Both the position numbers and the translations under genes were made by a program. The notes under the pieces were generated by a model, which had not been told where the DNA came from, ran no database searches, and saw nothing but the letters and a program-made list of their open reading frames with translations. From Polyangiaceae bacterium (GTDB taxonomy: Bacteria > Myxococcota_A > Polyangia > Polyangiales > Polyangiaceae): a stretch of DNA of 64,000 nucleotides. Shown here piece by piece: positions 1 through 64,000 of this stretch. Each line of letters starts with the position of its first letter. Position 1 is the first letter of the stretch. The stretch covers positions 34,688-98,687 of the forward strand of contig JBGANF010000008.1 in the NCBI GenBank assembly GCA_044222475.1. Direction: 5' to 3'.

Positions 1-786
1 ACGCGAGCCATGCGCACCGAGCCGGTCGCCGCGTCGACGTCGAGATCGAACCCGCTGTCGAGCGTCGGCTCGAGGCGGAGCACGAGGCGCGTCGCGAGCC
101 CCGCCGTCTCCAGCTCGGTCACGACGTACTTCTCGATGCGCAGCGGCTTGACCTTCACTTCCTTGGTGATCCACCCGGTGACCTGGGGAACGCGGATCTC
201 GATGTGGGTCGAGACGCGCTCGAGCCGGATCGGGGACGACCACGCCGACGTTTCGGGGATCGCGAGCTCGAACGCCCAGCTCAGCCCGAACGCTGCGCGC
301 CCGGTGACCGAGACCTGGTACAGCCGGTCCTGACCGAGCACGTGGTGTTGGGTCGAGGCGGAGTCCGGAGGCAGGTGCGGCCAGAGAAGCGCTCCTAGCG
401 CCGCCGCGCACGCGTCGCGCGTTTCGCCCTCGGCGGCCTCGATCTGCGCGATCTCGGCGGCGAGGCGGCTCCGGATCCTGTCGCTCGTCTGCCGTTGCTC
501 GCTGGCACACAGCTCGGCGAGGCGCGTCGCGCACTCCGCCGTCGGAGACCCTTCGGCGCCCTTTTCGCCTCCGAGGATCGCATCTGCGACGACGCCGACG
601 AAGCGATCGAGTCGCTCGAGCTCGGCCGTCGCCGCGCTCTCGAGCTCGACGATTCGTGCCTTGCCGTCCTTGATTCGCGCGTCCGCTTGGAGCACGAACA
701 CCGCGAAATCGAGCGCGTCGCGGAGGAACTCCAGGAAGTTCGACGTGAGCTGCGACGGGGTGGAGTCTCCGTAGAGGTAGTTCATG
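1..786 (-). CDS. hypothetical protein (3' end runs off window; start ATG at 786..784)
   Basis: Manual reverse translation from 786 gives MNYLYGDSTPSQLTSNFLEFLRDALDFAVFVLQ..., a balanced non-Arg-rich composition and no stop down to position 1. It lies directly downstream of the hydrolase gene on the same strand, forming an operon-like pair. It is absent from the ORF track because no stop falls inside the window. Confidence 0.45.
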
Positions 787-832
787 GAGCGACGATCCGC
801 GGGCGATGGTAACGCCCGCCCGCTCGCCGCGT

Positions 833-1663
833 CTACGCGAGGCCGACGCTCGCCAGATACTCTTCTGCGAGGTGGTCGATGTCGGACTGGGACGGGTGAA
901 AGTCCCGCTTCAGGTAGCTCTTGATGCCGGTCGTGAACACCGGCTGGCGATCCGCGAAGGACTTCGCTTTGCGCTTGCGCATCGCGAGCCAATCCCGGCC
1001 GATGCGGCCTAGCGTCGCCTCGGGATCCTGCGCGAGCAACGTCATCGCGCCGGCCGTCCAGAACGATCCGAGCATCGCAGTCGCGACCGCGAGCCCCGCG
1101 ATGCGCACGGCGTATCCGCCGCCGATCTCCTCGAGGACGTCGAACGCGACGTCGCGATGCTCGATCTCTTCCGCAGCGTGCCACGCAAGGAGGGCGCGCA
1201 TCTTCGGATCGGCGAAATCGAAGAAGCGCAGCTTGAGCGCGTTCTCCGCCATGATCGCGGTGTAGTGCTCGGCCGCCGCCGTGGCGGCGAGGCGCAGCTT
1301 GGGCGGCGCGAAGCGCTCGATGATCCGGAACGCGACCGTCTCGTAGAACGTCATGAACCGCGAGAGGTCGAAGCCTTGCTCCTCGAGGATGGCGTTGTAG
1401 CGATCGTGCTCGCGCGCATGGGCGCCTTCTTGGGCGTAGAATCCGCGGACGCGCGCGCGCAGCGCCGGGTCTTTGATGTCCTTCTCGTAGTGGCGCACGC
1501 TGCGCACGAAGAAGCGCTCGCCCGCGGGAAACAGCAGGTTCACGCCGTTGGCGACGTGGGTCGCGAACACGTTGCCGAAGAACCAGTACTTGGGGATCGC
1601 GGCATCCGGGCGCGACGCAGGCGCGCGAGCACGGAGCGGAGTCGAGACGCGTTCCGTTTGCAT
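833..1663 (-). CDS. predicted metal-dependent hydrolase (COG3687/PF10118-like)
   Basis: 276 aa. Motifs FPAGERFFVRSVRHY and YAQEGAHAREH plus the C-terminal YLKRDFHP are typical of the COG3687 family. There is a paralog at 23236..24075. It is divergent from a TetR gene. Confidence 0.6.
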   Translation of the reverse strand: MQTERVSTPLRARAPASRPDAAIPKYWFFGNVFATHVANGVNLLFPAGERFFVRSVRHYEKDIKDPALRARVRGFYAQEGAHAREHDRYNAILEEQGFDLSRFMTFYETVAFRIIERFAPPKLRLAATAAAEHYTAIMAENALKLRFFDFADPKMRALLAWHAAEEIEHRDVAFDVLEEIGGGYAVRIAGLAVATAMLGSFWTAGAMTLLAQDPEATLGRIGRDWLAMRKRKAKSFADRQPVFTTGIKSYLKRDFHPSQSDIDHLAEEYLASVGLA

Positions 1664-1718
1664 GGGAGAAGTCTGAGGGTCTATTGAATAATAGTCAATA
1701 GTCGGCTACTCGTTTTTC

Positions 1719-2315
1719 ATGGCCAAGCCGAAACCCCGAAAGCGCGAGCGGCTCGACACCGGCGAGCGTCGCACCCGGCTGCTCGAGCTCGGCCTCTCCG
1801 CGTTCGGAACGAAGCCGTACGACGAGGTCTCGATCGACGATCTCGCGAAGGCGGCCAAGATCTCGAAGGGCCTCCTCTATCATTACTTTCCGACGAAGCG
1901 CGCGTACTACGTCGCCGCGTTGCGCGTGGCGGCGGCGCAGCTCCTCGCCGAGACCGAGACCGATCCGAGCCTCCCTCCGCTCGATCGTGCCCTCCGTGGC
2001 CTGGTCGCATACATCGACTTCGCCGAGCGTCACGGGCCCGCGTTCGTCACGCTGATGAACGGCGGCATCGGCGCCGACGCCGAGGTCGCGCGCGTGATCG
2101 AGGGGACCCGTCGCACGTTCATCGACCGCATGCTCGAAGGTCGCGCGGCGACCACCGGAAAGCCCATCGACGCGTCGACGCGTCTCGTGGTGCGTGGGTT
2201 CGTGGGCCTCGTCGAGGCGACGTGCATCGAGTGGCTTGCGACGAAGACGGTCTCGCGCGACGAGCTGCTCGCGTTCTGGATGCGGACCGCAGTGGCGTTG
2301 TTCGGCCCGCCCTGA
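1719..2315 (+). CDS. TetR/AcrR family transcriptional regulator
   Basis: N-terminal HTH YDEVSIDDLAKAAKISKGLLYHYFPTKRAYY is a classic TetR signature. Size is 198 aa. It is divergent from the hydrolase gene. Confidence 0.85.
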   Translation: MAKPKPRKRERLDTGERRTRLLELGLSAFGTKPYDEVSIDDLAKAAKISKGLLYHYFPTKRAYYVAALRVAAAQLLAETETDPSLPPLDRALRGLVAYIDFAERHGPAFVTLMNGGIGADAEVARVIEGTRRTFIDRMLEGRAATTGKPIDASTRLVVRGFVGLVEATCIEWLATKTVSRDELLAFWMRTAVALFGPP

Positions 2316-2327
2316 CGCGAAGGGAAT

Positions 2328-4472
<2,145 letters not shown>

Positions 4473-4481
4473 GCCGCTACT

Positions 4482-4874
4482 CTACCCGGACTTTGCAGGT
4501 TCGCGAACCACGGGAAACCCCGCGGCCCGCCAGGCGCGGATCCCTCCGGCCATCGAAATCACGTGGGTGTACCCCATCCGCGCAAGGCTCTCGCCGGCGA
4601 TGGCCGATCGGTAGCCACCCCCGCAGTAGAGGATGATCTCGCGATTGGTGTCGGGAACGAGCTCCTCGATGTCCCGCTCGAGGATGCCCTTGCCGAGGTG
4701 AATCGAAGCCGGGAGGTGATCGAGCGCGAACTCGGACTCCTCGCGAATGTCGACGAGCACGAGTCGCTCGCCGGCATCGAGGCGGCGCTTCACGTCCTCG
4801 ATGGAGCACTCGCGGACCGTCTTCTTCGCTTCGTCCACCAGGCGCACGAAGCGGGGACCGTGCGTCTTCGCCAT
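4482..4874 (-). CDS. rhodanese-like domain protein (sulfurtransferase)
   Basis: 130 aa with rhodanese fold motifs: LVDIREESEF and the active-site loop YCGGGYRS. Its stop lies 9 nt from the kinase start, so it is likely co-transcribed. Confidence 0.8.
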   Translation of the reverse strand: MAKTHGPRFVRLVDEAKKTVRECSIEDVKRRLDAGERLVLVDIREESEFALDHLPASIHLGKGILERDIEELVPDTNREIILYCGGGYRSAIAGESLARMGYTHVISMAGGIRAWRAAGFPVVREPAKSG

Positions 4875-4893
4875 GGCCGTCAGGATAGCCGAT

Positions 4894-7296
4894 TCACTCG
4901 ACCCGAACCTCGCCGGCCGTGACTCGCACGAACAGGCGCTCGGCGGCGAAGACGTAGCCGGGCCCCGGCGTCGATCGCAGGTCTTGCTCGGAGGCGCGCT
5001 TGGGAAGCTCCACGCTGCCGTCGGTCACCTTCGATGGCGACGCGGGGCCGCCGGTGCGACGCCTCAGGTCGAGGTCGACCAAGGCTTCCTTCGCGCGCGA
5101 TCCCGGCACGAGCTTCACCGCGAGCTTCGTCCCGTCGTCGATGACGTCGAGCTGCGTTCCGTCGTCCCAACGCGCCGACTTCGACCCTCGAACGATCGCG
5201 CGAGCCTCGACGTCGCTGCGACTGGCGAGGCTGACGATCGACGGCGCGACCGCCGGTGCGAGCGTGTCGATGCCGGCGGGGTAGAGCGGCACGAGCGCGC
5301 CTTCGCGGACGAAGAAGGGAGGCCTTCCGATGGGGGCGGGCACCGTCTCGTCGCGCGGTCCCTCGAACGTCGATCCGTCGTCCCAGCGCACCCATCGGCC
5401 GGGAGGAAAGTGCACGAGCCGCTCGGCCTTCCCCGGTTCGATCACCGGAGCGACGAGCAGGTCGGGACCGAGGAGGTACTCGTCGTCCGCGTGGGTGCGA
5501 GCGCCGGCGTCGGTCGGGAAGGCGAGCGGGAGAGGGATGACCGTCGGCGCTCCGGTCGTCTCGGCGCCGACGAGGAGCTGGGTCAGGTACGGGATCAAGC
5601 TCGTGTGGAGCGTGGCCAGATCCTTGTAGATTGCACTAGCCTCTTCGTCGTAGCTCCACGGCGCGTGGCTCTCGCCCGCGCCGCCGAGCTGAAGCACCAC
5701 CGACAGCGCCGAGCTCTCGGCCCAGCGCAGGAGCGACTCCCTCGTCGGTTTGCCGTGGCGATAGCCGCCGGTGTCGGCTCCGAACGAGGGGAAACCGCTC
5801 ACCGCCAGCGACTGCGCCGCGACCACGCACGCCGGGAGCCCGCCGACCGCGCGCTGACCGCCGATGAGGTCGCCGAAGTGCTCGAAGCCGTTGTCGAGAT
5901 CGCCGGGCCAGATGACGATTGCGTTCGACTTCACGTCGCCGAAGCTCGACGCGCGAACGACGAGGAACCCGTACGACGACGCGGCGTCCAGCGCTTGCTG
6001 GTACGCGCCGTGATAGCCGATCGGGTACGCGCGGGCGGTGCGTCCGGTGGAGCCGTCGCCGAAGTGGAGATCGAAGCGAGTCGAGAAGAAGGCGGGGATG
6101 AGATCCTCGCCGTAGTCGAGCTTGAACGCGGAGAACCCGGCGTCGGTCGCCGTCTTGGCGGCGCTCGCCCAGAACGCGCGGCCGCCGTCGGTCGAGAAGT
6201 CGATCATGCCGAAGCGCTTCTTCGAGTCGAACCCGGGCGCGGCGAAGGGCTTGTTGTCCGCGTCCCTGACCAGGAACCCCTTGGCGTCGGCGTCGGCGAA
6301 GAGCTGCTGGGCCTTGTTCGCCGGGGGGGCGCCCTGCGGGTTGTCGACGTAGGGCGTCGACCACGCGAGCGGCCGGAAGCCCTGATCGCGCAGCGTGGTC
6401 ATCATCGCGGCCGCGTCGACGAAGCGCGCCGGATCGAGGGTGAAGTCGTTGTAGGAAGTCTGCCAGGGGTTGTCGATCCAGAACGAGGTCGTCGGGATGT
6501 GGCGCGTGCGGAGCTCCTGCGCGTCTCCGAGCGCGACGCCGTCGTTCGCCCACTCGTTGCGCCAGTACATCGGCGCGAGGGCTTCGCGCGGCAGCGCTCG
6601 GGGGAGGCCGACGCGTTGATTGTACTTTGCAACAATTGCGAGCGGGTCGCGGTTCACGAAGAGATACGCGTCGATCGCGCCGCCCTCGATCGTCGCCGCG
6701 AGCGCGTCGCCCTTGGTCTTGCCGACGTCGAACGCGCCAGCCTCACGGCTCTGCACGAAGAGGCCCCAGCCGCGCGACGAGACGAGGAACGGGATCGGGA
6801 CGTGGCGCTCGTTCGTACCGCTCTCGCTGCCGCCGTCGAGCGCCATGTGCATCGCGACGATCTGGCCTCGCGGGTCGACGTGATCGAAGCGCTCGCCGGT
6901 GCCGGCCAGGAACTCGTCGCCGAGAGATGCCGCCAGCGCGACGAGCGAGCCGGCGCCGCTCACGCTCACGTGCAAGACCCCGGGCTCGGCTGCCTCGAAC
7001 CCGATGCTGGCCGGCGGCACCGCGGCGAACGTGGTCAGGTCCGCTTTCTCCGGGTCGTGCCACGCGTCGACGGCATCGGCATCGGTCCACCGCGCGAGCA
7101 GCACGCGACCCGGTGGCGATCCGAGCAACGGAGCACCGTCGCGGGTGACGACGTACGAACCGTCGTCGTAGAGCGTCGCGATCTGCGCGTCGCCGAGGTC
7201 GACGACGCGCAGGGGCTTCTTGGTCGGAGCGACCGGTTCGTCACCGCACGCGAACGCGAGAGTCACCATTCCGGCGAGGAGGAGCGGGCGGCGCAC
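4894..7296 (-). CDS. glycoside hydrolase family 31 (YicI-like alpha-glucosidase/xylosidase), lipoprotein
   Basis: Lipoprotein signal MRRPLLLAGMVTLAFACG. KLDYGED resembles the YicI nucleophile motif KTDFGE. WPGDLDN and FGADTGGY resemble the GH31 WxGDNxS and GADICGF acid/base region. Size is 800 aa. Confidence 0.6.
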   Translation of the reverse strand: MRRPLLLAGMVTLAFACGDEPVAPTKKPLRVVDLGDAQIATLYDDGSYVVTRDGAPLLGSPPGRVLLARWTDADAVDAWHDPEKADLTTFAAVPPASIGFEAAEPGVLHVSVSGAGSLVALAASLGDEFLAGTGERFDHVDPRGQIVAMHMALDGGSESGTNERHVPIPFLVSSRGWGLFVQSREAGAFDVGKTKGDALAATIEGGAIDAYLFVNRDPLAIVAKYNQRVGLPRALPREALAPMYWRNEWANDGVALGDAQELRTRHIPTTSFWIDNPWQTSYNDFTLDPARFVDAAAMMTTLRDQGFRPLAWSTPYVDNPQGAPPANKAQQLFADADAKGFLVRDADNKPFAAPGFDSKKRFGMIDFSTDGGRAFWASAAKTATDAGFSAFKLDYGEDLIPAFFSTRFDLHFGDGSTGRTARAYPIGYHGAYQQALDAASSYGFLVVRASSFGDVKSNAIVIWPGDLDNGFEHFGDLIGGQRAVGGLPACVVAAQSLAVSGFPSFGADTGGYRHGKPTRESLLRWAESSALSVVLQLGGAGESHAPWSYDEEASAIYKDLATLHTSLIPYLTQLLVGAETTGAPTVIPLPLAFPTDAGARTHADDEYLLGPDLLVAPVIEPGKAERLVHFPPGRWVRWDDGSTFEGPRDETVPAPIGRPPFFVREGALVPLYPAGIDTLAPAVAPSIVSLASRSDVEARAIVRGSKSARWDDGTQLDVIDDGTKLAVKLVPGSRAKEALVDLDLRRRTGGPASPSKVTDGSVELPKRASEQDLRSTPGPGYVFAAERLFVRVTAGEVRVE

Positions 7297-7309
7297 CAGA
7301 AGAGGATAC

Positions 7310-8059
7310 CTACGGAGCCCTGCACGTCGAGATGTCCGAGACCATGATGCCGCCCAATCCTGCCCCCTTGCAGCCGCTCGCCGACGAACACCGGAACCTG
7401 ATCTTGATGACGTCCCCTGCCTTCATCCCCCGGTAGCGGAACGTGTACATGTCTGGATTCCCGTCGAATGACAGGTCCGGATGCCCTTCGAGGCTGAGAT
7501 CGACGGTGTCGCTTCTCGCCTCGAGGACGACGTCGGCGTCGTGCTCGCGGGCCGTGTTGTCGGTGACGAGGTTCAGACAGAACTCGCTGAGCGAGCTCGA
7601 ACGAAGCTTCAGCTCGTTGACGGTGTTGTTCTTGTTGTCGATGTTCGACTCGTCATAGAACGTCCCCGAGCGACCCACTCTGCCGTCCGGCAACTTGAAC
7701 GTCGCCCACGTCGGGTATCCGCCGCGCGTCTTGGTTCCAATGGGATCCCCGAGTGCGTCGTTCGAGAACGTGCGACCACCCAAGAGGTAGTGGTGCTTGA
7801 AGGGCTCGAAGTCGGGCGTCAGCTCGATGCAGCTCGGATCATCCGTCCGTCGCCCAGTCTGCCCGGACGTCAGCCCGAAGAGCGGCCAGTACTGGAGATG
7901 CTGACCGTATCCGGTGAAGTCGGTGATCGATTGTTTGCCGACGTACGTGATGGACTGGACCTGAGCGTCCGGGGTGCCGGCATCGTTCGAGCCAGAGCTC
8001 CCGCACGACGCGGTGGTGGCGGTGACCAGGCACGCCACGACAGCCCATCGCCTGCGCAT
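7310..8059 (-). CDS. hypothetical lipoprotein
   Basis: Signal and lipobox MRRRWAVVACLVTATTASCG. Composition is balanced. It sits in the same-strand array with the GH31 gene, 13 nt away. Confidence 0.55.
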   Translation of the reverse strand: MRRRWAVVACLVTATTASCGSSGSNDAGTPDAQVQSITYVGKQSITDFTGYGQHLQYWPLFGLTSGQTGRRTDDPSCIELTPDFEPFKHHYLLGGRTFSNDALGDPIGTKTRGGYPTWATFKLPDGRVGRSGTFYDESNIDNKNNTVNELKLRSSSLSEFCLNLVTDNTAREHDADVVLEARSDTVDLSLEGHPDLSFDGNPDMYTFRYRGMKAGDVIKIRFRCSSASGCKGAGLGGIMVSDISTCRAP

Positions 8060-8114
8060 CCGATAGCACTAGCGGCTCTCCGACGAAGAGCCAAGGCAAC
8101 TCCGGGGAGCGGAG

Positions 8115-9038
8115 CTACGCCGCGAGGAGCTCTTCGAACAGCGCGCGAGCCACGCCGTCCGCCGTCGCTCGGTCGGGGATGCCGAGCGCGAGACCGGCTT
8201 CGCCGGTCACCTCGTCGGCGCGGAGGCGTTCCGCGGCCGCGCGACGCGCTTCGTCCACGGTGGCGCGGTCCCGAGCGGACAGGCGCGGCTCGATCCACCC
8301 GGCGACGCGCCACGCGAGGTCCGCGTGCCGCGCCTCGTCGATCGCGATGCGAGCCATCGCGACGCGGATCCGCTCGTCGCCAGCGGTGCGACCCTGGACT
8401 GCGGCGACCGCAGCGGCGAAGGTCTCGTGGACGCACCCCTCGACCGCGTTCTCGAGGGCGATCTCGAGGAGCGACCGTCGACGGAATTGTACCACATTGG
8501 GACGACGGACCAACGCCCCGTACTTTTCAGCGAGCGCGGTCATGACGAGGGCGTGGCGCACCTCGTCCTTCGCGGCGATGCGAGCGCCACGAATCAGCGA
8601 CGCCGGCGCGCCGGCCACCTCGAGCTCGGCCGCCAGGATCTCGAACGCGTCGACGGAGGCCGCCTCGAAGAACGCCGCGCGCGCGAGCCACTCGCCCACC
8701 GCCGACCCGCCTTCGGAGACCCACTCTTCGAGCCCGTCGGGCTTCCGCCCCGGGCAGCCGTTGCCGCACGTCACGACGGAGCCGCCGAAGTACGAGCAGC
8801 TCGTCGCCTGACCGCAAAGACGCTGACAGAGCTCGGCGTTGCCCGTCCCCCCGTCGTTGAAGCCGCACGCGTTGGGGTCGCCGATGATCTGGACGGAGTA
8901 GCCGCATGCTCCGAGCTGATCGGGGATGGCCGACTGGCAGTCGTCGCCCACGGCGCGTCCGCCGCACGCGAGAGCGATCGGAGAACCGAGGGCGACGACG
9001 AGGGCAGCGCGCAGCGCATGGTGAACGCGTGAGGTCAT
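8115..9038 (-). CDS. ferritin-like domain lipoprotein with Cys-rich N-terminal module
   Basis: Signal peptide, then an 18-Cys module (CGGRAVGDDCQSAIPDQLGACGY...). The C-terminal half has E/H-containing helices (AKDEVRHA, EGCVHETF, DEARHADLA) typical of ferritin-like di-iron folds. There is a paralog at 55013..56068. Confidence 0.55.
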   Translation of the reverse strand: MTSRVHHALRAALVVALGSPIALACGGRAVGDDCQSAIPDQLGACGYSVQIIGDPNACGFNDGGTGNAELCQRLCGQATSCSYFGGSVVTCGNGCPGRKPDGLEEWVSEGGSAVGEWLARAAFFEAASVDAFEILAAELEVAGAPASLIRGARIAAKDEVRHALVMTALAEKYGALVRRPNVVQFRRRSLLEIALENAVEGCVHETFAAAVAAVQGRTAGDERIRVAMARIAIDEARHADLAWRVAGWIEPRLSARDRATVDEARRAAAERLRADEVTGEAGLALGIPDRATADGVARALFEELLAA

Positions 9039-9162
9039 GCCGCTGGGCGCTGCACGATCCTTGCCACGAAACGGGCTGGATTTTCCGCGTCGCCGTGACG
9101 AGTCGTTGTGCCATGCCGTGCCACCCCGGGTGGGAGAGGGTAAGCTGAACGAGCCTCCCGCG

Positions 9163-9999
9163 ATGCCCGACTATCCCGATCCGACCGTCTACGCGATCCC
9201 GTTCTTCCTGGTGACGCTCGTCATCGAGGGCGTCGTCTTGCGCCGCATGAAAGAGCGAGGAAAGGACGTCATCGGTCACGAGCGCCGTGACACGTGGGCG
9301 AGCCTCGCGATGGGCCTCGGCTCGCTCGTGACGGTGACGGCGATCAACTTCGGCATCTACCTCATCGCGTCGTGGGTCTACGCGCATCGCATCGTCACCC
9401 TCGGAGACGGCGTGCTCGGCTGGACGGTCGCCATGGTCGGGTGGGACTTCGCGTTCTATTGGAACCACCGCGTCGAGCACGAGAACCGCGTGCTCTGGGC
9501 GTGCCACGTCAACCACCACTCGAGCCAGCACTACAACCTGACGACCGCGCTCCGCCAACCGTGGACGCCGTTCGCCGGGCTCGTGTTTTATCCCCCGCTC
9601 GCCTTCTTCGGCGTGTCCCCCAAGCTCATCATGATCTCGGGCGGCTTGAACCTCGTCTACCAGTACTGGGTTCACACCGAAGCGATCAAGAAGCTGCCGC
9701 GGCCGATCGAATTCGTGATGAACACGCCGTCGCACCACCGCGTTCACCACGGCGCGAACCCCGAGTATCTCGACAAGAACTACGGCGGGATCCTCATCGT
9801 GTGGGATCGCCTGTTCGGCACCTTCGAAGAAGAGCGCGCGCGCGTGCGCTTCGGTCTCACGAAGAACATCACGAGCTTCAACCCGTTCGTGATCGCGTTC
9901 CACGAGTACGTCGCGATCGCGCGCGACGTCCGCGCGGCGACGTCGTGGCGGGTGCGCTTCGGTATCCTCTGGCACGGCCCGGCGTGGGCACCGCCCTAG
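9163..9999 (+). CDS. sterol desaturase / fatty acid hydroxylase superfamily protein
   Basis: Histidine boxes WNHRVEHE, HVNHHS and HHRVHH plus the tail WDRLFGTF. Several TM helices. The start was moved to the ATG at 9163 (MPDYPDP) inside the listed ORF 9037..9999. Confidence 0.8.
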   Translation: MPDYPDPTVYAIPFFLVTLVIEGVVLRRMKERGKDVIGHERRDTWASLAMGLGSLVTVTAINFGIYLIASWVYAHRIVTLGDGVLGWTVAMVGWDFAFYWNHRVEHENRVLWACHVNHHSSQHYNLTTALRQPWTPFAGLVFYPPLAFFGVSPKLIMISGGLNLVYQYWVHTEAIKKLPRPIEFVMNTPSHHRVHHGANPEYLDKNYGGILIVWDRLFGTFEEERARVRFGLTKNITSFNPFVIAFHEYVAIARDVRAATSWRVRFGILWHGPAWAPP

Positions 10000-10006
10000 A
10001 TCGACG

Positions 10007-11275
10007 TCACGGATCTTCGGCGCGAATCAGGTGCGTGCCCAGGTTGTCGCCGGCGAGGAAGTACACGAAGTTCCCTTGCGGCCGCGCGACTCCGCCCGGA
10101 ACGGCGATGCCGTTCGTGACGTAGACCGCCACGAGCTTCGGCGAACCACCCGCGCCGGGGGCGCGATAGACCTCGACCTGCTTCGAGAACGGGTCGCGAG
10201 CGGTCCAGTACACGTCGGGACCGGCGACGATGATGTTGCCGGTCCGGTATCCGAGGAAGCGACCGCTATCGAGGGTCTGTGCCTGCGCGCACGCGCTCGG
10301 CGCCGCCGGGCAAGAGCGCACGTTCGACTTTCCCGTGTTCGTGTCCGTCTCGGACCAGGCGACGTACTGCTTGCTCGCAGCGACGGTCGCGGTCGCGAGG
10401 CCGCCGGAGTCCCAGAAGAGGCCCGCCCCGTTTTGCACGCCGGTCCTGCCGTACCGAATCTGGTTCGGGCTCACTCGGCTCCAGAAGACGTTCTGGTTGG
10501 TGTCCGTCGCGATGTCTTGTGCGCCTTCGGAGCTGCCGTCGTTGAGCGGGAGCTGCGAGGTGAAGTCGAGCTTGACCTGGAGCGGCACCGAGATCGACGT
10601 CACGTAGAGAGACGGCCCGTCGATGTCGAGCGCGTACGGCGACGACCACTGCACCGACGTGTCGTTCAGGTTGTTGCGGTTGATCGAGTGGAGCTTGTTG
10701 TTGTTGAAGTCGGGGGCGAACACGGTCGTCGCGTTGACCGCGACGTCGCCAGGGAATGCGAGCCCGCTGATGACCTTCGCCGGCGGGGTCGCGCAGCCCT
10801 GGACCGGACAGTCGAAGACGCTGCCGTTGTTCGAGTTGATGGTCGTGAAGAACAAGTGCCCGCCATCGAAGACCAGCGACGTCGCGTCCTTGTCGGTCGT
10901 GAGGCCGATCTCGACCGGCAAGCACTTTCCCGCGACGCACTTCGCACCGCCGCAGTCGTGGCCGCAGGTGCCGCAGTTCTTGGGGTCGTTGTCGACGTCG
11001 AGGCAGGTGTTGGCGCAGCAGGCTCCCTTGTTGCACGCCGGGCCCGACGAGCAGCACTGCTCGGTGATCTGCCCGCACTTCGGGCCCACGTCGGGAGGCG
11101 GTACGACCTGGTCTTGCGACACGTCGGGCGTCCCCGGGATGTCGTCGACGACGTCGGGCGTCGACGCGTCCTTCTTCACGGACGTCGTCGTGAAGTCACC
11201 GAGGATCTGCGCACAACCTCCGATGCCGAGGAAGCCCAGGCCCGCGAGCGCACCGAGAACGACGACCTTGCGCAT
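10007..11275 (-). CDS. secreted Cys-rich lipoprotein (predicted repeat/beta-propeller-like C-terminus)
   Basis: Only the 3' 1269 nt of the listed ORF 10007..12595 look real. The signal MRKVVVLGALAGLGFLGIGGCAQ begins at the ATG at 11275 (cat at 11273..11275 on the top strand). A Cys-rich module CGQITEQCCSSGPACNKGACCANTC follows. The upstream part of the ORF is Arg-rich junk. Confidence 0.55.
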   Translation of the reverse strand: MRKVVVLGALAGLGFLGIGGCAQILGDFTTTSVKKDASTPDVVDDIPGTPDVSQDQVVPPPDVGPKCGQITEQCCSSGPACNKGACCANTCLDVDNDPKNCGTCGHDCGGAKCVAGKCLPVEIGLTTDKDATSLVFDGGHLFFTTINSNNGSVFDCPVQGCATPPAKVISGLAFPGDVAVNATTVFAPDFNNNKLHSINRNNLNDTSVQWSSPYALDIDGPSLYVTSISVPLQVKLDFTSQLPLNDGSSEGAQDIATDTNQNVFWSRVSPNQIRYGRTGVQNGAGLFWDSGGLATATVAASKQYVAWSETDTNTGKSNVRSCPAAPSACAQAQTLDSGRFLGYRTGNIIVAGPDVYWTARDPFSKQVEVYRAPGAGGSPKLVAVYVTNGIAVPGGVARPQGNFVYFLAGDNLGTHLIRAEDP

Positions 11276-11306
11276 CAGCGGAGCGTAACCGAGAAACGTC
11301 CCCCGC

Positions 11307-11843
11307 TCACCACTCGATCGTGAGGAGCGAGGTGAACCCCATCGCCTTGACGGGCGCACTGGCGCCGACGTTGGACGAGTCGTCGACGTGGACGGCCGAC
11401 AGCGCGTCGAGGACGCACTGCCGCGCAGAGGGATCGACCGAGGTGCCCGCCTGAGGCTCGCCGACGATCCGACCGTGATCGGCGCGGAGTCGCAGGACGA
11501 GCTTCCCGCCGGTCGCGCCGCGACAGCCCTCGATCGAAGGGACGGTCGGGGTGAAGAGCACCGCCGTCTGATCTCCGGTGCGCCCGGTGATGTTCGTGAA
11601 CGCGATGCTCGCGCGCCACGACGGGACCACGGTCGAGGCGTCGACCGCGGCCACGACGCCGGCGTCGCCCATCCCGAACGACGCGATGCTTGCGTCGGTC
11701 GGCGCGGCGGTTGCGCCGGTCGAGGTCGCGGTCGCGGTGGTCGACGCGGCAGGAGCGACCGGTTGCGCTTGCGGCGACCCGCAGGCAAACGCAGCGAGGA
11801 CGACCGGCAGGAACATCGGTGCGAAGCGGAGGGCGTGGCGCAT
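11307..11843 (-). CDS. hypothetical lipoprotein
   Basis: 178 aa starting MRHALRFAPMFLPVVLAAFACGSPQ, with a Thr/Ala-rich linker and normal composition. Confidence 0.5.
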   Translation of the reverse strand: MRHALRFAPMFLPVVLAAFACGSPQAQPVAPAASTTATATSTGATAAPTDASIASFGMGDAGVVAAVDASTVVPSWRASIAFTNITGRTGDQTAVLFTPTVPSIEGCRGATGGKLVLRLRADHGRIVGEPQAGTSVDPSARQCVLDALSAVHVDDSSNVGASAPVKAMGFTSLLTIEW

Positions 11844-11899
11844 GCAGCGAGCGTAGCAAGTCGCATTCCACTCGCGGCGACTTCATGTAACCTCCGGCC

Positions 11900-12691
11900 A
11901 TGCAGATCGACCGATCGCGGTTCCTTCTCCTGACGACCGCCATCGCCGCCGGCAACGCGGCGTGCACTCCCGGCGAACCGTCGTCCCCGACGAGCGTCGC
12001 CACCGTGACGGAAGCGCCCGACGCGAGCACCGGCCCGACGGCCGAAGGCACCTCGTCGCCGACGCGCGAAGGCATGGGTCCGACGCGCGAAGGCGGCATG
12101 GGTCCGACGCGCGAAGGCGGCATGGGTCCGACGCGCGAAGGCGGCATGGGCCCGACGCGCGAAGGCGGCATGGGTCCCACGCGCGAGGGAACCCCGATCG
12201 CATCGGCGACGGCTCCGGCCACGTCGGCGAGCTCGGCGCCGCTCCCGCCCGGTTGCCCCGACAGCGACAACATGGTGGGCACCGTCGGCAACTGCAACAC
12301 GCTGCGCGCGCCCGGTCCGCAGTGCGAGAGCTTCAACGACACCAAGGACGATTGCGGCCACCTCGCGCGCGGCTTCAAGCCGCGCGTCGCGCAGAAGGCC
12401 GTCGCGTGCATCCTCGCGAAGAGCGGCACGCAGGCGATCTGCGATTTCTCCCTCGTCCAGAAGTGCAGCGCGTCCGCCGCTGCCGACTCCTGCCTCGATC
12501 CAGCCACCGGTCCGGCGTGCGACACCATCATGTCGACCTGCGCGGGTCGCGGTCGCGGCCGCGGCACCACGCTCACCCGAGTCGCGTGCATGCACGCGCT
12601 CTCGGCGCTCACGGGATCGAACCGGAGCCGCGTCGGCTCGTGCATCGCCGAGTCCTGCGGCGTCGAGCTCTGCTTCTACGATCTGAAGTGA
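11900..12691 (+). CDS. lipoprotein with tandem GMGPTREG octapeptide repeats and Cys-rich C-terminal domain
   Basis: Signal MQIDRSRFLLLTTAIAAGNAAC. Five tandem in-frame repeats TREG(G)MGP are encoded by 24-nt units. The C-terminal domain has 14 Cys. It is followed 1 nt later by the Mur ligase gene. Confidence 0.6.
   Translation: MQIDRSRFLLLTTAIAAGNAACTPGEPSSPTSVATVTEAPDASTGPTAEGTSSPTREGMGPTREGGMGPTREGGMGPTREGGMGPTREGGMGPTREGTPIASATAPATSASSAPLPPGCPDSDNMVGTVGNCNTLRAPGPQCESFNDTKDDCGHLARGFKPRVAQKAVACILAKSGTQAICDFSLVQKCSASAAADSCLDPATGPACDTIMSTCAGRGRGRGTTLTRVACMHALSALTGSNRSRVGSCIAESCGVELCFYDLK
12061..12192 (+). repeat. in-frame tandem repeat, about 5 units of 24 nt (acgcgcgaaggcggcatgggtccg)
   Basis: Directly visible as one 21-nt unit followed by four 24-nt near-identical units. 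It encodes TREGMGP/TREGGMGP inside CDS 11900..12691. Confidence 0.85.
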
Positions 12692-12692
12692 G

Positions 12693-13907
12693 ATGGCTCA
12701 TTTTCCGTCGCCTCCTTCGTGGGCGCGCGAGCTCCGCACCGTCGGGGTGACGGGAACCAACGGGAAGACGAGCACGACGCGCTGGGTGGCCGCGGCGCTC
12801 CGAGCGATGAACCGCGGGCCGGTCGTTCGCGTGACGACCGTGGGCGCCTTCCTCGACGACGAGCCGCTGAACGTGGACGAGACCTACGACGGGTTTCTCG
12901 CCGCGATGGAAGCTGGTCGGTCGCGCGGAGGAAGCCTCGCGGCGATCGAGGTCACGAGCGAGGTGCTCGCGCTCGGCTTCGTCCACGCGTGGCCGGTCGA
13001 GGTCGCGGTGTTCACCAACCTCTCGCACGATCACCTGGATGCGCATCGAAGCGCGGAGCACTACCTCGCGAGCAAGGCGCAGCTCTTCATGCACCTCCCA
13101 CCGAACGGGGCGGCGGTGCTCAACGCGTTCGATCCCGCGAGCGCGTTGATCCGCGAGGTCGTCCCCGAGGGCGTGCGGGTCGTGACGTACGGAGCTCCGA
13201 GTCGAGGCGAGCGGATCGAGACCGCGTCCGTCGACCTGCGCGCGTCGTCCGTCCGCGTGAGCTGGGAGGGCACCGTGGTGGAGCTCGCGCCGAACGACGC
13301 GCTCGCGCTGCCACGGGTGATCACGATGCGCGCGATCGGCGAGATCTACGCCGAGAACGCGCTCGCAGCGTTGGGCGGCGCGATCTCGATCGGCGCGAAC
13401 GCCGCGTCGGCGGCTGCCGCGATCGGCGCCGCGCCGCCGCCGGAAGGGCGATTCGAGGTCGTCGCGCGCGACCCGCATGTCGTCGTGGACTACGCGCACA
13501 GCCCCGATGCGCTCGCCCGCACGCTGCGAACGGCGCGAGGTCTGACCCGCGGCGAGCTCGTCGTGGTCTTCGGAGCGGGCGGAAACCGTGACGCCACGAA
13601 GCGCGCGGCGATGGGCGAGGCGGCGCGCGGCGCCGATCGTGTGATCCTCACGAGCGACAACCCGCGTGACGAGGATCCCGCCGCGATCGCGGCGGCGATT
13701 CGCGAGGGTCTCGCCGGTCATCGGGCGGTCGACGTCGTGATCGATCGCGCGGAAGCCATCGCGCTCGCCATCCGCGAGGCGAAGGCCGACGACGTGATCG
13801 TCGTCGCCGGCAAGGGTCACGAAGTGACCCAGACGGTGGCCGGCGCGACACGATCGATGCGCGATCGGGAGCTCGCACGCGACGCGCACGCTCTTCGCCG
13901 CGCCTAG
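12693..13907 (+). CDS. Mur ligase family protein, MurE-like (DNPR motif) lacking the N-terminal UDP-binding domain
   Basis: P-loop GVTGTNGKTSTT sits at residue about 20, whereas in canonical MurE it is near residue 110. The central domain motifs and C-terminal DYAHSPDAL, GAGGNRD and LTSDNPRDEDP (the DAP-recognising DNPR motif of MurE) are present. Size is 404 aa. Confidence 0.7.
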   Translation: MAHFPSPPSWARELRTVGVTGTNGKTSTTRWVAAALRAMNRGPVVRVTTVGAFLDDEPLNVDETYDGFLAAMEAGRSRGGSLAAIEVTSEVLALGFVHAWPVEVAVFTNLSHDHLDAHRSAEHYLASKAQLFMHLPPNGAAVLNAFDPASALIREVVPEGVRVVTYGAPSRGERIETASVDLRASSVRVSWEGTVVELAPNDALALPRVITMRAIGEIYAENALAALGGAISIGANAASAAAAIGAAPPPEGRFEVVARDPHVVVDYAHSPDALARTLRTARGLTRGELVVVFGAGGNRDATKRAAMGEAARGADRVILTSDNPRDEDPAAIAAAIREGLAGHRAVDVVIDRAEAIALAIREAKADDVIVVAGKGHEVTQTVAGATRSMRDRELARDAHALRRA

Positions 13908-14452
13908 CTGGCCGAGATCGCCGTCGCCTCGAGCAGGACCGTCCCGCCGTCCCCGACGATCTCGATCGAGAGCTTCGCGACCAGCTTCAGCGGCTGTGAC
14001 CGAGCCGAGACCGTCCAGTCGAACATCCCTCCGCGCATCTTCCCCGTCTCGTCGAACCACAGCGTGGAGCCACCCAGCGTGCGCGACTCTCCCGGTGCGA
14101 GCGTCACCTCGACGCGCTCCACCGGCATGTCGGTCGCCGGGATCCCGAGCGGAATGGCGCGCCCCGACGTCGGGTCGCTCACCGTGAGCTGGAACCCGAG
14201 GGGCCGGAAGTACGCAACCTTCTGCGCCACGCTCGCGCGATTCTCGACCGCGAGCGCCACGCGAAGCGCGTCTCCGCCTGCGTGCTCCGACGTCGTGGTG
14301 ACCTTCAGGACGAGGTCGTGCACTGGAACGGCCGCGACCGCGGTCGCGGTCGCGGTCGCGGGAGCGCTCGGCACCGACGCGGCGGTGGGGCTGTCGCGGC
14401 CACATCCGAGCGTGACGACGGCGAGCATGGGACCGACGAAGCGACGCATCAT
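13904..14452 (-). CDS. hypothetical lipoprotein
   Basis: The real start is likely the MM at 14452..14447 (MMRRFVGPMLAVVTLGCG). The upstream part of the listed ORF has no signal peptide. Its 4-nt overlap with the Mur ligase stop is convergent. Confidence 0.45.
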   Translation of the reverse strand: MMRRFVGPMLAVVTLGCGRDSPTAASVPSAPATATATAVAAVPVHDLVLKVTTTSEHAGGDALRVALAVENRASVAQKVAYFRPLGFQLTVSDPTSGRAIPLGIPATDMPVERVEVTLAPGESRTLGGSTLWFDETGKMRGGMFDWTVSARSQPLKLVAKLSIEIVGDGGTVLLEATAISAS

Positions 14453-14531
14453 GTGGATTAGACCACGCTGCGGTTCGCCACGTTGGCAAACGGCGCGCGA
14501 TGGGGAATCGCCGACGCGTCGGAGCTGTCGC

Positions 14532-15206
14532 ATGGGACGAACCAGGAGGGATCTCATGGCCGTCGCGATGCTCGCGGCCGCGTCGGCGTACGTCGCGGAG
14601 GTGGACGTCACCGAGCGCCGAGTGTTTTTGCCGAACCTCGTCGGTTACGCGTTTCGCGCGACGGGCGCGGGCTCCGGCGGCAACCTGTCGGGCCTCGACG
14701 GAGTGTTCTCGTACGCGCACGGGAGCGAGTCACTCTCCGATGGAGGGGACTCCGTCGTCGAGTCGTTCGCGCTCGCACCGGCGCTCGACGTGCGGGTCGG
14801 GCGCTTCACGATCGGCGGCGCGCTTCTCGTCGCGCAATCGACCAACACCTATGGCTCGGGCTCCTTCCACGGCGTGCTGACGTCGCGCCGCATCGGGCTC
14901 GAACCGCGCTTCGGCGTTCTCGTCCCCGTCGCGCGCGGCCTCGCGCTCTGGCCGGTGGCGAAGCTCGATCTCGCCTTCGGGCGCGCGACCATCGAGGGCA
15001 TGCCTGGAGGGTTCTCCACGTCGTCCACGTCGATCGCGATGCTCGCCGACGTCCTCTTCGTCGTCTCCGTCGGGTCCCGCTTCTTTGCGACGCTCGGTCC
15101 GTCCGGCGGGTGGGTGACGACGATCTCGACGAACCAAGCGTCTCAGGTCACGCGCTCGTCGACGTTTCGACTCGGAGTGGGGCTCGGAGTCGGGCTTGCG
15201 TTCTGA
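14532..15206 (+). CDS. hypothetical secreted protein, Gly/Ser-rich, possibly beta-barrel
   Basis: Start ATG at 14532 (MGRTRRDLMAVAMLAAASAYVA) within the listed ORF 14064..15206. The upstream portion overlaps the opposite-strand gene. Alternating hydrophobic pattern with terminal F. Confidence 0.4.
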   Translation: MGRTRRDLMAVAMLAAASAYVAEVDVTERRVFLPNLVGYAFRATGAGSGGNLSGLDGVFSYAHGSESLSDGGDSVVESFALAPALDVRVGRFTIGGALLVAQSTNTYGSGSFHGVLTSRRIGLEPRFGVLVPVARGLALWPVAKLDLAFGRATIEGMPGGFSTSSTSIAMLADVLFVVSVGSRFFATLGPSGGWVTTISTNQASQVTRSSTFRLGVGLGVGLAF

Positions 15207-15207
15207 C

Positions 15208-15756
15208 TCAGCGAGCCATCGCGAGCGGGATCGGCTCGCCGACCGTCAGCTCGTGCAGCGCGCGATCGGTCAGGTCGATCATGGCGGCGAGCTCGGAAGC
15301 GGCACGGGCAGTGTTGCCATCGAGGTTCCTCAGCACGTTCACGGTCTCGGTTCCCTCGCGCTCGAGTCGCATCAGCAGCCGCATCGACGACTCTTCGGCC
15401 GCGAGCTCGAGCGCGACGCGCCGTTCTTCACCGTGATACGAGAACGCCGCGGTCAACGTGGTCGTGACGCCGGCGAACCACTCGACGCAGGCGGTGAGCC
15501 AGGCGCGGGTCACGTAGCTCGCGCCGAGGTCCTCGACGCGCGCTTCGACGTCGGCGGCGGCGCGCTGGACGGCGCGGAGGTACGTCATGAGCTGCTGGAG
15601 CTCCTCGGTTTCGCTCGTGGCTGCGAGCCCGGCAGCGGCGCTCCCCATCTCGCGGCCGTACCCGAACGGGACGCGGATTCGCGTCTCCGATCGAGGCTTC
15701 ATGACGATGGGGACGGTGTGGGTGGCTTGGTCGTCGTCGTAAGCAAAGCGAGCCAT
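15208..15756 (-). CDS. hypothetical protein
   Basis: Start at MARFAYDDDQ (ATG at 15756..15754). Acidic/helical composition. No family recognised. Confidence 0.4.
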   Translation of the reverse strand: MARFAYDDDQATHTVPIVMKPRSETRIRVPFGYGREMGSAAAGLAATSETEELQQLMTYLRAVQRAAADVEARVEDLGASYVTRAWLTACVEWFAGVTTTLTAAFSYHGEERRVALELAAEESSMRLLMRLEREGTETVNVLRNLDGNTARAASELAAMIDLTDRALHELTVGEPIPLAMAR

Positions 15757-15898
15757 GATGCGTTCTACCCAGCAAGGGTCGGACCAACCCGCGATCGATG
15801 GAAACACCAGCAATTCTTCGATGTGGGTGCAGGTGCACGTGGAAACCAAGTTGGACAGGTGGAAAAGTTTGCGAGGTCACGTGTGTTATGAGGTGGAC

Positions 15899-16423
15899 AT
15901 GCGGACTCCATTGGCCGCTCTGACGTTCGTGCTCGCAGTCGGTGCCTGTCACGCCGCCTCGCGCGAGCCCGAGGCCGCGACGGTGGTGCTCCCTCCACCG
16001 AAGGATCCGCAGCCCACCGTCGCCGTCGCCGAGCCAGGCCCGGCCATCGTCAGCGACGGTTGCGCCCGCGCACGCGAGACGGGCACCTGGTCCGCCGACG
16101 CGACCCACGTCTACGTGATGCGCACCTTCCTCGACGACGCATTCGCGAACGGCGACGTCGCGTCGAGCGCACGCATCGTTCCGCAGATCGACGCCGACGG
16201 CGGCATCGCCGGAATGCGGCTCTACGGTGTCCGCGCCGGCGCGTTCTTGGACCGCCTCCAGTTTCGCAACGGCGACACGGTCTCCACGGTGAACGGTCGA
16301 CCCCTGACCAGCGCCGAGTCCGCGCTCGAGGCCTACGGCGCAGCGCGCAGCGCGCACACGATCGTCGTCGGTCTGACGCGGTCGGGCGCCCACGTCGACG
16401 AGACGATCGAAGTCTGCGAGTGA
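15899..16423 (+). CDS. hypothetical secreted protein
   Basis: Start at MRTPLAALTFVLAVGACHAA (ATG at 15899) inside the listed ORF 15755..16423. The C-terminal domain has a PDZ/GspC-like flavour (weak). Confidence 0.45.
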   Translation: MRTPLAALTFVLAVGACHAASREPEAATVVLPPPKDPQPTVAVAEPGPAIVSDGCARARETGTWSADATHVYVMRTFLDDAFANGDVASSARIVPQIDADGGIAGMRLYGVRAGAFLDRLQFRNGDTVSTVNGRPLTSAESALEAYGAARSAHTIVVGLTRSGAHVDETIEVCE

Positions 16424-16511
16424 TTCGCACAAACTTGGCCCGATCGCGCCGGATCCGTTAGCGGAAGACTAGGCGCTGCTCCTCTCGGAGCCGGTCGCCG
16501 AGGAGGACGCG

Positions 16512-16946
16512 ATGCGAGGTCTGGCTTCGATCCTTTCGCCGTTCGTGATGACGCTCGCGTTGCTCGCCGCTCGTGATGCGAGCGCAGAGACGAAGAAGGT
16601 CCCAGGACCCACGGTCGACCTCGGCGAGGTGAGCGCTGCGCCCAAGGCCGACGCGACCGCCGTGCCGATGCTTCGGCAAGCGACCGAGCAAGAGCTCCAG
16701 TCGCTCGATCTGCGGAGCGCGAAGAAGGACGCCGTCCTCTCGATCTCGCTCGTGCGTCTGGAGACCGAAGGACAGCGCGTCACCTGCGTCGTCTCGGCGA
16801 CGCTTCGGACGAAGAGCGGCGGAACGATCTTCGCGATCCTCGAGGGGCGCGCGCTCGTCTCGGGCGCCAGCGACAGCGCACGCAGCGCGAGCGTGAAGGG
16901 GGCCGTGCACGGCGCCCTCGGGCGAATCCCCGAGGCGCTGAAGTGA
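16512..16946 (+). CDS. hypothetical secreted protein
   Basis: Signal MRGLASILSPFVMTLALLAARDASA. 144 aa with normal composition. Confidence 0.45.
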   Translation: MRGLASILSPFVMTLALLAARDASAETKKVPGPTVDLGEVSAAPKADATAVPMLRQATEQELQSLDLRSAKKDAVLSISLVRLETEGQRVTCVVSATLRTKSGGTIFAILEGRALVSGASDSARSASVKGAVHGALGRIPEALK

Positions 16947-17168
16947 CGTCACGCGGCGGTTGGCCTGTGCCAGAATGGATGAATGCGCTGTGCGTTCTGT
17001 CACTTCGAGCTGGCCGACCTGAACGGCGTCGCGGCGTGCACGAACGAAGCGTGCCCGTTCAACGGTCGCAGCCAAGCGGCCGAAGTCGACACGGCGGAGA
17101 ACTCCTCGGTGACGACCGACGAGGTCTTGGCGGCCGACGCTGAAGCGTCCAAGCCACCGAAGGAATGA

Positions 17169-17885
17169 TCAGAGCTTGAAGCCCGAGGCCTGACCGTCCT
17201 TGAAGAACATCTGCACGGTCTCGAGCGAGTAGTCGGAGAGATCTTTCCCGACGAGCTTCAGCTTCGCGAGGATGTCGTTCGTCACGGTGATGACGTGGCA
17301 CCCGATCGAGTCGGCGTGGAAGATGTTGAGCAGCTCGCGCGGGCTCGCCCAGATGAGCTCGGCCTTGGGCGCGTCCTTCATGATCTTCAGCGCTTCGCTC
17401 ATGAGCGGGAGCGGGTCGACTCCGGTGTCGGCGACCCGACCGGCGAAGACGGAGATGTAGCTCTCGGGGCCGCCCTTCAGCGCGGCCGTGATCTCGCGCA
17501 CCTGATCGAGCGTCATCAGCGCGGTGACGTTGAGCTTGATGCCGTCCTTCGCGAGGCGCTCGACCGTGGCCGTCGCCTTCTCGCGCTTGGTGTTGGTGAC
17601 CGGCACCTTGACGTAGACGTTCTTGCCCCACGTCGTGATGAGGCGGGCCTGGCGCTCCATCTCGGCGAAGTCGTCGGCGAAGACCTCGTACGAGATCGGG
17701 CGCCCGCCGATGATCTCCAGGACCTCGCGCGAGAACTTCTCGTAGTCGGTGATCCCGGCCTTGCGCATCAGCGTCGGGTTCGTCGTGAACCCTTTGATCA
17801 GAGGGTGCTTGCCGATCTCCTCGATGCCGGCCTTGTCGGCTCCGTCGGCGAAGATCTTGACCTTGAGGCTCGCGAGATCCGTCAT
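17169..17885 (-). CDS. tal: transaldolase / fructose-6-phosphate aldolase family (short type 3B)
   Basis: Only the last 238 codons of the listed ORF 17169..19667 are real. It starts MTDLASLKVKIFADGADKAGIEEIGKHPLIKGFTTNPTLM, with GxTTNP and the active-site Lys region typical of short Tal/Fsa enzymes. ATG at 17885..17883. Confidence 0.75.
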   Translation of the reverse strand: MTDLASLKVKIFADGADKAGIEEIGKHPLIKGFTTNPTLMRKAGITDYEKFSREVLEIIGGRPISYEVFADDFAEMERQARLITTWGKNVYVKVPVTNTKREKATATVERLAKDGIKLNVTALMTLDQVREITAALKGGPESYISVFAGRVADTGVDPLPLMSEALKIMKDAPKAELIWASPRELLNIFHADSIGCHVITVTNDILAKLKLVGKDLSDYSLETVQMFFKDGQASGFKL

Positions 17886-17948
17886 GTTTTGCTGACCTAG
17901 CACATTCGCCGGGACTCGCACACCGGGCGTGCGACACTTAGGGCACCG

Positions 17949-19028
17949 ATGGTTGGCATGCTCGACTCGAGCCCGCTCTCGACCCGTCTCCTCAACCGCG
18001 CCGCCTCGGCGCTCGACCGCGCCGTCGTCCGCGCGATCCAAACCCGGAACCGTCGCGCCGAGTCGCCCGCGTCGTCGCTGTCTCACGATCAGCGCATGGT
18101 GCGGCTCGCCGAGATCCGCGCCGACTACGGCGCGCCGCACCTCGTCGACGATCCCGACACCTATTTCGCCCGGCCGCCGAAGGTCTCGCCGGCGCTTCGC
18201 CGGGTGCGCTCGCTCACCTTCAAGGGCGAGATCACCGACGCCACCTGGCCGAGCACGTCGGTCCCGTTCCACGAGGGCGTCCGCGACGCGTACCTCGGAC
18301 ACGAGCCCAATCGCACCGCGCACGCGCGCATCTACTCGGCCGAGCGCGGCGCCGCCCCTCGCCCCGCGATCGTCCTCATCCACGGCTACCTCTCCGGCTC
18401 GTGGGCGATCGAGGAGCGCACCTGGCCCATCGAGTGGATGCGCCGCGTCGGGTTCGACGTCGCGCTCATGGTCCTCCCGTTCCATGCCTTGCGTGGCCGG
18501 CCGGGCCCGCCGCCGTTCCCTGGTGCCGACCCGCGCTTCACCAACGAAGGGTTTCGCCAGGCAATCGCCGATCTGCGCGTGCTCGTCGCGCTGCTCCGCG
18601 ATCGGGGGGCGAGCTCGGTCGGCGTCATGGGCATGAGCCTCGGCGGCTACACGACGTCCCTTTTTGGTACACTGGAGGACGGCCTCTCGTTCGCCGTTCC
18701 GATCATCCCCCTCGCATCGATCGCCGACTTCGCGCGCGACCAAGGGCGCCTCGGAACCGGGCCCCAATCGGAGCTCCAACACCGCGCCCTCGAAGAGGCG
18801 AACTGGGTCGTGAGCCCGTTCGCGCGGAAGAGTCGGCTGGCGCCCGAGCGCGTGCTCGTCGTCGGCGCGCGCGCCGATGGCATCACGCCGATGGCGCACG
18901 CGGAGCGCATCGCGGCGCACTTCGAGGCGTCGCTCCTCTGCCTCACCGGCGGGCACCTGATGCAGCTGTGGCGTCGCGAGGCCTTCCGCGCGACCCGGCA
19001 GCTGTGGCGCCGGCTCGAGATCGTCTGA
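17949..19028 (+). CDS. alpha/beta hydrolase fold protein
   Basis: Nucleophile elbow GMSLGG, an upstream HGY motif and a downstream His near the C-terminus. Size is 359 aa. Confidence 0.7.
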   Translation: MVGMLDSSPLSTRLLNRAASALDRAVVRAIQTRNRRAESPASSLSHDQRMVRLAEIRADYGAPHLVDDPDTYFARPPKVSPALRRVRSLTFKGEITDATWPSTSVPFHEGVRDAYLGHEPNRTAHARIYSAERGAAPRPAIVLIHGYLSGSWAIEERTWPIEWMRRVGFDVALMVLPFHALRGRPGPPPFPGADPRFTNEGFRQAIADLRVLVALLRDRGASSVGVMGMSLGGYTTSLFGTLEDGLSFAVPIIPLASIADFARDQGRLGTGPQSELQHRALEEANWVVSPFARKSRLAPERVLVVGARADGITPMAHAERIAAHFEASLLCLTGGHLMQLWRREAFRATRQLWRRLEIV

Positions 19029-19032
19029 GGCT

Positions 19033-19545
19033 TCAGGAAAGCGGGAGGACGAAGCTGACGCCGGCTTCGACCATTCCGAACGGGTTGGGGTAGCTGTCGA
19101 CCCCGAACGCGATCTCGCCAAAGAACCCGATCCACGGAGTCGGCTCGATGCGAACGCCGGCGGTCGCGGCGAAGATGAAGAGCGGCACCCGCTCGCAGCT
19201 GGGCTTCCCCTGCGCATCGTGGCCGCACGTCTCGGGGACCGCCGCCGCCAGGCCACCGAAGATCGGGCGCACGACCTTGCCCGGGCGCAGCGCGGCGCGA
19301 TAACCGACGACGCCGAAGCCGAGGTGCACGTCGTCGCCGGTGGGCATGTAGCCGGCGCGCGCCCAGATCTCGTGGAAGCGCGCGAAGCGAACGCCAGCGC
19401 CGAGCATGAGGGGAACGTCGTTCGCGAACGGAACGAAGGCGGCCGACACGTCGACGACGACCGCCGAGGCGTACGTCGGCGACTCGTCGGCGCGCGCGCT
19501 CGCCGCGCCCGCGAAGACGACGCTGCCGGCGAGCACGGCGAGCAT
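19033..19545 (-). CDS. hypothetical secreted protein
   Basis: The real part begins MLAVLAGSVVFAGAASARA (ATG at 19545..19543). The upstream section of the listed ORF 19033..19857 is Arg-rich. Confidence 0.4.
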   Translation of the reverse strand: MLAVLAGSVVFAGAASARADESPTYASAVVVDVSAAFVPFANDVPLMLGAGVRFARFHEIWARAGYMPTGDDVHLGFGVVGYRAALRPGKVVRPIFGGLAAAVPETCGHDAQGKPSCERVPLFIFAATAGVRIEPTPWIGFFGEIAFGVDSYPNPFGMVEAGVSFVLPLS

Positions 19546-19587
19546 GGGTCGAAGCACCCCCGGAGGATAGACGCTATCCTGAGAGCC

Positions 19588-20457
19588 GTGAGCCGCTTCG
19601 CCTTCGTGCCGTTCGGTGCCGACGCGCCTCCGCGTGCGGTGTGCTGCGACGGGCTCGTCGACGGCACCGCGATCCATCTGAGTCACTGGCCGGGCAATCG
19701 CACGCCGTCGGACTTCAAGCGCGACACGTCGGTCGAGATCGCGCTCGCGTACGGTGCGACCGGGGAGCGGTCGTCGCTCGTCGTGAACAACCACTTCGAC
19801 ACCGACGGCGTGCTCGCGGTCTTCTGTCTCCTCCAGCCGGAGATCGCGCGAGCTCATGCCGATCTCGTGATCGGAGCGGCCGAGGTCGGCGATTTCGGTG
19901 CCTGGCCTCGGAGCCCTCGCGCGTTCTGGCTCGACGCGGCGGTGGCGAAGATCTCCGGTGGCCGCTCCGACGCGGCGGCCTACGAGCGCACGCTGCCCCT
20001 ACTCGCGGAGCTGTGCGAGCGAATCGACCACCGCGAGGATCTTTGGGGCGACGCCTGGAAGGCGCTCACCGACGAAGACGCTCGCGCCCAGCGCGATCTG
20101 CAGGTCTCGGTCGACGGACCGATCGCGATCTTTCGTCACGCCCCGGGCGCCGACTTCTCGACCGCGGTCCTGGCGAAGCGCGCCCCGGAGAGCGCGACCC
20201 GCTGGCTGCGCGCGTTCGAGCGCCCCGACGGGACGTTCGACTACCGCTACGACTTGCCGCCATGGGCATGGGCCGATACGGTGCGTCGTCCCATTTTGGG
20301 ACGACCCAAGCGCAACGCGATCGCCGCGAAGGCGCCCGGCTCGTGGGCGCTCAAGGGAGACCTCGGCATGGTCGGGATCATCCGCACGCGCGCGCCCATC
20401 GCGAACGCCCCCGACGACGTCGCGCGCGCGCTGCTCACCGGCGACGCGGCGGCGTGA
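19588..20457 (+). CDS. hypothetical protein (start uncertain, possibly GTG at 19588)
   Basis: The 3' two-thirds of the listed ORF 19219..20457 has normal composition (FAFVPFGADAPPRAVCCDGLVDGTAIHLSHW...). The 5' part overlaps the opposite-strand gene and is Arg-rich. No ATG is found after 19545 until well inside, so a GTG start is assumed. Confidence 0.4.
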   Translation: MSRFAFVPFGADAPPRAVCCDGLVDGTAIHLSHWPGNRTPSDFKRDTSVEIALAYGATGERSSLVVNNHFDTDGVLAVFCLLQPEIARAHADLVIGAAEVGDFGAWPRSPRAFWLDAAVAKISGGRSDAAAYERTLPLLAELCERIDHREDLWGDAWKALTDEDARAQRDLQVSVDGPIAIFRHAPGADFSTAVLAKRAPESATRWLRAFERPDGTFDYRYDLPPWAWADTVRRPILGRPKRNAIAAKAPGSWALKGDLGMVGIIRTRAPIANAPDDVARALLTGDAAA

Positions 20458-20463
20458 GCGCGA

Positions 20464-21075
20464 TCACTGGAAGTCCTGGACGCTCCAGAACTTGCCGTTG
20501 CCCATGTCGTAGAAGCCGCAGAAGACCTTCGTGTACTTCGTGCTCGACATGTTGATGTAGTGCCCGTGGGTGTTGAAGTCGACGCCGGGCCCTTCGTTCC
20601 ACATCATCTGAAGGCAGCCGTCGAGCGACTGCTGCATGTTCGCGGTCGGCCAGCCGGGGCACTCGTTCTGCGCGAACTCGCTGCACTGCCCGAACGCGCT
20701 GTGGGCCTTGTTGGCGAGCGCGTCCGTCTTCGACTGTCCGTCGGCGCACGCTTCCTTCGACGACAGGCGCGCGAGCGCCGGCAAGCTGAGCGTCGCCCGG
20801 TACTGGTTGATCTTGTCGACGCAGTGCTGCTGAATCGAGCTCGAACCGGCGTCGACCACCGGCGGCGGCGAGCCGGAGTCGACCACCGGAGGGGGAGGGG
20901 GCGTGCCGGAGTCCTTCGCCGTACCGCCGTCGGTCTTGGGCGGCGGCGTGCCGCTGTCCTTGGTCGGCGTCGGCCCGCTGTCGGCGGTGGGATCGATCGT
21001 CGGGTCGGGATCGGCGGAGCAGGCGGCGGCGACGAGGGCCACCAGGGCGATCGGCAAGACGTGGATCGAGCGCAT
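20464..21075 (-). CDS. CAP/SCP/PR-1-like domain lipoprotein
   Basis: Signal and lipobox MRSIHVLPIALVALVAAACS, then a Pro-rich linker. The C-terminal domain has the HCVDKINQYRA and HGHY...VFCGFY motifs characteristic of the CAP superfamily. Confidence 0.65.
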   Translation of the reverse strand: MRSIHVLPIALVALVAAACSADPDPTIDPTADSGPTPTKDSGTPPPKTDGGTAKDSGTPPPPPVVDSGSPPPVVDAGSSSIQQHCVDKINQYRATLSLPALARLSSKEACADGQSKTDALANKAHSAFGQCSEFAQNECPGWPTANMQQSLDGCLQMMWNEGPGVDFNTHGHYINMSSTKYTKVFCGFYDMGNGKFWSVQDFQ

Positions 21076-21188
21076 TCCCCGTCACGATGCACGCGGCGCG
21101 CCAGCCGGGCGGCGCGAGAATCGCTTGGATTTCCGTCGGATTTTGGGGGCGATTGCCCCCGGTCAGTGGATCTTTTCCCCGGTCGCGC

Positions 21189-22838
21189 TCACTGCACGCC
21201 GAACGCGGCGTACGGGGAGCTCGGCACCACCCGCACGTCGTCGGTGGGCAGGGGCAGCTTGTCCCAGGCCTCGGGGTGGTCCGGCGGTACCAAGTTGGTA
21301 TTCGCGGTCTTCGCTCGATACATCTCGGCGTCGTACATGACGAGATCGCCGACCGCGTAGGCGATCGCGGGTTGCCCGGGGGCGAGCGTCGCCTTGGCGC
21401 CCCACGCCGACAGCCGCGCGACCGGGACGTCGGGGTAGCCCGACGCGACGAACGCGAGCACCACGACCGGGCCGTTGACGTTGCCCTTCGTCGTCACGTT
21501 GGCTTTCACCGTGTCGGGACCCATGCCGGCGACGATCGCGCGGCTGCCCTCCCAGTGGTTCCCGTCGAAGAGGATTGGTCCCTTCAACGCGGCGTTGATC
21601 CCGAAGACGACGCCGGGGTCTTTCGCCGTCGGGTCGAGCGGCGTGTACGCGAAGTCGAGCCCGCGGAAGAAGTTGCCGAGCAGCGTCACCGACGACGGCG
21701 CGGCCGACGTCCCATTCAGGTACCCGCCGAGGCTCCGCGTGTCGGCGAAGTAGTTGTCGTGGAAGGTCACGTTGCGGTCGCCGTCGCCGGTCTCAGGTGC
21801 GCTGAAGAAGCTCAGGAACGTCCCCGCGCCGCCGATGACGACGTTGTGATCGAGCTCGATGTTCCCCTCGCGGGTGTGCACCTGGCTCGCGCCGTCCTGG
21901 TAGTTGCCGAAGTTGTCGAGCCAGTGCAGCGCGTTGAACGCGACCGTGTTGTGGTGCACGTGGGTCTTGTCGCCGAGATCCTGGATCTGGAGCCCCTCGC
22001 TCCCCGACCGGATCAGGCGGTTGTTGTAGACCTGGAGGTTCGGGAGCAGGTTGCCCGGCGGCGCGCCGGTCCAGCCGAAGTAGAACGCCTCGGACCCGGA
22101 GTCGTGGACGTACGTGTCGTGGACGCGGACGTTCGCCATCGGCTTCGGCGGATCGTTCGCGGCGCGCGCGTTCAAGAGGCGAATCCCAGCGAACCCGGCG
22201 CGCGTGACCTCGACGTACTCGAGCTCGAAGTCGGTCGCGTCGCCGACGCTGATCCCCATGTGGGTGTACTGCCCCTTGGCGTATCCGTCGTCGCTGAGGA
22301 ACCCGTACTTGCCGCGCGACGTGGCATACGCGCCGCAGCGGTGACCGGGGAACGCCGCATCGCCGGTCTTCGCGTCCGGATCGTAGCGCCCGGTGAGGAT
22401 CCAGTTCGCGCCGCCGCCCATCGACCAGACGTAGTTGGTGTTGTCGCCGGGGGGACCGACCTGTACCTGCCCACCGACGTTCGTGATGACGAGCGGGCGC
22501 TTCGCGTCGCGCGTCGGCAGGTTGGTGATGCTGAGCTGCTTGTACTTGCCGGCCGGGATGTAGAGCCGATCGAGCGTGGCCCAATCGACCGAAGGGAACG
22601 CCTTCTGGATGTCCCCGATCGCGTACGCGCCGTTCGTCGCCGGTGGGAGCGTGAAGGTCGTGACCGGCGGCGGAAAATGACCGAATGGCTCGCACGACGT
22701 CGGCGGTCCGCCGTCGGTGACGACCGCTCCGTCGGAGACGGTCGGCGAATCGACGCCAGCGTCGTTGCCCGGCGTGTTCGACGAAGAGTCACCGCATCCG
22801 AACGTGGCGATCGCTGCCGCAACGAGGATCCTGCGCAT
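21189..22838 (-). CDS. right-handed parallel beta-helix (pectate-lyase-fold) secreted lipoprotein
   Basis: Signal MRRILVAAAIATFGCG. Repeated NxxxxG, HDN and GxxxxDN turns (VHDTYVHDSGSE, YNNRLIRSGSEG, HHNTVAFN, LDHNVVIGG, FHDNYF) are typical of pectate lyase / polysaccharide lyase-like beta-helix proteins. Size is 549 aa. Confidence 0.65.
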   Translation of the reverse strand: MRRILVAAAIATFGCGDSSSNTPGNDAGVDSPTVSDGAVVTDGGPPTSCEPFGHFPPPVTTFTLPPATNGAYAIGDIQKAFPSVDWATLDRLYIPAGKYKQLSITNLPTRDAKRPLVITNVGGQVQVGPPGDNTNYVWSMGGGANWILTGRYDPDAKTGDAAFPGHRCGAYATSRGKYGFLSDDGYAKGQYTHMGISVGDATDFELEYVEVTRAGFAGIRLLNARAANDPPKPMANVRVHDTYVHDSGSEAFYFGWTGAPPGNLLPNLQVYNNRLIRSGSEGLQIQDLGDKTHVHHNTVAFNALHWLDNFGNYQDGASQVHTREGNIELDHNVVIGGAGTFLSFFSAPETGDGDRNVTFHDNYFADTRSLGGYLNGTSAAPSSVTLLGNFFRGLDFAYTPLDPTAKDPGVVFGINAALKGPILFDGNHWEGSRAIVAGMGPDTVKANVTTKGNVNGPVVVLAFVASGYPDVPVARLSAWGAKATLAPGQPAIAYAVGDLVMYDAEMYRAKTANTNLVPPDHPEAWDKLPLPTDDVRVVPSSPYAAFGVQ

Positions 22839-22856
22839 CGCCTCAGCGTAGCGTGT

Positions 22857-23204
22857 TCAGCGCGTCTGGAGATCCTGCGCTTCGTAGATCGTCACCTGAT
22901 CGAGCTTCTTCTCGGCGATGGCGGTGCGAAGGATCTCGCGGGCGCGCGCGGCGTCACGAGCGGGGACGTTCACGGTGTAGCCGAGCGAACCGCCCGCCGA
23001 CCACTCGATGTGGTTCTCGTTCATGAGGGTCACGATCTTCGCCCCGGTCACGTCGTCGGAGCCGAGGTAGCCGGCGACCGGCTCCCACTGGGCCGACGCG
23101 GCCGGCGCGGGGGTGGAGTCCACCGGCGTCGGATCGGTCGAAGCGCAATGGATCGAGGTGGCGGCGAAAACGAGGGCGAGGGCAACGTGGCGAGGCGAGA
23201 GCAT
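22857..23204 (-). CDS. small secreted hypothetical protein
   Basis: Signal MLSPRHVALALVFAATSIHCAS. 115 aa. Confidence 0.4.
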   Translation of the reverse strand: MLSPRHVALALVFAATSIHCASTDPTPVDSTPAPAASAQWEPVAGYLGSDDVTGAKIVTLMNENHIEWSAGGSLGYTVNVPARDAARAREILRTAIAEKKLDQVTIYEAQDLQTR

Positions 23205-23235
23205 GCCGTTTCTACGCCGCCGAGCGGCGAACGAT

Positions 23236-24075
23236 CTACGCCGGCAGCAACGACTGTCTCCACGCCTCGAGGAGCGCGCTGTCGTCGACGTCGTGCGGGT
23301 GGAACCCGGGGCGGAAGTACTTCAGCCACCCGCGGCCGAGGCTCCACATCCCGGCGGGATCGACGAAGAGGAAACGACCCAGCTTCGACCACTCTTCCGC
23401 GGACGTCAGGCACCCGTCGGCGTGCATCATCACGACCTGGTGCTCGAGCACCTTCACCCAGAAGAACGCCGACGCGACGAGCATCATCCCCATCCGCTCG
23501 ACCTCGGTTCCTCCGGCCGCACGGAACACGTCGAACGCGACCGACTTGTGCTCGCTCTCTTCGGCGGCGTGCCAGCGCCAGAGCGCCGCCATGTTCGGGT
23601 CGGCGCCTTCCAGGTTCTTCGGATCCCCCAAGACCAAGAGCGCCATCGACGCCGTGTAGTGCTCGAGCGCGCACGTCACCGCGAGCTGTGCGCGCTTCGG
23701 TAGCACCGTCTTCGCGAAGCGAAGCAGCCGCTCCACCTTCTTCTCGAGCCGCGCGACGGGATATCCGCTGCTCGCGAGGTGCGCGTTGTACCCGTCGTGC
23801 TCGCGACCGTGGATGCCCTCTTGGGCAGTGAAGAGCGCGACGTCGCGCTGGAGCTCGGCCTCGGCGTACTGCCGGTGCGCGCGCGAGAGTCCATCGAAGT
23901 AGATCGTCACCGCGCGTCCGCGCCCATGCCAGTACTTCGGCACGCCATCGAGGGAGAACCGGAGGTTGCGCACTTCGAGCATGCGTCGATGATGAGGTGG
24001 CGCGTGCCCGAGCGGCAGGTTAGCGTGTGCCAAGTTCTTGTCATTTGGGGCCATGGCGGAAGGCGAGGCATTCAT
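23236..24075 (-). CDS. predicted metal-dependent hydrolase (COG3687/PF10118-like), paralog of 833..1663
   Basis: Alignable by eye with the 833..1663 product: GRGRAVTIYFDGLSRAHRQY corresponds to FPAGERFFVRSVRHY, and FTAQEGIHGREHDGYN to YAQEGAHAREHDRYN. It is divergent from a regulator gene (AraC here). Confidence 0.6.
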   Translation of the reverse strand: MNASPSAMAPNDKNLAHANLPLGHAPPHHRRMLEVRNLRFSLDGVPKYWHGRGRAVTIYFDGLSRAHRQYAEAELQRDVALFTAQEGIHGREHDGYNAHLASSGYPVARLEKKVERLLRFAKTVLPKRAQLAVTCALEHYTASMALLVLGDPKNLEGADPNMAALWRWHAAEESEHKSVAFDVFRAAGGTEVERMGMMLVASAFFWVKVLEHQVVMMHADGCLTSAEEWSKLGRFLFVDPAGMWSLGRGWLKYFRPGFHPHDVDDSALLEAWRQSLLPA

Positions 24076-25063
24076 CCCGGCGATCCACGCGCTCCACCTC
24101 GCCGAGGTGACGTCGCGCTACGGCGTGTCGTGCGCGCAGCTGCTCGCCGGGTCGGGCCTCTCGGAGAGCGATCTCTCCGAGCCCGACGAGACGATCTCGA
24201 TCGCCGTCGCCGAGCGGCTCGTCGAGCGCGCGCGCACGCTCACCGGCGAGCCCGCGATCGGGCTCCTCCTCGGCATGCAGATGCGGATCTCGGCGCACGG
24301 CTACCTCGGGTTCGCGGCGATGGTCGCGTCGACCGTCGGCGAGGCGCTGGAGATCGCGACGAGGTTCGCGCCGACGCGAACCAACGCGCTGGCGTTGCGT
24401 CTCGTCGTCGACGACGAGACGGCCGCGCTCGTAATCGAGGAGCGGGCTTCGCTCGCCGGAGCGCGCGAGGCGGTCCTCTTCGCGCTGATCGAAGGCATCC
24501 GCCAGATCGGGCAGGCGCTCACCGGCAAGACGCTCACCGGCTCGGCCGAGGTCACGTTCGCGGAGCCTCCGTGGTTCGGGAAGCTCGCGGGCTTCGCAGG
24601 TGCCGGCCGCGTCCGCTTTCGCCGGCCGGAGAACCGCATCCTCTTCGATCGTGCGGTGCTCGATCTCCCGCTCGTACTCGCCGATCCCGCCGCGTTCCGC
24701 CTCGCGACGGAGCAATGCGAGCGCGCGCTCGCCGCGATTCGCGACGCGACCCGAGTCACGTCGAAGGTGCGCTCGCTGCTCGTGCGGCGCGGCGGGCTCG
24801 AACGCTCGCTCGACGACGTGGCGCACGTACTCCACGTGTCGCCCCGGACGCTCAAGCGGCACCTCGCCGCGGAGGGTACGACGTTCAAGGCGCTCCACGA
24901 TGCGGCGCGACGCGAAGCCGCGGTTCGCCTCGTCGAGAGCACCGATCTCACGCTCGAAGCGATCGCCGAGCGGCTCGGCTACTCCGACGTCGCGAACTTC
25001 ACGCGAGCGTTCCGTCGCTGGACCGGGAAGACCCCCGGCGCCGCGCGCCGATCGTCGCGGTGA
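24038..25063 (+). CDS. AraC family transcriptional regulator
   Basis: C-terminal AraC HTH: LHVSPRTLKRHLAAEGTTFKALHDAARREAAVRLV...LTLEAIAERLGYSDVANFTRAFRRWTGKTPG. The start may be the ATG at 24053. Confidence 0.8.
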   Translation: MSFGAMAEGEAFIPAIHALHLAEVTSRYGVSCAQLLAGSGLSESDLSEPDETISIAVAERLVERARTLTGEPAIGLLLGMQMRISAHGYLGFAAMVASTVGEALEIATRFAPTRTNALALRLVVDDETAALVIEERASLAGAREAVLFALIEGIRQIGQALTGKTLTGSAEVTFAEPPWFGKLAGFAGAGRVRFRRPENRILFDRAVLDLPLVLADPAAFRLATEQCERALAAIRDATRVTSKVRSLLVRRGGLERSLDDVAHVLHVSPRTLKRHLAAEGTTFKALHDAARREAAVRLVESTDLTLEAIAERLGYSDVANFTRAFRRWTGKTPGAARRSSR

Positions 25064-25066
25064 GCG

Positions 25067-25864
25067 TCACGGGCGCACGACGCGCGCCATGCTCATCACG
25101 TCGAAGAGTCGGCGCTGATTGCCGTCGCGGCTCCACTCGCCCTCGACGACGTACTCGCCGCCGACCGGCTCCGCATCGAGGTCGAGCGGCACGAGCGCGG
25201 GAAACGCGTGCGTCCCGTCCGCCGCGGAGAACGCGGCGTGGGGCGGCGGGCACTGCGAGCACGCGGCGCCCGGTGGGCAGGGTGCGCACTTCGGCGGTGG
25301 CGCGCGGAAGGTCACGAGCATCCGCAGCATCTGTCCGTCGCCGTAGCCCTCGGCGTCTTCGAGGCGGAGCACGCCCTGCGGCACGCCGTGCGTCACGAGC
25401 ACCGTCGGCGGCGGTAGACCGAAGTCGGTGCCGGACGGGTCGGTGATGTCCACCACGCGCGCGATGCGCTCGGCTCGCAGCTTGGCGAACCCGCTGCTCG
25501 AGTCGAACGAGCCATCGAGGACGTAGACGGCCCCGACGGTCATGCGCGAGCCGCCGAGCCCTTCGACCGCGAGCTTCGCGTCGCCAGAGGTGCTCTTGAA
25601 CGTCGCGTAGTCGAGGCAGACGGAACAGCTCGCCCCAGCGGGGCACGGCGGGCACTCGGGGACCGGAGCGATGAACACCGCCGCGACGCGGACGGCGACG
25701 CCCGGCTGCGCCGCGTTGGCGGCATCCACCGAGAGCGTTCCCGGTGGGATGCTGGACACCGTCGGGATGCTCGGCGTCGCGTCGCTCGGTGCGCGGGCGT
25801 CCTTGCCGTGACCACACGCGGCGACGACGAGGAGGAAGGCTGCGAACCAGATCCGAGCGCGCAT
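25067..25864 (-). CDS. Cys-rich secreted lipoprotein
   Basis: Start MRARIWFAAFLLVVAACG (ATG at 25864..25862). Repeated PxCPxGAxCSxC motifs (PECPPCPAGASCSVC and PKCAPCPPGAACSQCPPP). Confidence 0.5.
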   Translation of the reverse strand: MRARIWFAAFLLVVAACGHGKDARAPSDATPSIPTVSSIPPGTLSVDAANAAQPGVAVRVAAVFIAPVPECPPCPAGASCSVCLDYATFKSTSGDAKLAVEGLGGSRMTVGAVYVLDGSFDSSSGFAKLRAERIARVVDITDPSGTDFGLPPPTVLVTHGVPQGVLRLEDAEGYGDGQMLRMLVTFRAPPPKCAPCPPGAACSQCPPPHAAFSAADGTHAFPALVPLDLDAEPVGGEYVVEGEWSRDGNQRRLFDVMSMARVVRP

Positions 25865-25895
25865 CGAGACGGACAACGGGCGGCCTCGTTCGATC

Positions 25896-26633
25896 TTACG
25901 CCGAGGGCTTGCGAACGACGATCGTGCGCATCCCACGGCGATCTTCGCTGCGCTCGATCTCGAAGCCGGTCTCGCGAAGGCGCTTCTCCGCCCAATCCGG
26001 GGCGATCCGCAGCTTCTTGTAGTCGCTGACCTTCATCTCCCACCCATCGAAGCTGCGGCGGTGGATCACGTCGTACACCCGCACGTGGTCGCCTTCGTAC
26101 TCGAGGAAGCACGTGAAGACGGTGCTCGCGTCGGCGCGGACCGGGATGAAGCGCGCCGCGCCGACGAGCTCACGCGTGAAATCGCGAAACGCCACGATGA
26201 GCTTCCCACCCGGCGCGAGCAGACGAAACGTCTCGCGAAAGAGTCGCTGCACGTCTCCGAAGCTCGAGAGGTGCGTGAGCGTGTCGCCCATGCAGACGAC
26301 GAGCTCCAGGTTTCCTTCCGCGCCGGCGACGTAGTGCAGGATGTCGTCGCACACCGTTCGCACCGGCAGGCCCTTCGCGTTCGCCGCGAGCTCGGCGAGG
26401 AGCGACTTCGAGAGATCGACGGCGGTGATCTCGAAGCCGAGCTCGGCCAACGGGAGCGTCTGGAATCCGGTGCCCGCGCCGACGTCGAGCGCGCGCTTCG
26501 AGGCGGCCGGCGCGATCCCGAGCTCGACGAACAGCGCCTTGTTCTCCGACACGCGCTCCGGCAGACCGCCGAAGAGCCACGAGTAGTGTTCCGCGAGGTG
26601 AGTGTCGTAATGCTCCGCGATGCCCGCGCTCAT
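25896..26633 (-). CDS. class I SAM-dependent methyltransferase
   Basis: The real portion starts MSAGIAEHYDTHLAEHYSWLF (ATG at 26633..26631). It contains SAM motif I LDVGAGTGFQT and the post-I acidic residue. The upstream part of the listed ORF 25896..27428 is Arg-rich. Confidence 0.7.
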   Translation of the reverse strand: MSAGIAEHYDTHLAEHYSWLFGGLPERVSENKALFVELGIAPAASKRALDVGAGTGFQTLPLAELGFEITAVDLSKSLLAELAANAKGLPVRTVCDDILHYVAGAEGNLELVVCMGDTLTHLSSFGDVQRLFRETFRLLAPGGKLIVAFRDFTRELVGAARFIPVRADASTVFTCFLEYEGDHVRVYDVIHRRSFDGWEMKVSDYKKLRIAPDWAEKRLRETGFEIERSEDRRGMRTIVVRKPSA

Positions 26634-27766
26634 TTGAGCGCGATCGGAGGAAGCACGCCGATCCAGGCCTTCATCTCGTTCGGGTAGACGCACACCTTGA
26701 GCGCGGAGTCCTTGCACGCGGAGTCGCCGACGAGGACGTTGCACTGCGACGCCACCGCCTGGTTCGCTTGTGCGATGGGCATGCCCCACATCCGCGCGCA
26801 CGCGATGTTGACGAACGTCTGCTCGTCGTCGACGCGCTTCTCGTCGTCGCGCGCGACCGTGAAGCCGGGCTTCTCGCACGCTTGCTTCGCGAAATTCAGC
26901 GCGACCTGATCGTCTTTGACGAACGTGCCATCGGCCTTGGAGTGGAGGAGCATCGCGGGGCCCTGCGCGACCGACGCCTGACCATTGCAGCGCGCCGGGA
27001 TGCGCGAGCGGTACGGGCCGTAGGTGACGAGATCCGGCCGCCCGTCGTTGTCGGCGTCGGTCGTGCGGAAGAACGGGTACTGGCCGATCGGGTACATCGC
27101 GACCTGGCCACCCTTGAACGAGACGATCTGGCCGATCGGGTCCTTCGGACCTTCCTTGGTCTGATCGTGTCCGACGATGATGAGCTCCTCTTCTCCGTCG
27201 CCGTCGAAGTCGAAGACGGTCGTCGAGTTGAACACGACGCGGTCGCTGTCGTGCGCGGCGAAGCTGCGCGTCGCCGTGCGCGGGCTCTGCCCGGGGAGCG
27301 CCATCGAGGCCTTCGCGCCCGTCTTGTCCACGTGGATCGCGAACGCGACGGCGGAGTACCCGTGCTGCTCCTCCTTGAGATCCTGCACCCCGAGGCCCCA
27401 CGCGCCTCCGCTCTTCGTACGCGTGCACTCGGAGAAGATGCGCCGGCCTTCCTCACCGAAGCTTCCGGCGTGGCTCATGGGATCCTTCGAGTCCGCGAGC
27501 TCCTTCAGGCGAGCGAGCGCCGGCGCGCGGTCGGCGTCGAGCGCCTTGCACGCGTCGAAGCCGATGGCGCCGCTCGAGACGGGAGCCACGACGCCGGTAG
27601 CCGCCGCCGACGACGTCGCCGGTGCGCTGGTCGACGCGCTCGGCGTCGCCGAAGGCGTGACCGGAGGCGTGTTCGTCGCGCCGCCGCCGCACGCAGCGAA
27701 CGAGAGCGGGAGGAGCGCGAACGGCGCGAGGACGAGGATCGAGAGCTTGCTTCGCATGGGCGGCAT
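26630..27766 (-). CDS. lipoprotein with FG-GAP/VCBS-like repeats
   Basis: Start MPPMRSKLSILVLAPFALLPLSFAACGG (ATG at 27766). Motifs FDFDGDGEEELIIVGHD and TTDADNDGRPDLVTYG resemble FG-GAP calcium-binding loops. It overlaps the methyltransferase start by 4 nt. Confidence 0.5.
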   Translation of the reverse strand: MPPMRSKLSILVLAPFALLPLSFAACGGGATNTPPVTPSATPSASTSAPATSSAAATGVVAPVSSGAIGFDACKALDADRAPALARLKELADSKDPMSHAGSFGEEGRRIFSECTRTKSGGAWGLGVQDLKEEQHGYSAVAFAIHVDKTGAKASMALPGQSPRTATRSFAAHDSDRVVFNSTTVFDFDGDGEEELIIVGHDQTKEGPKDPIGQIVSFKGGQVAMYPIGQYPFFRTTDADNDGRPDLVTYGPYRSRIPARCNGQASVAQGPAMLLHSKADGTFVKDDQVALNFAKQACEKPGFTVARDDEKRVDDEQTFVNIACARMWGMPIAQANQAVASQCNVLVGDSACKDSALKVCVYPNEMKAWIGVLPPIALK

Positions 27767-27838
27767 TTCTCCCACGACCTGGCGGGTGAGGGAAGACCGA
27801 TCGTGCGGAAACGCGGTAGAGTCGGCCGCGGAGGAACG

Positions 27839-29383
27839 ATGGGAGACGCACCGAAGATCTCCGGACCCGATCTCGAGAAGGCCTTTCCGATTGGTGATCT
27901 CGGCGAGGGGAAACCCCTCCTCGGTCACGTCGGTGATCAGCCGGTGATCGTCGTCCGCCAGGGCACGGCGATCTTCGCGACCGGTGCAGTCTGCACGCAC
28001 TACGGCGCGCCCCTCGCCGAGGGGGCCGTCCACGACGGCACCGTGCGTTGCCCCTGGCACCACGCCTGCTTCGATCTTCGCACCGGTGACGCGACGGGCG
28101 GCCCGGCGATCAACCCGCTTCCGTGTTTCGACGTCGTCCGCGAGGGCGACCTCGTGCGGATCGGAAAGCAGAGGAAGAGCGCGAAGCGCACGTCGCCGAC
28201 CGGTGGTCCGGCTTCGGTCGTCATCATCGGTGCCGGTCCGGCGGGAACGGCGTGCGCGGTCGCGCTCCGATCCGACGGGTACCTCGGGACGATCACGGTC
28301 GTCGGCGCCGAGCCGCCCGGTCCAGTGGATCGCCCGAACCTGTCGAAGGACTACCTCGCCGGGACCGCCCCCGAAGAGTGGATCCCGCTTCGCACCCGCG
28401 AGCAGTTCGTCAACCAGATGATCGAGCTCGTCGCCGACGATGCCGTCGTCTCCGTCGACATGAAGGCTCGCCGGGTCGCGTTGAAGAGCGGGCGCGAGCT
28501 CGCGTTCGGGGCGCTCGTCCTCGCGACCGGCGCCGACGCGATCAAGCTGGGGATCGAAGGCGCTAACCTTCCTCACGTTCACTCGCTGCGAACGCTCGCC
28601 GACGCGCGCGCGATCATCGCTGGAGCGTCGTCGAGCAAGCGCGCCGTCGTGATCGGCGCGAGCTTCATCGGGCTCGAGGCGGCCGCGTCGCTCCGCGCGC
28701 GCGGTCTCGACGTCACCGTCGTCGGACCCGAGGCGATCCCGCTCGCGCGCGTCCTCGGTGACGAGGTCGGAACGTTCGTGCGCTCGGTTCACCAGAGCAA
28801 GGGCGTCGAGTTTCGGCTAGGGACCAAGCCGTCCAAGATCACCGCCACCGAGGTCGTGCTCGAAGACGGCACCACGCTGCCGGCGGGTCTCGTCGTCGTC
28901 GGCGTCGGGGTGCGCCCGCGCGTCGAGCTCGCGGAGTCGATGGGGCTCACCGTCGACCGAGGCATCGTCGTCGACGAGAACATGAAGACCTCGCTGCACG
29001 AGGTGTACGCCGCGGGCGACGTCGCCCGGTACCCCTATGCCGGCGAGCAGGTTCGCATCGAGCACTTCGCGGTCGCGGTGCGTCACGGTCAGCTCGTCGC
29101 GCGGAAGATCCTCGGTCGCACTGCCTCCCACAAGGGGAGCGGGAGCGTTCCATTCTTCTGGAGCCAGCATCACGACGTGACGCTCGGCTACGTCGGGCAC
29201 GCGGAGCGCTTCGATCGGCCCGAGGTGTTCGGCAGCCTCGAGAAGCGCGACGCGATCGTCGCGTACCGCGACCATGGGCGCATTCGGGCGGTCCTCACGG
29301 TCGGACGGGACGAGGCGAGCCTCCGCGCGGAGCTGGCCTTCGAGTCCGGCGACATGGCCGCGATCGAGGGTCTCTTGCGCTGA
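27839..29383 (+). CDS. Rieske [2Fe-2S] domain fused to FAD/NAD(P)-dependent pyridine nucleotide-disulfide oxidoreductase
   Basis: Rieske boxes CTHYGAPL and CPWHHACF sit at the N-terminus. They are followed by the dinucleotide-binding VVIIGAGPAG, a second Rossmann motif VVIGASFIGLE and AAGD near the C-terminus. The start was recomputed to the ATG at 27839 (MGDAPKISGPD). Confidence 0.8.
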   Translation: MGDAPKISGPDLEKAFPIGDLGEGKPLLGHVGDQPVIVVRQGTAIFATGAVCTHYGAPLAEGAVHDGTVRCPWHHACFDLRTGDATGGPAINPLPCFDVVREGDLVRIGKQRKSAKRTSPTGGPASVVIIGAGPAGTACAVALRSDGYLGTITVVGAEPPGPVDRPNLSKDYLAGTAPEEWIPLRTREQFVNQMIELVADDAVVSVDMKARRVALKSGRELAFGALVLATGADAIKLGIEGANLPHVHSLRTLADARAIIAGASSSKRAVVIGASFIGLEAAASLRARGLDVTVVGPEAIPLARVLGDEVGTFVRSVHQSKGVEFRLGTKPSKITATEVVLEDGTTLPAGLVVVGVGVRPRVELAESMGLTVDRGIVVDENMKTSLHEVYAAGDVARYPYAGEQVRIEHFAVAVRHGQLVARKILGRTASHKGSGSVPFFWSQHHDVTLGYVGHAERFDRPEVFGSLEKRDAIVAYRDHGRIRAVLTVGRDEASLRAELAFESGDMAAIEGLLR

Positions 29384-29423
29384 TCGTTGCGCCTAGCGCA
29401 CCTTGTGCTACACGCACGCGATC

Positions 29424-30383
29424 ATGCGTCGCGCGCTCCTCTTGGGTGTTCTCGGTTCGATGAGCCTGGCCTGCGTCCTCGCCGCGGGCTGCGGCGACGG
29501 GGGTTCGATCGCCATCGTCGGCGTCGACTCCGGGAGCGACGCTGAGACGCTCAAGGACACCGGCCCCGACGCGCCGAAGGACGGCGCGGTCGACGCCATC
29601 GCCGACGCCAAGCCCGATGGTGACGGCGCCGTCTTCGTCTGGCCCGACTGCAACACCAAACCGGTCACCGCGAAGGCGCAAGCGATCACCGGCGTCTGGG
29701 CCGACAACCCGACGCAACCGGTCGAGACGTGGCTCAGCGGCGTCTACGTCACCGCGATCTCGCGCGGTGCGTGCGCCGCCAACCAGGCGTGCCAGATCTT
29801 CCTCCAGCAAGACCTCACGTACGCGTCGCTCGCGGCCGGCGCGAAGCACGGCATCAAGATGTTCATCTCCGCCGCCGCGTCTCAATACTTCACGACGATC
29901 GCCGTGGGCGACAAGGTCGACGCGCTCGGCTACGCGCAGCGCTACACCCTCGGCGGACAGAACGAGCTGCTCGTCCAGGTGAACCAGATCCAACCCGGCT
30001 GCGCCAAGAAGGTCGGCACCGGGACGGCCACGCCGATCGCCAACGTGCTCCTCTCCGATCTGACCGTCAGCGCCTACGAGGACACGGTCGGCCCGCTCTT
30101 CGTCAAGGTCGACAACGTCATCGGTACGCCGGGCCTCGCCGGCGAGACGTTCGGCCTCGGCAACGCCGTGTTCGACGGCGGCGGTCCCGACGGCGGCACG
30201 GACATCGTGAGCCTGAGCCCGTTCTTCCTCCCGAACGCGCAGTTCGTCGGGCTGACGAACGGGCAGAAGACGAAGTTCTTCTACGTCTCCGGGGTGTTCG
30301 GTCTCTTCGTGCCGCCGACGGACGGCGCGGTGCAGAAGTTCCTCGAGATCTACCCGCGCACGATGGCCGACGTCAGCAAGTAG
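29424..30383 (+). CDS. hypothetical lipoprotein
   Basis: Signal MRRALLLGVLGSMSLACVLAAGCG. 320 aa with normal composition. Confidence 0.5.
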   Translation: MRRALLLGVLGSMSLACVLAAGCGDGGSIAIVGVDSGSDAETLKDTGPDAPKDGAVDAIADAKPDGDGAVFVWPDCNTKPVTAKAQAITGVWADNPTQPVETWLSGVYVTAISRGACAANQACQIFLQQDLTYASLAAGAKHGIKMFISAAASQYFTTIAVGDKVDALGYAQRYTLGGQNELLVQVNQIQPGCAKKVGTGTATPIANVLLSDLTVSAYEDTVGPLFVKVDNVIGTPGLAGETFGLGNAVFDGGGPDGGTDIVSLSPFFLPNAQFVGLTNGQKTKFFYVSGVFGLFVPPTDGAVQKFLEIYPRTMADVSK

Positions 30384-30398
30384 CGCTAGGCTCGGCGC

Positions 30399-30902
30399 AT
30401 GCTGAAGAAAGCCCTTGTCCTCGCTTCCCTAGGTTTGTTCGCGTGCGGCGGTGACGACACGACCACCCCGCCGATCGACGCCAGCAACGGCAAAGACACG
30501 AGCGTCGATCAGTCGGCGCAGGACGTGGTGACTCAACCCGACACGTCGACGAGCGACGCCGGGAGCGACGTCACCGGATTCGACGTGTCGATCCCGGACG
30601 CGAGCTTCGGCTGCACCGATCCGTCCACGTGCGACGGCGGCTTCTGCTGCGCCGACCTCGTGCTCGGCGTCGGCAACCCGCCCTCGTGCCCGATCAGCAG
30701 CCTCAGCAGCGCGTGCAAGGGCACGTGCACCACGCAGCTCAAGTTCACCTGCAGCACGACCGAGACGGTTCGGTTCTGTGCGAAGAACGCCGACTGCTCC
30801 GAGGTCGCGAACCCCAAGTGCTGCGAGTTCCAGCAGGGCAACCAGAAGGTCACCTTCTGCGCGAGCAACGCGGTCGCGCAGTTCGCGACGAAGTGTCTGT
30901 GA
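30399..30902 (+). CDS. small Cys-rich lipoprotein
   Basis: Signal MLKKALVLASLGLFACGG. The C-terminal region has 16 Cys. Confidence 0.5.
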   Translation: MLKKALVLASLGLFACGGDDTTTPPIDASNGKDTSVDQSAQDVVTQPDTSTSDAGSDVTGFDVSIPDASFGCTDPSTCDGGFCCADLVLGVGNPPSCPISSLSSACKGTCTTQLKFTCSTTETVRFCAKNADCSEVANPKCCEFQQGNQKVTFCASNAVAQFATKCL

Positions 30903-37865: not shown

Positions 37866-40436
37866 ATGGCGACCACGAAGAAGAAAGCGTCATCACCCAA
37901 GGGCACGACCAAGTCCGGCGCTGCCAAGAAGTCGACGAAGCCGGGCTCGAGTCCGACCGCCCCCGCCGTGGTCGTTCACGCGGGGCAAGAGCTCGTCGCG
38001 ATCGACGGTGGGTCGATGGTCATGGGCACCTCGATGGACGATCTCCTCGCCATGGTCCGCGTCGTGGCGCCCGCCGAGCTCGCCGAGCTCGAGCACGACG
38101 GGTTCGGAGAATCTCGCCCTCCGCGCATCGTCGCGGTCGCACCGTTTCTCCTCGGACGATCGCTCGCGGATCGCGCGAAGCTCGGCCTCGAGGCGAACGG
38201 CGATCTCGCGGAGCAACTGCGCGCGCTCGGGCTCCGACTGCCGTCGGAGGCGGAGTGGGAGTGGGTCGCGCGCGAGGGCGGCGCCACGCGCTTCGTGTCC
38301 ACTCGGCCCCCCGAGGGCGCGTTCGCGAAGACCAAGGACGTCCTCCGTGCGCTCCGCACCGAAGAGAACGGGTGGGGCGTGCGGCAGCTAAACGACGAGG
38401 GCGAGATCGTCGCGGATGCGTGGCACCCGTCGCTCGCCGGCGCACCACCGACGAGTGCCGCCTGGGAGCCCGAGCGCGGGCCGGGCGTCACGCGCACGGG
38501 GCACACCGCGTTTCAGGGATCGTCCGAGATCCGCGCGCTGTCGGCTGCGCATCGGGTCGCGCATCGCGGCGACGTCTCGGTTGCCGCGTTTCGCGTCGCG
38601 CGCGACGTGCCCGGGGCCGCCGCGCCTGCGCCCGACGCGTCGTTGCTCGCGACCTCCGTGCGCGACACCGTCGCCGCGCTGTCCGGGTCGGCGAAGAAGG
38701 AGCGAACGTTCGCGTTCGAGGTCCTCCGCATGCTCGGCCGCGACGGTCTGCACGACGTCGAGGCCGACGAGCTGGTCGCCCCGCTCCTCGCCGTCGCCGG
38801 CTCGCGCGACAAGTCCGAGGTCGCCGCCGCACTGCGCGCGATCGCCGACATCGCGTGCCGCGGACGTCGCGAGCTCGTCGAGGCGCGGCTCGCGCGTCGC
38901 GAACATCCGTTGCGAACCGCGCTGCTGCCCCGCATGGCCCCGCTGCTCGATCGCCTCGACGATCGAGATCCGGCAGTGCGCGCGGCTGCCGCGTGCGTCG
39001 CATGTGCGCTGCCCGAAGGCGCCGCGCGCCTCGCCGCGCGCGCGGCCGTCGAGGAGGAGCCCAACGCGCTGGCGAGTCTCGTCCTCGCGCTCGCGTGTCG
39101 GGGTGACGTCGCGCGGGCTCGCGACGTGCTCGCCGCGAATCCGCCGCATCCGCCGATCGCGCGCGCCACCGCCGCGCTCGCGCTCGCGGTGGGTGGCGCC
39201 ATGCCCGAGCCGCCGTCCGTCGCGTTCGTCGCGGCGCTGAGCGAAGGCCTCGGCCTCGCCGCGACGGAGGCCTCGATGCCGTGGCTCGGCCCCGGCTTCA
39301 CCGCGGTGATCCTATCCGTCGTCGAGCGCGGCGGCCCCGCGCTGCGGGACAGCGCGATCGAGGCGCTCGTGAAGGCCGCGCACGCGGCGGAGTCGTGGCC
39401 CGCGGTGGGGCTCCTGAAGTCGGCGCTCGCGCTCGCCTTCGGACCGCCGAGCGCGACGCCATCCTCGGAGCTGCGCAACGCTGCCACGCTGACGCCCGCG
39501 GTGCGGGCGCTCCTGACCGCGGCGAGCGAGCCCAAGCTCAGCCCGGTGGCAGGGCACCTCGGCTTGCCGTCGTACGCGGTTCCGGGCGATCTCGCCGTTC
39601 GGCGGATTTGGCTCGGGCTCGAGGCCCCGACCGCGGCGGATCGAAGCATCGAGACGGACTGGGAAGGTGCGCGGCGCACGTGGTCGATCGCGGCTTGGCT
39701 GCGCGCAGTCTGGGACAAGCACCGCCTCGCGTTCGCGCCCGATCACGCGCGTGCGCACACGGCGATGCAGCAGGAGGTCGCACCGGTGGTCGCTGGTTGG
39801 GATCCCATCCTGCGGCTCGAGCTCTCGCTCGACGGGATGCGCATCGTGATGCTCCCCGAGTTGGCGCCCGCGGTCGTAGCCCCCGCGGCGCTGGCCCACG
39901 ACGCAGAGAAGGCGCGCGACGTCATGCAGAGCGCGCTCGCGCGCGCGCTTCGCGCTTCGCCAGCGAACCTCATCGACTGGAAGCTCGTCGAGATCGGGCT
40001 TCTCCTTCACCCCGGCGGCGACCTGCCGGCAGGGCTCGTCGAGGCCATCGCGGGGCGCTTCTACATGCTCTACGGCGATCACATGCTCGCGGCGGTCGGA
40101 GCGATGTCGCCCGCGCAGCGCGAGCAGTTCTTGGTGGAACGCTTCGAACGAGCTGTCGACGCGTACCCCAGCTCGCTCCTCGGCGTTTCGCTGCACGGCT
40201 TCGTGACGCGGCACGCGTTGCCACAGGTCGTTGCGCACCCCTCCGAGCGAACGGCTCGCGCGCTCGTCCGCGTCGCCGGGCGCGGGCCGATGCGGCGCGA
40301 GTGTTGGACGGAAATCGAGGCGGCGCGGGTTCCCGCGATCACGTCGGCGCTCGCCGCGCTCGGCCCGTTTCGCGAGCTCGATGCGAACGCGTCGCCGGAG
40401 CAGGTCCAGCGGTTCGTCGACGCGTACGTGGCGTGA
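37866..40436 (+). CDS. FGE-sulfatase (SUMF1-like) domain protein with long Ala/Leu-rich helical-repeat C-terminal region
   Basis: The ATG at 37866 (MATTKKKASSPKG, a Lys-rich tail) follows 60 Arg-rich codons of the listed ORF. LRLPSEAEWEWVAREGGATRF matches the FGE/SUMF1 signature RLPTEAEWEYAARGG. The remaining roughly 600 aa are Ala/Leu/Arg-rich with repeated LxxLxxA periodicity (HEAT/ARM-like). Confidence 0.55.
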   Translation: MATTKKKASSPKGTTKSGAAKKSTKPGSSPTAPAVVVHAGQELVAIDGGSMVMGTSMDDLLAMVRVVAPAELAELEHDGFGESRPPRIVAVAPFLLGRSLADRAKLGLEANGDLAEQLRALGLRLPSEAEWEWVAREGGATRFVSTRPPEGAFAKTKDVLRALRTEENGWGVRQLNDEGEIVADAWHPSLAGAPPTSAAWEPERGPGVTRTGHTAFQGSSEIRALSAAHRVAHRGDVSVAAFRVARDVPGAAAPAPDASLLATSVRDTVAALSGSAKKERTFAFEVLRMLGRDGLHDVEADELVAPLLAVAGSRDKSEVAAALRAIADIACRGRRELVEARLARREHPLRTALLPRMAPLLDRLDDRDPAVRAAAACVACALPEGAARLAARAAVEEEPNALASLVLALACRGDVARARDVLAANPPHPPIARATAALALAVGGAMPEPPSVAFVAALSEGLGLAATEASMPWLGPGFTAVILSVVERGGPALRDSAIEALVKAAHAAESWPAVGLLKSALALAFGPPSATPSSELRNAATLTPAVRALLTAASEPKLSPVAGHLGLPSYAVPGDLAVRRIWLGLEAPTAADRSIETDWEGARRTWSIAAWLRAVWDKHRLAFAPDHARAHTAMQQEVAPVVAGWDPILRLELSLDGMRIVMLPELAPAVVAPAALAHDAEKARDVMQSALARALRASPANLIDWKLVEIGLLLHPGGDLPAGLVEAIAGRFYMLYGDHMLAAVGAMSPAQREQFLVERFERAVDAYPSSLLGVSLHGFVTRHALPQVVAHPSERTARALVRVAGRGPMRRECWTEIEAARVPAITSALAALGPFRELDANASPEQVQRFVDAYVA

Positions 40437-40551
40437 CACCGCGGGCGATCAGCCCGGGTCGTGTCGTTCACACTACACCGCGTTCCCGCGGACAATTCCG
40501 CACGCGCGACGCTGGCCCACGAGTTGCGTCCCCGAGTCCTCGGAGGGACAC

Positions 40552-41544
40552 ATGCGCACATTTGTCTTCACGGCGTTCGCGACCGGGGTGATCACGGTGC
40601 TGGCGTGCGGTGGCTCGGCTTCAGTGACCGGCCCCGACGACGCCTGTGGTCAGTATTACGATGCGCTCACCGCGTACGCCAAGCGCTGCTCGTCGAGCAC
40701 CCTCAGCGGCGAGCGCAGCGACTTCCTCGCCATCTGCAAGGCCGCCCTCGCGGCTCCGGGCACGTCGATCACGCAGGGCATGCTCGCCAACTGCGCGAGC
40801 GCAGTGAACGGCACCACCCTGTGTTCGTTGAACGACATCGCCGCGTGCAAACCGGGGCCGGGATCGCTCGCGGACGGCACCGCGTGTGGAAGCGACGCGC
40901 AGTGCGCGAGCGGCGACTGCAAGACGACGACGACGAACGGTCTCTCGTGCGGCACCTGCGTGAAGACCGCGAAGGAAGGCGAGGCCTGCAACGTTGCGCC
41001 GACGAACACTGCGTGCGCGACCGACCTGCGATGCGACAAGAACGTGTGCGTGAAGAACGTCACGATCCCGCCCGGTGGCACGTGCTCGTTCACCGGGAGC
41101 CCGGGCTCGAACTGCGCCGCGGGGACGGCGTGCAACGCGCCGCCGACGCCGAACGCGACTGGGACGTGCGCGCCCATCCCGAAGGAAGGGCAGCCGTGCA
41201 CGACGACCTGCGACACCAACCTCGTGTGCTCCAACTCGGTGTGCATCGCCCGCGTCGACGTCGGCGCTGCCTGCACCACCAACAGCCAGTGCAAGAACGG
41301 TCTCTACTGCGACACGACGACCAAGACCTGCGCCACGACCAAGATCGCGAAGGTCGGAGAGCCCTGCGGAACGACGGGCACCAAGTGCGACGCGGGCTTG
41401 GCGTGCACGTCGAACGGGACGAGCTCGACCTGCGTCGCGTTGAAGCGGAACGGCGAGGCGTGCACCGCCAACGACCGGTGCGCGGAGTTCCTCAACTGCA
41501 TCAACGGCGTCTGCGGGATCAACGATCCCGGTCTGTGCAAGTGA
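40552..41544 (+). CDS. Cys-rich repeat lipoprotein (seven Cx(4-6)Cx(3-6)C-type modules)
   Basis: Signal MRTFVFTAFATGVITVLACGG. Repeated modules such as CGSDAQCASGDCKT, CATDLRCDKNVCV, CTTNSQCKNGLYCD and CTANDRCAEFLNCINGVC. It ends in CGINDPGLCK. Confidence 0.6.
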   Translation: MRTFVFTAFATGVITVLACGGSASVTGPDDACGQYYDALTAYAKRCSSSTLSGERSDFLAICKAALAAPGTSITQGMLANCASAVNGTTLCSLNDIAACKPGPGSLADGTACGSDAQCASGDCKTTTTNGLSCGTCVKTAKEGEACNVAPTNTACATDLRCDKNVCVKNVTIPPGGTCSFTGSPGSNCAAGTACNAPPTPNATGTCAPIPKEGQPCTTTCDTNLVCSNSVCIARVDVGAACTTNSQCKNGLYCDTTTKTCATTKIAKVGEPCGTTGTKCDAGLACTSNGTSSTCVALKRNGEACTANDRCAEFLNCINGVCGINDPGLCK

Positions 41545-41683
41545 GGTGACTACTGATGCACTGAGCAGAGCGGTGCTCGCTGTCGTACCATTTAGGTACG
41601 GATCCTCGACAAATGCGTGCAAGATCAAAGTATTGCGCAGGTGATTGCCGCGTCGGCGTTTCGAGGGATAGCCTCGCTCGACC

Positions 41684-42262
41684 ATGATCAAACCCCACCT
41701 CCCGATGCTCGCGCTCGCCGTCGTCTTCTCTGCCGGTTGCAAGAAGGACACGCCGACCCAAACGACGACGACCTCGGCGACGGTCGCGGCGACCACGACG
41801 GCTGCCGCAGCACCGAAGAAGGGCGAATGCCAAGCGGGTTACACGAAGGTCGAGCAGATGGCCTTCTGCATCAAGCTGCCGGAGGGCTACACCGCGGACC
41901 CGCCCACGAAGGGGGACGATCCGAAGGAGCCGTTCTCGGTCGACTTCGAGAAGAACGGAGACAAGATCGATGGATTCACGTGTCACGTCACCACCGACAC
42001 GTTCGCCTCGGTGAAGGAGGACAACGAGAGCTTCGTCGACAAGACGAAGCACGACGTGAAGGACACGGGTGACCTCCTCGGCGGCAAGGGTTGGTACTTC
42101 TTCTCGTCGACGAAGGGCGCCAAGGAGGGTGGCACGATCGGCGTCTACGTGCAGGTGCCGAAGTACGTGGTCGTCTGCGAGCAAGCCGGCAACGGAAACT
42201 GGAAGGGCTACCAGGCGACGCTCGAAATCTGGAAGACGATCATGCCGCTCGAAGGCGGCTGA
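41684..42262 (+). CDS. hypothetical lipoprotein
   Basis: Signal and lipobox MIKPHLPMLALAVVFSAGCKK. Thr-rich linker. Normal composition. Confidence 0.5.
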   Translation: MIKPHLPMLALAVVFSAGCKKDTPTQTTTTSATVAATTTAAAAPKKGECQAGYTKVEQMAFCIKLPEGYTADPPTKGDDPKEPFSVDFEKNGDKIDGFTCHVTTDTFASVKEDNESFVDKTKHDVKDTGDLLGGKGWYFFSSTKGAKEGGTIGVYVQVPKYVVVCEQAGNGNWKGYQATLEIWKTIMPLEGG

Positions 42263-42279
42263 GTCCCACCGCACCGGCG

Positions 42280-42777
42280 ATGCTACGCTTCCCAGCGATG
42301 AAGCTCGTGAGCGCGACGATCGTCGTCACTGCGATTGGCTTGCTGGGTCTCGAGTCGAGCGCGCTCGCCTGCATCGATGCCGGAGCCCCGAACGCGGCAT
42401 GCAACGACGGCGGCGCGGAGTGGATTTCGTGCAAGGCCCACTCGGATTGCCCGCAGCCGCAACTCTGTTTCGAGGGTACTTGCAGCTGCATCACGAAGTG
42501 CCCGTTCGGCGAGAGCTGCAGCGGGAGTGCATGTGCGTGCATTGCCATGGCCCCGGGGTGCCGTTGGGACATCATGTCGTGCCACGACCGCGGTCGCGAC
42601 ACCGCCATCACGTGCAGTGCCGACGCGGGGACCGCCGACGCGGGGACCGCCGACGCTGCTGGCGGCGGATGCGCGGCAGGCGGTCGCCCGCCATCGGGAG
42701 CCGGCCCAATCACGCTCGGAGCCCTCGTGGCGACCGTGCTGCTGCGCCGTCGGCGTGGCGGACGCGCTGCGCGCTAG
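42280..42777 (+). CDS. Cys-rich secreted protein with MYXO-CTERM-type C-terminal sorting signal
   Basis: The ATG at 42280 (MLRFPAMKLVSATIVVTAIGLLG) gives a signal peptide. The body has 20 Cys. The C-terminus GGGCAAGGRPPSGAGPITLGALVATVLLRRRRGG has a Gly/Cys motif, a hydrophobic helix and an Arg cluster, as in MYXO-CTERM. Confidence 0.6.
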   Translation: MLRFPAMKLVSATIVVTAIGLLGLESSALACIDAGAPNAACNDGGAEWISCKAHSDCPQPQLCFEGTCSCITKCPFGESCSGSACACIAMAPGCRWDIMSCHDRGRDTAITCSADAGTADAGTADAAGGGCAAGGRPPSGAGPITLGALVATVLLRRRRGGRAAR

Positions 42778-42799
42778 CGCAGTCGCGCGCGGAGAGTCC

Positions 42800-43210
42800 T
42801 CAGCGCGCACCCGACCCGCAGGTCATGCAGCGCTTGTCGTTCTTGCAGTAGAGGTCCAGGTCCTGGAACATCGAGATCGCGCCCGACGCGCGAACGGTGT
42901 CGCACGCTGCTTCCTCGTTCGCCGTGTCGCGCGGTTGGATCGTGCTGTTGATCTCGGCGAGTGGAGCGCCGCCGGGATCGCGAAAGATGCAGAGCGCCGT
43001 GATCGTCGGCTTGCCCGGGCAGTCGGCGTGGGCGCAGTACGCGTCGAGCGTCTTCTCCGCTTCGGCGCTCTCGCTCGCCTGGTACTGCACGTCCCTGGCG
43101 CACGCGGCGTGAGCCTTGGCCTTGTCGTCTTCGGTCGCCGGGGCCGTCTTCGCGCAGCCGATCGCCACCATCGATGCGAACGTGACGACGACGCACGTGC
43201 GGAAGGTCAT
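42800..43210 (-). CDS. Cys-rich hypothetical lipoprotein
   Basis: Start MTFRTCVVVTFASMVAIGCAK (ATG at 43210). 136 aa with 10 Cys. Confidence 0.45.
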   Translation of the reverse strand: MTFRTCVVVTFASMVAIGCAKTAPATEDDKAKAHAACARDVQYQASESAEAEKTLDAYCAHADCPGKPTITALCIFRDPGGAPLAEINSTIQPRDTANEEAACDTVRASGAISMFQDLDLYCKNDKRCMTCGSGAR

Positions 43211-43316
43211 CGGCGAAAGGTAACAAGGGAATCGCGCGGTTGCCGTGGTCATCTCCACGACGTTTGCGATTCGCGCCAGCTGCTACGATGGCAATCGCGT
43301 GTTGGTCAATAGCCGC

Positions 43317-45065
43317 ATGACCCGCCTGCTCTTCGAAGCCGCCGAGGACGCCGGAATTCCCCGCGCGTCGGTGATCGGTCCGCTGGGGCTCGACGAGCAC
43401 TCGCTGGTCGATCCCAAAGCGCGCGTCGAGTGGTCCACGCTGGTCGCGTGCTGCAATCAACTGTCGCGCCTCGTGAACGACGACCCCGAGCGCCTTCGCT
43501 ACATCGGCACGCGCATGTCGCGCGCTCCGGCGTACGAGCCGCTCCGCCGTCTCGCTCGCGGGGTCGTCTCGGTCGAGCGCTTGCACGATCTCGCCGCGCG
43601 GTGGGTCGCACCGATCAACTTCCCGCACTGCGTGATCCACCTCGAGCATCAGCCGGGACGCTTGATGACCATCCGCGGGTCGATCCCCGACGCGTACGTC
43701 GCGTGCAAGCCGTTCATGCACCTCTTCGAGGGTTCCATCACTCACCTCTCGACCTTGCTGGGGCTTCCGCCCGCCGTCATTCGGCGGAGCGTCGCCACGG
43801 ATCGCACCCTCGACCTCGTCGTCGAGCTTCCGCCCTCCCGCACATGGCCCGGCCGGATCAAGGACAACCTCCGCGTGATCGTCTCCGCGCCAGCAGCGCT
43901 TCGGGTGCTCGAAGAGCAACGGGCCGAGCTCCTCGCCAGCGTGGAGGCGCTTCGAGCGCAGCGCGAGGACCTTCGCGTGCTGCTCGATCGGCTGCCCAAC
44001 CTCGTCCTCGTCCACTTCGGCGGAAAAGTCGTCTGGGCGAACCGGCGCTTCGTCCACGCGCTCGGCTACGAGCGCCTTGCCGACATCGTCGGCACGCCGT
44101 TGCTCGATCACGTCGCGCCGCGATCGCGCGATGCCGTGCGCGGTCGGATGGAAAGTCCGGTGGACGCCGAAGGCTCCCTCGACCTGCGCGAGTTCGTCCT
44201 CCTCTCCCGGAGCGGCGCCGAGATCGTGGTCGAGGTCGCGCCGACCCAGGGCGTCGTCTTCGAAGGTGTGCCGTCACGGCTCGTCGTCGGTCGCGACGTG
44301 AGTGACCGCGTGCAGATGGAGCAGAAGCTCATCGCCGCCGACCGGCTTGCCGCGGTCGGTCTCCTCGCAGCCGGCGTCGCCCACGAGGTGAACAACCCTC
44401 TGGCCTACATCCTCAACAACATCGAGATTGCCCGAAAGGAGCTCTCGCACCTCGGGCCAGAGGCCGAGGTCAGTCGCAACGTCCTCGGCGTCGCGCTCGA
44501 AGGGGTCGACCGCATCCGCGCGATCGTGCGCGATCTCTTGCTGCTCTCGCGCGGCGATGGCGAGCGCCAGACCGGCTCGGTCGACGTGAGGGCGGTCACC
44601 GAGTCGACGCTCTCGCTCGCCGCCGGCGAGATAGGCGGGACCGCGGAGCTCGTTCGCGAAATCGAGCCGGTGCCGATGGTGCGGGGGAGCGATTCACGGG
44701 TCGCCCAAGTGCTGCTCAACCTGATCGGCAACGCGCTCGAAGCGATGCGTGGTCGGCCGCGGTCCGGGAACGTCCTCCGCGTGTCCGTGGGAGTCGACAC
44801 CGACGGACGAGTGCTCCTCGAGGTCTCGGACACGGGGCGCGGCATTGGCCCGAACGATCTGGGCCGCGTCTTCGAGCCGTTCTTCACGACGAAGGCGGCC
44901 GGACAAGGCACCGGGCTCGGACTCGCGATCGCGCAGCAGCTCGTCGTCGAGATGGGCGGCGAGATCGAGGTCGTCTCCGAGCTCGGCCGCGGAACGACCT
45001 TTCGCGTGCATCTCCCGCCTATCGCGGCGCAGCGCGCAGCCAATCCAGAGCTTCTTCGCGGGTAG
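43317..45065 (+). CDS. sensor histidine kinase (PAS-containing, cytoplasmic)
   Basis: HisKA H-box AHEVNNPLAYILNNIE is present. The HATPase boxes are N (LLNLIGNALEAM), G1 (DTGRGI) and G2 (GTGLGLAIAQQLV). An upstream PAS-like segment (VHFGGKVVWANRRFVHALGYER) is present. No TM helices were seen. The start could be 43245 or 43317. Confidence 0.8.
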   Translation: MTRLLFEAAEDAGIPRASVIGPLGLDEHSLVDPKARVEWSTLVACCNQLSRLVNDDPERLRYIGTRMSRAPAYEPLRRLARGVVSVERLHDLAARWVAPINFPHCVIHLEHQPGRLMTIRGSIPDAYVACKPFMHLFEGSITHLSTLLGLPPAVIRRSVATDRTLDLVVELPPSRTWPGRIKDNLRVIVSAPAALRVLEEQRAELLASVEALRAQREDLRVLLDRLPNLVLVHFGGKVVWANRRFVHALGYERLADIVGTPLLDHVAPRSRDAVRGRMESPVDAEGSLDLREFVLLSRSGAEIVVEVAPTQGVVFEGVPSRLVVGRDVSDRVQMEQKLIAADRLAAVGLLAAGVAHEVNNPLAYILNNIEIARKELSHLGPEAEVSRNVLGVALEGVDRIRAIVRDLLLLSRGDGERQTGSVDVRAVTESTLSLAAGEIGGTAELVREIEPVPMVRGSDSRVAQVLLNLIGNALEAMRGRPRSGNVLRVSVGVDTDGRVLLEVSDTGRGIGPNDLGRVFEPFFTTKAAGQGTGLGLAIAQQLVVEMGGEIEVVSELGRGTTFRVHLPPIAAQRAANPELLRG

Positions 45066-45387
45066 CGAACGTCTCGAGCGCGAGCACTGCGGCCTTCGCG
45101 ATGCGCCGCGCCTGCACTTCGGACACGGAGCCGGAGACGACGCGCGCCGTGCGCATCATGCCCTTCTTCCGCGCGTACGCGTTCAGGTCGGCGAGCGACA
45201 CGAGCAGCGACGGCGCGAGCACCGTCATCTTCCGTTGGTCGACGAGGCACGACCACGGGCCGTCGATCGCGTCGATCATCGCGCGCGTCTTCTCGATGTA
45301 CTGCGCCACGTCCTCGGCGGAGGGGCGGGGCGGGTAGACGACCTCGAGGATGCGCGCGTCCTCGTGGAATGCGATCTCGAAAGGCAC
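45019..45387 (-). CDS. small hypothetical protein, STAS/SpoIIAA-like (start inferred GTG)
   Basis: Only the 3' 123 codons of the listed ORF 45019..45693 have normal composition (VPFEIAFHEDARILEVVYPPRPSAEDVAQYIEKTRAMIDAIDG...). A GTG at 45387 lies 5 nt downstream of the ATP-grasp stop. The 3' end overlaps the convergent kinase gene by 47 nt. Confidence 0.35.
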   Translation of the reverse strand: MPFEIAFHEDARILEVVYPPRPSAEDVAQYIEKTRAMIDAIDGPWSCLVDQRKMTVLAPSLLVSLADLNAYARKKGMMRTARVVSGSVSEVQARRIAKAAVLALETFATREEALDWLRAAPR

Positions 45388-45391
45388 GCGG

Positions 45392-46387
45392 TCATCCTCG
45401 CATGGATCGGCGGCCCGTGCGGCGCCTGTGTCGGGCCAGCGCGGCGCGGACGAGCTGGCGGGTGAAGCCCACGTGACCCGCAGGATCGTTCGCGAGGCAC
45501 AGGTCCGCGCTCCCGTAGTCCTTGGGGAGGTAGTACACGCCGCAGTTGGGGTTGATCTCCAGCATGTACGGAACGCCGTCGCGATCGACCCGAAGATCGC
45601 ACCGCCCGAAGCTCGCGCCGTGGAGCGCGACGAAGAACCTCGCAGCAGCGTCGCGCAGGCGCGCGTCGAGGGCGGGATCGGCGACCGGCGCACCCATCAT
45701 CTTCCCGTAGTCCACCCACTTCATCTTGGCGTGCTTGAACGTCTCGCCTTCGGGGAAGACGTATTGGATGGGCGTGTAGGTCGTCGGGTGCGCCGGGTCG
45801 TCGGGGTTCTCGGCCACGAGGACGGTGCACTCCGTCCCTTCGATGAACTCCTCGATCAGCGCGGCGCCGTGCTTGCCGATGATCTTCTTCGCCTGAGCGC
45901 GAAGACCGGCGGCGGTCGTCACGCGCGATCGCTTCGTGAGGTCGACGCTGGAGTAGCTCGAGTAGTGCTTCACGAAGAGCGGAAAGCGCAGCGTCGCCGC
46001 GGCTCGCTCGACGTCCTTGGCGTTGCGCGCGAGCACGAACGCCGGAGTGGCGATGCCCTGTGACTTGCACGCGCGCTTCATCGTCTTGCGCGAAGGCTCG
46101 TAGAAGATCGACGTCGCGCCGGTGAACGGGACGCCGGCGCGCTCGAGCGTCTTCACGACCTCGATGCCGGGGACGGTCTTCTGGTCGGCCGCTCCGTCGC
46201 ACAGGTTGAAGTAGAGGTCGAAGCCTTCGGCGATTCGCCTCTTCACCTGCTTCACCGACGTCGGTCGCTTCAGGTACTCGACCTCCCACGTGGCCTCTGG
46301 GTAGAAGGGCCTCGGGTCACAGGGCCAGTCGTCCTTGGGGAACGGGTCGGCGAGGAGATCCTGATTCGTCAGGAGACAGATGCGCAT
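45392..46387 (-). CDS. ATP-grasp domain enzyme (D-Ala-D-Ala-ligase-like fold)
   Basis: Start MRICLLTNQDL (ATG at 46387). Motifs FPLFVKHYSSYSSVD, EEFIEGTECTV and the C-terminal GRCDLRVDRDGVPYMLEINPNCG are typical of ATP-grasp ligases. Confidence 0.7.
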   Translation of the reverse strand: MRICLLTNQDLLADPFPKDDWPCDPRPFYPEATWEVEYLKRPTSVKQVKRRIAEGFDLYFNLCDGAADQKTVPGIEVVKTLERAGVPFTGATSIFYEPSRKTMKRACKSQGIATPAFVLARNAKDVERAAATLRFPLFVKHYSSYSSVDLTKRSRVTTAAGLRAQAKKIIGKHGAALIEEFIEGTECTVLVAENPDDPAHPTTYTPIQYVFPEGETFKHAKMKWVDYGKMMGAPVADPALDARLRDAAARFFVALHGASFGRCDLRVDRDGVPYMLEINPNCGVYYLPKDYGSADLCLANDPAGHVGFTRQLVRAALARHRRRTGRRSMRG

Positions 46388-46410
46388 GGGCACGCGGGAG
46401 CACTGTACCA

Positions 46411-46670
46411 CTAGCAGGCTGCGGAAAAACGCCCAGGCACGTAGCGTGCCCTCCTGCCAAGACCGCGAACCTGATGCTCGGGAGCGGGAGCGGGAAGGGA
46501 TCTGTACCAAACTGGGACACTTGTGACGAAGTGGCCACTTTCATAGCGATTCACGATGTCCTCGGCCGTCGAGCATCTTCCCGCTCCCGCTCCCGAGCGG
46601 CGACCTACCCAACCGGTTGGAGGGCACGCAAACCTGCAACTACGCTTTTTCCGCAGCCTGCCAGGCGCGC
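46411..46670. repeat. large imperfect palindrome (three inverted-repeat blocks) in intergenic region
   Basis: Block1 gcaggctgcggaaaaa (about 46416) pairs with tttttccgcagcctgc (about 46649). Block2 gcgtgccctcc (about 46444) pairs with ggagggcacgc (about 46621). Block3 ctcgggagcgggagcgggaag (about 46477) pairs with cttcccgctcccgctcccgag (about 46577). The centre contains the palindrome gtggccac. Verified by manual reverse-complement comparison. Confidence 0.8.
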
Positions 46671-46706
46671 GTTGACCGTCCCGGTGGATGAACGTACGGT
46701 CGAGAC

Positions 46707-47546
46707 ATGCGGTCGCTCGTGGCCTCAGTACTCTGCGCTGCGGTCTGTCTCGGCCACGTCGCACGCGCCGACGACACCGAGCGCGTCGACACGCGAGACG
46801 GCAGCAGCTATCGGGGCGAGCTCGTCGAACGGGTCGCTGGCGACCACGTCACGCTGAAGCTCGCGACAGGTGAGTTGAAGCGCATCGAGTGGGCGGACAT
46901 CGTCGCGCCGGTCGCGCCACCGCCCCCGCCTCCGCCGACCGCGAAGGCGCCGCGCCCGAAGTCGGGCATCACCGTCGACTTGGTCGCCAACGACGAGCGC
47001 GCGCGGCTCGAGAGATACACTGGGACTGGCACGGTCGACGTCGACCACGTGACGACGACGGGCATCACGCTTTACACCACGCAGCGAGACATCGATGTCT
47101 ACTCCGACGTTTGCGGTGTTCCGTGCACCGTCAGAGTCGATCCGGCCGCGCGATATCGGATCGGCGGCGAAGGTCTCATTCCGACGGATGGTTTCTCGCT
47201 GAGGAGTGGACAGGACAATCGAATCGAGGCGGTGTTGGCGACGAAGGCCAAGCGGACGACCGGTAAGGTTCTCACGTACCTCGGAATCCCGATCACCGTT
47301 CTCGGTGCGCTCTTCCTCACCCTCGGAGCGATCAGCTCGGATCAGGCCCCCTGCGATGGTTGCGTGCGGATGAAATCGACGTTCTTGCTCTGGGGCGGCA
47401 TCGTCGCCGGCGTCGGAGTGCCCGTGCTCACGATCGGAATCGTTCTGTGGGCGACGGCCACGTCGTCCGCGTCGATTGATGGCGAGAAGGTGTCCATCAA
47501 ACTACCCGGCGGCCTCGCGCTCTCACCAGGGGGGTTGTCGTTTTGA
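46707..47546 (+). CDS. secreted/membrane hypothetical protein
   Basis: Signal MRSLVASVLCAAVCLGHVARA. A poly-Pro stretch PPPPPPP and two C-terminal TM helices. Confidence 0.5.
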   Translation: MRSLVASVLCAAVCLGHVARADDTERVDTRDGSSYRGELVERVAGDHVTLKLATGELKRIEWADIVAPVAPPPPPPPTAKAPRPKSGITVDLVANDERARLERYTGTGTVDVDHVTTTGITLYTTQRDIDVYSDVCGVPCTVRVDPAARYRIGGEGLIPTDGFSLRSGQDNRIEAVLATKAKRTTGKVLTYLGIPITVLGALFLTLGAISSDQAPCDGCVRMKSTFLLWGGIVAGVGVPVLTIGIVLWATATSSASIDGEKVSIKLPGGLALSPGGLSF

Positions 47547-48274
47547 GGATTGTCGCGCTCGCTTTCGCGGCTTGCACGACGCTCGCGTGCATCACCGGTC
47601 CGGGGCCGCAACCAGCCGTGAGCTGCGTGGCGACCACCCTGTCGGGGATCAAGGGCTGTTCGTGCACGTCCGTCGATCAGGAAAGCAGCAGCGGCGGCGC
47701 CTGCCCGGCGGCCAACGCACCGGCCACGGTCTGCTGCGCGGAGATCTACTACCCCGAGTATTCCGCACGGCAATGCCGGTGCACCGAGTTGACCGTCGGT
47801 TGCGAATCGAACACCGGACCGTACTGCGAGTGCCACCAGATCTTCGATGCGACGAAGCCGATGACGAAGGCGTGCGTGCAGCCGACGACGTGGGCGGTGT
47901 GCTGTGGCTCGCTGTCGAGCGGGTGCTTCTGCGATGCCAATCCAGGGGTTTCGTGCGGTTCGAACAAGATCGCGAAGTGTGACTCGACGATTACGCCCGG
48001 AGCGCTTTGCGTGATCGGTAGCGATGGCCGGTGTTCGTGCAGCACAGCCAACAAGTCGGGCTCGCCGACCTGTCCGCCGCCACCACAGTTGGTGTGCTGC
48101 TCGAGTGAGTCCGAAGGATGGTGTCGATGCGACCCCGGCGGGACGTGCCCGACCGGGAGCAAGGGAGTTCCGTCCTGCACGACGGACGTCGTCGCACCGA
48201 TCGCGGCCAACGCAGCAACGTGCGGAAGCGCACTCCAGTCTCGCGTGAAGAGTTGCAGCCCCGTCGTTCGCTGA
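47543..48274 (+). CDS. Cys-rich lipoprotein (TTG start per ORF track, overlapping upstream stop)
   Basis: Signal MRIVALAFAACTTLAC. 40 Cys in 243 aa with repeated CxC/CC pairs. The start codon is TTG at 47543, overlapping the TGA of the previous gene. Confidence 0.45.
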   Translation: MRIVALAFAACTTLACITGPGPQPAVSCVATTLSGIKGCSCTSVDQESSSGGACPAANAPATVCCAEIYYPEYSARQCRCTELTVGCESNTGPYCECHQIFDATKPMTKACVQPTTWAVCCGSLSSGCFCDANPGVSCGSNKIAKCDSTITPGALCVIGSDGRCSCSTANKSGSPTCPPPPQLVCCSSESEGWCRCDPGGTCPTGSKGVPSCTTDVVAPIAANAATCGSALQSRVKSCSPVVR

Positions 48275-48305
48275 GTCGCCGTTGCCCGGTGCTAAGCTGG
48301 CGCGC

Positions 48306-49448
48306 ATGCCGTATCTGTTCGAGACCGAAGAGCACGCCACGCTCCGCGCGAACGCGCGCAAGTTCGCCGAGAAACACATCGCGCCGCATGCGTCGGCGTG
48401 GGAAGAAGCCGAGGAGTTCCCGCGCGAGCTGTACAAGACGATCGCCGCGGCGGGGTTGATGGGCCTCGGATATCCCGAGGCCGTCGGCGGCGGGGCAGGG
48501 GACATCACCCACGTGCTCGCGACCAGCGAAGAGATGGTCCTCGCCGGCAAGAGCGTCGGCACGGTGGTCGGGCTCGGGTCCCACGGCATCGCCCTCCCGC
48601 CGATCGTCGCGTCGGGCACGAAGGAGCAGATCGATCGCTTCGTGCGTCCGGTGCTGCGCGGCGAGAAGATCGCCGCGCTCGCGATCACGGAGCCCGGCGG
48701 CGGCTCCGACGTGGCGAGCCTGCGCACGCGCGCCGAGCGCGATGGCGATTTCTTCGTCGTGAACGGAAGCAAGACGTTCATCACGTCGGGCGTGCGCGCC
48801 GACTTCGTGACGACCGCCGTCCGCACCGGCGGGCCTGGCCACGGAGGCGTGTCGCTGCTCGTGATCGAGCGCGGTACGCCGGGGTTCTCGCAGTCGAAGA
48901 AGCTCAAGAAGACCGGCTGGTGGGCGAGCGACACGGCCGAGCTCACCTTCGACGGGTGCCGGGTACCCGCGGCGAACCTCATCGGATCGGAGAACGCCGG
49001 CTTCTTGGCGATCGTCGCGAACTTCGTCAGCGAGCGCGTGTTCCTCGCCGGCCAATGCGTCGCCATCGCCGAGCTCGCGTACCGTGAAGCGATCGCCTAC
49101 GCGAAGGAGCGCCAAGCCTTCGGCAAGACGCTCACCGGCTTTCAGGTGACGCGCCACAAGCTCGCCGACATGGCGACCCGAATCGCCGCTGCCCGCGCGC
49201 TCACCGGCGAGGTCGCGTCGCGCTACGTGCGCGGCGAGCAGACGCCGAGCCTCGCGGCGATGGCGAAGAACACCGCGACCGACATGTGCTCGTACGTCGT
49301 CGATCAGGCCGTGCAGATTCACGGCGGCTACGGCTACATGCGCGAGTTCGTCGTCGAGCGCTTGTACCGCGACGCGCGCCTCTATCCGATCGGTGGCGGC
49401 ACGCGCGAGATCATGAACGAGATCATCTCGAAGACGGAAGGGTACTGA
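48306..49448 (+). CDS. acyl-CoA dehydrogenase
   Basis: ACAD signatures ALAITEPGGGSDVASLRT, FVVNGSKTFITSG, QIHGGYGY and the C-terminal YPIGGGTREIMNEII. The likely start is the ATG at 48306 (MPYLFETEEH). Confidence 0.85.
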   Translation: MPYLFETEEHATLRANARKFAEKHIAPHASAWEEAEEFPRELYKTIAAAGLMGLGYPEAVGGGAGDITHVLATSEEMVLAGKSVGTVVGLGSHGIALPPIVASGTKEQIDRFVRPVLRGEKIAALAITEPGGGSDVASLRTRAERDGDFFVVNGSKTFITSGVRADFVTTAVRTGGPGHGGVSLLVIERGTPGFSQSKKLKKTGWWASDTAELTFDGCRVPAANLIGSENAGFLAIVANFVSERVFLAGQCVAIAELAYREAIAYAKERQAFGKTLTGFQVTRHKLADMATRIAAARALTGEVASRYVRGEQTPSLAAMAKNTATDMCSYVVDQAVQIHGGYGYMREFVVERLYRDARLYPIGGGTREIMNEIISKTEGY

Positions 49449-49455
49449 TCGCGTC

Positions 49456-50526
49456 GTGAACGACTCCGCGGCTCTCCACGATCTCGCCTTCTCGCTCGAT
49501 CTCTCCGAGCTCGCTGCGCTGCGCGCCCAGTTCGAGCCGATCGTCGGCCCGGCGGCGCAGGAGGCTCGGCGCGCCGCGCTCACCGCCGCGTACCGCGATC
49601 AAGGGATCGCGCTCGTCCTCGGTGCCGGCGTGAGCGTCGGCGTGGGCGCACCGAGTTGGACCGAGCTCATGGGGCGCCTCGTTCTCGGCGTCGTCGGCGC
49701 AAAGCTCGAGCCCGGCATGCCGATCAGTCCGCTCTACGAGCCGTTCAGTCGTCTGCTCGGCGAGACGCTCCCGAGCGACGCGCTCGTCGTCGCGCACTAC
49801 GCCAAGCTCGCGCTCGCCAACCGAGCACAGCCCACGGACGAAGCCTTCATCCGCGTCCTCCGTTCGGCGCTGTACCCCCCGGCCGCGCTGGCCGCGAGCG
49901 ACCTCTTGGCCGAGCTCGCCGCGATGTGCAGTCCTCCGGAGGACGGCGCCGTCGGAGTTCACGAGGTGATCACCTACAACTACGACGAGTTCTTCGAGGA
50001 GGCGCTCGTCGCGGCGGGGATCGATTTCCAGACGGTCGATCGCAACGAGCGTGCGCGCGGCGCGCTGCCCGTCTTCCACCCGCACGGGATCGTCCGTCGT
50101 GATCCGAGCTCCACCGGCAACTGGGTGGTCCTCGCCGAGGACGAGTACCACCGGCAGTTCGCCGCGCCTCACTCCTGGTCCAACGTGGTTCAGCTCAACG
50201 CCTTCAGTCAGATGCGGTGCTGCTTCGTCGGATCGAGCATGACCGATCCGAACCTGCGAAGGCTCCTCGCCGCCGCGCACACCGGCGGCCCGCCCGAGCA
50301 CTTCGCCCTCCTGCGCCGGCGGAGCGTCGCCGGCACGCTGCGGCGCATCGCCGACGCGTACGACGGCATCCCCGCCGAGCTGCAGCCGGCGCTGCGCGCG
50401 CGGGTCCAAGTGGCCTGCCTCGGTGGCGACGTGGCGGACGACATGACGCTCGCCGCGCTCGGGACGCAGGTCGTCTGGTTCGACGAGTTCGAAGAGCTCC
50501 CCGGTCTCCTCCGCGCGCTCACGTGA
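49456..50526 (+). CDS. SIR2-like domain protein (SIR2_2 / PF13289-type), GTG start
   Basis: Motifs in the family order: IALVLGAGVSVGVGAPSWTELM (GAG-S...P-W), VITYNYDEFFEEAL (TNYD box), VFHPHGIV (HG) and CCFVGSSMTDPNLRRLL (F-G-S-x-D-N). No Zn-ribbon of canonical sirtuins. 7 nt after the acyl-CoA DH stop and 13 nt before the next gene. Confidence 0.7.
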   Translation: MNDSAALHDLAFSLDLSELAALRAQFEPIVGPAAQEARRAALTAAYRDQGIALVLGAGVSVGVGAPSWTELMGRLVLGVVGAKLEPGMPISPLYEPFSRLLGETLPSDALVVAHYAKLALANRAQPTDEAFIRVLRSALYPPAALAASDLLAELAAMCSPPEDGAVGVHEVITYNYDEFFEEALVAAGIDFQTVDRNERARGALPVFHPHGIVRRDPSSTGNWVVLAEDEYHRQFAAPHSWSNVVQLNAFSQMRCCFVGSSMTDPNLRRLLAAAHTGGPPEHFALLRRRSVAGTLRRIADAYDGIPAELQPALRARVQVACLGGDVADDMTLAALGTQVVWFDEFEELPGLLRALT

Positions 50527-50539
50527 TAGAGGACGGTCC

Positions 50540-53092
50540 ATGTGTGGCGTCATCGGGTTGATCTACGAGCGTTCGAGGGATGATCTGGGGCAAGTCGCGG
50601 CCGAGCTTCTTCGTACGCTCGAGTATCGCGGCTACGACTCCACCGGCGCCGCGATCCAGGGCGACGGCGAGGACGTCGTCCTCGCGAAGGGCGTGGGCGC
50701 ACCGTCCGTCATGGTGCACGACCTCGGCATCACGCGGATGCGGGGCCGTGCGTTCTGCGGACAGGTCCGATGGGCCACCTTCGGGGCGGTGACCAACGAG
50801 AACTCGCAGCCCCACGTCGTCCGCTGCAAGACGTTCCTCTACGGCGCGCACAACGGCAACGTCACCAACTGCGACGATCTCAAGGCGTGGCTCACGTCGG
50901 AGGGGCACGCGGTGCTCTCCGACAACGACGGCGAGATGGTCGTCCACACGGTGGAGCACTTCTTCGCCCGCGAGCTCGACCGCTCGGCCGAGAAAGACGC
51001 GAACGCGCGGCGCCGCTGCATGCGCGCCGCGCTACTCACCGCCGCGGCGAAGCTCGAGGGATCGTTCGCCGCCGTCATCGTCGACCCGGTCACCCGCGTG
51101 ATGTGGGCGATCAAGCAGGGCTCGAGCTTGTATTTCGGCGTCGGTCACGACGCGGTCTCCGGCCACTTCGCGATCGCGTCGTCGGATTTGTCGTCGGTCC
51201 TCAAGCTCACGCGCGTCGTCGTCCCGATCACCGAGGGCGAGTTCGTCGAGTACGAGCCGGGCTCTCACCAGATCTACGCGATCGTGGATCGGCCGGCGGC
51301 AAAGCTCCGTGCCGGGCAGCCGCTCGATCGCGAGCCGGTACGAAGCCGCCTGCGCGCGAAGGACACGGCGCTCATCCCTCCGTTCGAGACGTTCATGGAT
51401 CAGGAGATCAGCGCACAGGCCGACACCGCGCGCGAGGTCGTGACCCTCTTCCTCGGCGGGTCGGAGGCTGCCCGGGCGATCGGCTCGGTCGCGCTCCGGC
51501 CCGAGATCGCGACGCACCTCGATGCGCTGCGCGATCTCTACGACGACGATCGCATCAAGACCGAGTTCCACGCTCTCGTCGATCTGCCCGCCTTTCGCGA
51601 GCTCCTCGAGAAGGTGCCCGACGTGGTCGCCCGCGCCGAGCAGCTCCACTCGGCGGAGGCCGGGTTCTTCACCGACCTCTTGTCGATGGCGCGGGACCGC
51701 TCCGACACCGTGGCGGTGCGCTTGCTCGATGCCATCCTCGAAGCCGAAGAGGTGCGCGAGTACGGCGCGCTCGTCGACCGCTTCGGCACGATGTGCCTCG
51801 ACGCACTGTCCGCGCGCGGGCGCATCTACGTCATCTGCTGCGGCAGCTCGTACCACGCGGCCAAAGCGGCGAGCCTCTTCTTCAACGAGCTCGCCCACGT
51901 CGAGCTCACGCCGATCCTCCCCGGCGAGTTCCGTGGTCAGTCCGCGAAGTCGCTCGCCGACGGCGATCTCGTGATCGCGGTGAGCCAGAGCGGCGAGACG
52001 AAGGACCTCATCGACGTCCTCAACGACGTGATCGCCTCCGGGCGCGCGGTGCGCCGCGTTGCGCTCGTGAACAACGTGAACTCCACGCTCGCGCAGGAGA
52101 AGAGCGACCTCGTGATCCCGCTCCGCTGCGGCCCCGAGATCGCGGTGCCGGCCACCAAGAGCTTCATGAACCAGATGGTGGTCTTCTACTGCCTCGCGCT
52201 CCACCTCGCCGAGCGGCGCTCGCCGGCGGCGAAGGACCTCGCGGTGCGGCGCGAGAAGCTGCGCTCGCTCCCCGAGCTCGTCCGCGAGACCGTCGCCACG
52301 ACCGACGTCGACATCGAGGTCGCGGCGAAGCTCCTCTACTTGTCGCCGAGCATCCACCTGCTCGCGACCCGCATCTCTGCCGTCGCCAAGGAGGGCGCGC
52401 TGAAGATCCGCGAAGTGGTCCTGAATCACACCGAGGGCTTCGAGGCCTCGGAGTTCAAGCACGGCCCCAACACGATCCTCGGGTTCAACACGGTGCTCGG
52501 ACCGGGGCGCGTCGACGCGATGCTCAAGCGCCTGGGGTTCATCCTCCGCAACGTCGTCTCCGAAGCCGCGCGCGAGAAGATGGATCCCGAGTCGGTGCAG
52601 CGCGTGATCCAGGCGGCGACCGACTCCGTCCTGTCACCGACGTCGACGCCCTTCTCGCTCTCGGCCGCCGAGCGCGCGCTGTTCGAGCGCACCGTCGATC
52701 ACGCCGAGCTCGTCGCCGAGCTCTACGCCGACTACCCGCTCGTCTACGTGACCGGGCCCGACGAGCGCGACGTGGCGCTCACCGTCTCGCAGATCAACAC
52801 CCACAAGATCCGCGGGTCGTGCACGGTCGTCGTCGCCGAGGATCACCCCGCGCTCCGCGGCGCCGCCACCAAAGCGCCGATCGACAACGCGTCGTACTGC
52901 TCCGTCTACATCACGCTCCCGCGCACCGACGACACTCTGATGGCGATGTTCTCGGCCACCGTTGCGCTCCAGCGGCTGGCGCTGTCGATGAGCCTCCTCA
53001 AGAAGCACTACCTCGACCGTCTCGGAATCGCCGAGCACGGAGTCCACCCCGACGTGCCGAAGAACGTGAGCAAGTCGATCACCGTCGATTGA
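50540..53092 (+). CDS. atypical GlmS-like protein: class-II (Ntn) glutamine amidotransferase domain + two SIS domains, 850 aa with insertions
   Basis: The catalytic Cys is right after Met (MCGVIG). SIS motifs are VICCGSSYHAAKAA, VIAVSQSGETKDLIDVL and EGALKIREVVLNHTEGFEASEFKHGP, with a C-terminus PKNVSKSITVD like GlmS PRNLAKSVTVE. A roughly 130-aa insertion lies between the FMDQEI linker and the first SIS domain, and further insertions follow. An SD-like GAGGA is 6 nt upstream. Confidence 0.75.
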   Translation: MCGVIGLIYERSRDDLGQVAAELLRTLEYRGYDSTGAAIQGDGEDVVLAKGVGAPSVMVHDLGITRMRGRAFCGQVRWATFGAVTNENSQPHVVRCKTFLYGAHNGNVTNCDDLKAWLTSEGHAVLSDNDGEMVVHTVEHFFARELDRSAEKDANARRRCMRAALLTAAAKLEGSFAAVIVDPVTRVMWAIKQGSSLYFGVGHDAVSGHFAIASSDLSSVLKLTRVVVPITEGEFVEYEPGSHQIYAIVDRPAAKLRAGQPLDREPVRSRLRAKDTALIPPFETFMDQEISAQADTAREVVTLFLGGSEAARAIGSVALRPEIATHLDALRDLYDDDRIKTEFHALVDLPAFRELLEKVPDVVARAEQLHSAEAGFFTDLLSMARDRSDTVAVRLLDAILEAEEVREYGALVDRFGTMCLDALSARGRIYVICCGSSYHAAKAASLFFNELAHVELTPILPGEFRGQSAKSLADGDLVIAVSQSGETKDLIDVLNDVIASGRAVRRVALVNNVNSTLAQEKSDLVIPLRCGPEIAVPATKSFMNQMVVFYCLALHLAERRSPAAKDLAVRREKLRSLPELVRETVATTDVDIEVAAKLLYLSPSIHLLATRISAVAKEGALKIREVVLNHTEGFEASEFKHGPNTILGFNTVLGPGRVDAMLKRLGFILRNVVSEAAREKMDPESVQRVIQAATDSVLSPTSTPFSLSAAERALFERTVDHAELVAELYADYPLVYVTGPDERDVALTVSQINTHKIRGSCTVVVAEDHPALRGAATKAPIDNASYCSVYITLPRTDDTLMAMFSATVALQRLALSMSLLKKHYLDRLGIAEHGVHPDVPKNVSKSITVD

Positions 53093-53110
53093 TGGCGTAG
53101 ACTGGGGTCG

Positions 53111-53506
53111 ATGCGTGACCTCGCGACCAAGCGCTTCGGGCCGGCGGTAGGCGCTCTCGTCGAAGACGAGCGCAAGCGGCGCGCGCAGCGCCCCGCGTGG
53201 ACCTACGCCGATCGGCCGCCGCGTCGCGCGGTGCTCGTCGCGAGCTTCGGTCGTCACGCGCAGGTGAAGATCCAAATCGACCCACGCGCCGAGGGCGTCG
53301 AGGCTCCGGCGCGCCTGCGCGACGAAGCGCGCATCTCGTTGACGCTCACCGAGGCGACGCCGAACCTCGTGATGGGTCCCGACCAGTTGAGCTTCACCCT
53401 CGACGACGAAGGCGTCCCCTTCGCGTGGGTCGTCCCGTGGCCGGCGGTGCGCGCGATCACCGTGGTCGGCGCGGAAGATCGCGGTTTCACCTGGGACCCT
53501 GCCTGA
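53111..53506 (+). CDS. hypothetical protein
   Basis: 131 aa with normal composition. It begins 18 nt after the GlmS-like stop, so it is possibly co-transcribed. Confidence 0.4.
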   Translation: MRDLATKRFGPAVGALVEDERKRRAQRPAWTYADRPPRRAVLVASFGRHAQVKIQIDPRAEGVEAPARLRDEARISLTLTEATPNLVMGPDQLSFTLDDEGVPFAWVVPWPAVRAITVVGAEDRGFTWDPA

Positions 53507-53561
53507 GGGTTCCCCAGGATCGCGGTACGTCGTCACGCCCTGACGGGGGTACAATGATCGA

Positions 53562-54296
53562 ATGGCCGGTCCCGCGCGCGTGCTCCTCGTGATGGTCGCG
53601 CTGCTCGCCGCACCAGCGTTCGTCGCGTGCGGCGCGCGGTCGGAGCTCGGCAACGGGCCGCTGGACGGAGGCGAAGACACCACCACCGATCGCGACGTGC
53701 GCACGGACGGGGACGCGCGTGCGGACGCGGATGCGCGCACCGACGCGGACGCGGATGCGGATGCGCGCACCGACGCGGATGCGGACGCGGATGCGCGCAC
53801 CGACGCGGATGCGGATGCGGATGCGCGCACCGACGCGGATGCGGACGCCGGCGCCGCCGATGCGACGCTGTTCCTCACCGCGATCGCAGTGACTCAGGAT
53901 CACGTGCAGCCGGGCGATCAAGGCCTCACCCCCGACGGACAACCCGACGGCGAGTTCACCGCGATCGCGAACGGAGCGTTCGACGCGTTCATCCTCGTCA
54001 CGACCAACCTCGTCGGCGATCCCTCGTTCGGACAACAGTGGGACACGCTCGTCGGTCAGGATCCGATCCCGCCCGGGTTCTCGTTCACGATCGGCGGCCA
54101 GACGTGGATCCTCGGAGTCTGGGAGAACGCCGTGCGCCTCAACGACGTGAACGGACGCGTGTCGATCCCCGCGGGGCCGCACACGCTCACGCTCTACGCC
54201 GCGAACAGCGGCTACTTCAACCAAGGCCGGCGCTTCCGCCTGTACGGGCGCTCCAACGCCACGTGGATCTCGAGCAACATCGCGGTGTGGCCGTAG
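53562..54296 (+). CDS. lipoprotein with tandem DADADADART decapeptide repeats
   Basis: Signal MAGPARVLLVMVALLAAPAFVACG. Four to five tandem in-frame 30-nt repeats encode TDADADADAR. The C-terminal 150 aa is non-repetitive. Confidence 0.55.
   Translation: MAGPARVLLVMVALLAAPAFVACGARSELGNGPLDGGEDTTTDRDVRTDGDARADADARTDADADADARTDADADADARTDADADADARTDADADAGAADATLFLTAIAVTQDHVQPGDQGLTPDGQPDGEFTAIANGAFDAFILVTTNLVGDPSFGQQWDTLVGQDPIPPGFSFTIGGQTWILGVWENAVRLNDVNGRVSIPAGPHTLTLYAANSGYFNQGRRFRLYGRSNATWISSNIAVWP
53700..53850 (+). repeat. in-frame tandem repeat, about 4.5 units of 30 nt (cgacgcggatgcggacgcggatgcgcgcac)
   Basis: Directly visible periodicity in the sequence inside CDS 53562..54296. Confidence 0.85.
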
Positions 54297-54335
54297 CCGT
54301 TCGTGCGCGGTCCGCCCGGAGCGTATGCTCGGGGC

Positions 54336-54998
54336 ATGTACGTCAACCAATCCATCCAACGTCCGCACGGGGTCACCGTGTTTGGTTCTTCGCTGACGCG
54401 GGTCGACCCCGACTACGCGTCGCTCCGCTTCGCGGTCGGGCGCGTGCTCCCAAAGCCGAAAGAGGCGTTCGCCGCCGCGCGCGAAGGGGCCGCGGCCGTT
54501 CGAAAAGCGCTCCGCGATCTCGGCGTCGCCGACCGCGACGTGCGCGCTTCGGACGTGAGCCTCGAAGAAGCCTACGAGGGCTACAACCAGGACCGGCGCA
54601 TGGTCGGCTACCGCGCGACGGTGACGTTCCACGCGATCGTGCGGGACTTCGCGCAGGTGGAGCCCGTGCTCGTCGGCGTCGTCGACGCGGGCGCGGATCG
54701 GATCCTGAGCGTGCACTCCAAGACGACGCGCCTCCGCGAGCTCCGCCGTGACGCACGCATGCGCGCGGTCGAAGCGGCGCGCGCGAAGGCCGAGGACTAC
54801 GTGAAGGCGGCCGGCGCGACGCTCGGGGCGGTGATTCACCTCGAGGACGTGAACCCCGAAGAGACGAGTCGCCGGAGTCACATGCCCGACGTCGATCTCA
54901 CCGCTCACGACGAGGCGACGACCGGAGCCGAAGTCCAGAACCCCGGCGGCATCGTCATCGCGGGCGCCGTGATGGCGTGCTTCGCGATCGTGCGCTGA
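54336..54998 (+). CDS. SIMPL domain protein (DUF541)
   Basis: Start MYVNQSIQRP. Motifs VTVFGSSLTRVDPDYASLRFAV, MVGYRATVTFHAIVRDFAQV and KAEDYVKAAGATLGAVIHLED follow the SIMPL pattern. Confidence 0.65.
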   Translation: MYVNQSIQRPHGVTVFGSSLTRVDPDYASLRFAVGRVLPKPKEAFAAAREGAAAVRKALRDLGVADRDVRASDVSLEEAYEGYNQDRRMVGYRATVTFHAIVRDFAQVEPVLVGVVDAGADRILSVHSKTTRLRELRRDARMRAVEAARAKAEDYVKAAGATLGAVIHLEDVNPEETSRRSHMPDVDLTAHDEATTGAEVQNPGGIVIAGAVMACFAIVR

Positions 54999-55012
54999 GG
55001 TAGGCTCGCCCC

Positions 55013-56068
55013 ATGCGCAAGATCACCGCACTCGTGCTCGCTCACCTCGCGGCGTCGCCGCTTCTCGTCGCGTGCCAGAAGGAAGAAGCCACCCCGACGT
55101 CGACGAGCCCCACGACGTCCGCGACGACGACCGGCTCCGCCGACCCGATGCCGTCGGCGTCTGCGGTCGTGACCGCGACCGCGACCGCGTCCGCCGCGCC
55201 GAGCGCAATCGCATCGGTGACGCCGAGCGCGACCGCGACGCACACCGCTCCGCCGACGCCTTCGGCGATTCCGGGACGCGGCGCGTCGTGCAAAGCGAGC
55301 TCGGACTGCAAGCCCGGTCTCAAGTGCGTCCTCCCGTTCGACGGTGCTCACGTCATCCCCAACAAGCCGGGGACGTGCATCGGCATCGACGAACCGGTGA
55401 TGGGTGGCCGCCCGCTCGTCGTCGATGGCGTCGCACGGGTAGCGTCGGCAGTGACCCAGCGCGAGTGGCACGACGGCGTCGCGTGCGTCGATCTGGACGA
55501 GGCGACGCGCGCCACCTGGCGCGCGCACCTCGAGCGCGCTGCGCTCGAAGAGCATGCGAGCGTCCCGGCGTTCGCGCGGACGATCTGCCAGCTCGTCGCG
55601 CTCGGCGCGCCGGCGTGGCTCGTCGAGAAGACGCAGCGCGCGCTCGCCGACGAGATCGTCCACGCGAGGCGGAGCTTCGAGTGGGTCGAACGCCTCGGCG
55701 GCGGCGCGCTCGGACCGGGGCCGCTCCCCCAGGCTGTCTCGCCGTTCGGGTGCGAGTCGCCCGACGAGATCGCGGTCGCGCTGGTCCGCGACGCGTTTCG
55801 CGGTGGCTGCGTCGGTGAGACGCTGGCCGCGCACGAAGCGGCCGAGCGCGCGACCGCCGCGCCGACGTCCGAGTTGCGCTCCTTCTTCGAGACGATCGCC
55901 GACGACGAAGCGCGTCACGCCGCGCTCGCGTTCGAGACGACGCGCTGGCTCGCCTCGCGGTTCTCGGCGGCGCGGGTCGCGCTCGACGAGGAGCGGGCAC
56001 GCTTCGCGACGGCGCAGGCGGACTGCCGCGCGCTCGTCGAGCCGTTGATCGACGCATTCCTCGGCTGA
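55013..56068 (+). CDS. ferritin-like domain lipoprotein, paralog of 8115..9038
   Basis: Signal MRKITALVLAHLAASPLLVACQ, then a Thr/Ala/Ser linker and the Cys module GASCKASSDCKPGLKC. The ferritin-like helices are EEHASVPAFART, ADEIVHARRSFE, GGCVGETLAAHEA and DDEARHAALAFE. These are alignable with EAASVDAF, KDEVRHAL, EGCVHETF and DEARHADLA of 8115..9038. Confidence 0.55.
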   Translation: MRKITALVLAHLAASPLLVACQKEEATPTSTSPTTSATTTGSADPMPSASAVVTATATASAAPSAIASVTPSATATHTAPPTPSAIPGRGASCKASSDCKPGLKCVLPFDGAHVIPNKPGTCIGIDEPVMGGRPLVVDGVARVASAVTQREWHDGVACVDLDEATRATWRAHLERAALEEHASVPAFARTICQLVALGAPAWLVEKTQRALADEIVHARRSFEWVERLGGGALGPGPLPQAVSPFGCESPDEIAVALVRDAFRGGCVGETLAAHEAAERATAAPTSELRSFFETIADDEARHAALAFETTRWLASRFSAARVALDEERARFATAQADCRALVEPLIDAFLG

Positions 56069-56623
56069 CTACGACCCGACGCGGCGCATCCGCGGAACCG
56101 TCGGGATGTCGTCCTGCGGAACCCACGGCGCGCGGGCTCGCGTCGCCGACTCGGGGATGGGCTCGATCGGGAGCACGTGGTCCTTCGGGTGCGTCAGGTG
56201 ATCGGCGAGGATGAGCGACGCGACGCGATCGACCAGGTGGAGCTTCGGGAGGTCGAGCGGCGCGAAGCCGCTCGTCCCGTCGTCGCTCCTCACGACGATG
56301 ACGGGAAGGCGTTCGGGCAGCTCGCGGACGAGCGCATCGGGGCCGGTCTCGATCGCCTTCAAGATCCGGATGCACTTCGCCTGCGCGTCGACGAGCACGT
56401 CCGCCCAGTCGCGGAGCTCTCCGCTCGCGTGGTGGGGCTTGGTGAGCGGGCGCGGTCGCGGGAGAAAGCTCGTCGCGAGCCGGTAGGGGCCGATCAGCCA
56501 ACCGGCGAGCGCTCGCTTCGTGGGTTGGAGGGCGAGGAACTCGCGCGTGGCCTGGCGGCAGGCGGCTGCGACGTCGCGGGGCGAGATGCCGTGGGGGAGG
56601 GGGAGGCCACTGCGGTGAACCAT
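56069..56623 (-). CDS. hypothetical protein
   Basis: Start MVHRSGLPLPHGISPRDVAAA (ATG at 56623). Normal composition. Convergent with the ferritin-like gene. Confidence 0.4.
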   Translation of the reverse strand: MVHRSGLPLPHGISPRDVAAACRQATREFLALQPTKRALAGWLIGPYRLATSFLPRPRPLTKPHHASGELRDWADVLVDAQAKCIRILKAIETGPDALVRELPERLPVIVVRSDDGTSGFAPLDLPKLHLVDRVASLILADHLTHPKDHVLPIEPIPESATRARAPWVPQDDIPTVPRMRRVGS

Positions 56624-56816
56624 GCGACGTGGTTTTGCAAACCTCGGACCACGACGATCATGCGAGAAATCATGGCCGTTTCGCTCACCGCGGGCGCGGG
56701 TCCTGCGCACGGACTGCACTTGTCGCGCGGGGCTTTCGAGCATCCTACATGCGCGCCTCTGTGCGGTTTCACGACACTCGCGCACGTTCCGTCATCTACG
56801 GTGAACGAGACGCTCG

Positions 56817-57473
56817 ATGATCCCTTCGAACCATTGGCCCGCGTTCGAGTCGGTCTTCGGTTGGTACACGAAGAACCTCTTCCGCCGCCGATTCGCTTCC
56901 GTCCGCGTGCGAGGGAATCTCCCCGAGCCGAAGTCGCCGATCATCATGGCGTGCCAGCACGTCGCGTGGTGGGACCCGCTCGTGATCTTCCTTCTGTCGC
57001 GCACGTGGTTCCCGCGCGGCGCGCGTCACGACGTGATGATGGACGAGGAGAACCTGAAGAAGCACTCGTTCTTCCGTTGGATAGGCGCGTTCGGCGTCGA
57101 TCGCGCGACCCGCGCTGGATCCGCGAGCGCGCTGCGGCACGCGCTCGACCTCCTCGAGATGCCGAACATGCGCCTCGGCATCTATCCGCAAGGGAAGCAG
57201 GAGTCGATGGACCAGCGCCCGCTGACGAACACGCAGGGCGCGAGCTGGCTCGCCGCGCGCTCGGGCGCGCCGTTCGCGACGGTGACCGTGCGCTACGAGT
57301 TCATCGAAGACGAACGCCCCGAGGTGTTCGTCGCGATTGGCGAGCCCCGCACGGTTCCGCGAGATGGACATCGCGCGGAACCGATCATGACCGCGATCAC
57401 CGAGGACGCAGACGGTCTACGGGACGACGTTCATGCGAGGCGCTTCGATCGATTCACCATCGTCACGGCGTGA
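56817..57473 (+). CDS. lysophospholipid (1-acyl-glycerol-3-phosphate, PlsC-like) acyltransferase
   Basis: H(x)4D catalytic motif in ACQHVAWWDPL, plus FGVDR and the substrate-binding IYPQGK-type block. Confidence 0.65.
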   Translation: MIPSNHWPAFESVFGWYTKNLFRRRFASVRVRGNLPEPKSPIIMACQHVAWWDPLVIFLLSRTWFPRGARHDVMMDEENLKKHSFFRWIGAFGVDRATRAGSASALRHALDLLEMPNMRLGIYPQGKQESMDQRPLTNTQGASWLAARSGAPFATVTVRYEFIEDERPEVFVAIGEPRTVPRDGHRAEPIMTAITEDADGLRDDVHARRFDRFTIVTA

Positions 57474-57487
57474 GCCGCACGACGGCG

Positions 57488-58519
57488 TCAGCTGGTCTTC
57501 TGGAGCAGCATCACGCGGTACGTGTCCTTGCGCTCGACCATGTTCTGGTAGAGGCGAGTCCCCGGGTTGCGCGCGAAGTTCTTGAGGGCGATGTCGGCCT
57601 GTTCGCGGCGGCGGGCGCCGAGGAACGGGATGCGGAAGCCGTGGAAGGCGGAGATGCACTGGTCGACGTAGACGTCGATGCGCTTCTTGTCTTCGTCGCG
57701 AGCCTTCACTGCTTCCTTGGTCACGTCGCACTCTTCGCGGATCGTGAAGCCGTTCTTCTCGAGGAACTTGAAGCACTCCGACCATGTCGGATCCGGAATC
57801 GCGTTGCCCCACACGAGGTAGCCGCCGGGCTTGAGGAGCTGGTGCGCCTTCTTGAAGAAGCGCTCGTCCTCCGGAGTGACGACGCCGATCATCTCGGTCA
57901 CGTGCGTCTCGTTGACGGCGATGAAGTCGGAGCTGCCGTCCTCGCGAGAGAGCTTGGTCGCGTCGGAGCAGGTCGCCTTCATGCGACCGTCGAGCTCGCC
58001 GACGAACTTGCGGTTCGCGGTGCGAATCGCCGCCTGCTGCATGTCGACGGCTTCGTACGTGCACTTCGGGAGCACGCTCTTGCAGACGTGGTGCGCGCCG
58101 GCGCCGGTGCCGCAGCCGAGCTCGGTGACGTGGACTTTGCCGTCGCGATCGGCGACGTACTTCTTCACCGCGTCGAAGTGATAGAGGCCGGTGTACGCGA
58201 TGCGGCCGTAGCGCTGCGGGTCGTTGGCAGCGACCGGGTTCTTCCCCCACGACTCGGGCCAGGTGTAGCCCCACGTGTTGAAGGTGAACTCGTAGCGCGT
58301 GCCGTCGTCGCTTCGAACGTCGCCCATCCCCCGATAGAGCGCGTAGAGAAGCGAATAGAGCGAGGCCTTGTCGTACGCCTCTTCGGCGACGTCGCCGTCG
58401 GCGAGGGAGATCTTGGACTTCTTCTCGGTGGCGGCGCTCAGGATCCAGGCCCCGAGGATGAGTTGAAGTTGGTTGCGTGAGTAGTCGGAGTTGTTGCTGA
58501 GCGCGGTCAAAACGTCCAT
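57488..58519 (-). CDS. class I SAM-dependent methyltransferase
   Basis: Start MDVLTALSNN (ATG at 58519). SAM motif I is VTELGCGTGAGAHHV. Motif post-II is LKPGGYLVW. Confidence 0.65.
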   Translation of the reverse strand: MDVLTALSNNSDYSRNQLQLILGAWILSAATEKKSKISLADGDVAEEAYDKASLYSLLYALYRGMGDVRSDDGTRYEFTFNTWGYTWPESWGKNPVAANDPQRYGRIAYTGLYHFDAVKKYVADRDGKVHVTELGCGTGAGAHHVCKSVLPKCTYEAVDMQQAAIRTANRKFVGELDGRMKATCSDATKLSREDGSSDFIAVNETHVTEMIGVVTPEDERFFKKAHQLLKPGGYLVWGNAIPDPTWSECFKFLEKNGFTIREECDVTKEAVKARDEDKKRIDVYVDQCISAFHGFRIPFLGARRREQADIALKNFARNPGTRLYQNMVERKDTYRVMLLQKTS

Positions 58520-58699
58520 GTGTATCCTTCGTTCGCGACCCGCCGAAGTGGCAGGCGCGCTCGGTCCGGGGAAGCCGAAGCGATCTGCTTCCTCCGGGGG
58601 GAGTGGACGGAACACTGCGCGTCGCGCGAGGCCGAAAAGGCGCGCGATGGGAGGACATTAGCTCAGCTCCGTCGCCCCGTCACATGGTAAACGGCAAGC

Positions 58700-58924
58700 A
58701 TGAGCTTCGGACGCAACCCGCACGTGGCAAAAGCGCAGGCGGAAGAGCAGAAAGCAGCGACCGCGCGCGACGTTCGAGCCGCCTCGCAAGCGTGGCGCGA
58801 GGCCGCGCGCCAGTGGGATCGCGCCGCCGCGCGCGAGACCGACGGCGGCAAGAAGAGCGACTATGCAGCGAAGGCCGAGGCGGCGCGCACCCGCGCCGAC
58901 GATCCGGCGAAAGTCCTGAACTGA
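58700..58924 (+). CDS. small hypothetical protein
   Basis: 74 aa, Ala/Lys/Glu-rich and helical. There is no competing ORF here. Support is weak. Confidence 0.3.
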   Translation: MSFGRNPHVAKAQAEEQKAATARDVRAASQAWREAARQWDRAAARETDGGKKSDYAAKAEAARTRADDPAKVLN

Positions 58925-58948
58925 CGTCCGCCTCGGTTCCGGCGTAGG

Positions 58949-59467
58949 ATGTCGTCCATGCACGAAGCGATGTTTCGTCAGATGCGGAAGCAGCTCGGCC
59001 AGCTCGACAAGTGGATCGAGATGGCCAAGACGTACGCCGAGTCGAAGTCGATGGACCCGAAGGCGTTCCTCGAGATGCGGCTCGCGCCGGATCAATTTCC
59101 GTTCGTTCGTCAGGTTCAGACCGCGTGCGACACCGCGAAGCTCGCCGTGTCCCGGCTCACCGGGAAAGAGGCCCCTCAGAGCGTCGACAACGAGCAATCG
59201 CTCGACGACCTGCGCGCACGAATCCGCTCGACGATCAGCTGGCTCGACGGGATCAGCGCGAACGATTTCATCGGGGCCGAGTCGCGCCGCGTGTCCCAGC
59301 CCCGGTGGGAGGGCAAGGTCATGAGCGGCAACGACTACTTCTACGAGCACGCCGTGCCGAACTTCTTCTTCCACCTCACCCACGCGTACGCGATCTTGCG
59401 GCACGCGGGCGTGCCCGTCGGAAAGCGCGACTACCTCGGCACGCTGAGCCTGCGCGCGCCGACCTGA
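58949..59467 (+). CDS. DUF1993 family protein
   Basis: The C-terminal signature YFYEHAVPNFFFHLTHAYAILRHAGVPVGKRDYLG matches the DUF1993 consensus. Confidence 0.7.
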   Translation: MSSMHEAMFRQMRKQLGQLDKWIEMAKTYAESKSMDPKAFLEMRLAPDQFPFVRQVQTACDTAKLAVSRLTGKEAPQSVDNEQSLDDLRARIRSTISWLDGISANDFIGAESRRVSQPRWEGKVMSGNDYFYEHAVPNFFFHLTHAYAILRHAGVPVGKRDYLGTLSLRAPT

Positions 59468-60070
59468 TCAGCCCTTCGTGCCAGCGTCGATCGTGATGAC
59501 GCCGTCGCACGGATCCTGAAACGACTCCTGCATCGTCCAGCGCCCGTTGACGCAGTCGAAGTCGACGTTGACGGAGCCGCCTTGCGGACATTGGTGGACG
59601 CCCATGCACGTGACTGGTCCGCCGCAGCTCGAGCCTTCCACGACCGCGCTCGGCGGCGGGCACACGGGGAGCGGCGGCTCCGAGCAGATGGTGGCGCTGC
59701 AGACGAATCGGCCCTTCTCGCAGGAGCACCCGTCGAGTCGGTCGTTCGTCACGCAGGGGGGTTGCACGGAGGCCGGGCAGAAGAGGCCTTGGGAGCTGCA
59801 CGCCGCGCCGTTGGTCGCGCCGGCGCAGGGGTTGGGGCACGAGGGAGCGCCGAGCTGGGGGCATTTCCACACGCCGCCGTTGCAGGAGCAGCTCAGCGCG
59901 TGGGTCCCTTCGCAATCGGTGAGGTGCTGGGTGCACTGCGTGCCGGACGAACACGCCGAGGTGATGTTCTGAGGGCAGTCCGGGCTTTCGGCGTCGACGC
60001 GGCCGCCGCAGTGGAGGGAGAGGACGGCGAGGAGTCCGAGGCCGGCGAGGGATGCTGCGAGGGAGCGCAT
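59468..60070 (-). CDS. Cys-rich secreted protein
   Basis: Start MRSLAASLAGLGLLAVLSLHCGG (ATG at 60070). 34 Cys. Its stop abuts the stop of the convergent DUF1993 gene. Confidence 0.5.
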   Translation of the reverse strand: MRSLAASLAGLGLLAVLSLHCGGRVDAESPDCPQNITSACSSGTQCTQHLTDCEGTHALSCSCNGGVWKCPQLGAPSCPNPCAGATNGAACSSQGLFCPASVQPPCVTNDRLDGCSCEKGRFVCSATICSEPPLPVCPPPSAVVEGSSCGGPVTCMGVHQCPQGGSVNVDFDCVNGRWTMQESFQDPCDGVITIDAGTKG

Positions 60071-60228
60071 GAAGGTCTCTTCAGCAAGTGCCATGCCTCT
60101 TGGCACAGGAGGACAACTCCTGGAATCAACGACACATTCTCCGGGTCGATCCTGTGCCACCCCGTGCCACCCGCACCGCCACCGAGATCGTTAGCATGCA
60201 TGCGATGTCGCCGTTTTTGGGGTCTAGG

Positions 60229-60675
60229 ATGGCGAGCATGCGCACGGCCCTCACCCTTGCGGTCCTCGTCTTGGTCCCGACCGCCATCGCCTGCTCCAAG
60301 GACACGCCTTCGACGACGACCACCGCTCCATCGACGCCCAGCGTGACCGCAGCGTCTGCGAACGCGACACCGAGCGCCAGCGCGAGCGCGAGCAGCAGCC
60401 CGTCAGCGGCAGCCAGCGCGAGCGCGAGCTCGGCTCGCCGGGCGGACGCCGGCTCATGCGGCTTCGTCGTCATCTGCAAACCCGCGGTGGGCGAGCCTCC
60501 GATGGCCCACGCGCCCGAGCCGTTCCAGCTCTGCATCGCCAGCGTGCCCGAGGATCTTCGGGGCCCCGACCCGCACCACGAGGGACCGTTCGACGTCGAC
60601 GCCACCAAAGCGCGTCGCGCGAAGACGCCGAACACGTGCTGCTACAAGGCACCCCGCGCGCTGTGCGGCGGGTGA
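60229..60675 (+). CDS. hypothetical lipoprotein
   Basis: Start MASMRTALTLAVLVLVPTAIACSK, with a Ser/Ala/Thr-rich linker. Confidence 0.45.
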   Translation: MASMRTALTLAVLVLVPTAIACSKDTPSTTTTAPSTPSVTAASANATPSASASASSSPSAAASASASSARRADAGSCGFVVICKPAVGEPPMAHAPEPFQLCIASVPEDLRGPDPHHEGPFDVDATKARRAKTPNTCCYKAPRALCGG

Positions 60676-60681
60676 CGGCCG

Positions 60682-62535
60682 TCACCGCACCATGTTCCGC
60701 AGGTGCCACGCCTGAAGGAAGCTCTTGCGCTCCGACGCCGCGAGATCGTCGTGAAGCTTCCCGATCGTCGCCGTCGTCGTGACGAGGATGCCCACCGAGC
60801 TCGCGAGGAGGAACACCTCCACCCATCCAGGAGCGAGCGTCACCGCACGCGAGACCAACGTGAAGCCCTCGGCGACGTGAGCGCTCGATGGCGGCAGGAC
60901 CCCGACCAGCTCGAGCCCGAACGGGACGAGCACCGCGCCGAGGCCCGACAACGCGACGATCAGGCGCTGGCGCCTCTCGATCTGAAGGGTGAAGATCAGC
61001 GCGTTCGCTGCCGCGAGAGCCGGCACGATCACGAACGGACCGAAGAACATGCTCGCCGACGACGCCGTCGCCATGCTCAGGAGCAGCAGCACGAGGACGT
61101 GCGTCGACGTCGGCTTCTTGGCGCGCGCGACCGCGAACGACGCAAGCGACGACCCGAGCATCAGCACGAAGCACGCGACGAAGGTCGGCCACGAGCGCAC
61201 CCCCATCACCAGCGCGAGCGGGATGAAGAGAAACCACGCGAGGTAGCGCCGACCGCCCACCATCGATCCGGTGCGCAGCGTCGCGACCCGGAGCGCGTCG
61301 AGCTCCGCGCGTGCGCCCTCGGGGACCTCGTCCGGCGCTTCGAGCAGGAGCCGTGCGACTAGGCCGCGCGTCTCTCCGTCATCGGGCCTGAGCGCGAGCG
61401 CGCGAAAAGCCTCCTGCAGCGCCACCGCGTGCGACGGAGCCTCGCGCGCGCGGAGGACGTGCTCCTCCGCCATCTCGCGACGCATCATCAGATCTCGATC
61501 GCCGTCGAGGAAATGCTCGAGCGCGTCGCACAGCTCGCGGGCCGACGCGAAGCGATCCTTCGGATCGAGCGCAGTGGCCTTCTCGCAGATCGCGTCGATC
61601 TCGGGCGCGACCTCCGGGTTGCGCGTCGAAGGCCGCGGGCTACGCGGTCCGCGCGTCGTGCTCTCGAGGATCGCCGACACGCTCGAGCCGTCGTGCAGAT
61701 ACTCGCCGGTCACGATCTCGAACAAGATCGCACCGAGCGAGTAGACGTCGGACCGAACGTCGATCGAGTCGACCGCGCCGCTCGCCTGCTCCGGCGACAT
61801 GTAGCCCGGCGTGCCGACGAGCACGCCGGCGACGGTGCGACCGCCTTGCGAGTCGCGGACGTCCATCACGGGGCCGCCAGTCTGCACCTCGGGTTCGGCG
61901 GCCGGCGCCCCCAGGATCTTGGCGACGCCCCAGTCGAGCACGTTCACCTCGCCGAACTCGCCGAGCATGATGTTGCCCGGCTTGAGATCGCGGTGCAGGA
62001 CGCCGCGCGAGTGCGCGAACTCCACCGCGAGGCACACGCTGACGAACGCCGTGAGTAGACGCCGCTGCGAGTACTGCGGCGTGGTCTCGGTGCGCCGATG
62101 GATCGCCTCGTCGAGGGTCACCCCGCGGATTCGCTTCATCGTGAAGTACAGCGCGCCGGTGTCGTCCTTGCCGAGATCGTAGACCGGTACCACGCTGGGA
62201 TGCTCGAGCTGACCTTGAACCCGGGCTTCGCGGATGAAGCGCGCGGCCGCGTCCGCCGACGAGCTCTCGCGTCGCATGACCTTGAGCGCGATCTCGCGTC
62301 CGATGCGGTCGTCCTGACAGAGACGCACCTCACCCATGCCGCCGGTGCCCAGCGTCTTCACGTACTGGTAGCGCTCGCCGCCGTGCTCCGACGGCAGCGG
62401 CGCGTCGAGCGCGGCTTGGCCGATCAAGGCGGTCGAGCCCGACAGCGGCGCGAAGCGCGTCGGTGGGAGCTCCCCCGTGTTCGGGCTCTGCGCGAGGGTG
62501 GGGGCGGTGTCGAAGTCCGGTTTGTTCGGGCTCAC
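60682..62535 (-). CDS. serine/threonine protein kinase with C-terminal multi-TM domain
   Basis: Kinase motifs LGTGGMGEVRLC, ALK, HRDLKPGNIML, DWGVAK and GYMSPEQ. The C-terminal half carries at least 4 hydrophobic helices. Confidence 0.85.
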   Translation of the reverse strand: MSPNKPDFDTAPTLAQSPNTGELPPTRFAPLSGSTALIGQAALDAPLPSEHGGERYQYVKTLGTGGMGEVRLCQDDRIGREIALKVMRRESSSADAAARFIREARVQGQLEHPSVVPVYDLGKDDTGALYFTMKRIRGVTLDEAIHRRTETTPQYSQRRLLTAFVSVCLAVEFAHSRGVLHRDLKPGNIMLGEFGEVNVLDWGVAKILGAPAAEPEVQTGGPVMDVRDSQGGRTVAGVLVGTPGYMSPEQASGAVDSIDVRSDVYSLGAILFEIVTGEYLHDGSSVSAILESTTRGPRSPRPSTRNPEVAPEIDAICEKATALDPKDRFASARELCDALEHFLDGDRDLMMRREMAEEHVLRAREAPSHAVALQEAFRALALRPDDGETRGLVARLLLEAPDEVPEGARAELDALRVATLRTGSMVGGRRYLAWFLFIPLALVMGVRSWPTFVACFVLMLGSSLASFAVARAKKPTSTHVLVLLLLSMATASSASMFFGPFVIVPALAAANALIFTLQIERRQRLIVALSGLGAVLVPFGLELVGVLPPSSAHVAEGFTLVSRAVTLAPGWVEVFLLASSVGILVTTTATIGKLHDDLAASERKSFLQAWHLRNMVR

Positions 62536-62564
62536 GCCGCGATTGTGCCGCGCTCCCGCTCGAC

Positions 62565-63782
62565 ATGGCTATGTTTACAATGTATGTCCAGGTGGTGAAA
62601 CGCGTAGCACCCCTCGTTTTCGCGGCTACTTTGGTCCACTGCAGCTCCAACTCTTCGGCTCCCGTGACCGACGCCGGAGCCGATGCCGGGGTGTGTAGCT
62701 CCTTCAGCGACGCGGTCTTCGCGGTCGACCCGAACGGACCGGACACCCAGGTCCACGCAGCGAGCGCGTTCGCCGGCGGCCGCGTGTTCGTCGTGTACGA
62801 CCGCCCGAAGGGCTCCGACAAGACCAAGCTCGACGTCTTCCTCGCCGCGTTTCGTTGCGACGGAAAGCCGGCGTTCGCGCCGGTGCGCGTCAGCGACGGC
62901 GACGGCAACGACGTCGACCCGTCGGTCGCGGTCCACGGCGACCGAGTCGTCGTCGCGTGGGCGTCGGACTCCGGCGCTGCGCAGAACAACCTGTCCTTGC
63001 GGGTGCGCACGTTCGACGACGCGGGCGTCGCGATCGGCCCTTCGCGCGCGTACGTCGGCCCGCGCAAAGGGACGAGCAACGCGCTCAACGCGTGGATGGC
63101 CCAAGTCGCGCCGTCGGCGTCGGGCTTCGCGCTCGTCGGGGCGTGGGGCGTCGCCGAAGCACCGGCGTTCCAGGCGTTCGGCGCGCGCCTCGATGCCCAG
63201 GGCGCATCGCTCGGCGAGTCGATCGACCTCGGCTTCGACGCCAGCGTGACCGAGACGATCCCCGACGTCGTCACGATCGCCGGGGCGACGCTCGCCGCGT
63301 TCCAGGTCGAGCCGAACCAAGGCACCGGCTCGCACGTCGACGTCGTCCGCATCGACGACGGGGCGACGACCGCGACCAAGCTGTCCACCCTCGACGACGC
63401 GCAGGCGCCGAGCCTCGCGGCGAGCGGAGCGAGCGTCTGGCTCGCCGCGTCGCGCAGCGCGACCAGTAGCGTCCTGTGGCACGTGAGCGACGGAGCCGCG
63501 AAGCCGATCGACGTCGGCTTCGGCGCCGCTCCGTCGATCGCGGCCGCGACGAACGGCGGCGCCATCGTCGCGACCGTGATGGACGCCTCGCACCGTCAGC
63601 TGAAGCTCGCGCGCTTCGACGACACCGGCGCGCTCTCGAACGAGGCCGTCATCGTCGCCGACGTCCCGCCGTATGCGCTGCGGCTCGTCACCGTCGACCC
63701 GGCGGGCGTGTTCTTCCTCGGGTACCAGGAAGGCGCATCGCCTGCGTTTCGCGTCAAAGGACGCTTCTTCGATCTGCGCTAG
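62565..63782 (+). CDS. hypothetical secreted protein
   Basis: Start MAMFTMYVQVVKRVAPLVFAATLVHCSS. 405 aa, Ala/Gly/Asp-rich but non-repetitive. Confidence 0.45.
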   Translation: MAMFTMYVQVVKRVAPLVFAATLVHCSSNSSAPVTDAGADAGVCSSFSDAVFAVDPNGPDTQVHAASAFAGGRVFVVYDRPKGSDKTKLDVFLAAFRCDGKPAFAPVRVSDGDGNDVDPSVAVHGDRVVVAWASDSGAAQNNLSLRVRTFDDAGVAIGPSRAYVGPRKGTSNALNAWMAQVAPSASGFALVGAWGVAEAPAFQAFGARLDAQGASLGESIDLGFDASVTETIPDVVTIAGATLAAFQVEPNQGTGSHVDVVRIDDGATTATKLSTLDDAQAPSLAASGASVWLAASRSATSSVLWHVSDGAAKPIDVGFGAAPSIAAATNGGAIVATVMDASHRQLKLARFDDTGALSNEAVIVADVPPYALRLVTVDPAGVFFLGYQEGASPAFRVKGRFFDLR

Positions 63783-63801
63783 GCGTCGTAGTGTTGCTAG
63801 C

Positions 63802-64000
63802 ATGCGGCGAGTGAACCTCCCTCGCTCCGCCCTCGCGTTCGCGATCGCGCTGGCCGCGATCGCGGCCGCGTGTGGGAAGACCAGCTCCGGGACCGCCGAC
63901 GCCGCGCCGAAGGCTTCGGCCACCACCGCGAGCACCGTCGCGCCGGCCGTCCCGACCGTGACGTGGGACCAAGCCACGAAGGACAAGGCGATCGCCGACG
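63802..64000 (+). CDS. hypothetical lipoprotein (3' end beyond window)
   Basis: ATG at 63802 encodes MRRVNLPRSALAFAIALAAIAAACGK. It runs to the window edge. Confidence 0.4.
   Translation, partial: MRRVNLPRSALAFAIALAAIAAACGKTSSGTADAAPKASATTASTVAPAVPTVTWDQATKDKAIAD

Follow-up and report, generated by a model that had tools for sequence, protein, structure and literature searches.

The window (the whole 64-kb stretch of Polyangiaceae DNA analysed here) encodes a short MurE-like ligase directly behind a predicted exported lipoprotein, and the two genes form a conserved, tightly spaced unit outside the dcw cluster. The ligase is a complete protein that belongs to a distinct and widespread short MurE-like clade, whose proteins start at the linker that follows domain 1 of MurE. 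An initial annotation of this DNA had described a short MurE-like ligase coupled to a repeat lipoprotein, and every statement that it made at the sequence level was confirmed. In all likelihood the ligase has been neofunctionalised and works with the lipoprotein. As to what it does, we tentatively favour a reading in which it adds meso-diaminopimelate (mDAP) to a carboxylate borne by something other than UDP-MurNAc, most plausibly by the partner lipoprotein, an acceptor that we infer.

Domain architecture and residues of the short MurE-like ligase

The ligase gene and its diagnostic motifs are as follows.

12693..13907, (+) strand: short MurE-like ATP-dependent amino-acid ligase, 404 aa (Pfam, NCBIfam, PDB, AlphaFold and Foldseek)
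12753..12770, (+) strand: ATP P-loop GTNGKT, residues 21–26, invariant in canonical MurE and in the short clade
12882..12896, (+) strand: TYDGF, at the site of the canonical MurE T-T-P loop (alignment)
12954..12980, (+) strand: TSEVLALGF, residues 88–96, at the site of canonical S-S-H-x-L-x-x-x-R (alignment)
13056..13088, (+) strand: EHYLASKAQLF, with Lys128 (13074–13076) at the carbamylated-lysine position (alignment)
13656..13667, (+) strand: DNPR, residues 322–325, the meso-DAP recognition motif of MurE (alignment; PMC3829189)
13809..13823, (+) strand: GKGHE, with Glu377 at the position of E. coli Glu468 (alignment; PMC3829189)

Domain, profile, PDB and structural comparisons agreed that the protein lacks the N-terminal UDP-MurNAc-binding domain, as had been proposed from its P-loop near residue 20. 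Pfam found only Mur_ligase_M (PF08245, residues 19–228, 121 bits) and Mur_ligase_C (PF02875, residues 252–375, 109 bits), which places the protein in the Mur ligase superfamily; PF01225 was absent, and the protein begins at the inter-domain linker. Matches to MurE profiles began at profile positions 83–110, and MurE chains in the PDB, the best match in both sequence and fold, aligned from their residue ~100 onwards, domains 2 and 3 being 35–47% identical. The structure-based domain assignment gave the same answer: the AlphaFold model (pLDDT 91) superposed on domains 2 and 3 of MurE only, with TM scores of 0.83–0.85 by query length and 0.67–0.72 by target length, and its fold matches were MurE, MurC and pMurE structures. 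In MurE, domain 1 binds the uridine nucleotide of UDP-MurNAc-dipeptide (PMC3829189). The central and C-terminal domains are both kept, with DNPR in place. We also considered a hidden N-terminal domain, since an upstream in-frame extension would have restored it, but an in-frame TGA at 12684–12686, two codons 5′ of the ATG, rules such an extension out, and a tblastn search with the N-domains of 45 canonical MurE proteins against all frames of the window returned only noise. The reading frame itself has a GC3 of 0.86, and more than 120 homologues of 388–434 aa share at least 59% identity with its product; with so many homologues of both genes, and best E-values of 1e-250 for the ligase and 1e-99 for the lipoprotein, the pair of open reading frames is not due to chance.

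Comparison of 45 canonical MurE sequences with 117 short sequences (53–85% identical) separated residues that are kept from residues that are switched. The short sequences keep the P-loop, E86, D113/H114, K128, H269, R299, DNPR and GKGHE. Within this set K25, E86, D113/H114 and K128, which align with the catalytic set of E. coli MurE (P-loop Lys, Mg-binding Glu/His and carbamylated Lys), are invariant; Lys128 aligns with E. coli K225 (K224 in published numbering), the lysine whose carbamylation has a role in MurE (PMC3829189). DNPR, R299 and E377 are likewise invariant and align with E. coli DNPR, Arg389 and Glu468, which recognise meso-DAP, Glu468 by binding the amino group of the incoming diamino acid (PMC3829189). 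Judged by alignment, the short clade thus keeps all residues needed for ATP/Mg-dependent acyl-phosphate chemistry, as well as those that hold mDAP in MurE, and the P-loop, Mg ligands, carbamyl-lysine position and mDAP site are what the ligase has in common with that enzyme.

Other positions that are 84–100% conserved in the 45 canonical sequences, namely the TTP loop, S-S-H...R and Asn308, are replaced in the 117 short ones. T158/T159/P160, conserved at 93–100% in canonical MurE, read x-Y-D in the short family, and S185 becomes T, H187 becomes E (100%), R193 becomes F (100%) and N308 becomes Y (84%). The switched positions include T157/T158, S184 and R192 of E. coli MurE, to which roles in the product complex of that enzyme are ascribed. 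The window ligase thus lacks the acceptor-pocket residues that canonical MurE conserves in domain 2.

We delimited the short clade by a start no more than 50 aa from the P-loop, by T-S-x-x-L-x-x-G-F in place of S-S-H...R, and by retention of DNPR. The window ligase has all three features, and a bipartition free of canonical MurE places it with 41 F-type representatives. An exhaustive search of 1.84 billion representatives showed that nearly all short sequences carry T-S, Phe96 (or another non-Arg residue) and a non-Asn residue at the diagnostic positions, whereas full-length MurE sequences carried SSH, R and N in all but one case. In a neighbour-joining analysis the best unrooted bipartition was clean, setting the 41 F-type and 11 other short sequences against all 87 canonical ones; when the tree was rooted on E. 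coli the short clade was not monophyletic. The clade comprises about 50 clusters at 50% identity, whose annotations read ‘MurE’ or ‘Mur ligase family protein’. A contig profile search with the ligase alignment, one of whose two patterns is the universal P-loop, returned canonical MurE at 78 of 80 loci; the remaining two (L007 and L008) are family members, and a gap in identity divides the family (at least 56%) from canonical MurE (at most 42%). No taxon name among the highest-scoring full-length MurE representatives pointed to Polyangia. The ligase differs from classical MurE by more than a missing domain: loss of domain 1 was accompanied by a switch of residues that are near-invariant in MurE, and the protein belongs to a separate clade encoded away from dcw.

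The lipoprotein gene and its linkage to the ligase

The gene upstream of the ligase, and the junction between the two, comprise the following features.

11900..12691, (+) strand: predicted lipoprotein gene, 263 aa, with a signal-like N-terminus, a PTRE linker and a 14-Cys helical domain (ORF)
11900..11965, (+) strand: N-terminal MQIDRSRFLLLTTAIAAGNAAC, with a near-invariant n-region, a hydrophobic core and Cys22 (lipobox-like; alignments)
12059..12187, (+) strand: tandem 8-aa repeat GPTREGGM, with six P-T-R-E motifs (TRF)
12254..12688, (+) strand: Cys-rich domain, residues 119–263, predicted all-helical (14 Cys)
12684..12695, (+) strand: gene junction TGAAGTGAGATG (sequence read directly)

The secreted lipoprotein with repeats and a Cys-rich domain that had been described was recovered in full: the open reading frame (GC3 0.88) contains the six PTRE motifs, which TRF resolved at 12059–12186 as 5.5 copies of a 24-nt unit with 94% matches, and 15 cysteines, comprising Cys22 after the signal-like N-terminus and 14 within residues 119–258. 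Its status as an exported lipoprotein is a prediction from sequence. All 109 homologues come from Polyangia and all are annotated as ‘hypothetical’; the protein had no Pfam match, and for the 14-Cys helical bundle we found no structural relative. Neither this gene nor the ligase gene matched a PADLOC defence model.

GMGPTREG repeats are indeed present in the window gene, but they mark only its closest relatives and not the lipoprotein family as a whole. PxxE repeats occur in 4 of the 109 members, plus the L002 locus, and in two subclades that still keep the ligase the linker is non-repetitive. We scanned 9,155 ORF segments in 1.3 Mb of retrieved DNA, and every cluster of P[TSA][RK]E lay in a lipoprotein gene adjoining a short MurE-like ligase. 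Four ligase–partner pairs with repeats are known, too few to assess co-variation between ligase pocket residues 90/94 and the residue preceding Glu in the repeat. Tat export was considered and set aside: although the invariant start of the protein is similar to S/T-R-R-x-F-L-K, a single Arg falls in register, and the corresponding residues of L007 are R-A-Q.

At the junction, the stop in the ligase frame (12684–12686) is followed by the lipoprotein TGA at 12689–12691, a 1-nt spacer and the ligase ATG at 12693, exactly the spacing that the initial annotation had given. We found this arrangement conserved in relatives. In 12 distinct Polyangia loci the lipoprotein gene immediately precedes the ligase gene; across these loci lipoprotein identity is 29–71% and the gap is 0–85 nt, with 0–2 nt in many. 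None of the other recurrent neighbours (LGT, p100/p280, PLD, DUF2330 and a TLC-like transporter) extends beyond a single subclade. Neither the window nor any of 10 related neighbourhoods contained dcw genes, and scans of this high-GC DNA for promoters and terminators found nothing. In Polyangium the two genes stand apart, with one gene or about 16 kb between them, and at locus L097 the lipoprotein is present with no ligase within 1.4 kb downstream.

MurF fusions and the candidate acceptors

Sister proteins of the ligase are fusions of MurF with a short MurE, which occur in three lineages and outside dcw clusters. Their MurF module is near-complete (TIGR01143, 295 bits, profile positions 7–417) and keeps its N-terminal domain. 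Each fusion gene overlaps by 4 nt a downstream gene for a small lipoprotein with 5–11 [GA]-P-x-x-E repeats, which starts MK[VI]NRE[QK]FLAAA...C, akin to the signal-like N-terminus of the window lipoprotein; the gene order is thus reversed, with the ligase first. MurE–MurF chimeras such as that of Bordetella pertussis (PDB 8F5D) also join MurE-type and MurF-type modules in one chain, but in the proteins described here MurF comes first, the MurE module lacks domain 1, and the gene is lipoprotein-coupled and outside dcw. This type is absent from the chimera classes listed in PMC10214165.

The separate clade, in which loss of domain 1 goes together with the pocket switch, the location outside dcw, the retained mDAP residues and the conserved coupling to a lipoprotein make a different acceptor, possibly a peptide or protein, the leading idea. 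The initial annotation had already raised such an acceptor; which molecule serves as acceptor is the part that we infer. In the mechanism that we favour, the ligase would activate a carboxylate not carried on UDP-MurNAc and couple meso-DAP, or a close analogue of it, to that group through an amide bond. The likeliest acceptor would be the co-encoded lipoprotein precursor before export, modified on the side chains of glutamates in the [GA]-P-x-x-E repeats or in the acidic linker, and MurF–short MurE fusions would add D-Ala-D-Ala next. The product would be a stem-peptide-like handle for periplasmic transpeptidases, by which the lipoprotein could become covalently fixed to peptidoglycan. That the lipoprotein is the substrate at all we regard as possible but doubtful, and the full sequence, in which mDAP on Glu side chains (with D-Ala-D-Ala in the MurF version) yields a stem-peptide mimic cross-linked into the sacculus, as a more speculative proposal still.

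The mechanistic precedent for side-chain amidation is the Mur-like M domain of CphA1, which amidates peptide side-chain carboxylates, adding Arg to Asp; cyanophycin synthetase entries are among the ligase's matches in the PDB. That domain is fused to an ATP-grasp module, which the ligase does not have. If the partner lipoprotein becomes linked to peptidoglycan, its functional analogues would be the Braun lipoprotein Lpp and other peptidoglycan-tethered outer-membrane proteins. L,D-transpeptidases attach Lpp through the Lys at its C-terminus, and no cytoplasmic ligase takes part. We considered and dropped attachment of this type for the partner lipoprotein: the last residue is K in the window but varies among K, R, E, H and Q across the family. 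Its domain is a 14-Cys helical bundle and not a small helical coiled coil, and there is no similarity to Lpp in sequence or fold.

Several observations speak against the lipoprotein as acceptor. The PxxE repeats are rare in its family and two subclades do without them; the pair is split in Polyangium, and the L097 lipoprotein has no ligase nearby. A cytoplasmic enzyme acting on a Sec-type exported protein would have to modify it before translocation, and the N-terminal domain in the MurF module of the fusions also fits a nucleotide-linked substrate.

The likeliest alternative is that the acceptor is a UDP-free peptidoglycan-related molecule (a lipid-linked precursor, a recycled MurNAc-peptide or a free L-Ala-D-Glu peptide), with mDAP added for repair, recycling or an alternative stem and the lipoprotein a co-expressed envelope component. 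We consider this a serious contender, if an unlikely one. The intact mDAP site and catalytic residues are consistent with it, and the near-complete MurF fusion suggests the same two successive stem-peptide steps. There is also precedent in MurT, a Mur-family enzyme that lacks domain 1, as does the ligase here, and acts on a non-UDP substrate, lipid II (PMC6113224). MurT, however, carries a C-terminal DUF1727, works with the glutaminase GatD and transfers ammonia, whereas the C-terminal domain here is a normal Mur_ligase_C with DNPR, and we saw no GatD-like or amidotransferase gene near the ligase. Against a peptidoglycan acceptor, the replacements at MurE pocket positions go beyond loss of the UDP-binding domain, no peptidoglycan recycling or synthesis genes occur in any neighbourhood examined, and translational coupling to a P-x-x-E lipoprotein in two gene orders is left unexplained.

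That the ligase makes a small peptide, polyamide or other metabolite, much as poly-gamma-glutamate, cyanophycin or folylpolyglutamate are made, and that the lipoprotein binds, anchors or exports it, seems to us rather improbable. FolC, PgsB and the CphA M domain, which are two-domain Mur-family enzymes, use non-nucleotide carboxylates, and the ligase does match CphA and FolC profiles weakly. These scores fall far below the family cut-offs (109 bits against 850 for CphA, 49 against 163 for FolC), and MurE is much closer at 302–323 bits. The likeness to PgsB- and FolC-type ligases that had been raised earlier is thus remote, and among the 25 best NCBIfam matches listed for the ligase there was no PgsB/CapB model. 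Nor is a transporter, ATP-grasp enzyme or other biosynthetic partner conserved beside the pair.

Inherited synteny of two functionally independent genes would fit the origin of every paired locus in one class, Polyangia, and the drifting apart of the genes in Polyangium. It is made improbable by the pair being the sole element common to three subclades with differing neighbours, by the 0–2 nt spacing in many loci, and by recurrence of the association, reversed and with a 4-nt overlap, in the MurF-fused relatives.

Still less probable is a housekeeping MurE without domain 1 that is the sole murE of its genome. The ligase passes the cut-off of the murE subfamily model TIGR01085 (301.8 against 257.3), and several pipelines name it MurE. 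Yet it scores below the cut-off of every MurE equivalog model (NF001124, 309 against 476; NF001126, 301 against 373), and for the Polyangium aurulentum orthologue PGAP gives only ‘Mur ligase family protein’. The gene is never in a dcw context, and its product has other residues in place of Arg193, the TTP loop and Asn308, which hardly vary in canonical MurE. Named relatives among the matches listed are only Polyangium, Labilithrix and uncultured myxobacterial bins. Finally, a catalytically dead or decaying paralogue serving as a scaffold, as plant plastid PAP11 does, has in its favour the presence of PAP11 and other MurE-like chains among the structural relatives, but the invariance of the aligned catalytic and mDAP-site residues over the 117 short sequences, the intact reading frame and the normal codon usage make it highly improbable.

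Meaning for cell-wall chemistry

Mur ligases, familiar from textbooks and as targets of antibiotics, are viewed almost solely as makers of UDP-MurNAc-peptides. The sequences described here form a large mis-annotated clade that has shed the nucleotide-binding domain and rebuilt the acceptor pocket while keeping the mDAP site, and that is genetically tied to predicted exported repeat lipoproteins, sometimes with the ligase fused behind a MurF-type module. We found no paper in the literature on a MurE lacking domain 1, on a MurF–MurE fusion or on a Mur ligase acting on a lipoprotein. The pairing of ligase and lipoprotein, here and in numerous related soil bacteria, points to a way of using cell-wall chemistry that has not been described before, perhaps with the lipoprotein as its target. 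With a defined gene pair and short peptide motifs, the question is directly testable by mass spectrometry. Should the acceptor prove to be another molecule, the clade still corrects a widespread annotation error. If the lipoprotein is the acceptor, the ligase would carry out a novel type of protein modification, would be the first known protein-modifying Mur ligase and would provide a new means of anchoring an envelope lipoprotein in the wall. It would also give a new answer to how outer-membrane and envelope proteins are fastened to peptidoglycan in bacteria without Braun’s lipoprotein.

A MurE-like ligase lacking the N-terminal domain

The ligase gene lies in a high-GC window (67–74%) most closely related to uncultured Polyangia (Myxococcota) and to Polyangium species.

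Lipoprotein–ligase junction
11900-12691, +, lipoprotein ORF, GC3 0.88, stop TGA at 12689-12691
12684-12686, +, in-frame TGA closing the ligase frame, two codons 5' of the ATG
12693-13907, +, ligase ORF, 404 aa, coding-type GC3 0.86
Ligase residues 21-26, P-loop GTNGKT
Ligase residues 322-325, DNPR motif

Pfam assigns only Mur_ligase_M (residues 19–228) and Mur_ligase_C (252–375) to the ligase, NCBIfam MurE models align from model positions 83–110 through their ends, and alignments to MurE chains in the PDB begin at about residue 100 of the chain. An AlphaFold model (pLDDT 91, pTM 0.90) matches domains 2 and 3 only of MurE structures, with TM scores of 0.83–0.85 by query length and 0.67–0.72 by target length. 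The ligase ORF agrees with the initial annotation, which had described a DNPR-retaining ligase without the N-terminal domain, its P-loop near residue 20, starting 1 nt past the lipoprotein stop; a single base does separate that TGA from the ATG. An upstream in-frame extension was not found: the TGA at 12684-12686 closes the frame, and across all frames of the 64 kb tblastn with 45 canonical N-terminal domains as queries detected no MurE N-terminal domain.

Homologues at ≥59% identity number more than 120, every one 388–434 aa long, with both domains present and the start x-F-P-P-P-P-x-W conserved before the P-loop. We set 117 short sequences against 45 canonical MurE drawn from many phyla; the functions given for DNPR, Glu468, carbamyl-Lys and domain 1 in MurE come from PMC3829189. 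Every near-invariant ATP/Mg and incoming diamino acid residue is kept in the short sequences (GTNGKT, E86, D113/H114, K128, H269, R299, DNPR and GKGHE), K128 aligning with the carbamylated Lys of MurE. The near-invariant T-T-P and S185 of canonical MurE become x-Y-D and T, and H187 is replaced by E (100%), R193 by F (100%) and N308 by Y (84%). In the product complex of E. coli MurE, these switched positions presumably contact the MurNAc-L-Ala-D-Glu part.

Searched exhaustively with phmmer, 1.84 billion representatives gave about 50 short ones (P-loop ≤50 aa from the N-terminus) at 41–55% identity to the window protein. In nearly all, position 219 is not Asn and T-S-x...F is present, with a different non-Arg residue for F in some; representatives with a full N-domain have SSH...R...N in all but one case. 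The residue switch generalises. One bipartition of a neighbour-joining tree separates the short sequences, all 41 of the F type plus 11 others, from all 87 canonical ones; when rooted on E. coli, this NJ-only analysis did not return the short grouping as a clade. Together, the alignments indicate that the window ligase belongs to a distinct clade and is not an accidental truncation. Judged from sequence, it is an ATP-dependent amide ligase of MurE descent, intact and under selection, with a preserved mDAP site, no UDP-binding domain and an acceptor pocket remodelled relative to canonical MurE. One short MurE-like ligase, P0098 (532 aa), carries a C-terminal DUF952 (PF06108) fusion.

Elsewhere in the window, an ATP-grasp ORF (45392-46540, −), outside any dcw context and 32 kb from the ligase, has as its sole match the D-Ala-D-Ala ligase C-terminal domain (59 bits). 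The gene at 30911-32998 (+) encodes a bacterial vault-protein homologue with Major Vault Protein shoulder and repeat domains (PF11978, 92 bits; PF17795), and a SIR2_2-domain gene (49417-50526, +) precedes one for an 881-aa GATase and SIS (GlmS-like) protein (50447-53092, +), their stop-to-stop frames overlapping by about 80 nt.

Pairing with a repeat lipoprotein

The upstream gene encodes, as first described, a predicted repeat-bearing, Cys-rich lipoprotein. Its N-terminus as read, MQIDRSRFLLLTTAIAAGNAAC, is signal-like with Cys22; its linker has six P-T-R-E motifs, encoded by 5.5 copies of a 24-nt unit (94% identity), and is followed by a domain with 14 Cys. The family comprises 109 sequences from Polyangium species and Polyangiaceae bins, none of them named and none with a Pfam match, and P-x-x-E repeats occur in four, the window's closest relatives.

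The lipoprotein gene directly precedes the ligase gene in 12 distinct loci, the window and 11 others (L002/L003, L004, L005, L006, L007, L088, L091, L092, L095, L098 and L099), with gaps of 0–85 nt, lipoprotein identities of 29–71% and varying remaining neighbours; the pair is thus conserved in relatives, and the ligase and the predicted exported lipoprotein are encoded as a unit. The exceptions belong to a single lineage: in Polyangium spumosum an opposite-strand DUF2330 gene intervenes, as it apparently does in L008 and L093; in P. aurulentum the genes lie about 16 kb apart; and on one contig, L097, the 1.4 kb downstream of the lipoprotein gene contains no ligase.

DUF2330 genes lie between or near the pair in the Polyangium lineage (L090:8643-10166, L008:425-1813, L087:10553-12052); there a PLD-like gene lies ahead of the lipoprotein gene, and the ligase gene is followed by one for a TLC/MFS-like transporter. 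In the window, predicted lipoprotein or secreted-type genes without a Pfam family surround the pair (10007-11275, 11307-11843, 13904-14452 and 8115-9038, all −). One has a STIG1-like Cys-rich stretch; the 8115-9038 product has two [DE]E[AV]RH motifs and weak similarity to the 280-aa protein preceding the lipoprotein in subclade B.

MurF–short MurE fusions

Some short-clade proteins, of 845–930 aa and including one from a Labilithrix bin, join a MurF module that is nearly complete (TIGR01143, about 295 bits, profile positions 7–417) to a C-terminal short MurE-like module bearing the signature of the clade.

Fusion genes (proteins P0391, P0393, P0247; also P0234) and partner lipoprotein genes
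L102:10001-12733, fusion; 12730-13266, lipoprotein
L103:10001-12712, fusion; 12709-13263, lipoprotein
L104:8001-10730, fusion; 10727-11212, lipoprotein
L105:3987-4493, lipoprotein

The survey of Mur chimera classes in PMC10214165 includes no MurF-then-MurE protein whose MurE lacks domain 1. The fusion genes lie outside dcw clusters in three lineages (L102, L103 and L104-L109), and in all three the following gene, for a small lipoprotein, has a 4-nt overlap with the fusion stop codon. These partners start MK[VI]NRE[QK]FLAAA...C, against MQIDRSRFLLLT...C in the window, and carry tandem repeats of 7 aa: 11 copies of GPTREVA, 8 of GPSREx or 5–6 of APNNENI, the APNNENI copy number varying among metagenome samples (161 versus 168 aa). 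Pro and Glu are constant across all these units and the window's GPTREGGM. Among 9,155 six-frame ORF segments (1.3 Mb fetched), P[TSA][RK]E clusters (≥3) are confined to ligase-adjacent lipoprotein genes.

N-termini are nearly invariant in both lipoprotein families (MQIDRxRFL / MKVNREQFL; window 11900-11940 and alignments A1, A3, A6) and resemble a twin-arginine (Tat) motif whose arginine pair is interrupted. Divergent MurF-like proteins of 590–770 aa (P0419, P0428, P0433, P0413, P0435) score below the MurF cut-off and have an extra C-terminal 100–250 aa; in some, this stretch gives a partial match to a further Mur central domain and may be a second module that has degenerated.

Candidate acceptors

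A neofunctionalised ligase functionally tied to the lipoprotein is the reading we consider very probable. The proposal of a different acceptor gains from the distinct clade, the lost domain 1, the switched pocket residues and the conserved pairing; the acceptor itself is inferred. The ligase would amidate a non-nucleotide carboxylate with mDAP. The lipoprotein precursor, with Glu in its P-x-x-E repeats or in its acidic linker as the site, is our candidate because it best fits the genetics. A Mur-like module that works on the side chains of a peptide has a precedent in the cyanophycin synthetase M domain, which the ligase may resemble in acting on a peptide. That the lipoprotein is the substrate is nonetheless tentative: the repeats occur in only those 4 of 109 family members, modification would have to precede export, and the fusion MurF module retains an N-terminal domain. 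Nearly as plausible is an acceptor related to peptidoglycan but without UDP, either lipid-linked or recycled; the case for a small-molecule or polymer product is weaker.

Accidental synteny might be read into the separated Polyangium genes, but it is unlikely: the association survives reversed gene order and domain fusion, since fusion genes adjoin repeat lipoprotein genes. A housekeeping MurE is more improbable still. By its sequence the protein is a Mur ligase with MurE as nearest family, and public annotation calls such proteins MurE or 'Mur ligase family protein', yet it differs from MurE in the three defining features tested (domain 1, acceptor-pocket residues, dcw context) and scores under every MurE equivalog cut-off and over that of the TIGR01085 subfamily model (301.8 against 257.3); MurT likewise lacks domain 1. 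A dead scaffold, with every near-invariant catalytic-site residue above kept, is the least credible. We found no paper on short MurE-like ligases.

If the lipoprotein is the acceptor, the MurF module of the fusions would next add D-Ala-D-Ala, and the Glu-mDAP-D-Ala-D-Ala product would mimic a peptidoglycan stem peptide that transpeptidases could cross-link. Such a protein-borne stem peptide, if true, would be categorically new.

Follow-up and report, generated by a model that had tools for sequence, protein, structure and literature searches.

The intergenic region and its inverted repeats

The 64-kb stretch of DNA analysed here (64,000 nt, hereafter called the window) contains two divergent genes, one for an ATP-grasp protein and the other for a protein of 279 amino acids, separated by a palindromic element that leaves 23 nt of native DNA upstream of the former gene and 42 nt upstream of the latter. 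Both gene calls are those of the original prediction, and the same genes are called on public contigs. The features of the region, under the designations argued for below, are as follows.

45392–46387, minus strand: ATP-grasp/D-Ala-D-Ala-ligase-like gene, 331 aa (Pfam PF07478 at 4.8e-16)
46411–46414: left target-site duplication CTAG, so designated because CTAG is found on both sides of related IS copies
46415–46660: probable MITE proper, 246 bp, without transposase and without passenger gene
46415–46429, plus strand: left terminal inverted repeat CAGGCTGCGGAAAAA, the outer block of the original prediction
46444–46454, plus strand: left middle block GCGTGCCCTCC
46476–46497, plus strand: left inner block GCTC(GGGAGC)3GGGAAG
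46498–46576: 79-nt centre, which holds GTGGCCAC
46577–46598, minus strand: right inner block, reverse complement of the left inner block
46619–46629, minus strand: right middle block, GGAGGGCACGC on the plus strand
46646–46660, minus strand: right terminal inverted repeat, TTTTTCCGCAGCCTG on the plus strand
46661–46664: right target-site duplication, CCAG in the window and CTAG in the allele on contig L005
46707–47546, plus strand: gene for a 279-aa protein, no family match

The copy in the window consists of two arms of about 84 nt around the 79-nt centre, and its G+C content is about 62%. Across positions 46411–46664, three pairs of inverted repeats follow one another in mirrored order:

Outer arms, 46411–46429 and 46646–46664: 19 nt with one mismatch, 16 nt of them perfect
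Middle arms, 46444–46454 and 46619–46629: 11 of 11 nt matching
Inner arms, 46476–46497 and 46577–46598: 22 of 22 nt matching, (GGGAGC)3 included

These are the three blocks, given as 16, 11 and 21 nt and now measured at 19, 11 and 22 nt, for which reverse-complement partners had been noticed from the sequence, and the triple gggagc motif placed in the longest of them is indeed there. The similar spacing claimed for the two arms is borne out by block-to-block distances of 33 and 32 nt in the left arm, compared with 31 and 35 nt in the right arm. As had been stated, no pairing takes place between the spacers, in which left and right arm are just 38% and 56% identical. The centring on GTGGCCAC proved approximate: this palindrome exists, at 46531–46538, but lies about 3 nt off the geometric centre at 46537.5. 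The inner 22-mer occurs at just two places in the 64-kb window when up to three mismatches are allowed (0.00 expected) and a search of the window with an arm profile found no copy beyond these two arms, in agreement with the earlier scan for this block pair. As a side observation, the left inner block runs on into a G-quadruplex-type run, GGGAGCGGGAGCGGGAAGGG (46480–46499), which fits the G-quadruplex rule with four G3 tracts and loops of 2–3 nt.

Folding of both strands as RNA, a check proposed with the original prediction, gave −144.1 kcal/mol for the plus strand against −101 for shuffled sequences (z = −8.2) and −155.4 against −114 kcal/mol for the minus strand (z = −8.0); none of 200 shuffles folded as stably as the palindrome. 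The structure is far beyond chance. Such a very stable predicted hairpin, with a z of about −8, could point to a structured non-coding RNA or a long hairpin attenuator, one of the readings first put forward, but we consider this very improbable. The stability is equal on the two strands, as it is for a DNA palindrome, the spacers are unpaired, and where copies of the element differ in one arm, the other arm shows no compensating change. As both genes are transcribed away from the element, neither mRNA needs to include the two arms, and upstream of an orthologous ATP-grasp gene the structure is missing. A search of positions 45800–47300 against Rfam, with E values up to 10, returned spurious miRNA and snoRNA hairpins only and no Rfam family; the best matches were eukaryotic miRNA hairpins far below their thresholds, the top one being a plant miRNA hairpin model at 27.4 bits for a gathering threshold of 150. 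The potential to form a long hairpin would be a by-product of the arms being inverted copies rather than a selected RNA structure.

Terminal repeats and target site

The nature of the outer block became clear from comparison with transposase genes. IS ends of the form CAGGCTGCKGAAAAA were found on all the transposase-carrying copies that we examined, be they on myxobacterial metagenome contigs or on a Bradyrhizobium plasmid, and the outer block of the window is identical or nearly identical to the ends of seven such copies (L043, L048, L049, L050, L033, L059 and L066). In L043, L048, L049/L050, L033 and L059, whose transposases share 75–95% mutual identity, the element begins with CTAG followed directly by CAGGCTGCKGAAAAAC and finishes in the complement of this sequence plus CTAG. 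The contigs fetched for three transposase relatives hold units of 1269–1545 bp, which start with CTAG and CAGGCTGCTGAAAAAC and end in the complement and then CTAG.

Because CTAG is itself palindromic, the duplication at the window copy is deduced from relatives, namely L066, and not read directly. The L066 unit, on the Bradyrhizobium plasmid, carries an annotated IS5-family transposase at 56% identity and reads TTAG/CAGGCTGCTGAAAAAG ... CTTTTTCAGCAGCCTG/TTAG, with a core common to the other copies. TTAG is not palindromic and stands there as a direct repeat; the tetranucleotide is thus a 4-bp duplication, and the inverted repeat starts at CAGG. IS5 duplicates YTAR, mostly CTAG (PMC5493358), and this target is what we found: five copies lie between two CTAG and L066 between two TTAG. 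The alleles L005 and L001 have CTAG on either side, and the window has CTAG on the left and CCAG on the right. By comparison of these sequences, the outermost 15 nt of each arm are shown to be the terminal inverted repeat of this IS5 clade and the flanking tetranucleotide its 4-bp target duplication. The original prediction had tied the transposon reading to the longest, inner block, whereas the transposon signature sits in the outer one.

Two small differences between the window and L005 may be recorded here: the right duplication departs from CTAG at position 46662, and the right arm of the window has one extra A at 46630–46632 (GCAAACCTGC versus GCAACCTGC in L005).

Full-length relatives and their passenger gene

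Genome and metagenome collections were scanned for the pattern GGAGGGCACGC-N14-18-TTTTTCCGC, which gave 22 hits. All but one of these were chance matches, some of them within coding sequence (e.g. L023): the genome collection contributed chance hits alone, and ten of the eleven hits in the metagenome collection were by chance, L033 being the only real one. A DNA search of the plasmid collection with a 266-bp query found no match.

L033 holds a 1729-bp element (182–1910) that has the three blocks in both of its arms of about 100 nt, in the same order as in the window. Between the arms lie two genes. The first (313–660) encodes a 116-aa four-helix-bundle protein, which matches TIGR02436 (3e-15) and the Pfam family PF05635, '23S rRNA-intervening sequence protein' (1e-15), and the second (683–1798) a 371-aa transposase with the Pfam domains DUF772 and DDE_Tnp_1. 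The latter scores 266 bits, for a cut-off of 140, with the NCBIfam model NF033581, 'IS5 family transposase', which is also the annotation of its relatives on plasmids. Relatives of this transposase number in the thousands at 70–95% identity, mostly on contigs of 1.2–2 kb; the name of one of them gives a Polyangiaceae bacterium as its source. When the transposase and the four-helix-bundle protein were used as tblastn queries, no match was found in the window.

A second full-length element, of 1721 bp, is present on L059, with a transposase and a passenger protein 84% and 81% identical to those of L033. Its layout keeps the same distances with diverged sequence: the terminal repeat is followed by GCCCGTGCCCGGAGG and then by (GGGAAC)4. 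The four-helix-bundle gene lies just upstream of the transposase gene in L033 and in L059 (157–657 and 695–1642 in the latter), and a partial one is seen on the minus strand of L003 (1–176), so that this passenger is found inside IS5-family elements in at least two complete copies and a partial one. Our literature search found no paper describing the four-helix-bundle family as an IS passenger. Canonical copies of 1.27–1.29 kb, without passenger, have the terminal repeat alone and neither middle nor inner blocks; these two blocks therefore mark a passenger-bearing sub-lineage.

The 79-nt centre has a different distribution. Local alignment on both strands with the interiors of L033, L059, L003, L043, L048 and L049 did not rise above shuffled sequences, nor did comparison with three solitary four-helix-bundle cassettes described below (z at most 2.7 across all comparisons). 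Since the centre is unmatched in the full-length elements, a simple internal deletion of a parent of the L033 type could only be conjectured. A 96-nt segment that spans it (46490–46585) is 94% identical in the copy on L001, and a counterpart on L002 is a third variant, which makes three variants of the centre in all.

Polymorphism at the locus and a second site

Looking up the exact flanking proteins in public assemblies yielded 20 contigs, ten per flanking gene, and 18 of the 20 terminate inside a copy of the element. Every contig with the 279-aa gene begins within the element, at window positions 46448 to 46631. Among the ten ATP-grasp contigs, L005 is the one that crosses the element into the same neighbour, at 99.5% identity; L002, L006 and L007 stop inside it, and L001 crosses it and goes on to a beta-lactamase-like gene absent from the window. 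The other five (L003, L004, L008, L009 and L010) have a different arm beside an identical ATP-grasp gene and then a gene on the opposite strand; in L003, L004 and L008 it is the passenger-bearing version that adjoins the identical ATP-grasp gene. One locus, in other words, displays strain-level polymorphism between the 246-bp element and a longer one whose four-helix-bundle gene diverges from the ATP-grasp gene. Contig breaks and variants of this kind are the typical behaviour of a repeated, polymorphic sequence. That most assemblies break at the element could also raise the suspicion of an assembly artefact, i.e. a palindromic mis-join, to which we give practically no credence: L005, from an independent sample, spans the element and both flanks at 99.5% identity, and L001, L002, L006, L011 and L014 agree over the large parts of it that each of them covers.

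Further comparisons bear on mobility. L049 and L050 carry an identical 1269-bp IS in unrelated flanks, which indicates that the unit moves. As to the short form, the copy on L001 combines its 94% identical centre with a different distal arm and abuts the TAG stop of the beta-lactamase-like gene. On L054 (815–2540), where this gene is 86% identical in DNA, the site reads CACTAG/GGTG, the element is missing, and the next gene follows directly. The two contigs thus behave as an occupied and an unoccupied CTAG. The other flank of L001 being the ATP-grasp gene, the contig either has arisen by genuine recombination or was joined across two copies during assembly; either way it contains a second short copy, which is known from this contig alone. 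The stop codon of the gene in question, a serine hydrolase (L001 1–1717), lies within the target-site CTAG, and the closest named relatives of its product are in Polyangiaceae and Kofleriaceae MAGs.

An orthologue of the ATP-grasp gene with 92% amino-acid identity, in GCA_044224495.1 (L053), a MAG that was the one related genome our search returned, has an upstream region of 88 nt without any arm. Homology to the window ends there at the ATP-grasp start codon and both neighbours differ, so that L053 is not a true empty site. Among the alleles recovered from public assemblies, no empty allele of the exact window site was found; it is predicted to read ...CACTGTACCACTAGGCGCGCGTTGACC...

One could imagine that the window holds a one-off decayed remnant, that is, a full-length IS that lost its interior in situ and never moved as a short element. 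The longer passenger-bearing element at practically the same place in L003, L004 and L008 speaks for this. But the short form recurs on a different flank in L001, with its 94% identical centre, and a third variant of the centre exists in L002; moreover, the centre is unrelated to the IS interior. The L003 arm next to the ATP-grasp gene also differs from the left arm of the window in both spacers, and so do the 21–23 nt between element and start codon. The window copy is therefore not a simple deletion of the L003 allele, and we regard the remnant hypothesis as improbable.

Our preferred reading, which we hold with high confidence, is that the region contains a miniature inverted-repeat element (MITE), a 246-bp non-autonomous relative of the IS5 family (IS5 group) inserted at a CTAG between two divergent genes. 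Its terminal repeats match those of an IS, its 246 bp are devoid of a transposase, it is flanked by a target duplication of the family type, and it is known from a second site (L001 compared with L054) and with three variants of the centre, the arm being absent from the orthologous L053 region. The original prediction had leaned towards this explanation, which has since gained from the IS5 ends, the L033 element, the CTAG flanks and the multi-site polymorphism. Such a MITE would be immobile by itself and would depend for its mobilisation in trans on a full-length copy, present in the same cell, that supplies the transposase. This enzyme would bind the terminal repeats, excise or copy the element and insert it at YTAR sites, where it would make cuts staggered by 4 bp. 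As for the subterminal blocks, which are separated by about three helical turns, either the transposase or an accessory protein may bind them, or they may be inherited cassette stems.

Conservation of the blocks and the neighbouring genes

Mean pairwise identities within the arms are as follows.

Middle block: 100% (six arm types)
Terminal repeat: 92% (six arms)
Hexamer block: 89% (six arms)
Spacer 1: 75% (six arms)
Spacer 2: 58% (six arms)

The arms of L033, L001 and L003 contain the middle block, and L059 has a diverged form of it; the number of hexamers differs among copies, from three to five. That the blocks have stayed 89–100% identical while spacers drifted to 38–58%, with a spacing of about 32 nt retained, suggests that constraint acts on the middle and inner blocks as subterminal sequences specific to the subfamily. 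Most probably, judging from these sequences, they would be protein-binding sites in the transposition complex, the alternative being that they are inherited stems of four-helix-bundle cassettes.

Conservation of the blocks relative to the spacers would also be expected of a cis-regulatory device of transposon origin, kept because it supplies outward promoters or operators to both genes. With just 23 and 42 nt of native DNA left upstream, the transcription signals of the two genes lie in or beyond the element, which must, we infer, influence the transcription of both; activation of adjacent operons is known for E. coli IS5 (PMC5493358). One version of this hypothesis invokes mirrored sigma-54-type promoters (GGCACG-N4-CTGC) with the hexamers as activator sites, and the consensus arm, read outward, is indeed GGGCACGCAACCTGC, with the canonical GG-N10-GC spacing. 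However, the motif TGGCACG-N4-TTGCW, with up to two mismatches, occurs 11 times in the window for 7.0 ± 2.9 expected, which is the chance rate, and the arms of the window are themselves imperfect, the right one having an extra spacer base and the left one three mismatches; in L033, TGC is replaced by TGG in one arm. The sigma-54 promoter claim was dropped because of this chance frequency and these imperfections. A sigma-70 scan showed no promoter-like site, and the left arm carries a terminator-like hairpin and T-run towards the ATP-grasp gene. Finally, unrelated loci contain elements with a transposase that have these same blocks at their ends, bracketing the transposase gene, an observation that also goes against the operators for a local regulator once proposed for this palindrome. 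Retention of the element as a regulatory device is thus quite improbable in our view.

The terminator-like hairpin (46435–46451, minus strand) consists of GGCACG-CTA-CGTGCC followed by GGGCGTTTTT, and the T-run extends to about 46425. It is made up of the middle block and the private spacer of the left arm; other arm types lack the hairpin.

Solitary four-helix-bundle cassettes

G-rich repeats like the inner block precede the four-helix-bundle genes not only of L033 and L059 but also of L060, L064 and L065. In the latter three the gene stands by itself in intergenic DNA (2926–3396, 1189–1957 and 1419–1918, respectively), with no transposase and no IS5 ends. G-rich hexamer-type repeats are located upstream and complementary C-rich repeats right after the stop codon, forming stems of 29 nt at 97%, 36 nt at 86% and 79 nt at 77% (L060, L064 and L065). 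A PF05635 ORF is bracketed by complementary stems on all five contigs, L033, L059, L060, L064 and L065; the window copy has the hexamer stems, and the PF05635 ORF is absent by tblastn. A similar leader, GAGCAACT or CGCAACTC, precedes the start codon in L060, L064, L065 and L033; L059 has GGGCAACT. From the resemblance of these stems to the inner block, the longest block of the original prediction would be a four-helix-bundle cassette stem; the outer block is the transposon end.

A few observations on these cassettes can be added. Four or five G3 tracts are found in the hexamer blocks of L033, L059 and L065, always on the sense strand of the four-helix-bundle gene and on its 5′ side. In L064, a unit of about 50 nt has about five copies upstream, and two inverted copies of it lie downstream. 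Of the 1737 homologues of the four-helix-bundle protein that we found, nearly all are on contigs of 0.5–2 kb, as repeats are.

This resemblance could be taken further. The middle and inner blocks might belong to a separate, undescribed selfish cassette, and the MITE of the window would then be a hybrid that requires both the transposase and the four-helix-bundle protein. The cassette would consist of a four-helix-bundle gene (IVS-protein/Avd-like) in G- and C-rich hexamer stems with G-quadruplex potential; it would live alone in myxobacterial intergenic DNA (L060, L064, L065) and also fused with IS5 (L033, L059). The MITE would have kept the recognition or processing sites of the cassette, and the protein would serve, for example, in end recognition, RNA processing or the regulation of transposition. 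We find this unlikely.

Comparison with known elements

As an IS5-family MITE, the element is ordinary in kind: it is one further MITE family, in an under-studied and probably Polyangiaceae-like lineage. MITEs that combine IS5-family terminal repeats with internal tandem repeats are documented, and IS5-derived ones include BrickBuilt, MITE239, MITEPgRS/MITE464 and MITE700 of Porphyromonas gingivalis and ATR, related to ISNme1, of Neisseria (PMC4596501). Like these, the window element is short, non-coding and intergenic, has IS5-family ends and an interior unrelated to the transposase gene, and includes short tandem repeats, more of them in some copies than in others. It differs from them in its unrelated sequence, in being G+C-rich (about 62%) where they are A+T-rich, and in its arms of about 84 nt with three conserved blocks at a spacing of about 32 nt, compared with a terminal repeat of 12–22 nt. 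The host differs as well, since it appears to be a Polyangiaceae-like myxobacterium; this assignment is based on the closest named relatives of the transposase and of the beta-lactamase-like protein on L001.

With E. coli IS5, the parents of the element share a transposase of the DUF772 plus DDE_Tnp_1 type that matches NF033581, insertion at YTAR (CTAG or TTAG) with a 4-bp duplication, and a canonical length of about 1.2–1.3 kb. E. coli IS5, however, ends in GGAAGGTGCGAA, whereas the terminal repeat is CAGGCTGCKGAAAAA here. Unlike E. coli IS5, moreover, the sub-lineage of L033, L059 and L003 possesses structured arms of about 100 nt and a passenger upstream of the transposase gene, and the window copy has no transposase at all.

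The third point of comparison is the intervening sequence (IVS) of 23S rRNA, in which flanking complementary sequences form a stem that is cut by RNase III. The 23S rRNA IVS of Coxiella burnetii has been described as a selfish element with an ORF of the PF05635 family (PMC4990558). By analogy, the hexamer stems of the parents and of the solitary cassettes (L060, L064, L065), which bracket a four-helix-bundle ORF, may be likened to the stem of an IVS; the window element, in contrast, lies outside rRNA genes, has lost the ORF and has transposon ends and a target duplication.

The element explains why short-read assemblies break at this locus. It also marks a strain-level structural polymorphism directly upstream of two genes, the expression of which is probably altered, and it should serve as a warning to annotators that such a hairpin is not to be called a riboswitch or an operator. 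The '23S rRNA IVS protein' family is a very widespread family of small proteins, and four-helix-bundle genes that, in these genomes, are regularly enclosed by inverted G-rich/C-rich hexamer repeats and ride in an IS5 sub-lineage offer a handle on its function.

A last observation concerns the DNA between the element and the ATP-grasp gene. The 23 nt at 46388–46410 (GGGCACGC GGGAGC A CTGTACCA) are made up almost entirely of 8-mers that recur within the element, and may be the debris of an older nested copy. In the passenger-bearing allele on L003, a different flank of 21 nt, AGTCTCGATGTCCGCGTGCCC (310–330), is found next to a coding sequence that is >99% identical.

Follow-up and report, generated by a model that had tools for sequence, protein, structure and literature searches.

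GlmS catalyzes the committed step to UDP-GlcNAc, which leads to peptidoglycan, LPS and exopolysaccharides, and the enzyme is an antibiotic target. The window, the 64,000-nucleotide stretch of DNA analyzed here, contains an open reading frame whose product has the recognizable parts of GlmS and is much longer than the E. coli enzyme. The locus raises the question of whether so long a protein is a functional amidotransferase, whether the additional residues are related to the SIR2-like gene that lies immediately upstream, and whether the gene serves ordinary cell-envelope synthesis or a specialized pathway.

The gene occupies 50540..53092 (+ strand) as a single, uninterrupted frame of 850 codons plus stop, with no internal stops, and was identified as a complete long-form glmS-type gene from the reading frame itself and from Pfam, NCBIfam and orthologue searches. 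It opens with ATG-TGT (Met-Cys), and direct reading of the sequence located a Shine-Dalgarno-like GAGGA (50529..50533, +) 6 nt 5' of the ATG. The first-pass annotation had warned that the length might reflect a stop or frameshift inside the frame or a fusion of two genes, but none was found. The identical 850-residue protein was called on four independent contigs and its closest orthologues comprise more than 120 full-length proteins (813-897 residues, 65-89% identity), so the length is not an artifact. Moreover, the insertions are located within domains, not between two genes, and occupy the same positions in hundreds of full-length orthologues. Nothing was found in favor of a fusion, frameshift or misassembly, and this explanation, the probability of which is negligible, was counted as already refuted.

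Alignment with the characterized E. coli GlmS showed that the GlmS architecture runs from end to end, interrupted by five insertions. Together with Pfam, it bore out all of the parts that had been recognized at first reading, a Cys1 glutaminase, an FMxxEI linker, two SIS blocks and a GlmS-like C-terminus. Pfam recognized GATase_6/7 in the N-terminal part and a SIS domain in residues 424-553, and the aligned motifs were MCG at the start, FMDQEI (285-290), SQSGET (482-487), EGALKIREV...EFKHGP (618-643) and KSITVD at the C-terminus. The N-terminal Ntn glutaminase domain (residues 1-262; 50540..51325, +) contains the equivalents of E. coli Cys1, R73/W74, N98/G99 and D123, and is followed by the interdomain linker and first isomerase helix (residues 263-302; 51326..51445, +), a segment that includes FMDQEI and is 82% identical within the family. 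SIS subdomain 1 (residues 428-558; 51821..52213, +; Pfam SIS 3.5e-26) carries the CGSSYH and SQSGET motifs of sugar-phosphate binding. The alignments divided SIS subdomain 2 into a first part (residues 576-643; 52265..52468, +), in which K622, E625 and H641 are the equivalents of K485, E488 and H504, and a remainder (residues 725-821; 52712..53002, +) that contains insertion 4. The C-terminal tail, HGVHPDVPKNVSKSITVD (53039..53089, +), ends in NVSKSITVD, is 99% identical within the myxobacterial family and includes K845, the equivalent of the Schiff-base Lys603.

All 18 of the catalytic or substrate residues that were checked proved to be invariant or nearly so among 78 members of the long-form clade from about 10 phyla. 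The catalytic Cys, which directly follows the initiator Met in the window protein, is present in 78/78 and K845 is invariant in the same set. The subclade of Cloacimonadota and Delongbacteria has a conserved propeptide, which may be removed autocatalytically. The glutaminase-site residues (E. coli R26, R73, W74, H86, N98, G99 and D123) are all retained in the window protein and are either invariant or present in 77/78 clade-wide. The two-SIS isomerase domain of the window protein has the equivalents of S303, S347-Q-S349, T352, K485, E488 and H504; across the clade the Fru-6-P residue equivalents, S303, S347, Q348, S349, T352, K485, E488, H504 and K603, are invariant or nearly so, and these include the Ser and Thr of SQSGET and the isomerase Lys and His singled out by the first-pass annotation. 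The predicted structure could be superposed on that of E. coli GlmS over 545 residues. However, the AF2 pLDDT is below 50 at residues 605-648, the stretch that bears K622, E625 and H641, so that the model does not confirm the active-site geometry.

The best explanation overall is that the reading frame encodes a functional glutamine:fructose-6-phosphate amidotransferase (EC 2.6.1.16) belonging to the long clade, a prediction from sequence and modeled structure that we consider likely. Conserved residues and the fold suggest a mechanism in which the Ntn domain would hydrolyze glutamine with its N-terminal Cys and the released ammonia would reach the isomerase domain with its two SIS subdomains, in which CGSS/SQSGET would bind Fru-6-P. 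Under the conserved C-terminal tail, the equivalent of H504 would open the ring, that of K603 would form the Schiff base, and those of E488 and K485 would carry out the isomerization.

The top NCBIfam matches of the 850-residue protein were glmS models, but the native protein scored below both cut-offs, with 293 bits against 418 for the equivalog model TIGR01135 and 311 against 381 for the subfamily model NF001484. When the insertions were removed, the remaining 596-residue core passed the NF001484 cut-off with 412 bits and an alignment over all positions of the model (1-601/601), and reached 403 bits, just below the cut-off, with TIGR01135. The SIS-only GlcN-6-P deaminases NagB-II and GlmD were rejected, as the protein has a full glutaminase domain and its scores against those models were far lower (85 bits against a cut-off of 430 and 29 against 580). 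A related possibility is that the fold is put to other chemistry, with a different ketose phosphate as substrate or operation mainly in the deaminase direction. The scores below the equivalog cut-offs, the placement of insertions on either side of the sugar site, where they follow the His-loop and precede the C-tail, and the clade motif KHGPNTILGxNT in place of the canonical KHGPLALI would be compatible with such a change, but the conservation of every known Fru-6-P residue of E. coli GlmS, the intact glutaminase site and C-tail, and the lack of a glutaminase domain in NagB-II and GlmD make it improbable.

The window protein is about 31% identical to bacterial GlmS (E. coli; PDB 4amv, 1jxa, 2j6h; TIGR01135), and its 241 additional residues relative to the E. 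coli enzyme are accounted for by the five insertions plus a few gaps of 3-8 residues. The first-pass annotation had estimated about 240 extra residues with a helical block of about 130 before SIS-1, against the 241 and 125 found. Insertion 1 (residues 141-160; 50960..51019, +; net gain 13), delimited by alignments, lengthens a helix-loop-helix of the glutaminase domain. Insertion 2 (residues 303-427; 51446..51820, +; net gain about 110) is an all-helical segment of about 125 residues, seen in both the alignment and the predicted structure, that joins the linker to SIS-1 and ends in a 38-residue helix. Structure prediction renders it with confidence as a helical domain (pLDDT 91 when folded alone), and neither sequence nor fold relatives were found in Pfam, PDB sequences or PDB folds. 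Insertion 3 (residues 644-724; 52469..52711, +; net gain 81), helical by structure prediction, directly follows the His-loop (KHGP) in the alignments, opens with the clade-wide motif NTILGxNT and varies in length from 23 to 90 residues within the clade. From the alignments, insertion 4 (residues 776-789; 52865-52906, +; net gain 10) is clade-specific and lies within SIS subdomain 2, while insertion 5 (residues 822-833; 53003..53038, +; net gain 12) lengthens the last helix ahead of the C-tail and is exactly 12 residues long in 78/78 clade members.

GFAT1 of eukaryotes (PDB 6r4e, 6zmk) is the best-known long, allosterically regulated GlmS. Its extra residues, about 77, all precede SIS-1, and from SIS-1 to KHGP it is collinear with the window protein (220 against 216 residues). 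After KHGP, however, GFAT1 has about 99 residues and the window protein 204, so insertions 3-5 are missing from GFAT1. A search of the PDB gave no sequence similarity to insertion 2. Assignment to the GFAT type, as defined by extra regulatory segments that precede SIS-1 and belong mainly to the glutaminase domain, was rejected, since most of the additional length resides in insertion 2 at the junction and in insertions 3-5.

Within the myxobacterial family the core regions are 82-86% identical and insertions 2 and 3 are 57% identical, the two insertions evolving at roughly three times the rate of the core. In one clade member, L088, of 665 residues, insertion 2 is missing and insertion 3 is largely absent. 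This protein pairs with an 878-residue member in 100/100 bootstraps, a nested position which points to secondary loss of insertion 2 and the greater part of insertion 3 on at least one branch. The rapid evolution and the loss place the large insertions outside the catalytic machinery and, because of the loss, insertion 2 is considered accessory and probably regulatory. The roughly 240 extra residues would be lineage-specific decorations, two of them large, the 125-residue junction domain and the 81-residue insertion after the His-loop, which would most likely tune interdomain coupling, oligomerization or allosteric feedback.

Orthologues of the long form number in the hundreds (780-940 residues) and occur in Myxococcota, Cloacimonadota, Spirochaetota, Acidobacteriota, Riflebacteria, Bacteroidota and other phyla. 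Closed or nearly closed genome sequences that contain the long form include OY762964.1, OY771587.1, OY760505.1, OZ223236.1, JADJPE010000005.1 and JGI 3300056831 Ga0558120_00001. The long clade was monophyletic in 100/100 bootstraps, and a score gap from 571 to 290 bits separated it from the GlmS of about 600 residues. Its sister, also in 100/100 bootstraps, is a group of such short enzymes (597-610 residues) that shares with it LxYRGYDS, FM(L/D)xEI, SQSGETKD, VPATK, SSEFKHGP and a tail ending in TVD, but has none of the five insertions. P0155, whose group is the best-scoring short relative of the long clade, is the only sister-group member that was traced; its own relatives are from Thorarchaeota and other Asgard archaea and are named GlmS by PGAP, and this type, unlike the native window protein, passes the glmS equivalog cut-off with 504 bits. 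The high-GC representatives of the short GlmS with known origin were from Chloroflexota, Nitratireductor and Thermoplasmatota, and no Myxococcota were found among them. Tree and alignments indicate that the long form is a distinct, old and widespread clade of GlmS-type enzymes; the initial view that the enzyme differs from canonical GlmS is upheld by the clade and by the subthreshold NCBIfam scores. The clade has no characterized member and occurs in many phyla, most of them uncultured. PGAP labels these proteins only as SIS domain-containing protein, no relevant literature was found on unusually long or otherwise atypical GlmS or on the glmS genes of these taxa, and the supplementary tables of MAG studies held no K00820 or glmS entries. 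The genome paper on Brachyspira hyodysenteriae lists one glmS, and true Brachyspira were absent from the long-form matches.

A SIR2_2 gene lies upstream on the same strand with a gap of 13 nt, and its product has weak ThsA-like matches in PADLOC. The first-pass annotation had suggested that the insertions may mediate interaction with this protein; a defense or NAD-linked module would be one form of such coupling. However, a SIR2 homologue was present beside the long-form orthologue at 0 of 85 other loci, which led to rejection of the link; none of the window's other neighbors was conserved at these loci either. The upstream genes of orthologues at 74-84% identity differ from those of the window, the contig of the 89% orthologue ends 40 nt upstream and its downstream gene is again different, and the insertions are retained in phyla without the SIR2 neighbor. 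The 850-residue protein itself had no PADLOC match, and a role as partner in a SIR2/Thoeris-type defense operon was also rejected. Functional coupling is very improbable and was counted as effectively refuted; the adjacency is a local accident.

As far as can be judged from sequence and gene context, the GlcN-6-P made by the enzyme most likely goes into ordinary synthesis of the cell envelope and not into a specialized pathway. In Cloacimonadota, the long gene is located between ispD and ispF and next to bamA (bamA-radical SAM-ispD-X-ispF) in 17-19 species, a placement that favors a housekeeping role. Across 86 loci no secondary-metabolite, polysaccharide, antibiotic or amino-sugar specialty genes were found near the long gene. 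Within 6 kb on either side at these loci there was no match to E. coli GlmU, GlmM, NagA, NagB or NagC, and tblastn with E. coli GlmS detected no second glmS there or in the 64-kb window. The window gene lacks a glmU neighbor, and neither a glmS ribozyme nor any other Rfam family was found in the window or in five loci.

A serious though less probable alternative is that the long form is a specialized paralogue, with insertions that confer distinct regulation, and that the genome also has a canonical glmS for housekeeping at another locus. The paralogue would then make GlcN-6-P in certain circumstances or for one particular polymer. Rhizobial NodM and similar paralogues show that a genome can carry a second GlmS-type gene, and large myxobacterial genomes often keep paralogues. 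The NodM type, as far as is known, is of canonical length and resides in nod or biosynthetic clusters, whereas the window protein has 850 residues and no such context. Several observations are in accord with a paralogue, 1) the clade is distinct and scores below the glmS equivalog cut-off, 2) its distribution within phyla is patchy, as would be expected of an added paralogue no less than of a replacement, 3) cultured Polyangia (Sorangium, Labilithrix luteola, Chondromyces and others, with genomes of 10-16 Mb) are absent from the 120 best matches and 4) a single contig among these matches reaches about 9 Mb, and it comes from a JGI metagenome. Against it are the absence of polysaccharide, antibiotic and amino-sugar genes from the surroundings of the long gene at the 86 loci, the very strong purifying selection on the core, and the location in a core block in Cloacimonadota, where the chromosomes are 3-4 Mb in size and a redundant copy is less to be expected. 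On balance, it is somewhat more likely than not that this organism relies on the long form as its principal or sole GlmS. The earlier opinion that the protein is unlikely to be the housekeeping synthase is unproven and, given its strong conservation, the bamA-ispD/ispF placement and the absence of specialty genes, if anything disfavored.

For the window the message is the more modest one of an intact, normal-looking amidotransferase gene to which the SIR2 neighbor is unrelated. For the family, a large clade of 780-940-residue enzymes is named only as SIS domain-containing protein in current annotation, and because of this label the pathway may be wrongly reported as missing in Cloacimonadota, many Myxococcota, Spirochaetota, Acidobacteriota and candidate phyla. 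Insertion 2, at the exact interdomain junction and with no sequence or fold relative, is a candidate for a new mode of GlmS regulation. A bolder and distinctly tentative proposal, less likely than not even to us, is that the long form is the sole GlcN-6-P synthase of many mostly uncultured phyla, derived from a GlmS lineage whose one traced short relative is Asgard-archaeal, with insertions 2 and 3 acting as an allosteric switch. If so, annotation pipelines would leave the hexosamine pathway apparently broken in those phyla, and feedback on the pathway would operate at the protein level in lineages where the glmS ribozyme and GlmY/GlmZ are not found.

The 850-aa GlmS-type protein is encoded at 50540-53092 on the forward strand by one open reading frame with zero internal stops. 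Its first codons are ATG-TGT (Met-Cys); a GAGGA motif lies 6 nt before the start, and the gap to the stop of the preceding gene is 13 nt. The same protein was called on four independent contigs, including one from the NCBI assembly GCA_964652985.1, so that a fusion or frameshift artefact was excluded as the source of its length. Pfam placed class-II glutamine amidotransferase domains in the N-terminal part and SIS at residues 424-553. The top NCBIfam models were two GlmS models, each under its curated cut-off: TIGR01135 (293 bits, cut-off 418) and NF001484 (311 bits, cut-off 381). The closest PDB sequence was that of E. coli GlmS, whose match is split into the stretches 1-254 and 416-649. Alignment to the E. 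coli enzyme confirmed each of the motifs read in the first-pass annotation (MCG, FMDQEI, SQSGET, EGALKIREV...EFKHGP and KSITVD), and the extra residues, put there at about 240, numbered 241. Most of them form five insertions. Insertion 1 (aa 141-160) belongs to the glutaminase domain, insertion 2 (aa 303-427) separates the interdomain linker from SIS-1, and insertion 3 (aa 644-724) begins immediately behind KHGP; insertion 4 spans aa 776-789, and insertion 5 (aa 822-833) lies just ahead of the C-terminal tail.

When the insertions were deleted, the remaining 596-aa core matched NF001484 over its whole length (412 bits, above the cut-off) and reached 403 bits against TIGR01135, slightly under the cut-off of that model. 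The low native scores are thus attributable largely to the insertions, together with true divergence. Eighteen catalytic or substrate-binding positions were examined in 78 members of the long clade (orthologues of 780-940 aa and two shorter variants). The equivalents of E. coli Cys1, R26, R73, W74, H86, N98, G99 and D123, of S303, S347, Q348, S349 and T352, and of the ATK lysine, K485, E488, H504 and K603 were invariant or nearly so, and the Fru-6-P-site residues that had been singled out for checking were among those conserved. In the predicted structure, pLDDT fell below 50 at aa 605-648, a well-conserved stretch that carries K622, E625 and H641; a shallow, closely related alignment may lie behind the low value, and the active-site geometry is accordingly a prediction of low model confidence in this region. 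The long form resembled bacterial GlmS in every structural and residue-level feature tested, and its function is predicted to be the same, but it scored under the curated cut-offs and is longer than canonical GlmS. Eukaryotic GFAT1 differs in that its own extra residues all precede SIS-1 and it lacks insertions 3-5. The long form is very probably a genuine GlmS-type synthase (probability about 0.85-0.9).

A word-indexed search returned at least 120 full-length proteins of 813-897 aa with 65-89% identity to the window protein. Those that were named came from Labilithrix or from Polyangiaceae or Myxococcales MAGs; NCBI annotated the proteins as "SIS domain-containing protein" and JGI as GlmS or "GlmS-like". 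Among 1.84 billion representatives searched exhaustively with phmmer, long proteins (848-917 aa, 571-1101 bits) matched in one piece over their full length down to 39% identity; the scores then halved, and canonical GlmS of ~600 aa, matching in two or three pieces, appeared from 290 bits downwards. In a GTDB scan with one genome per species, the long form was found, among the matches listed, in Myxococcota including Bradymonadia, Cloacimonadota, Delongbacteria, Ozemobacteraceae/Riflebacteria, Oligoflexia, Acidobacteriota, UBP6, Elusimicrobia, Bacteroidota (Salinivirgaceae) and Spirochaetota, with the isolate Rectinema subterraneum in the last. A further search that started from a spirochaete-labelled member added Exilispira, Aminicenantes, Kapabacteria and CSSED10-310. 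The nearest named long-GlmS relative of one locus, L063 (DYJT01000003.1, 'MAG: Brachyspira murdochii'), was from an Exilispira sp. MAG (76%), and no cultured Brachyspira was among the 120 matches listed, so the species label of this MAG looks doubtful. In a neighbour-joining tree of 73 taxa built on 590 columns, all 100 bootstrap replicates recovered the long clade as monophyletic and grouped it with a sister set of ~600-aa proteins. P0155, the sister protein with the highest score and the only sister representative traced, belonged with its relatives to Asgard archaeal GlmS (Thorarchaeota, Promethearchaeota, Sifarchaeia). A literature search found no publications describing the long clade.

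Within the myxobacterial family, identity to the window protein was 82-86% in the catalytic cores, 57% in insertions 2 and 3, and 99% in the C-tail. Across phyla, insertions 2 and 3 varied in length (medians 136 and 80 aa). Insertion 4 (14-16 residues) and insertion 5 (exactly 12) were found in all 78 members and act as clade signatures, and a clade-wide motif, KHGPNTILGxNT, preceded insertion 3 (canonical counterpart KHGPLALI). Two natural short variants, L088 (DATELQ010000062.1, 'Thermoanaerobaculia', 665 aa) and L089 (DCLA01000019.1, Myxococcales UBA1660, 686 aa), had insertions 4 and 5 but lacked all of insertion 2 and the greater part of insertion 3, which suggests that the large insertions are dispensable for the basic function of the enzyme. 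The loss in L088 was secondary, because L088 paired with an 878-aa member, P0121, in 100/100 bootstraps. P0121 branched among Myxococcota sequences, and the pairing suggested horizontal transfer or a binning error. Insertion 2 is located at the glutaminase/isomerase junction, insertion 3 after the His-loop (a loop that extends into the active site of the partner subunit in the E. coli enzyme), and insertion 5 ahead of the lid-forming tail. From these positions, the insertions would act in interdomain coupling, oligomerisation or allostery.

It had also been proposed that the insertions interact with the SIR2-like protein encoded upstream. In the window, an acyl-CoA dehydrogenase gene, a SIR2_2 gene (49456-50526, +, 356 aa), the long glmS and a weakly SspB-like ORF (53111-53506, +, 131 aa) follow one another on one strand with gaps of 7-18 nt, the last ORF starting 18 nt downstream of glmS. 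Of the five proteins encoded next to it in the window, none was found beside the long gene in any of the 85 other loci, and those loci contained no homologue of the SIR2_2 protein. Orthologues at 74-84% identity had unrelated genes on both sides, and the 89% orthologue had a different gene downstream, the only side visible since its contig ends 40 nt upstream. Because the neighbours were unconserved and no PADLOC model matched the 850-aa protein, the proposed link was rejected. The SIR2_2 product gave weak ThsA-like PADLOC matches (E 7e-12); neither Pfam nor PADLOC pointed to a Thoeris ThsB or another defence partner for its gene. The 131-aa ORF, also missing beside the long gene in the other 85 loci, had a sub-threshold match to the ClpXP adaptor SspB (25.5 bits, cut-off 27). 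An ORF of 244 aa (53562-54296, +), whose N-terminus resembles a signal peptide, contains a tandem repeat at 53712-53848, in which a 30-bp unit occurs 4.6 times with 92% matches and encodes an acidic (D-A)n-R-T repeat; on another sample's contig (L002) the ORF has 242 aa, suggesting repeat-length variation.

The window protein starts directly with MCG, unlike Cloacimonadota, Delongbacteria and some Acidobacteria members, in which an extension of 13-55 aa, the upper lengths varying with the choice of upstream Met as start, preceded the catalytic Cys (loci L028-L030, L032, L034-L041, L043, L044, L053, L055, L056, L059, L083, L084, L086 and L087; gene start near locus position 5900-6000). The extension ended in a conserved ...(K/R)IP(V/I)PxxG(L/I/V)G|CGVLG motif (|, junction with the catalytic Cys), implying a putative propeptide that would be removed autocatalytically, by analogy with B. 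subtilis PurF.

Whether the long form is a housekeeping enzyme, which the first-pass annotation had thought unlikely, was approached through its gene context. No glmU, glmM, nagA, nagB or second glmS was found within ±6 kb in any of the 86 loci, and the window and 5 loci contained neither a glmS ribozyme nor any other Rfam family. The only deep synteny was that of Cloacimonadota (L028-L044, L055, L083, L086 and L087, within ±5 kb of the gene), where the genes run bamA, radical-SAM gene, ispD, long glmS, ispF; 19 loci have ispD on the upstream side, and 17 have ispF on the downstream side. The long glmS there interrupts the usual ispD/ispF pair. In a Myxococcota locus, L007, ispH (LytB) was divergently upstream. 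These core envelope and isoprenoid neighbours and the 3-4-Mb size of the Cloacimonadota chromosomes encountered favoured a housekeeping role. Cultured Polyangia genomes were absent from the best 120 matches and the clade was patchily distributed within phyla; both observations weigh against the long form being the sole GlmS and fit replacement or addition alike. When a canonical myxobacterial GlmS was sought, those candidates that bore an organism name were from Chloroflexota, Nitratireductor and Thermoplasmatota instead. Given the context, the conservation and the fact that several of the phyla carrying it have small genomes, we lean towards the long form as the principal GlcN-6-P synthase in its hosts. 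The window locus itself is ordinary; the long clade is of moderate interest to enzymologists and genome annotators.
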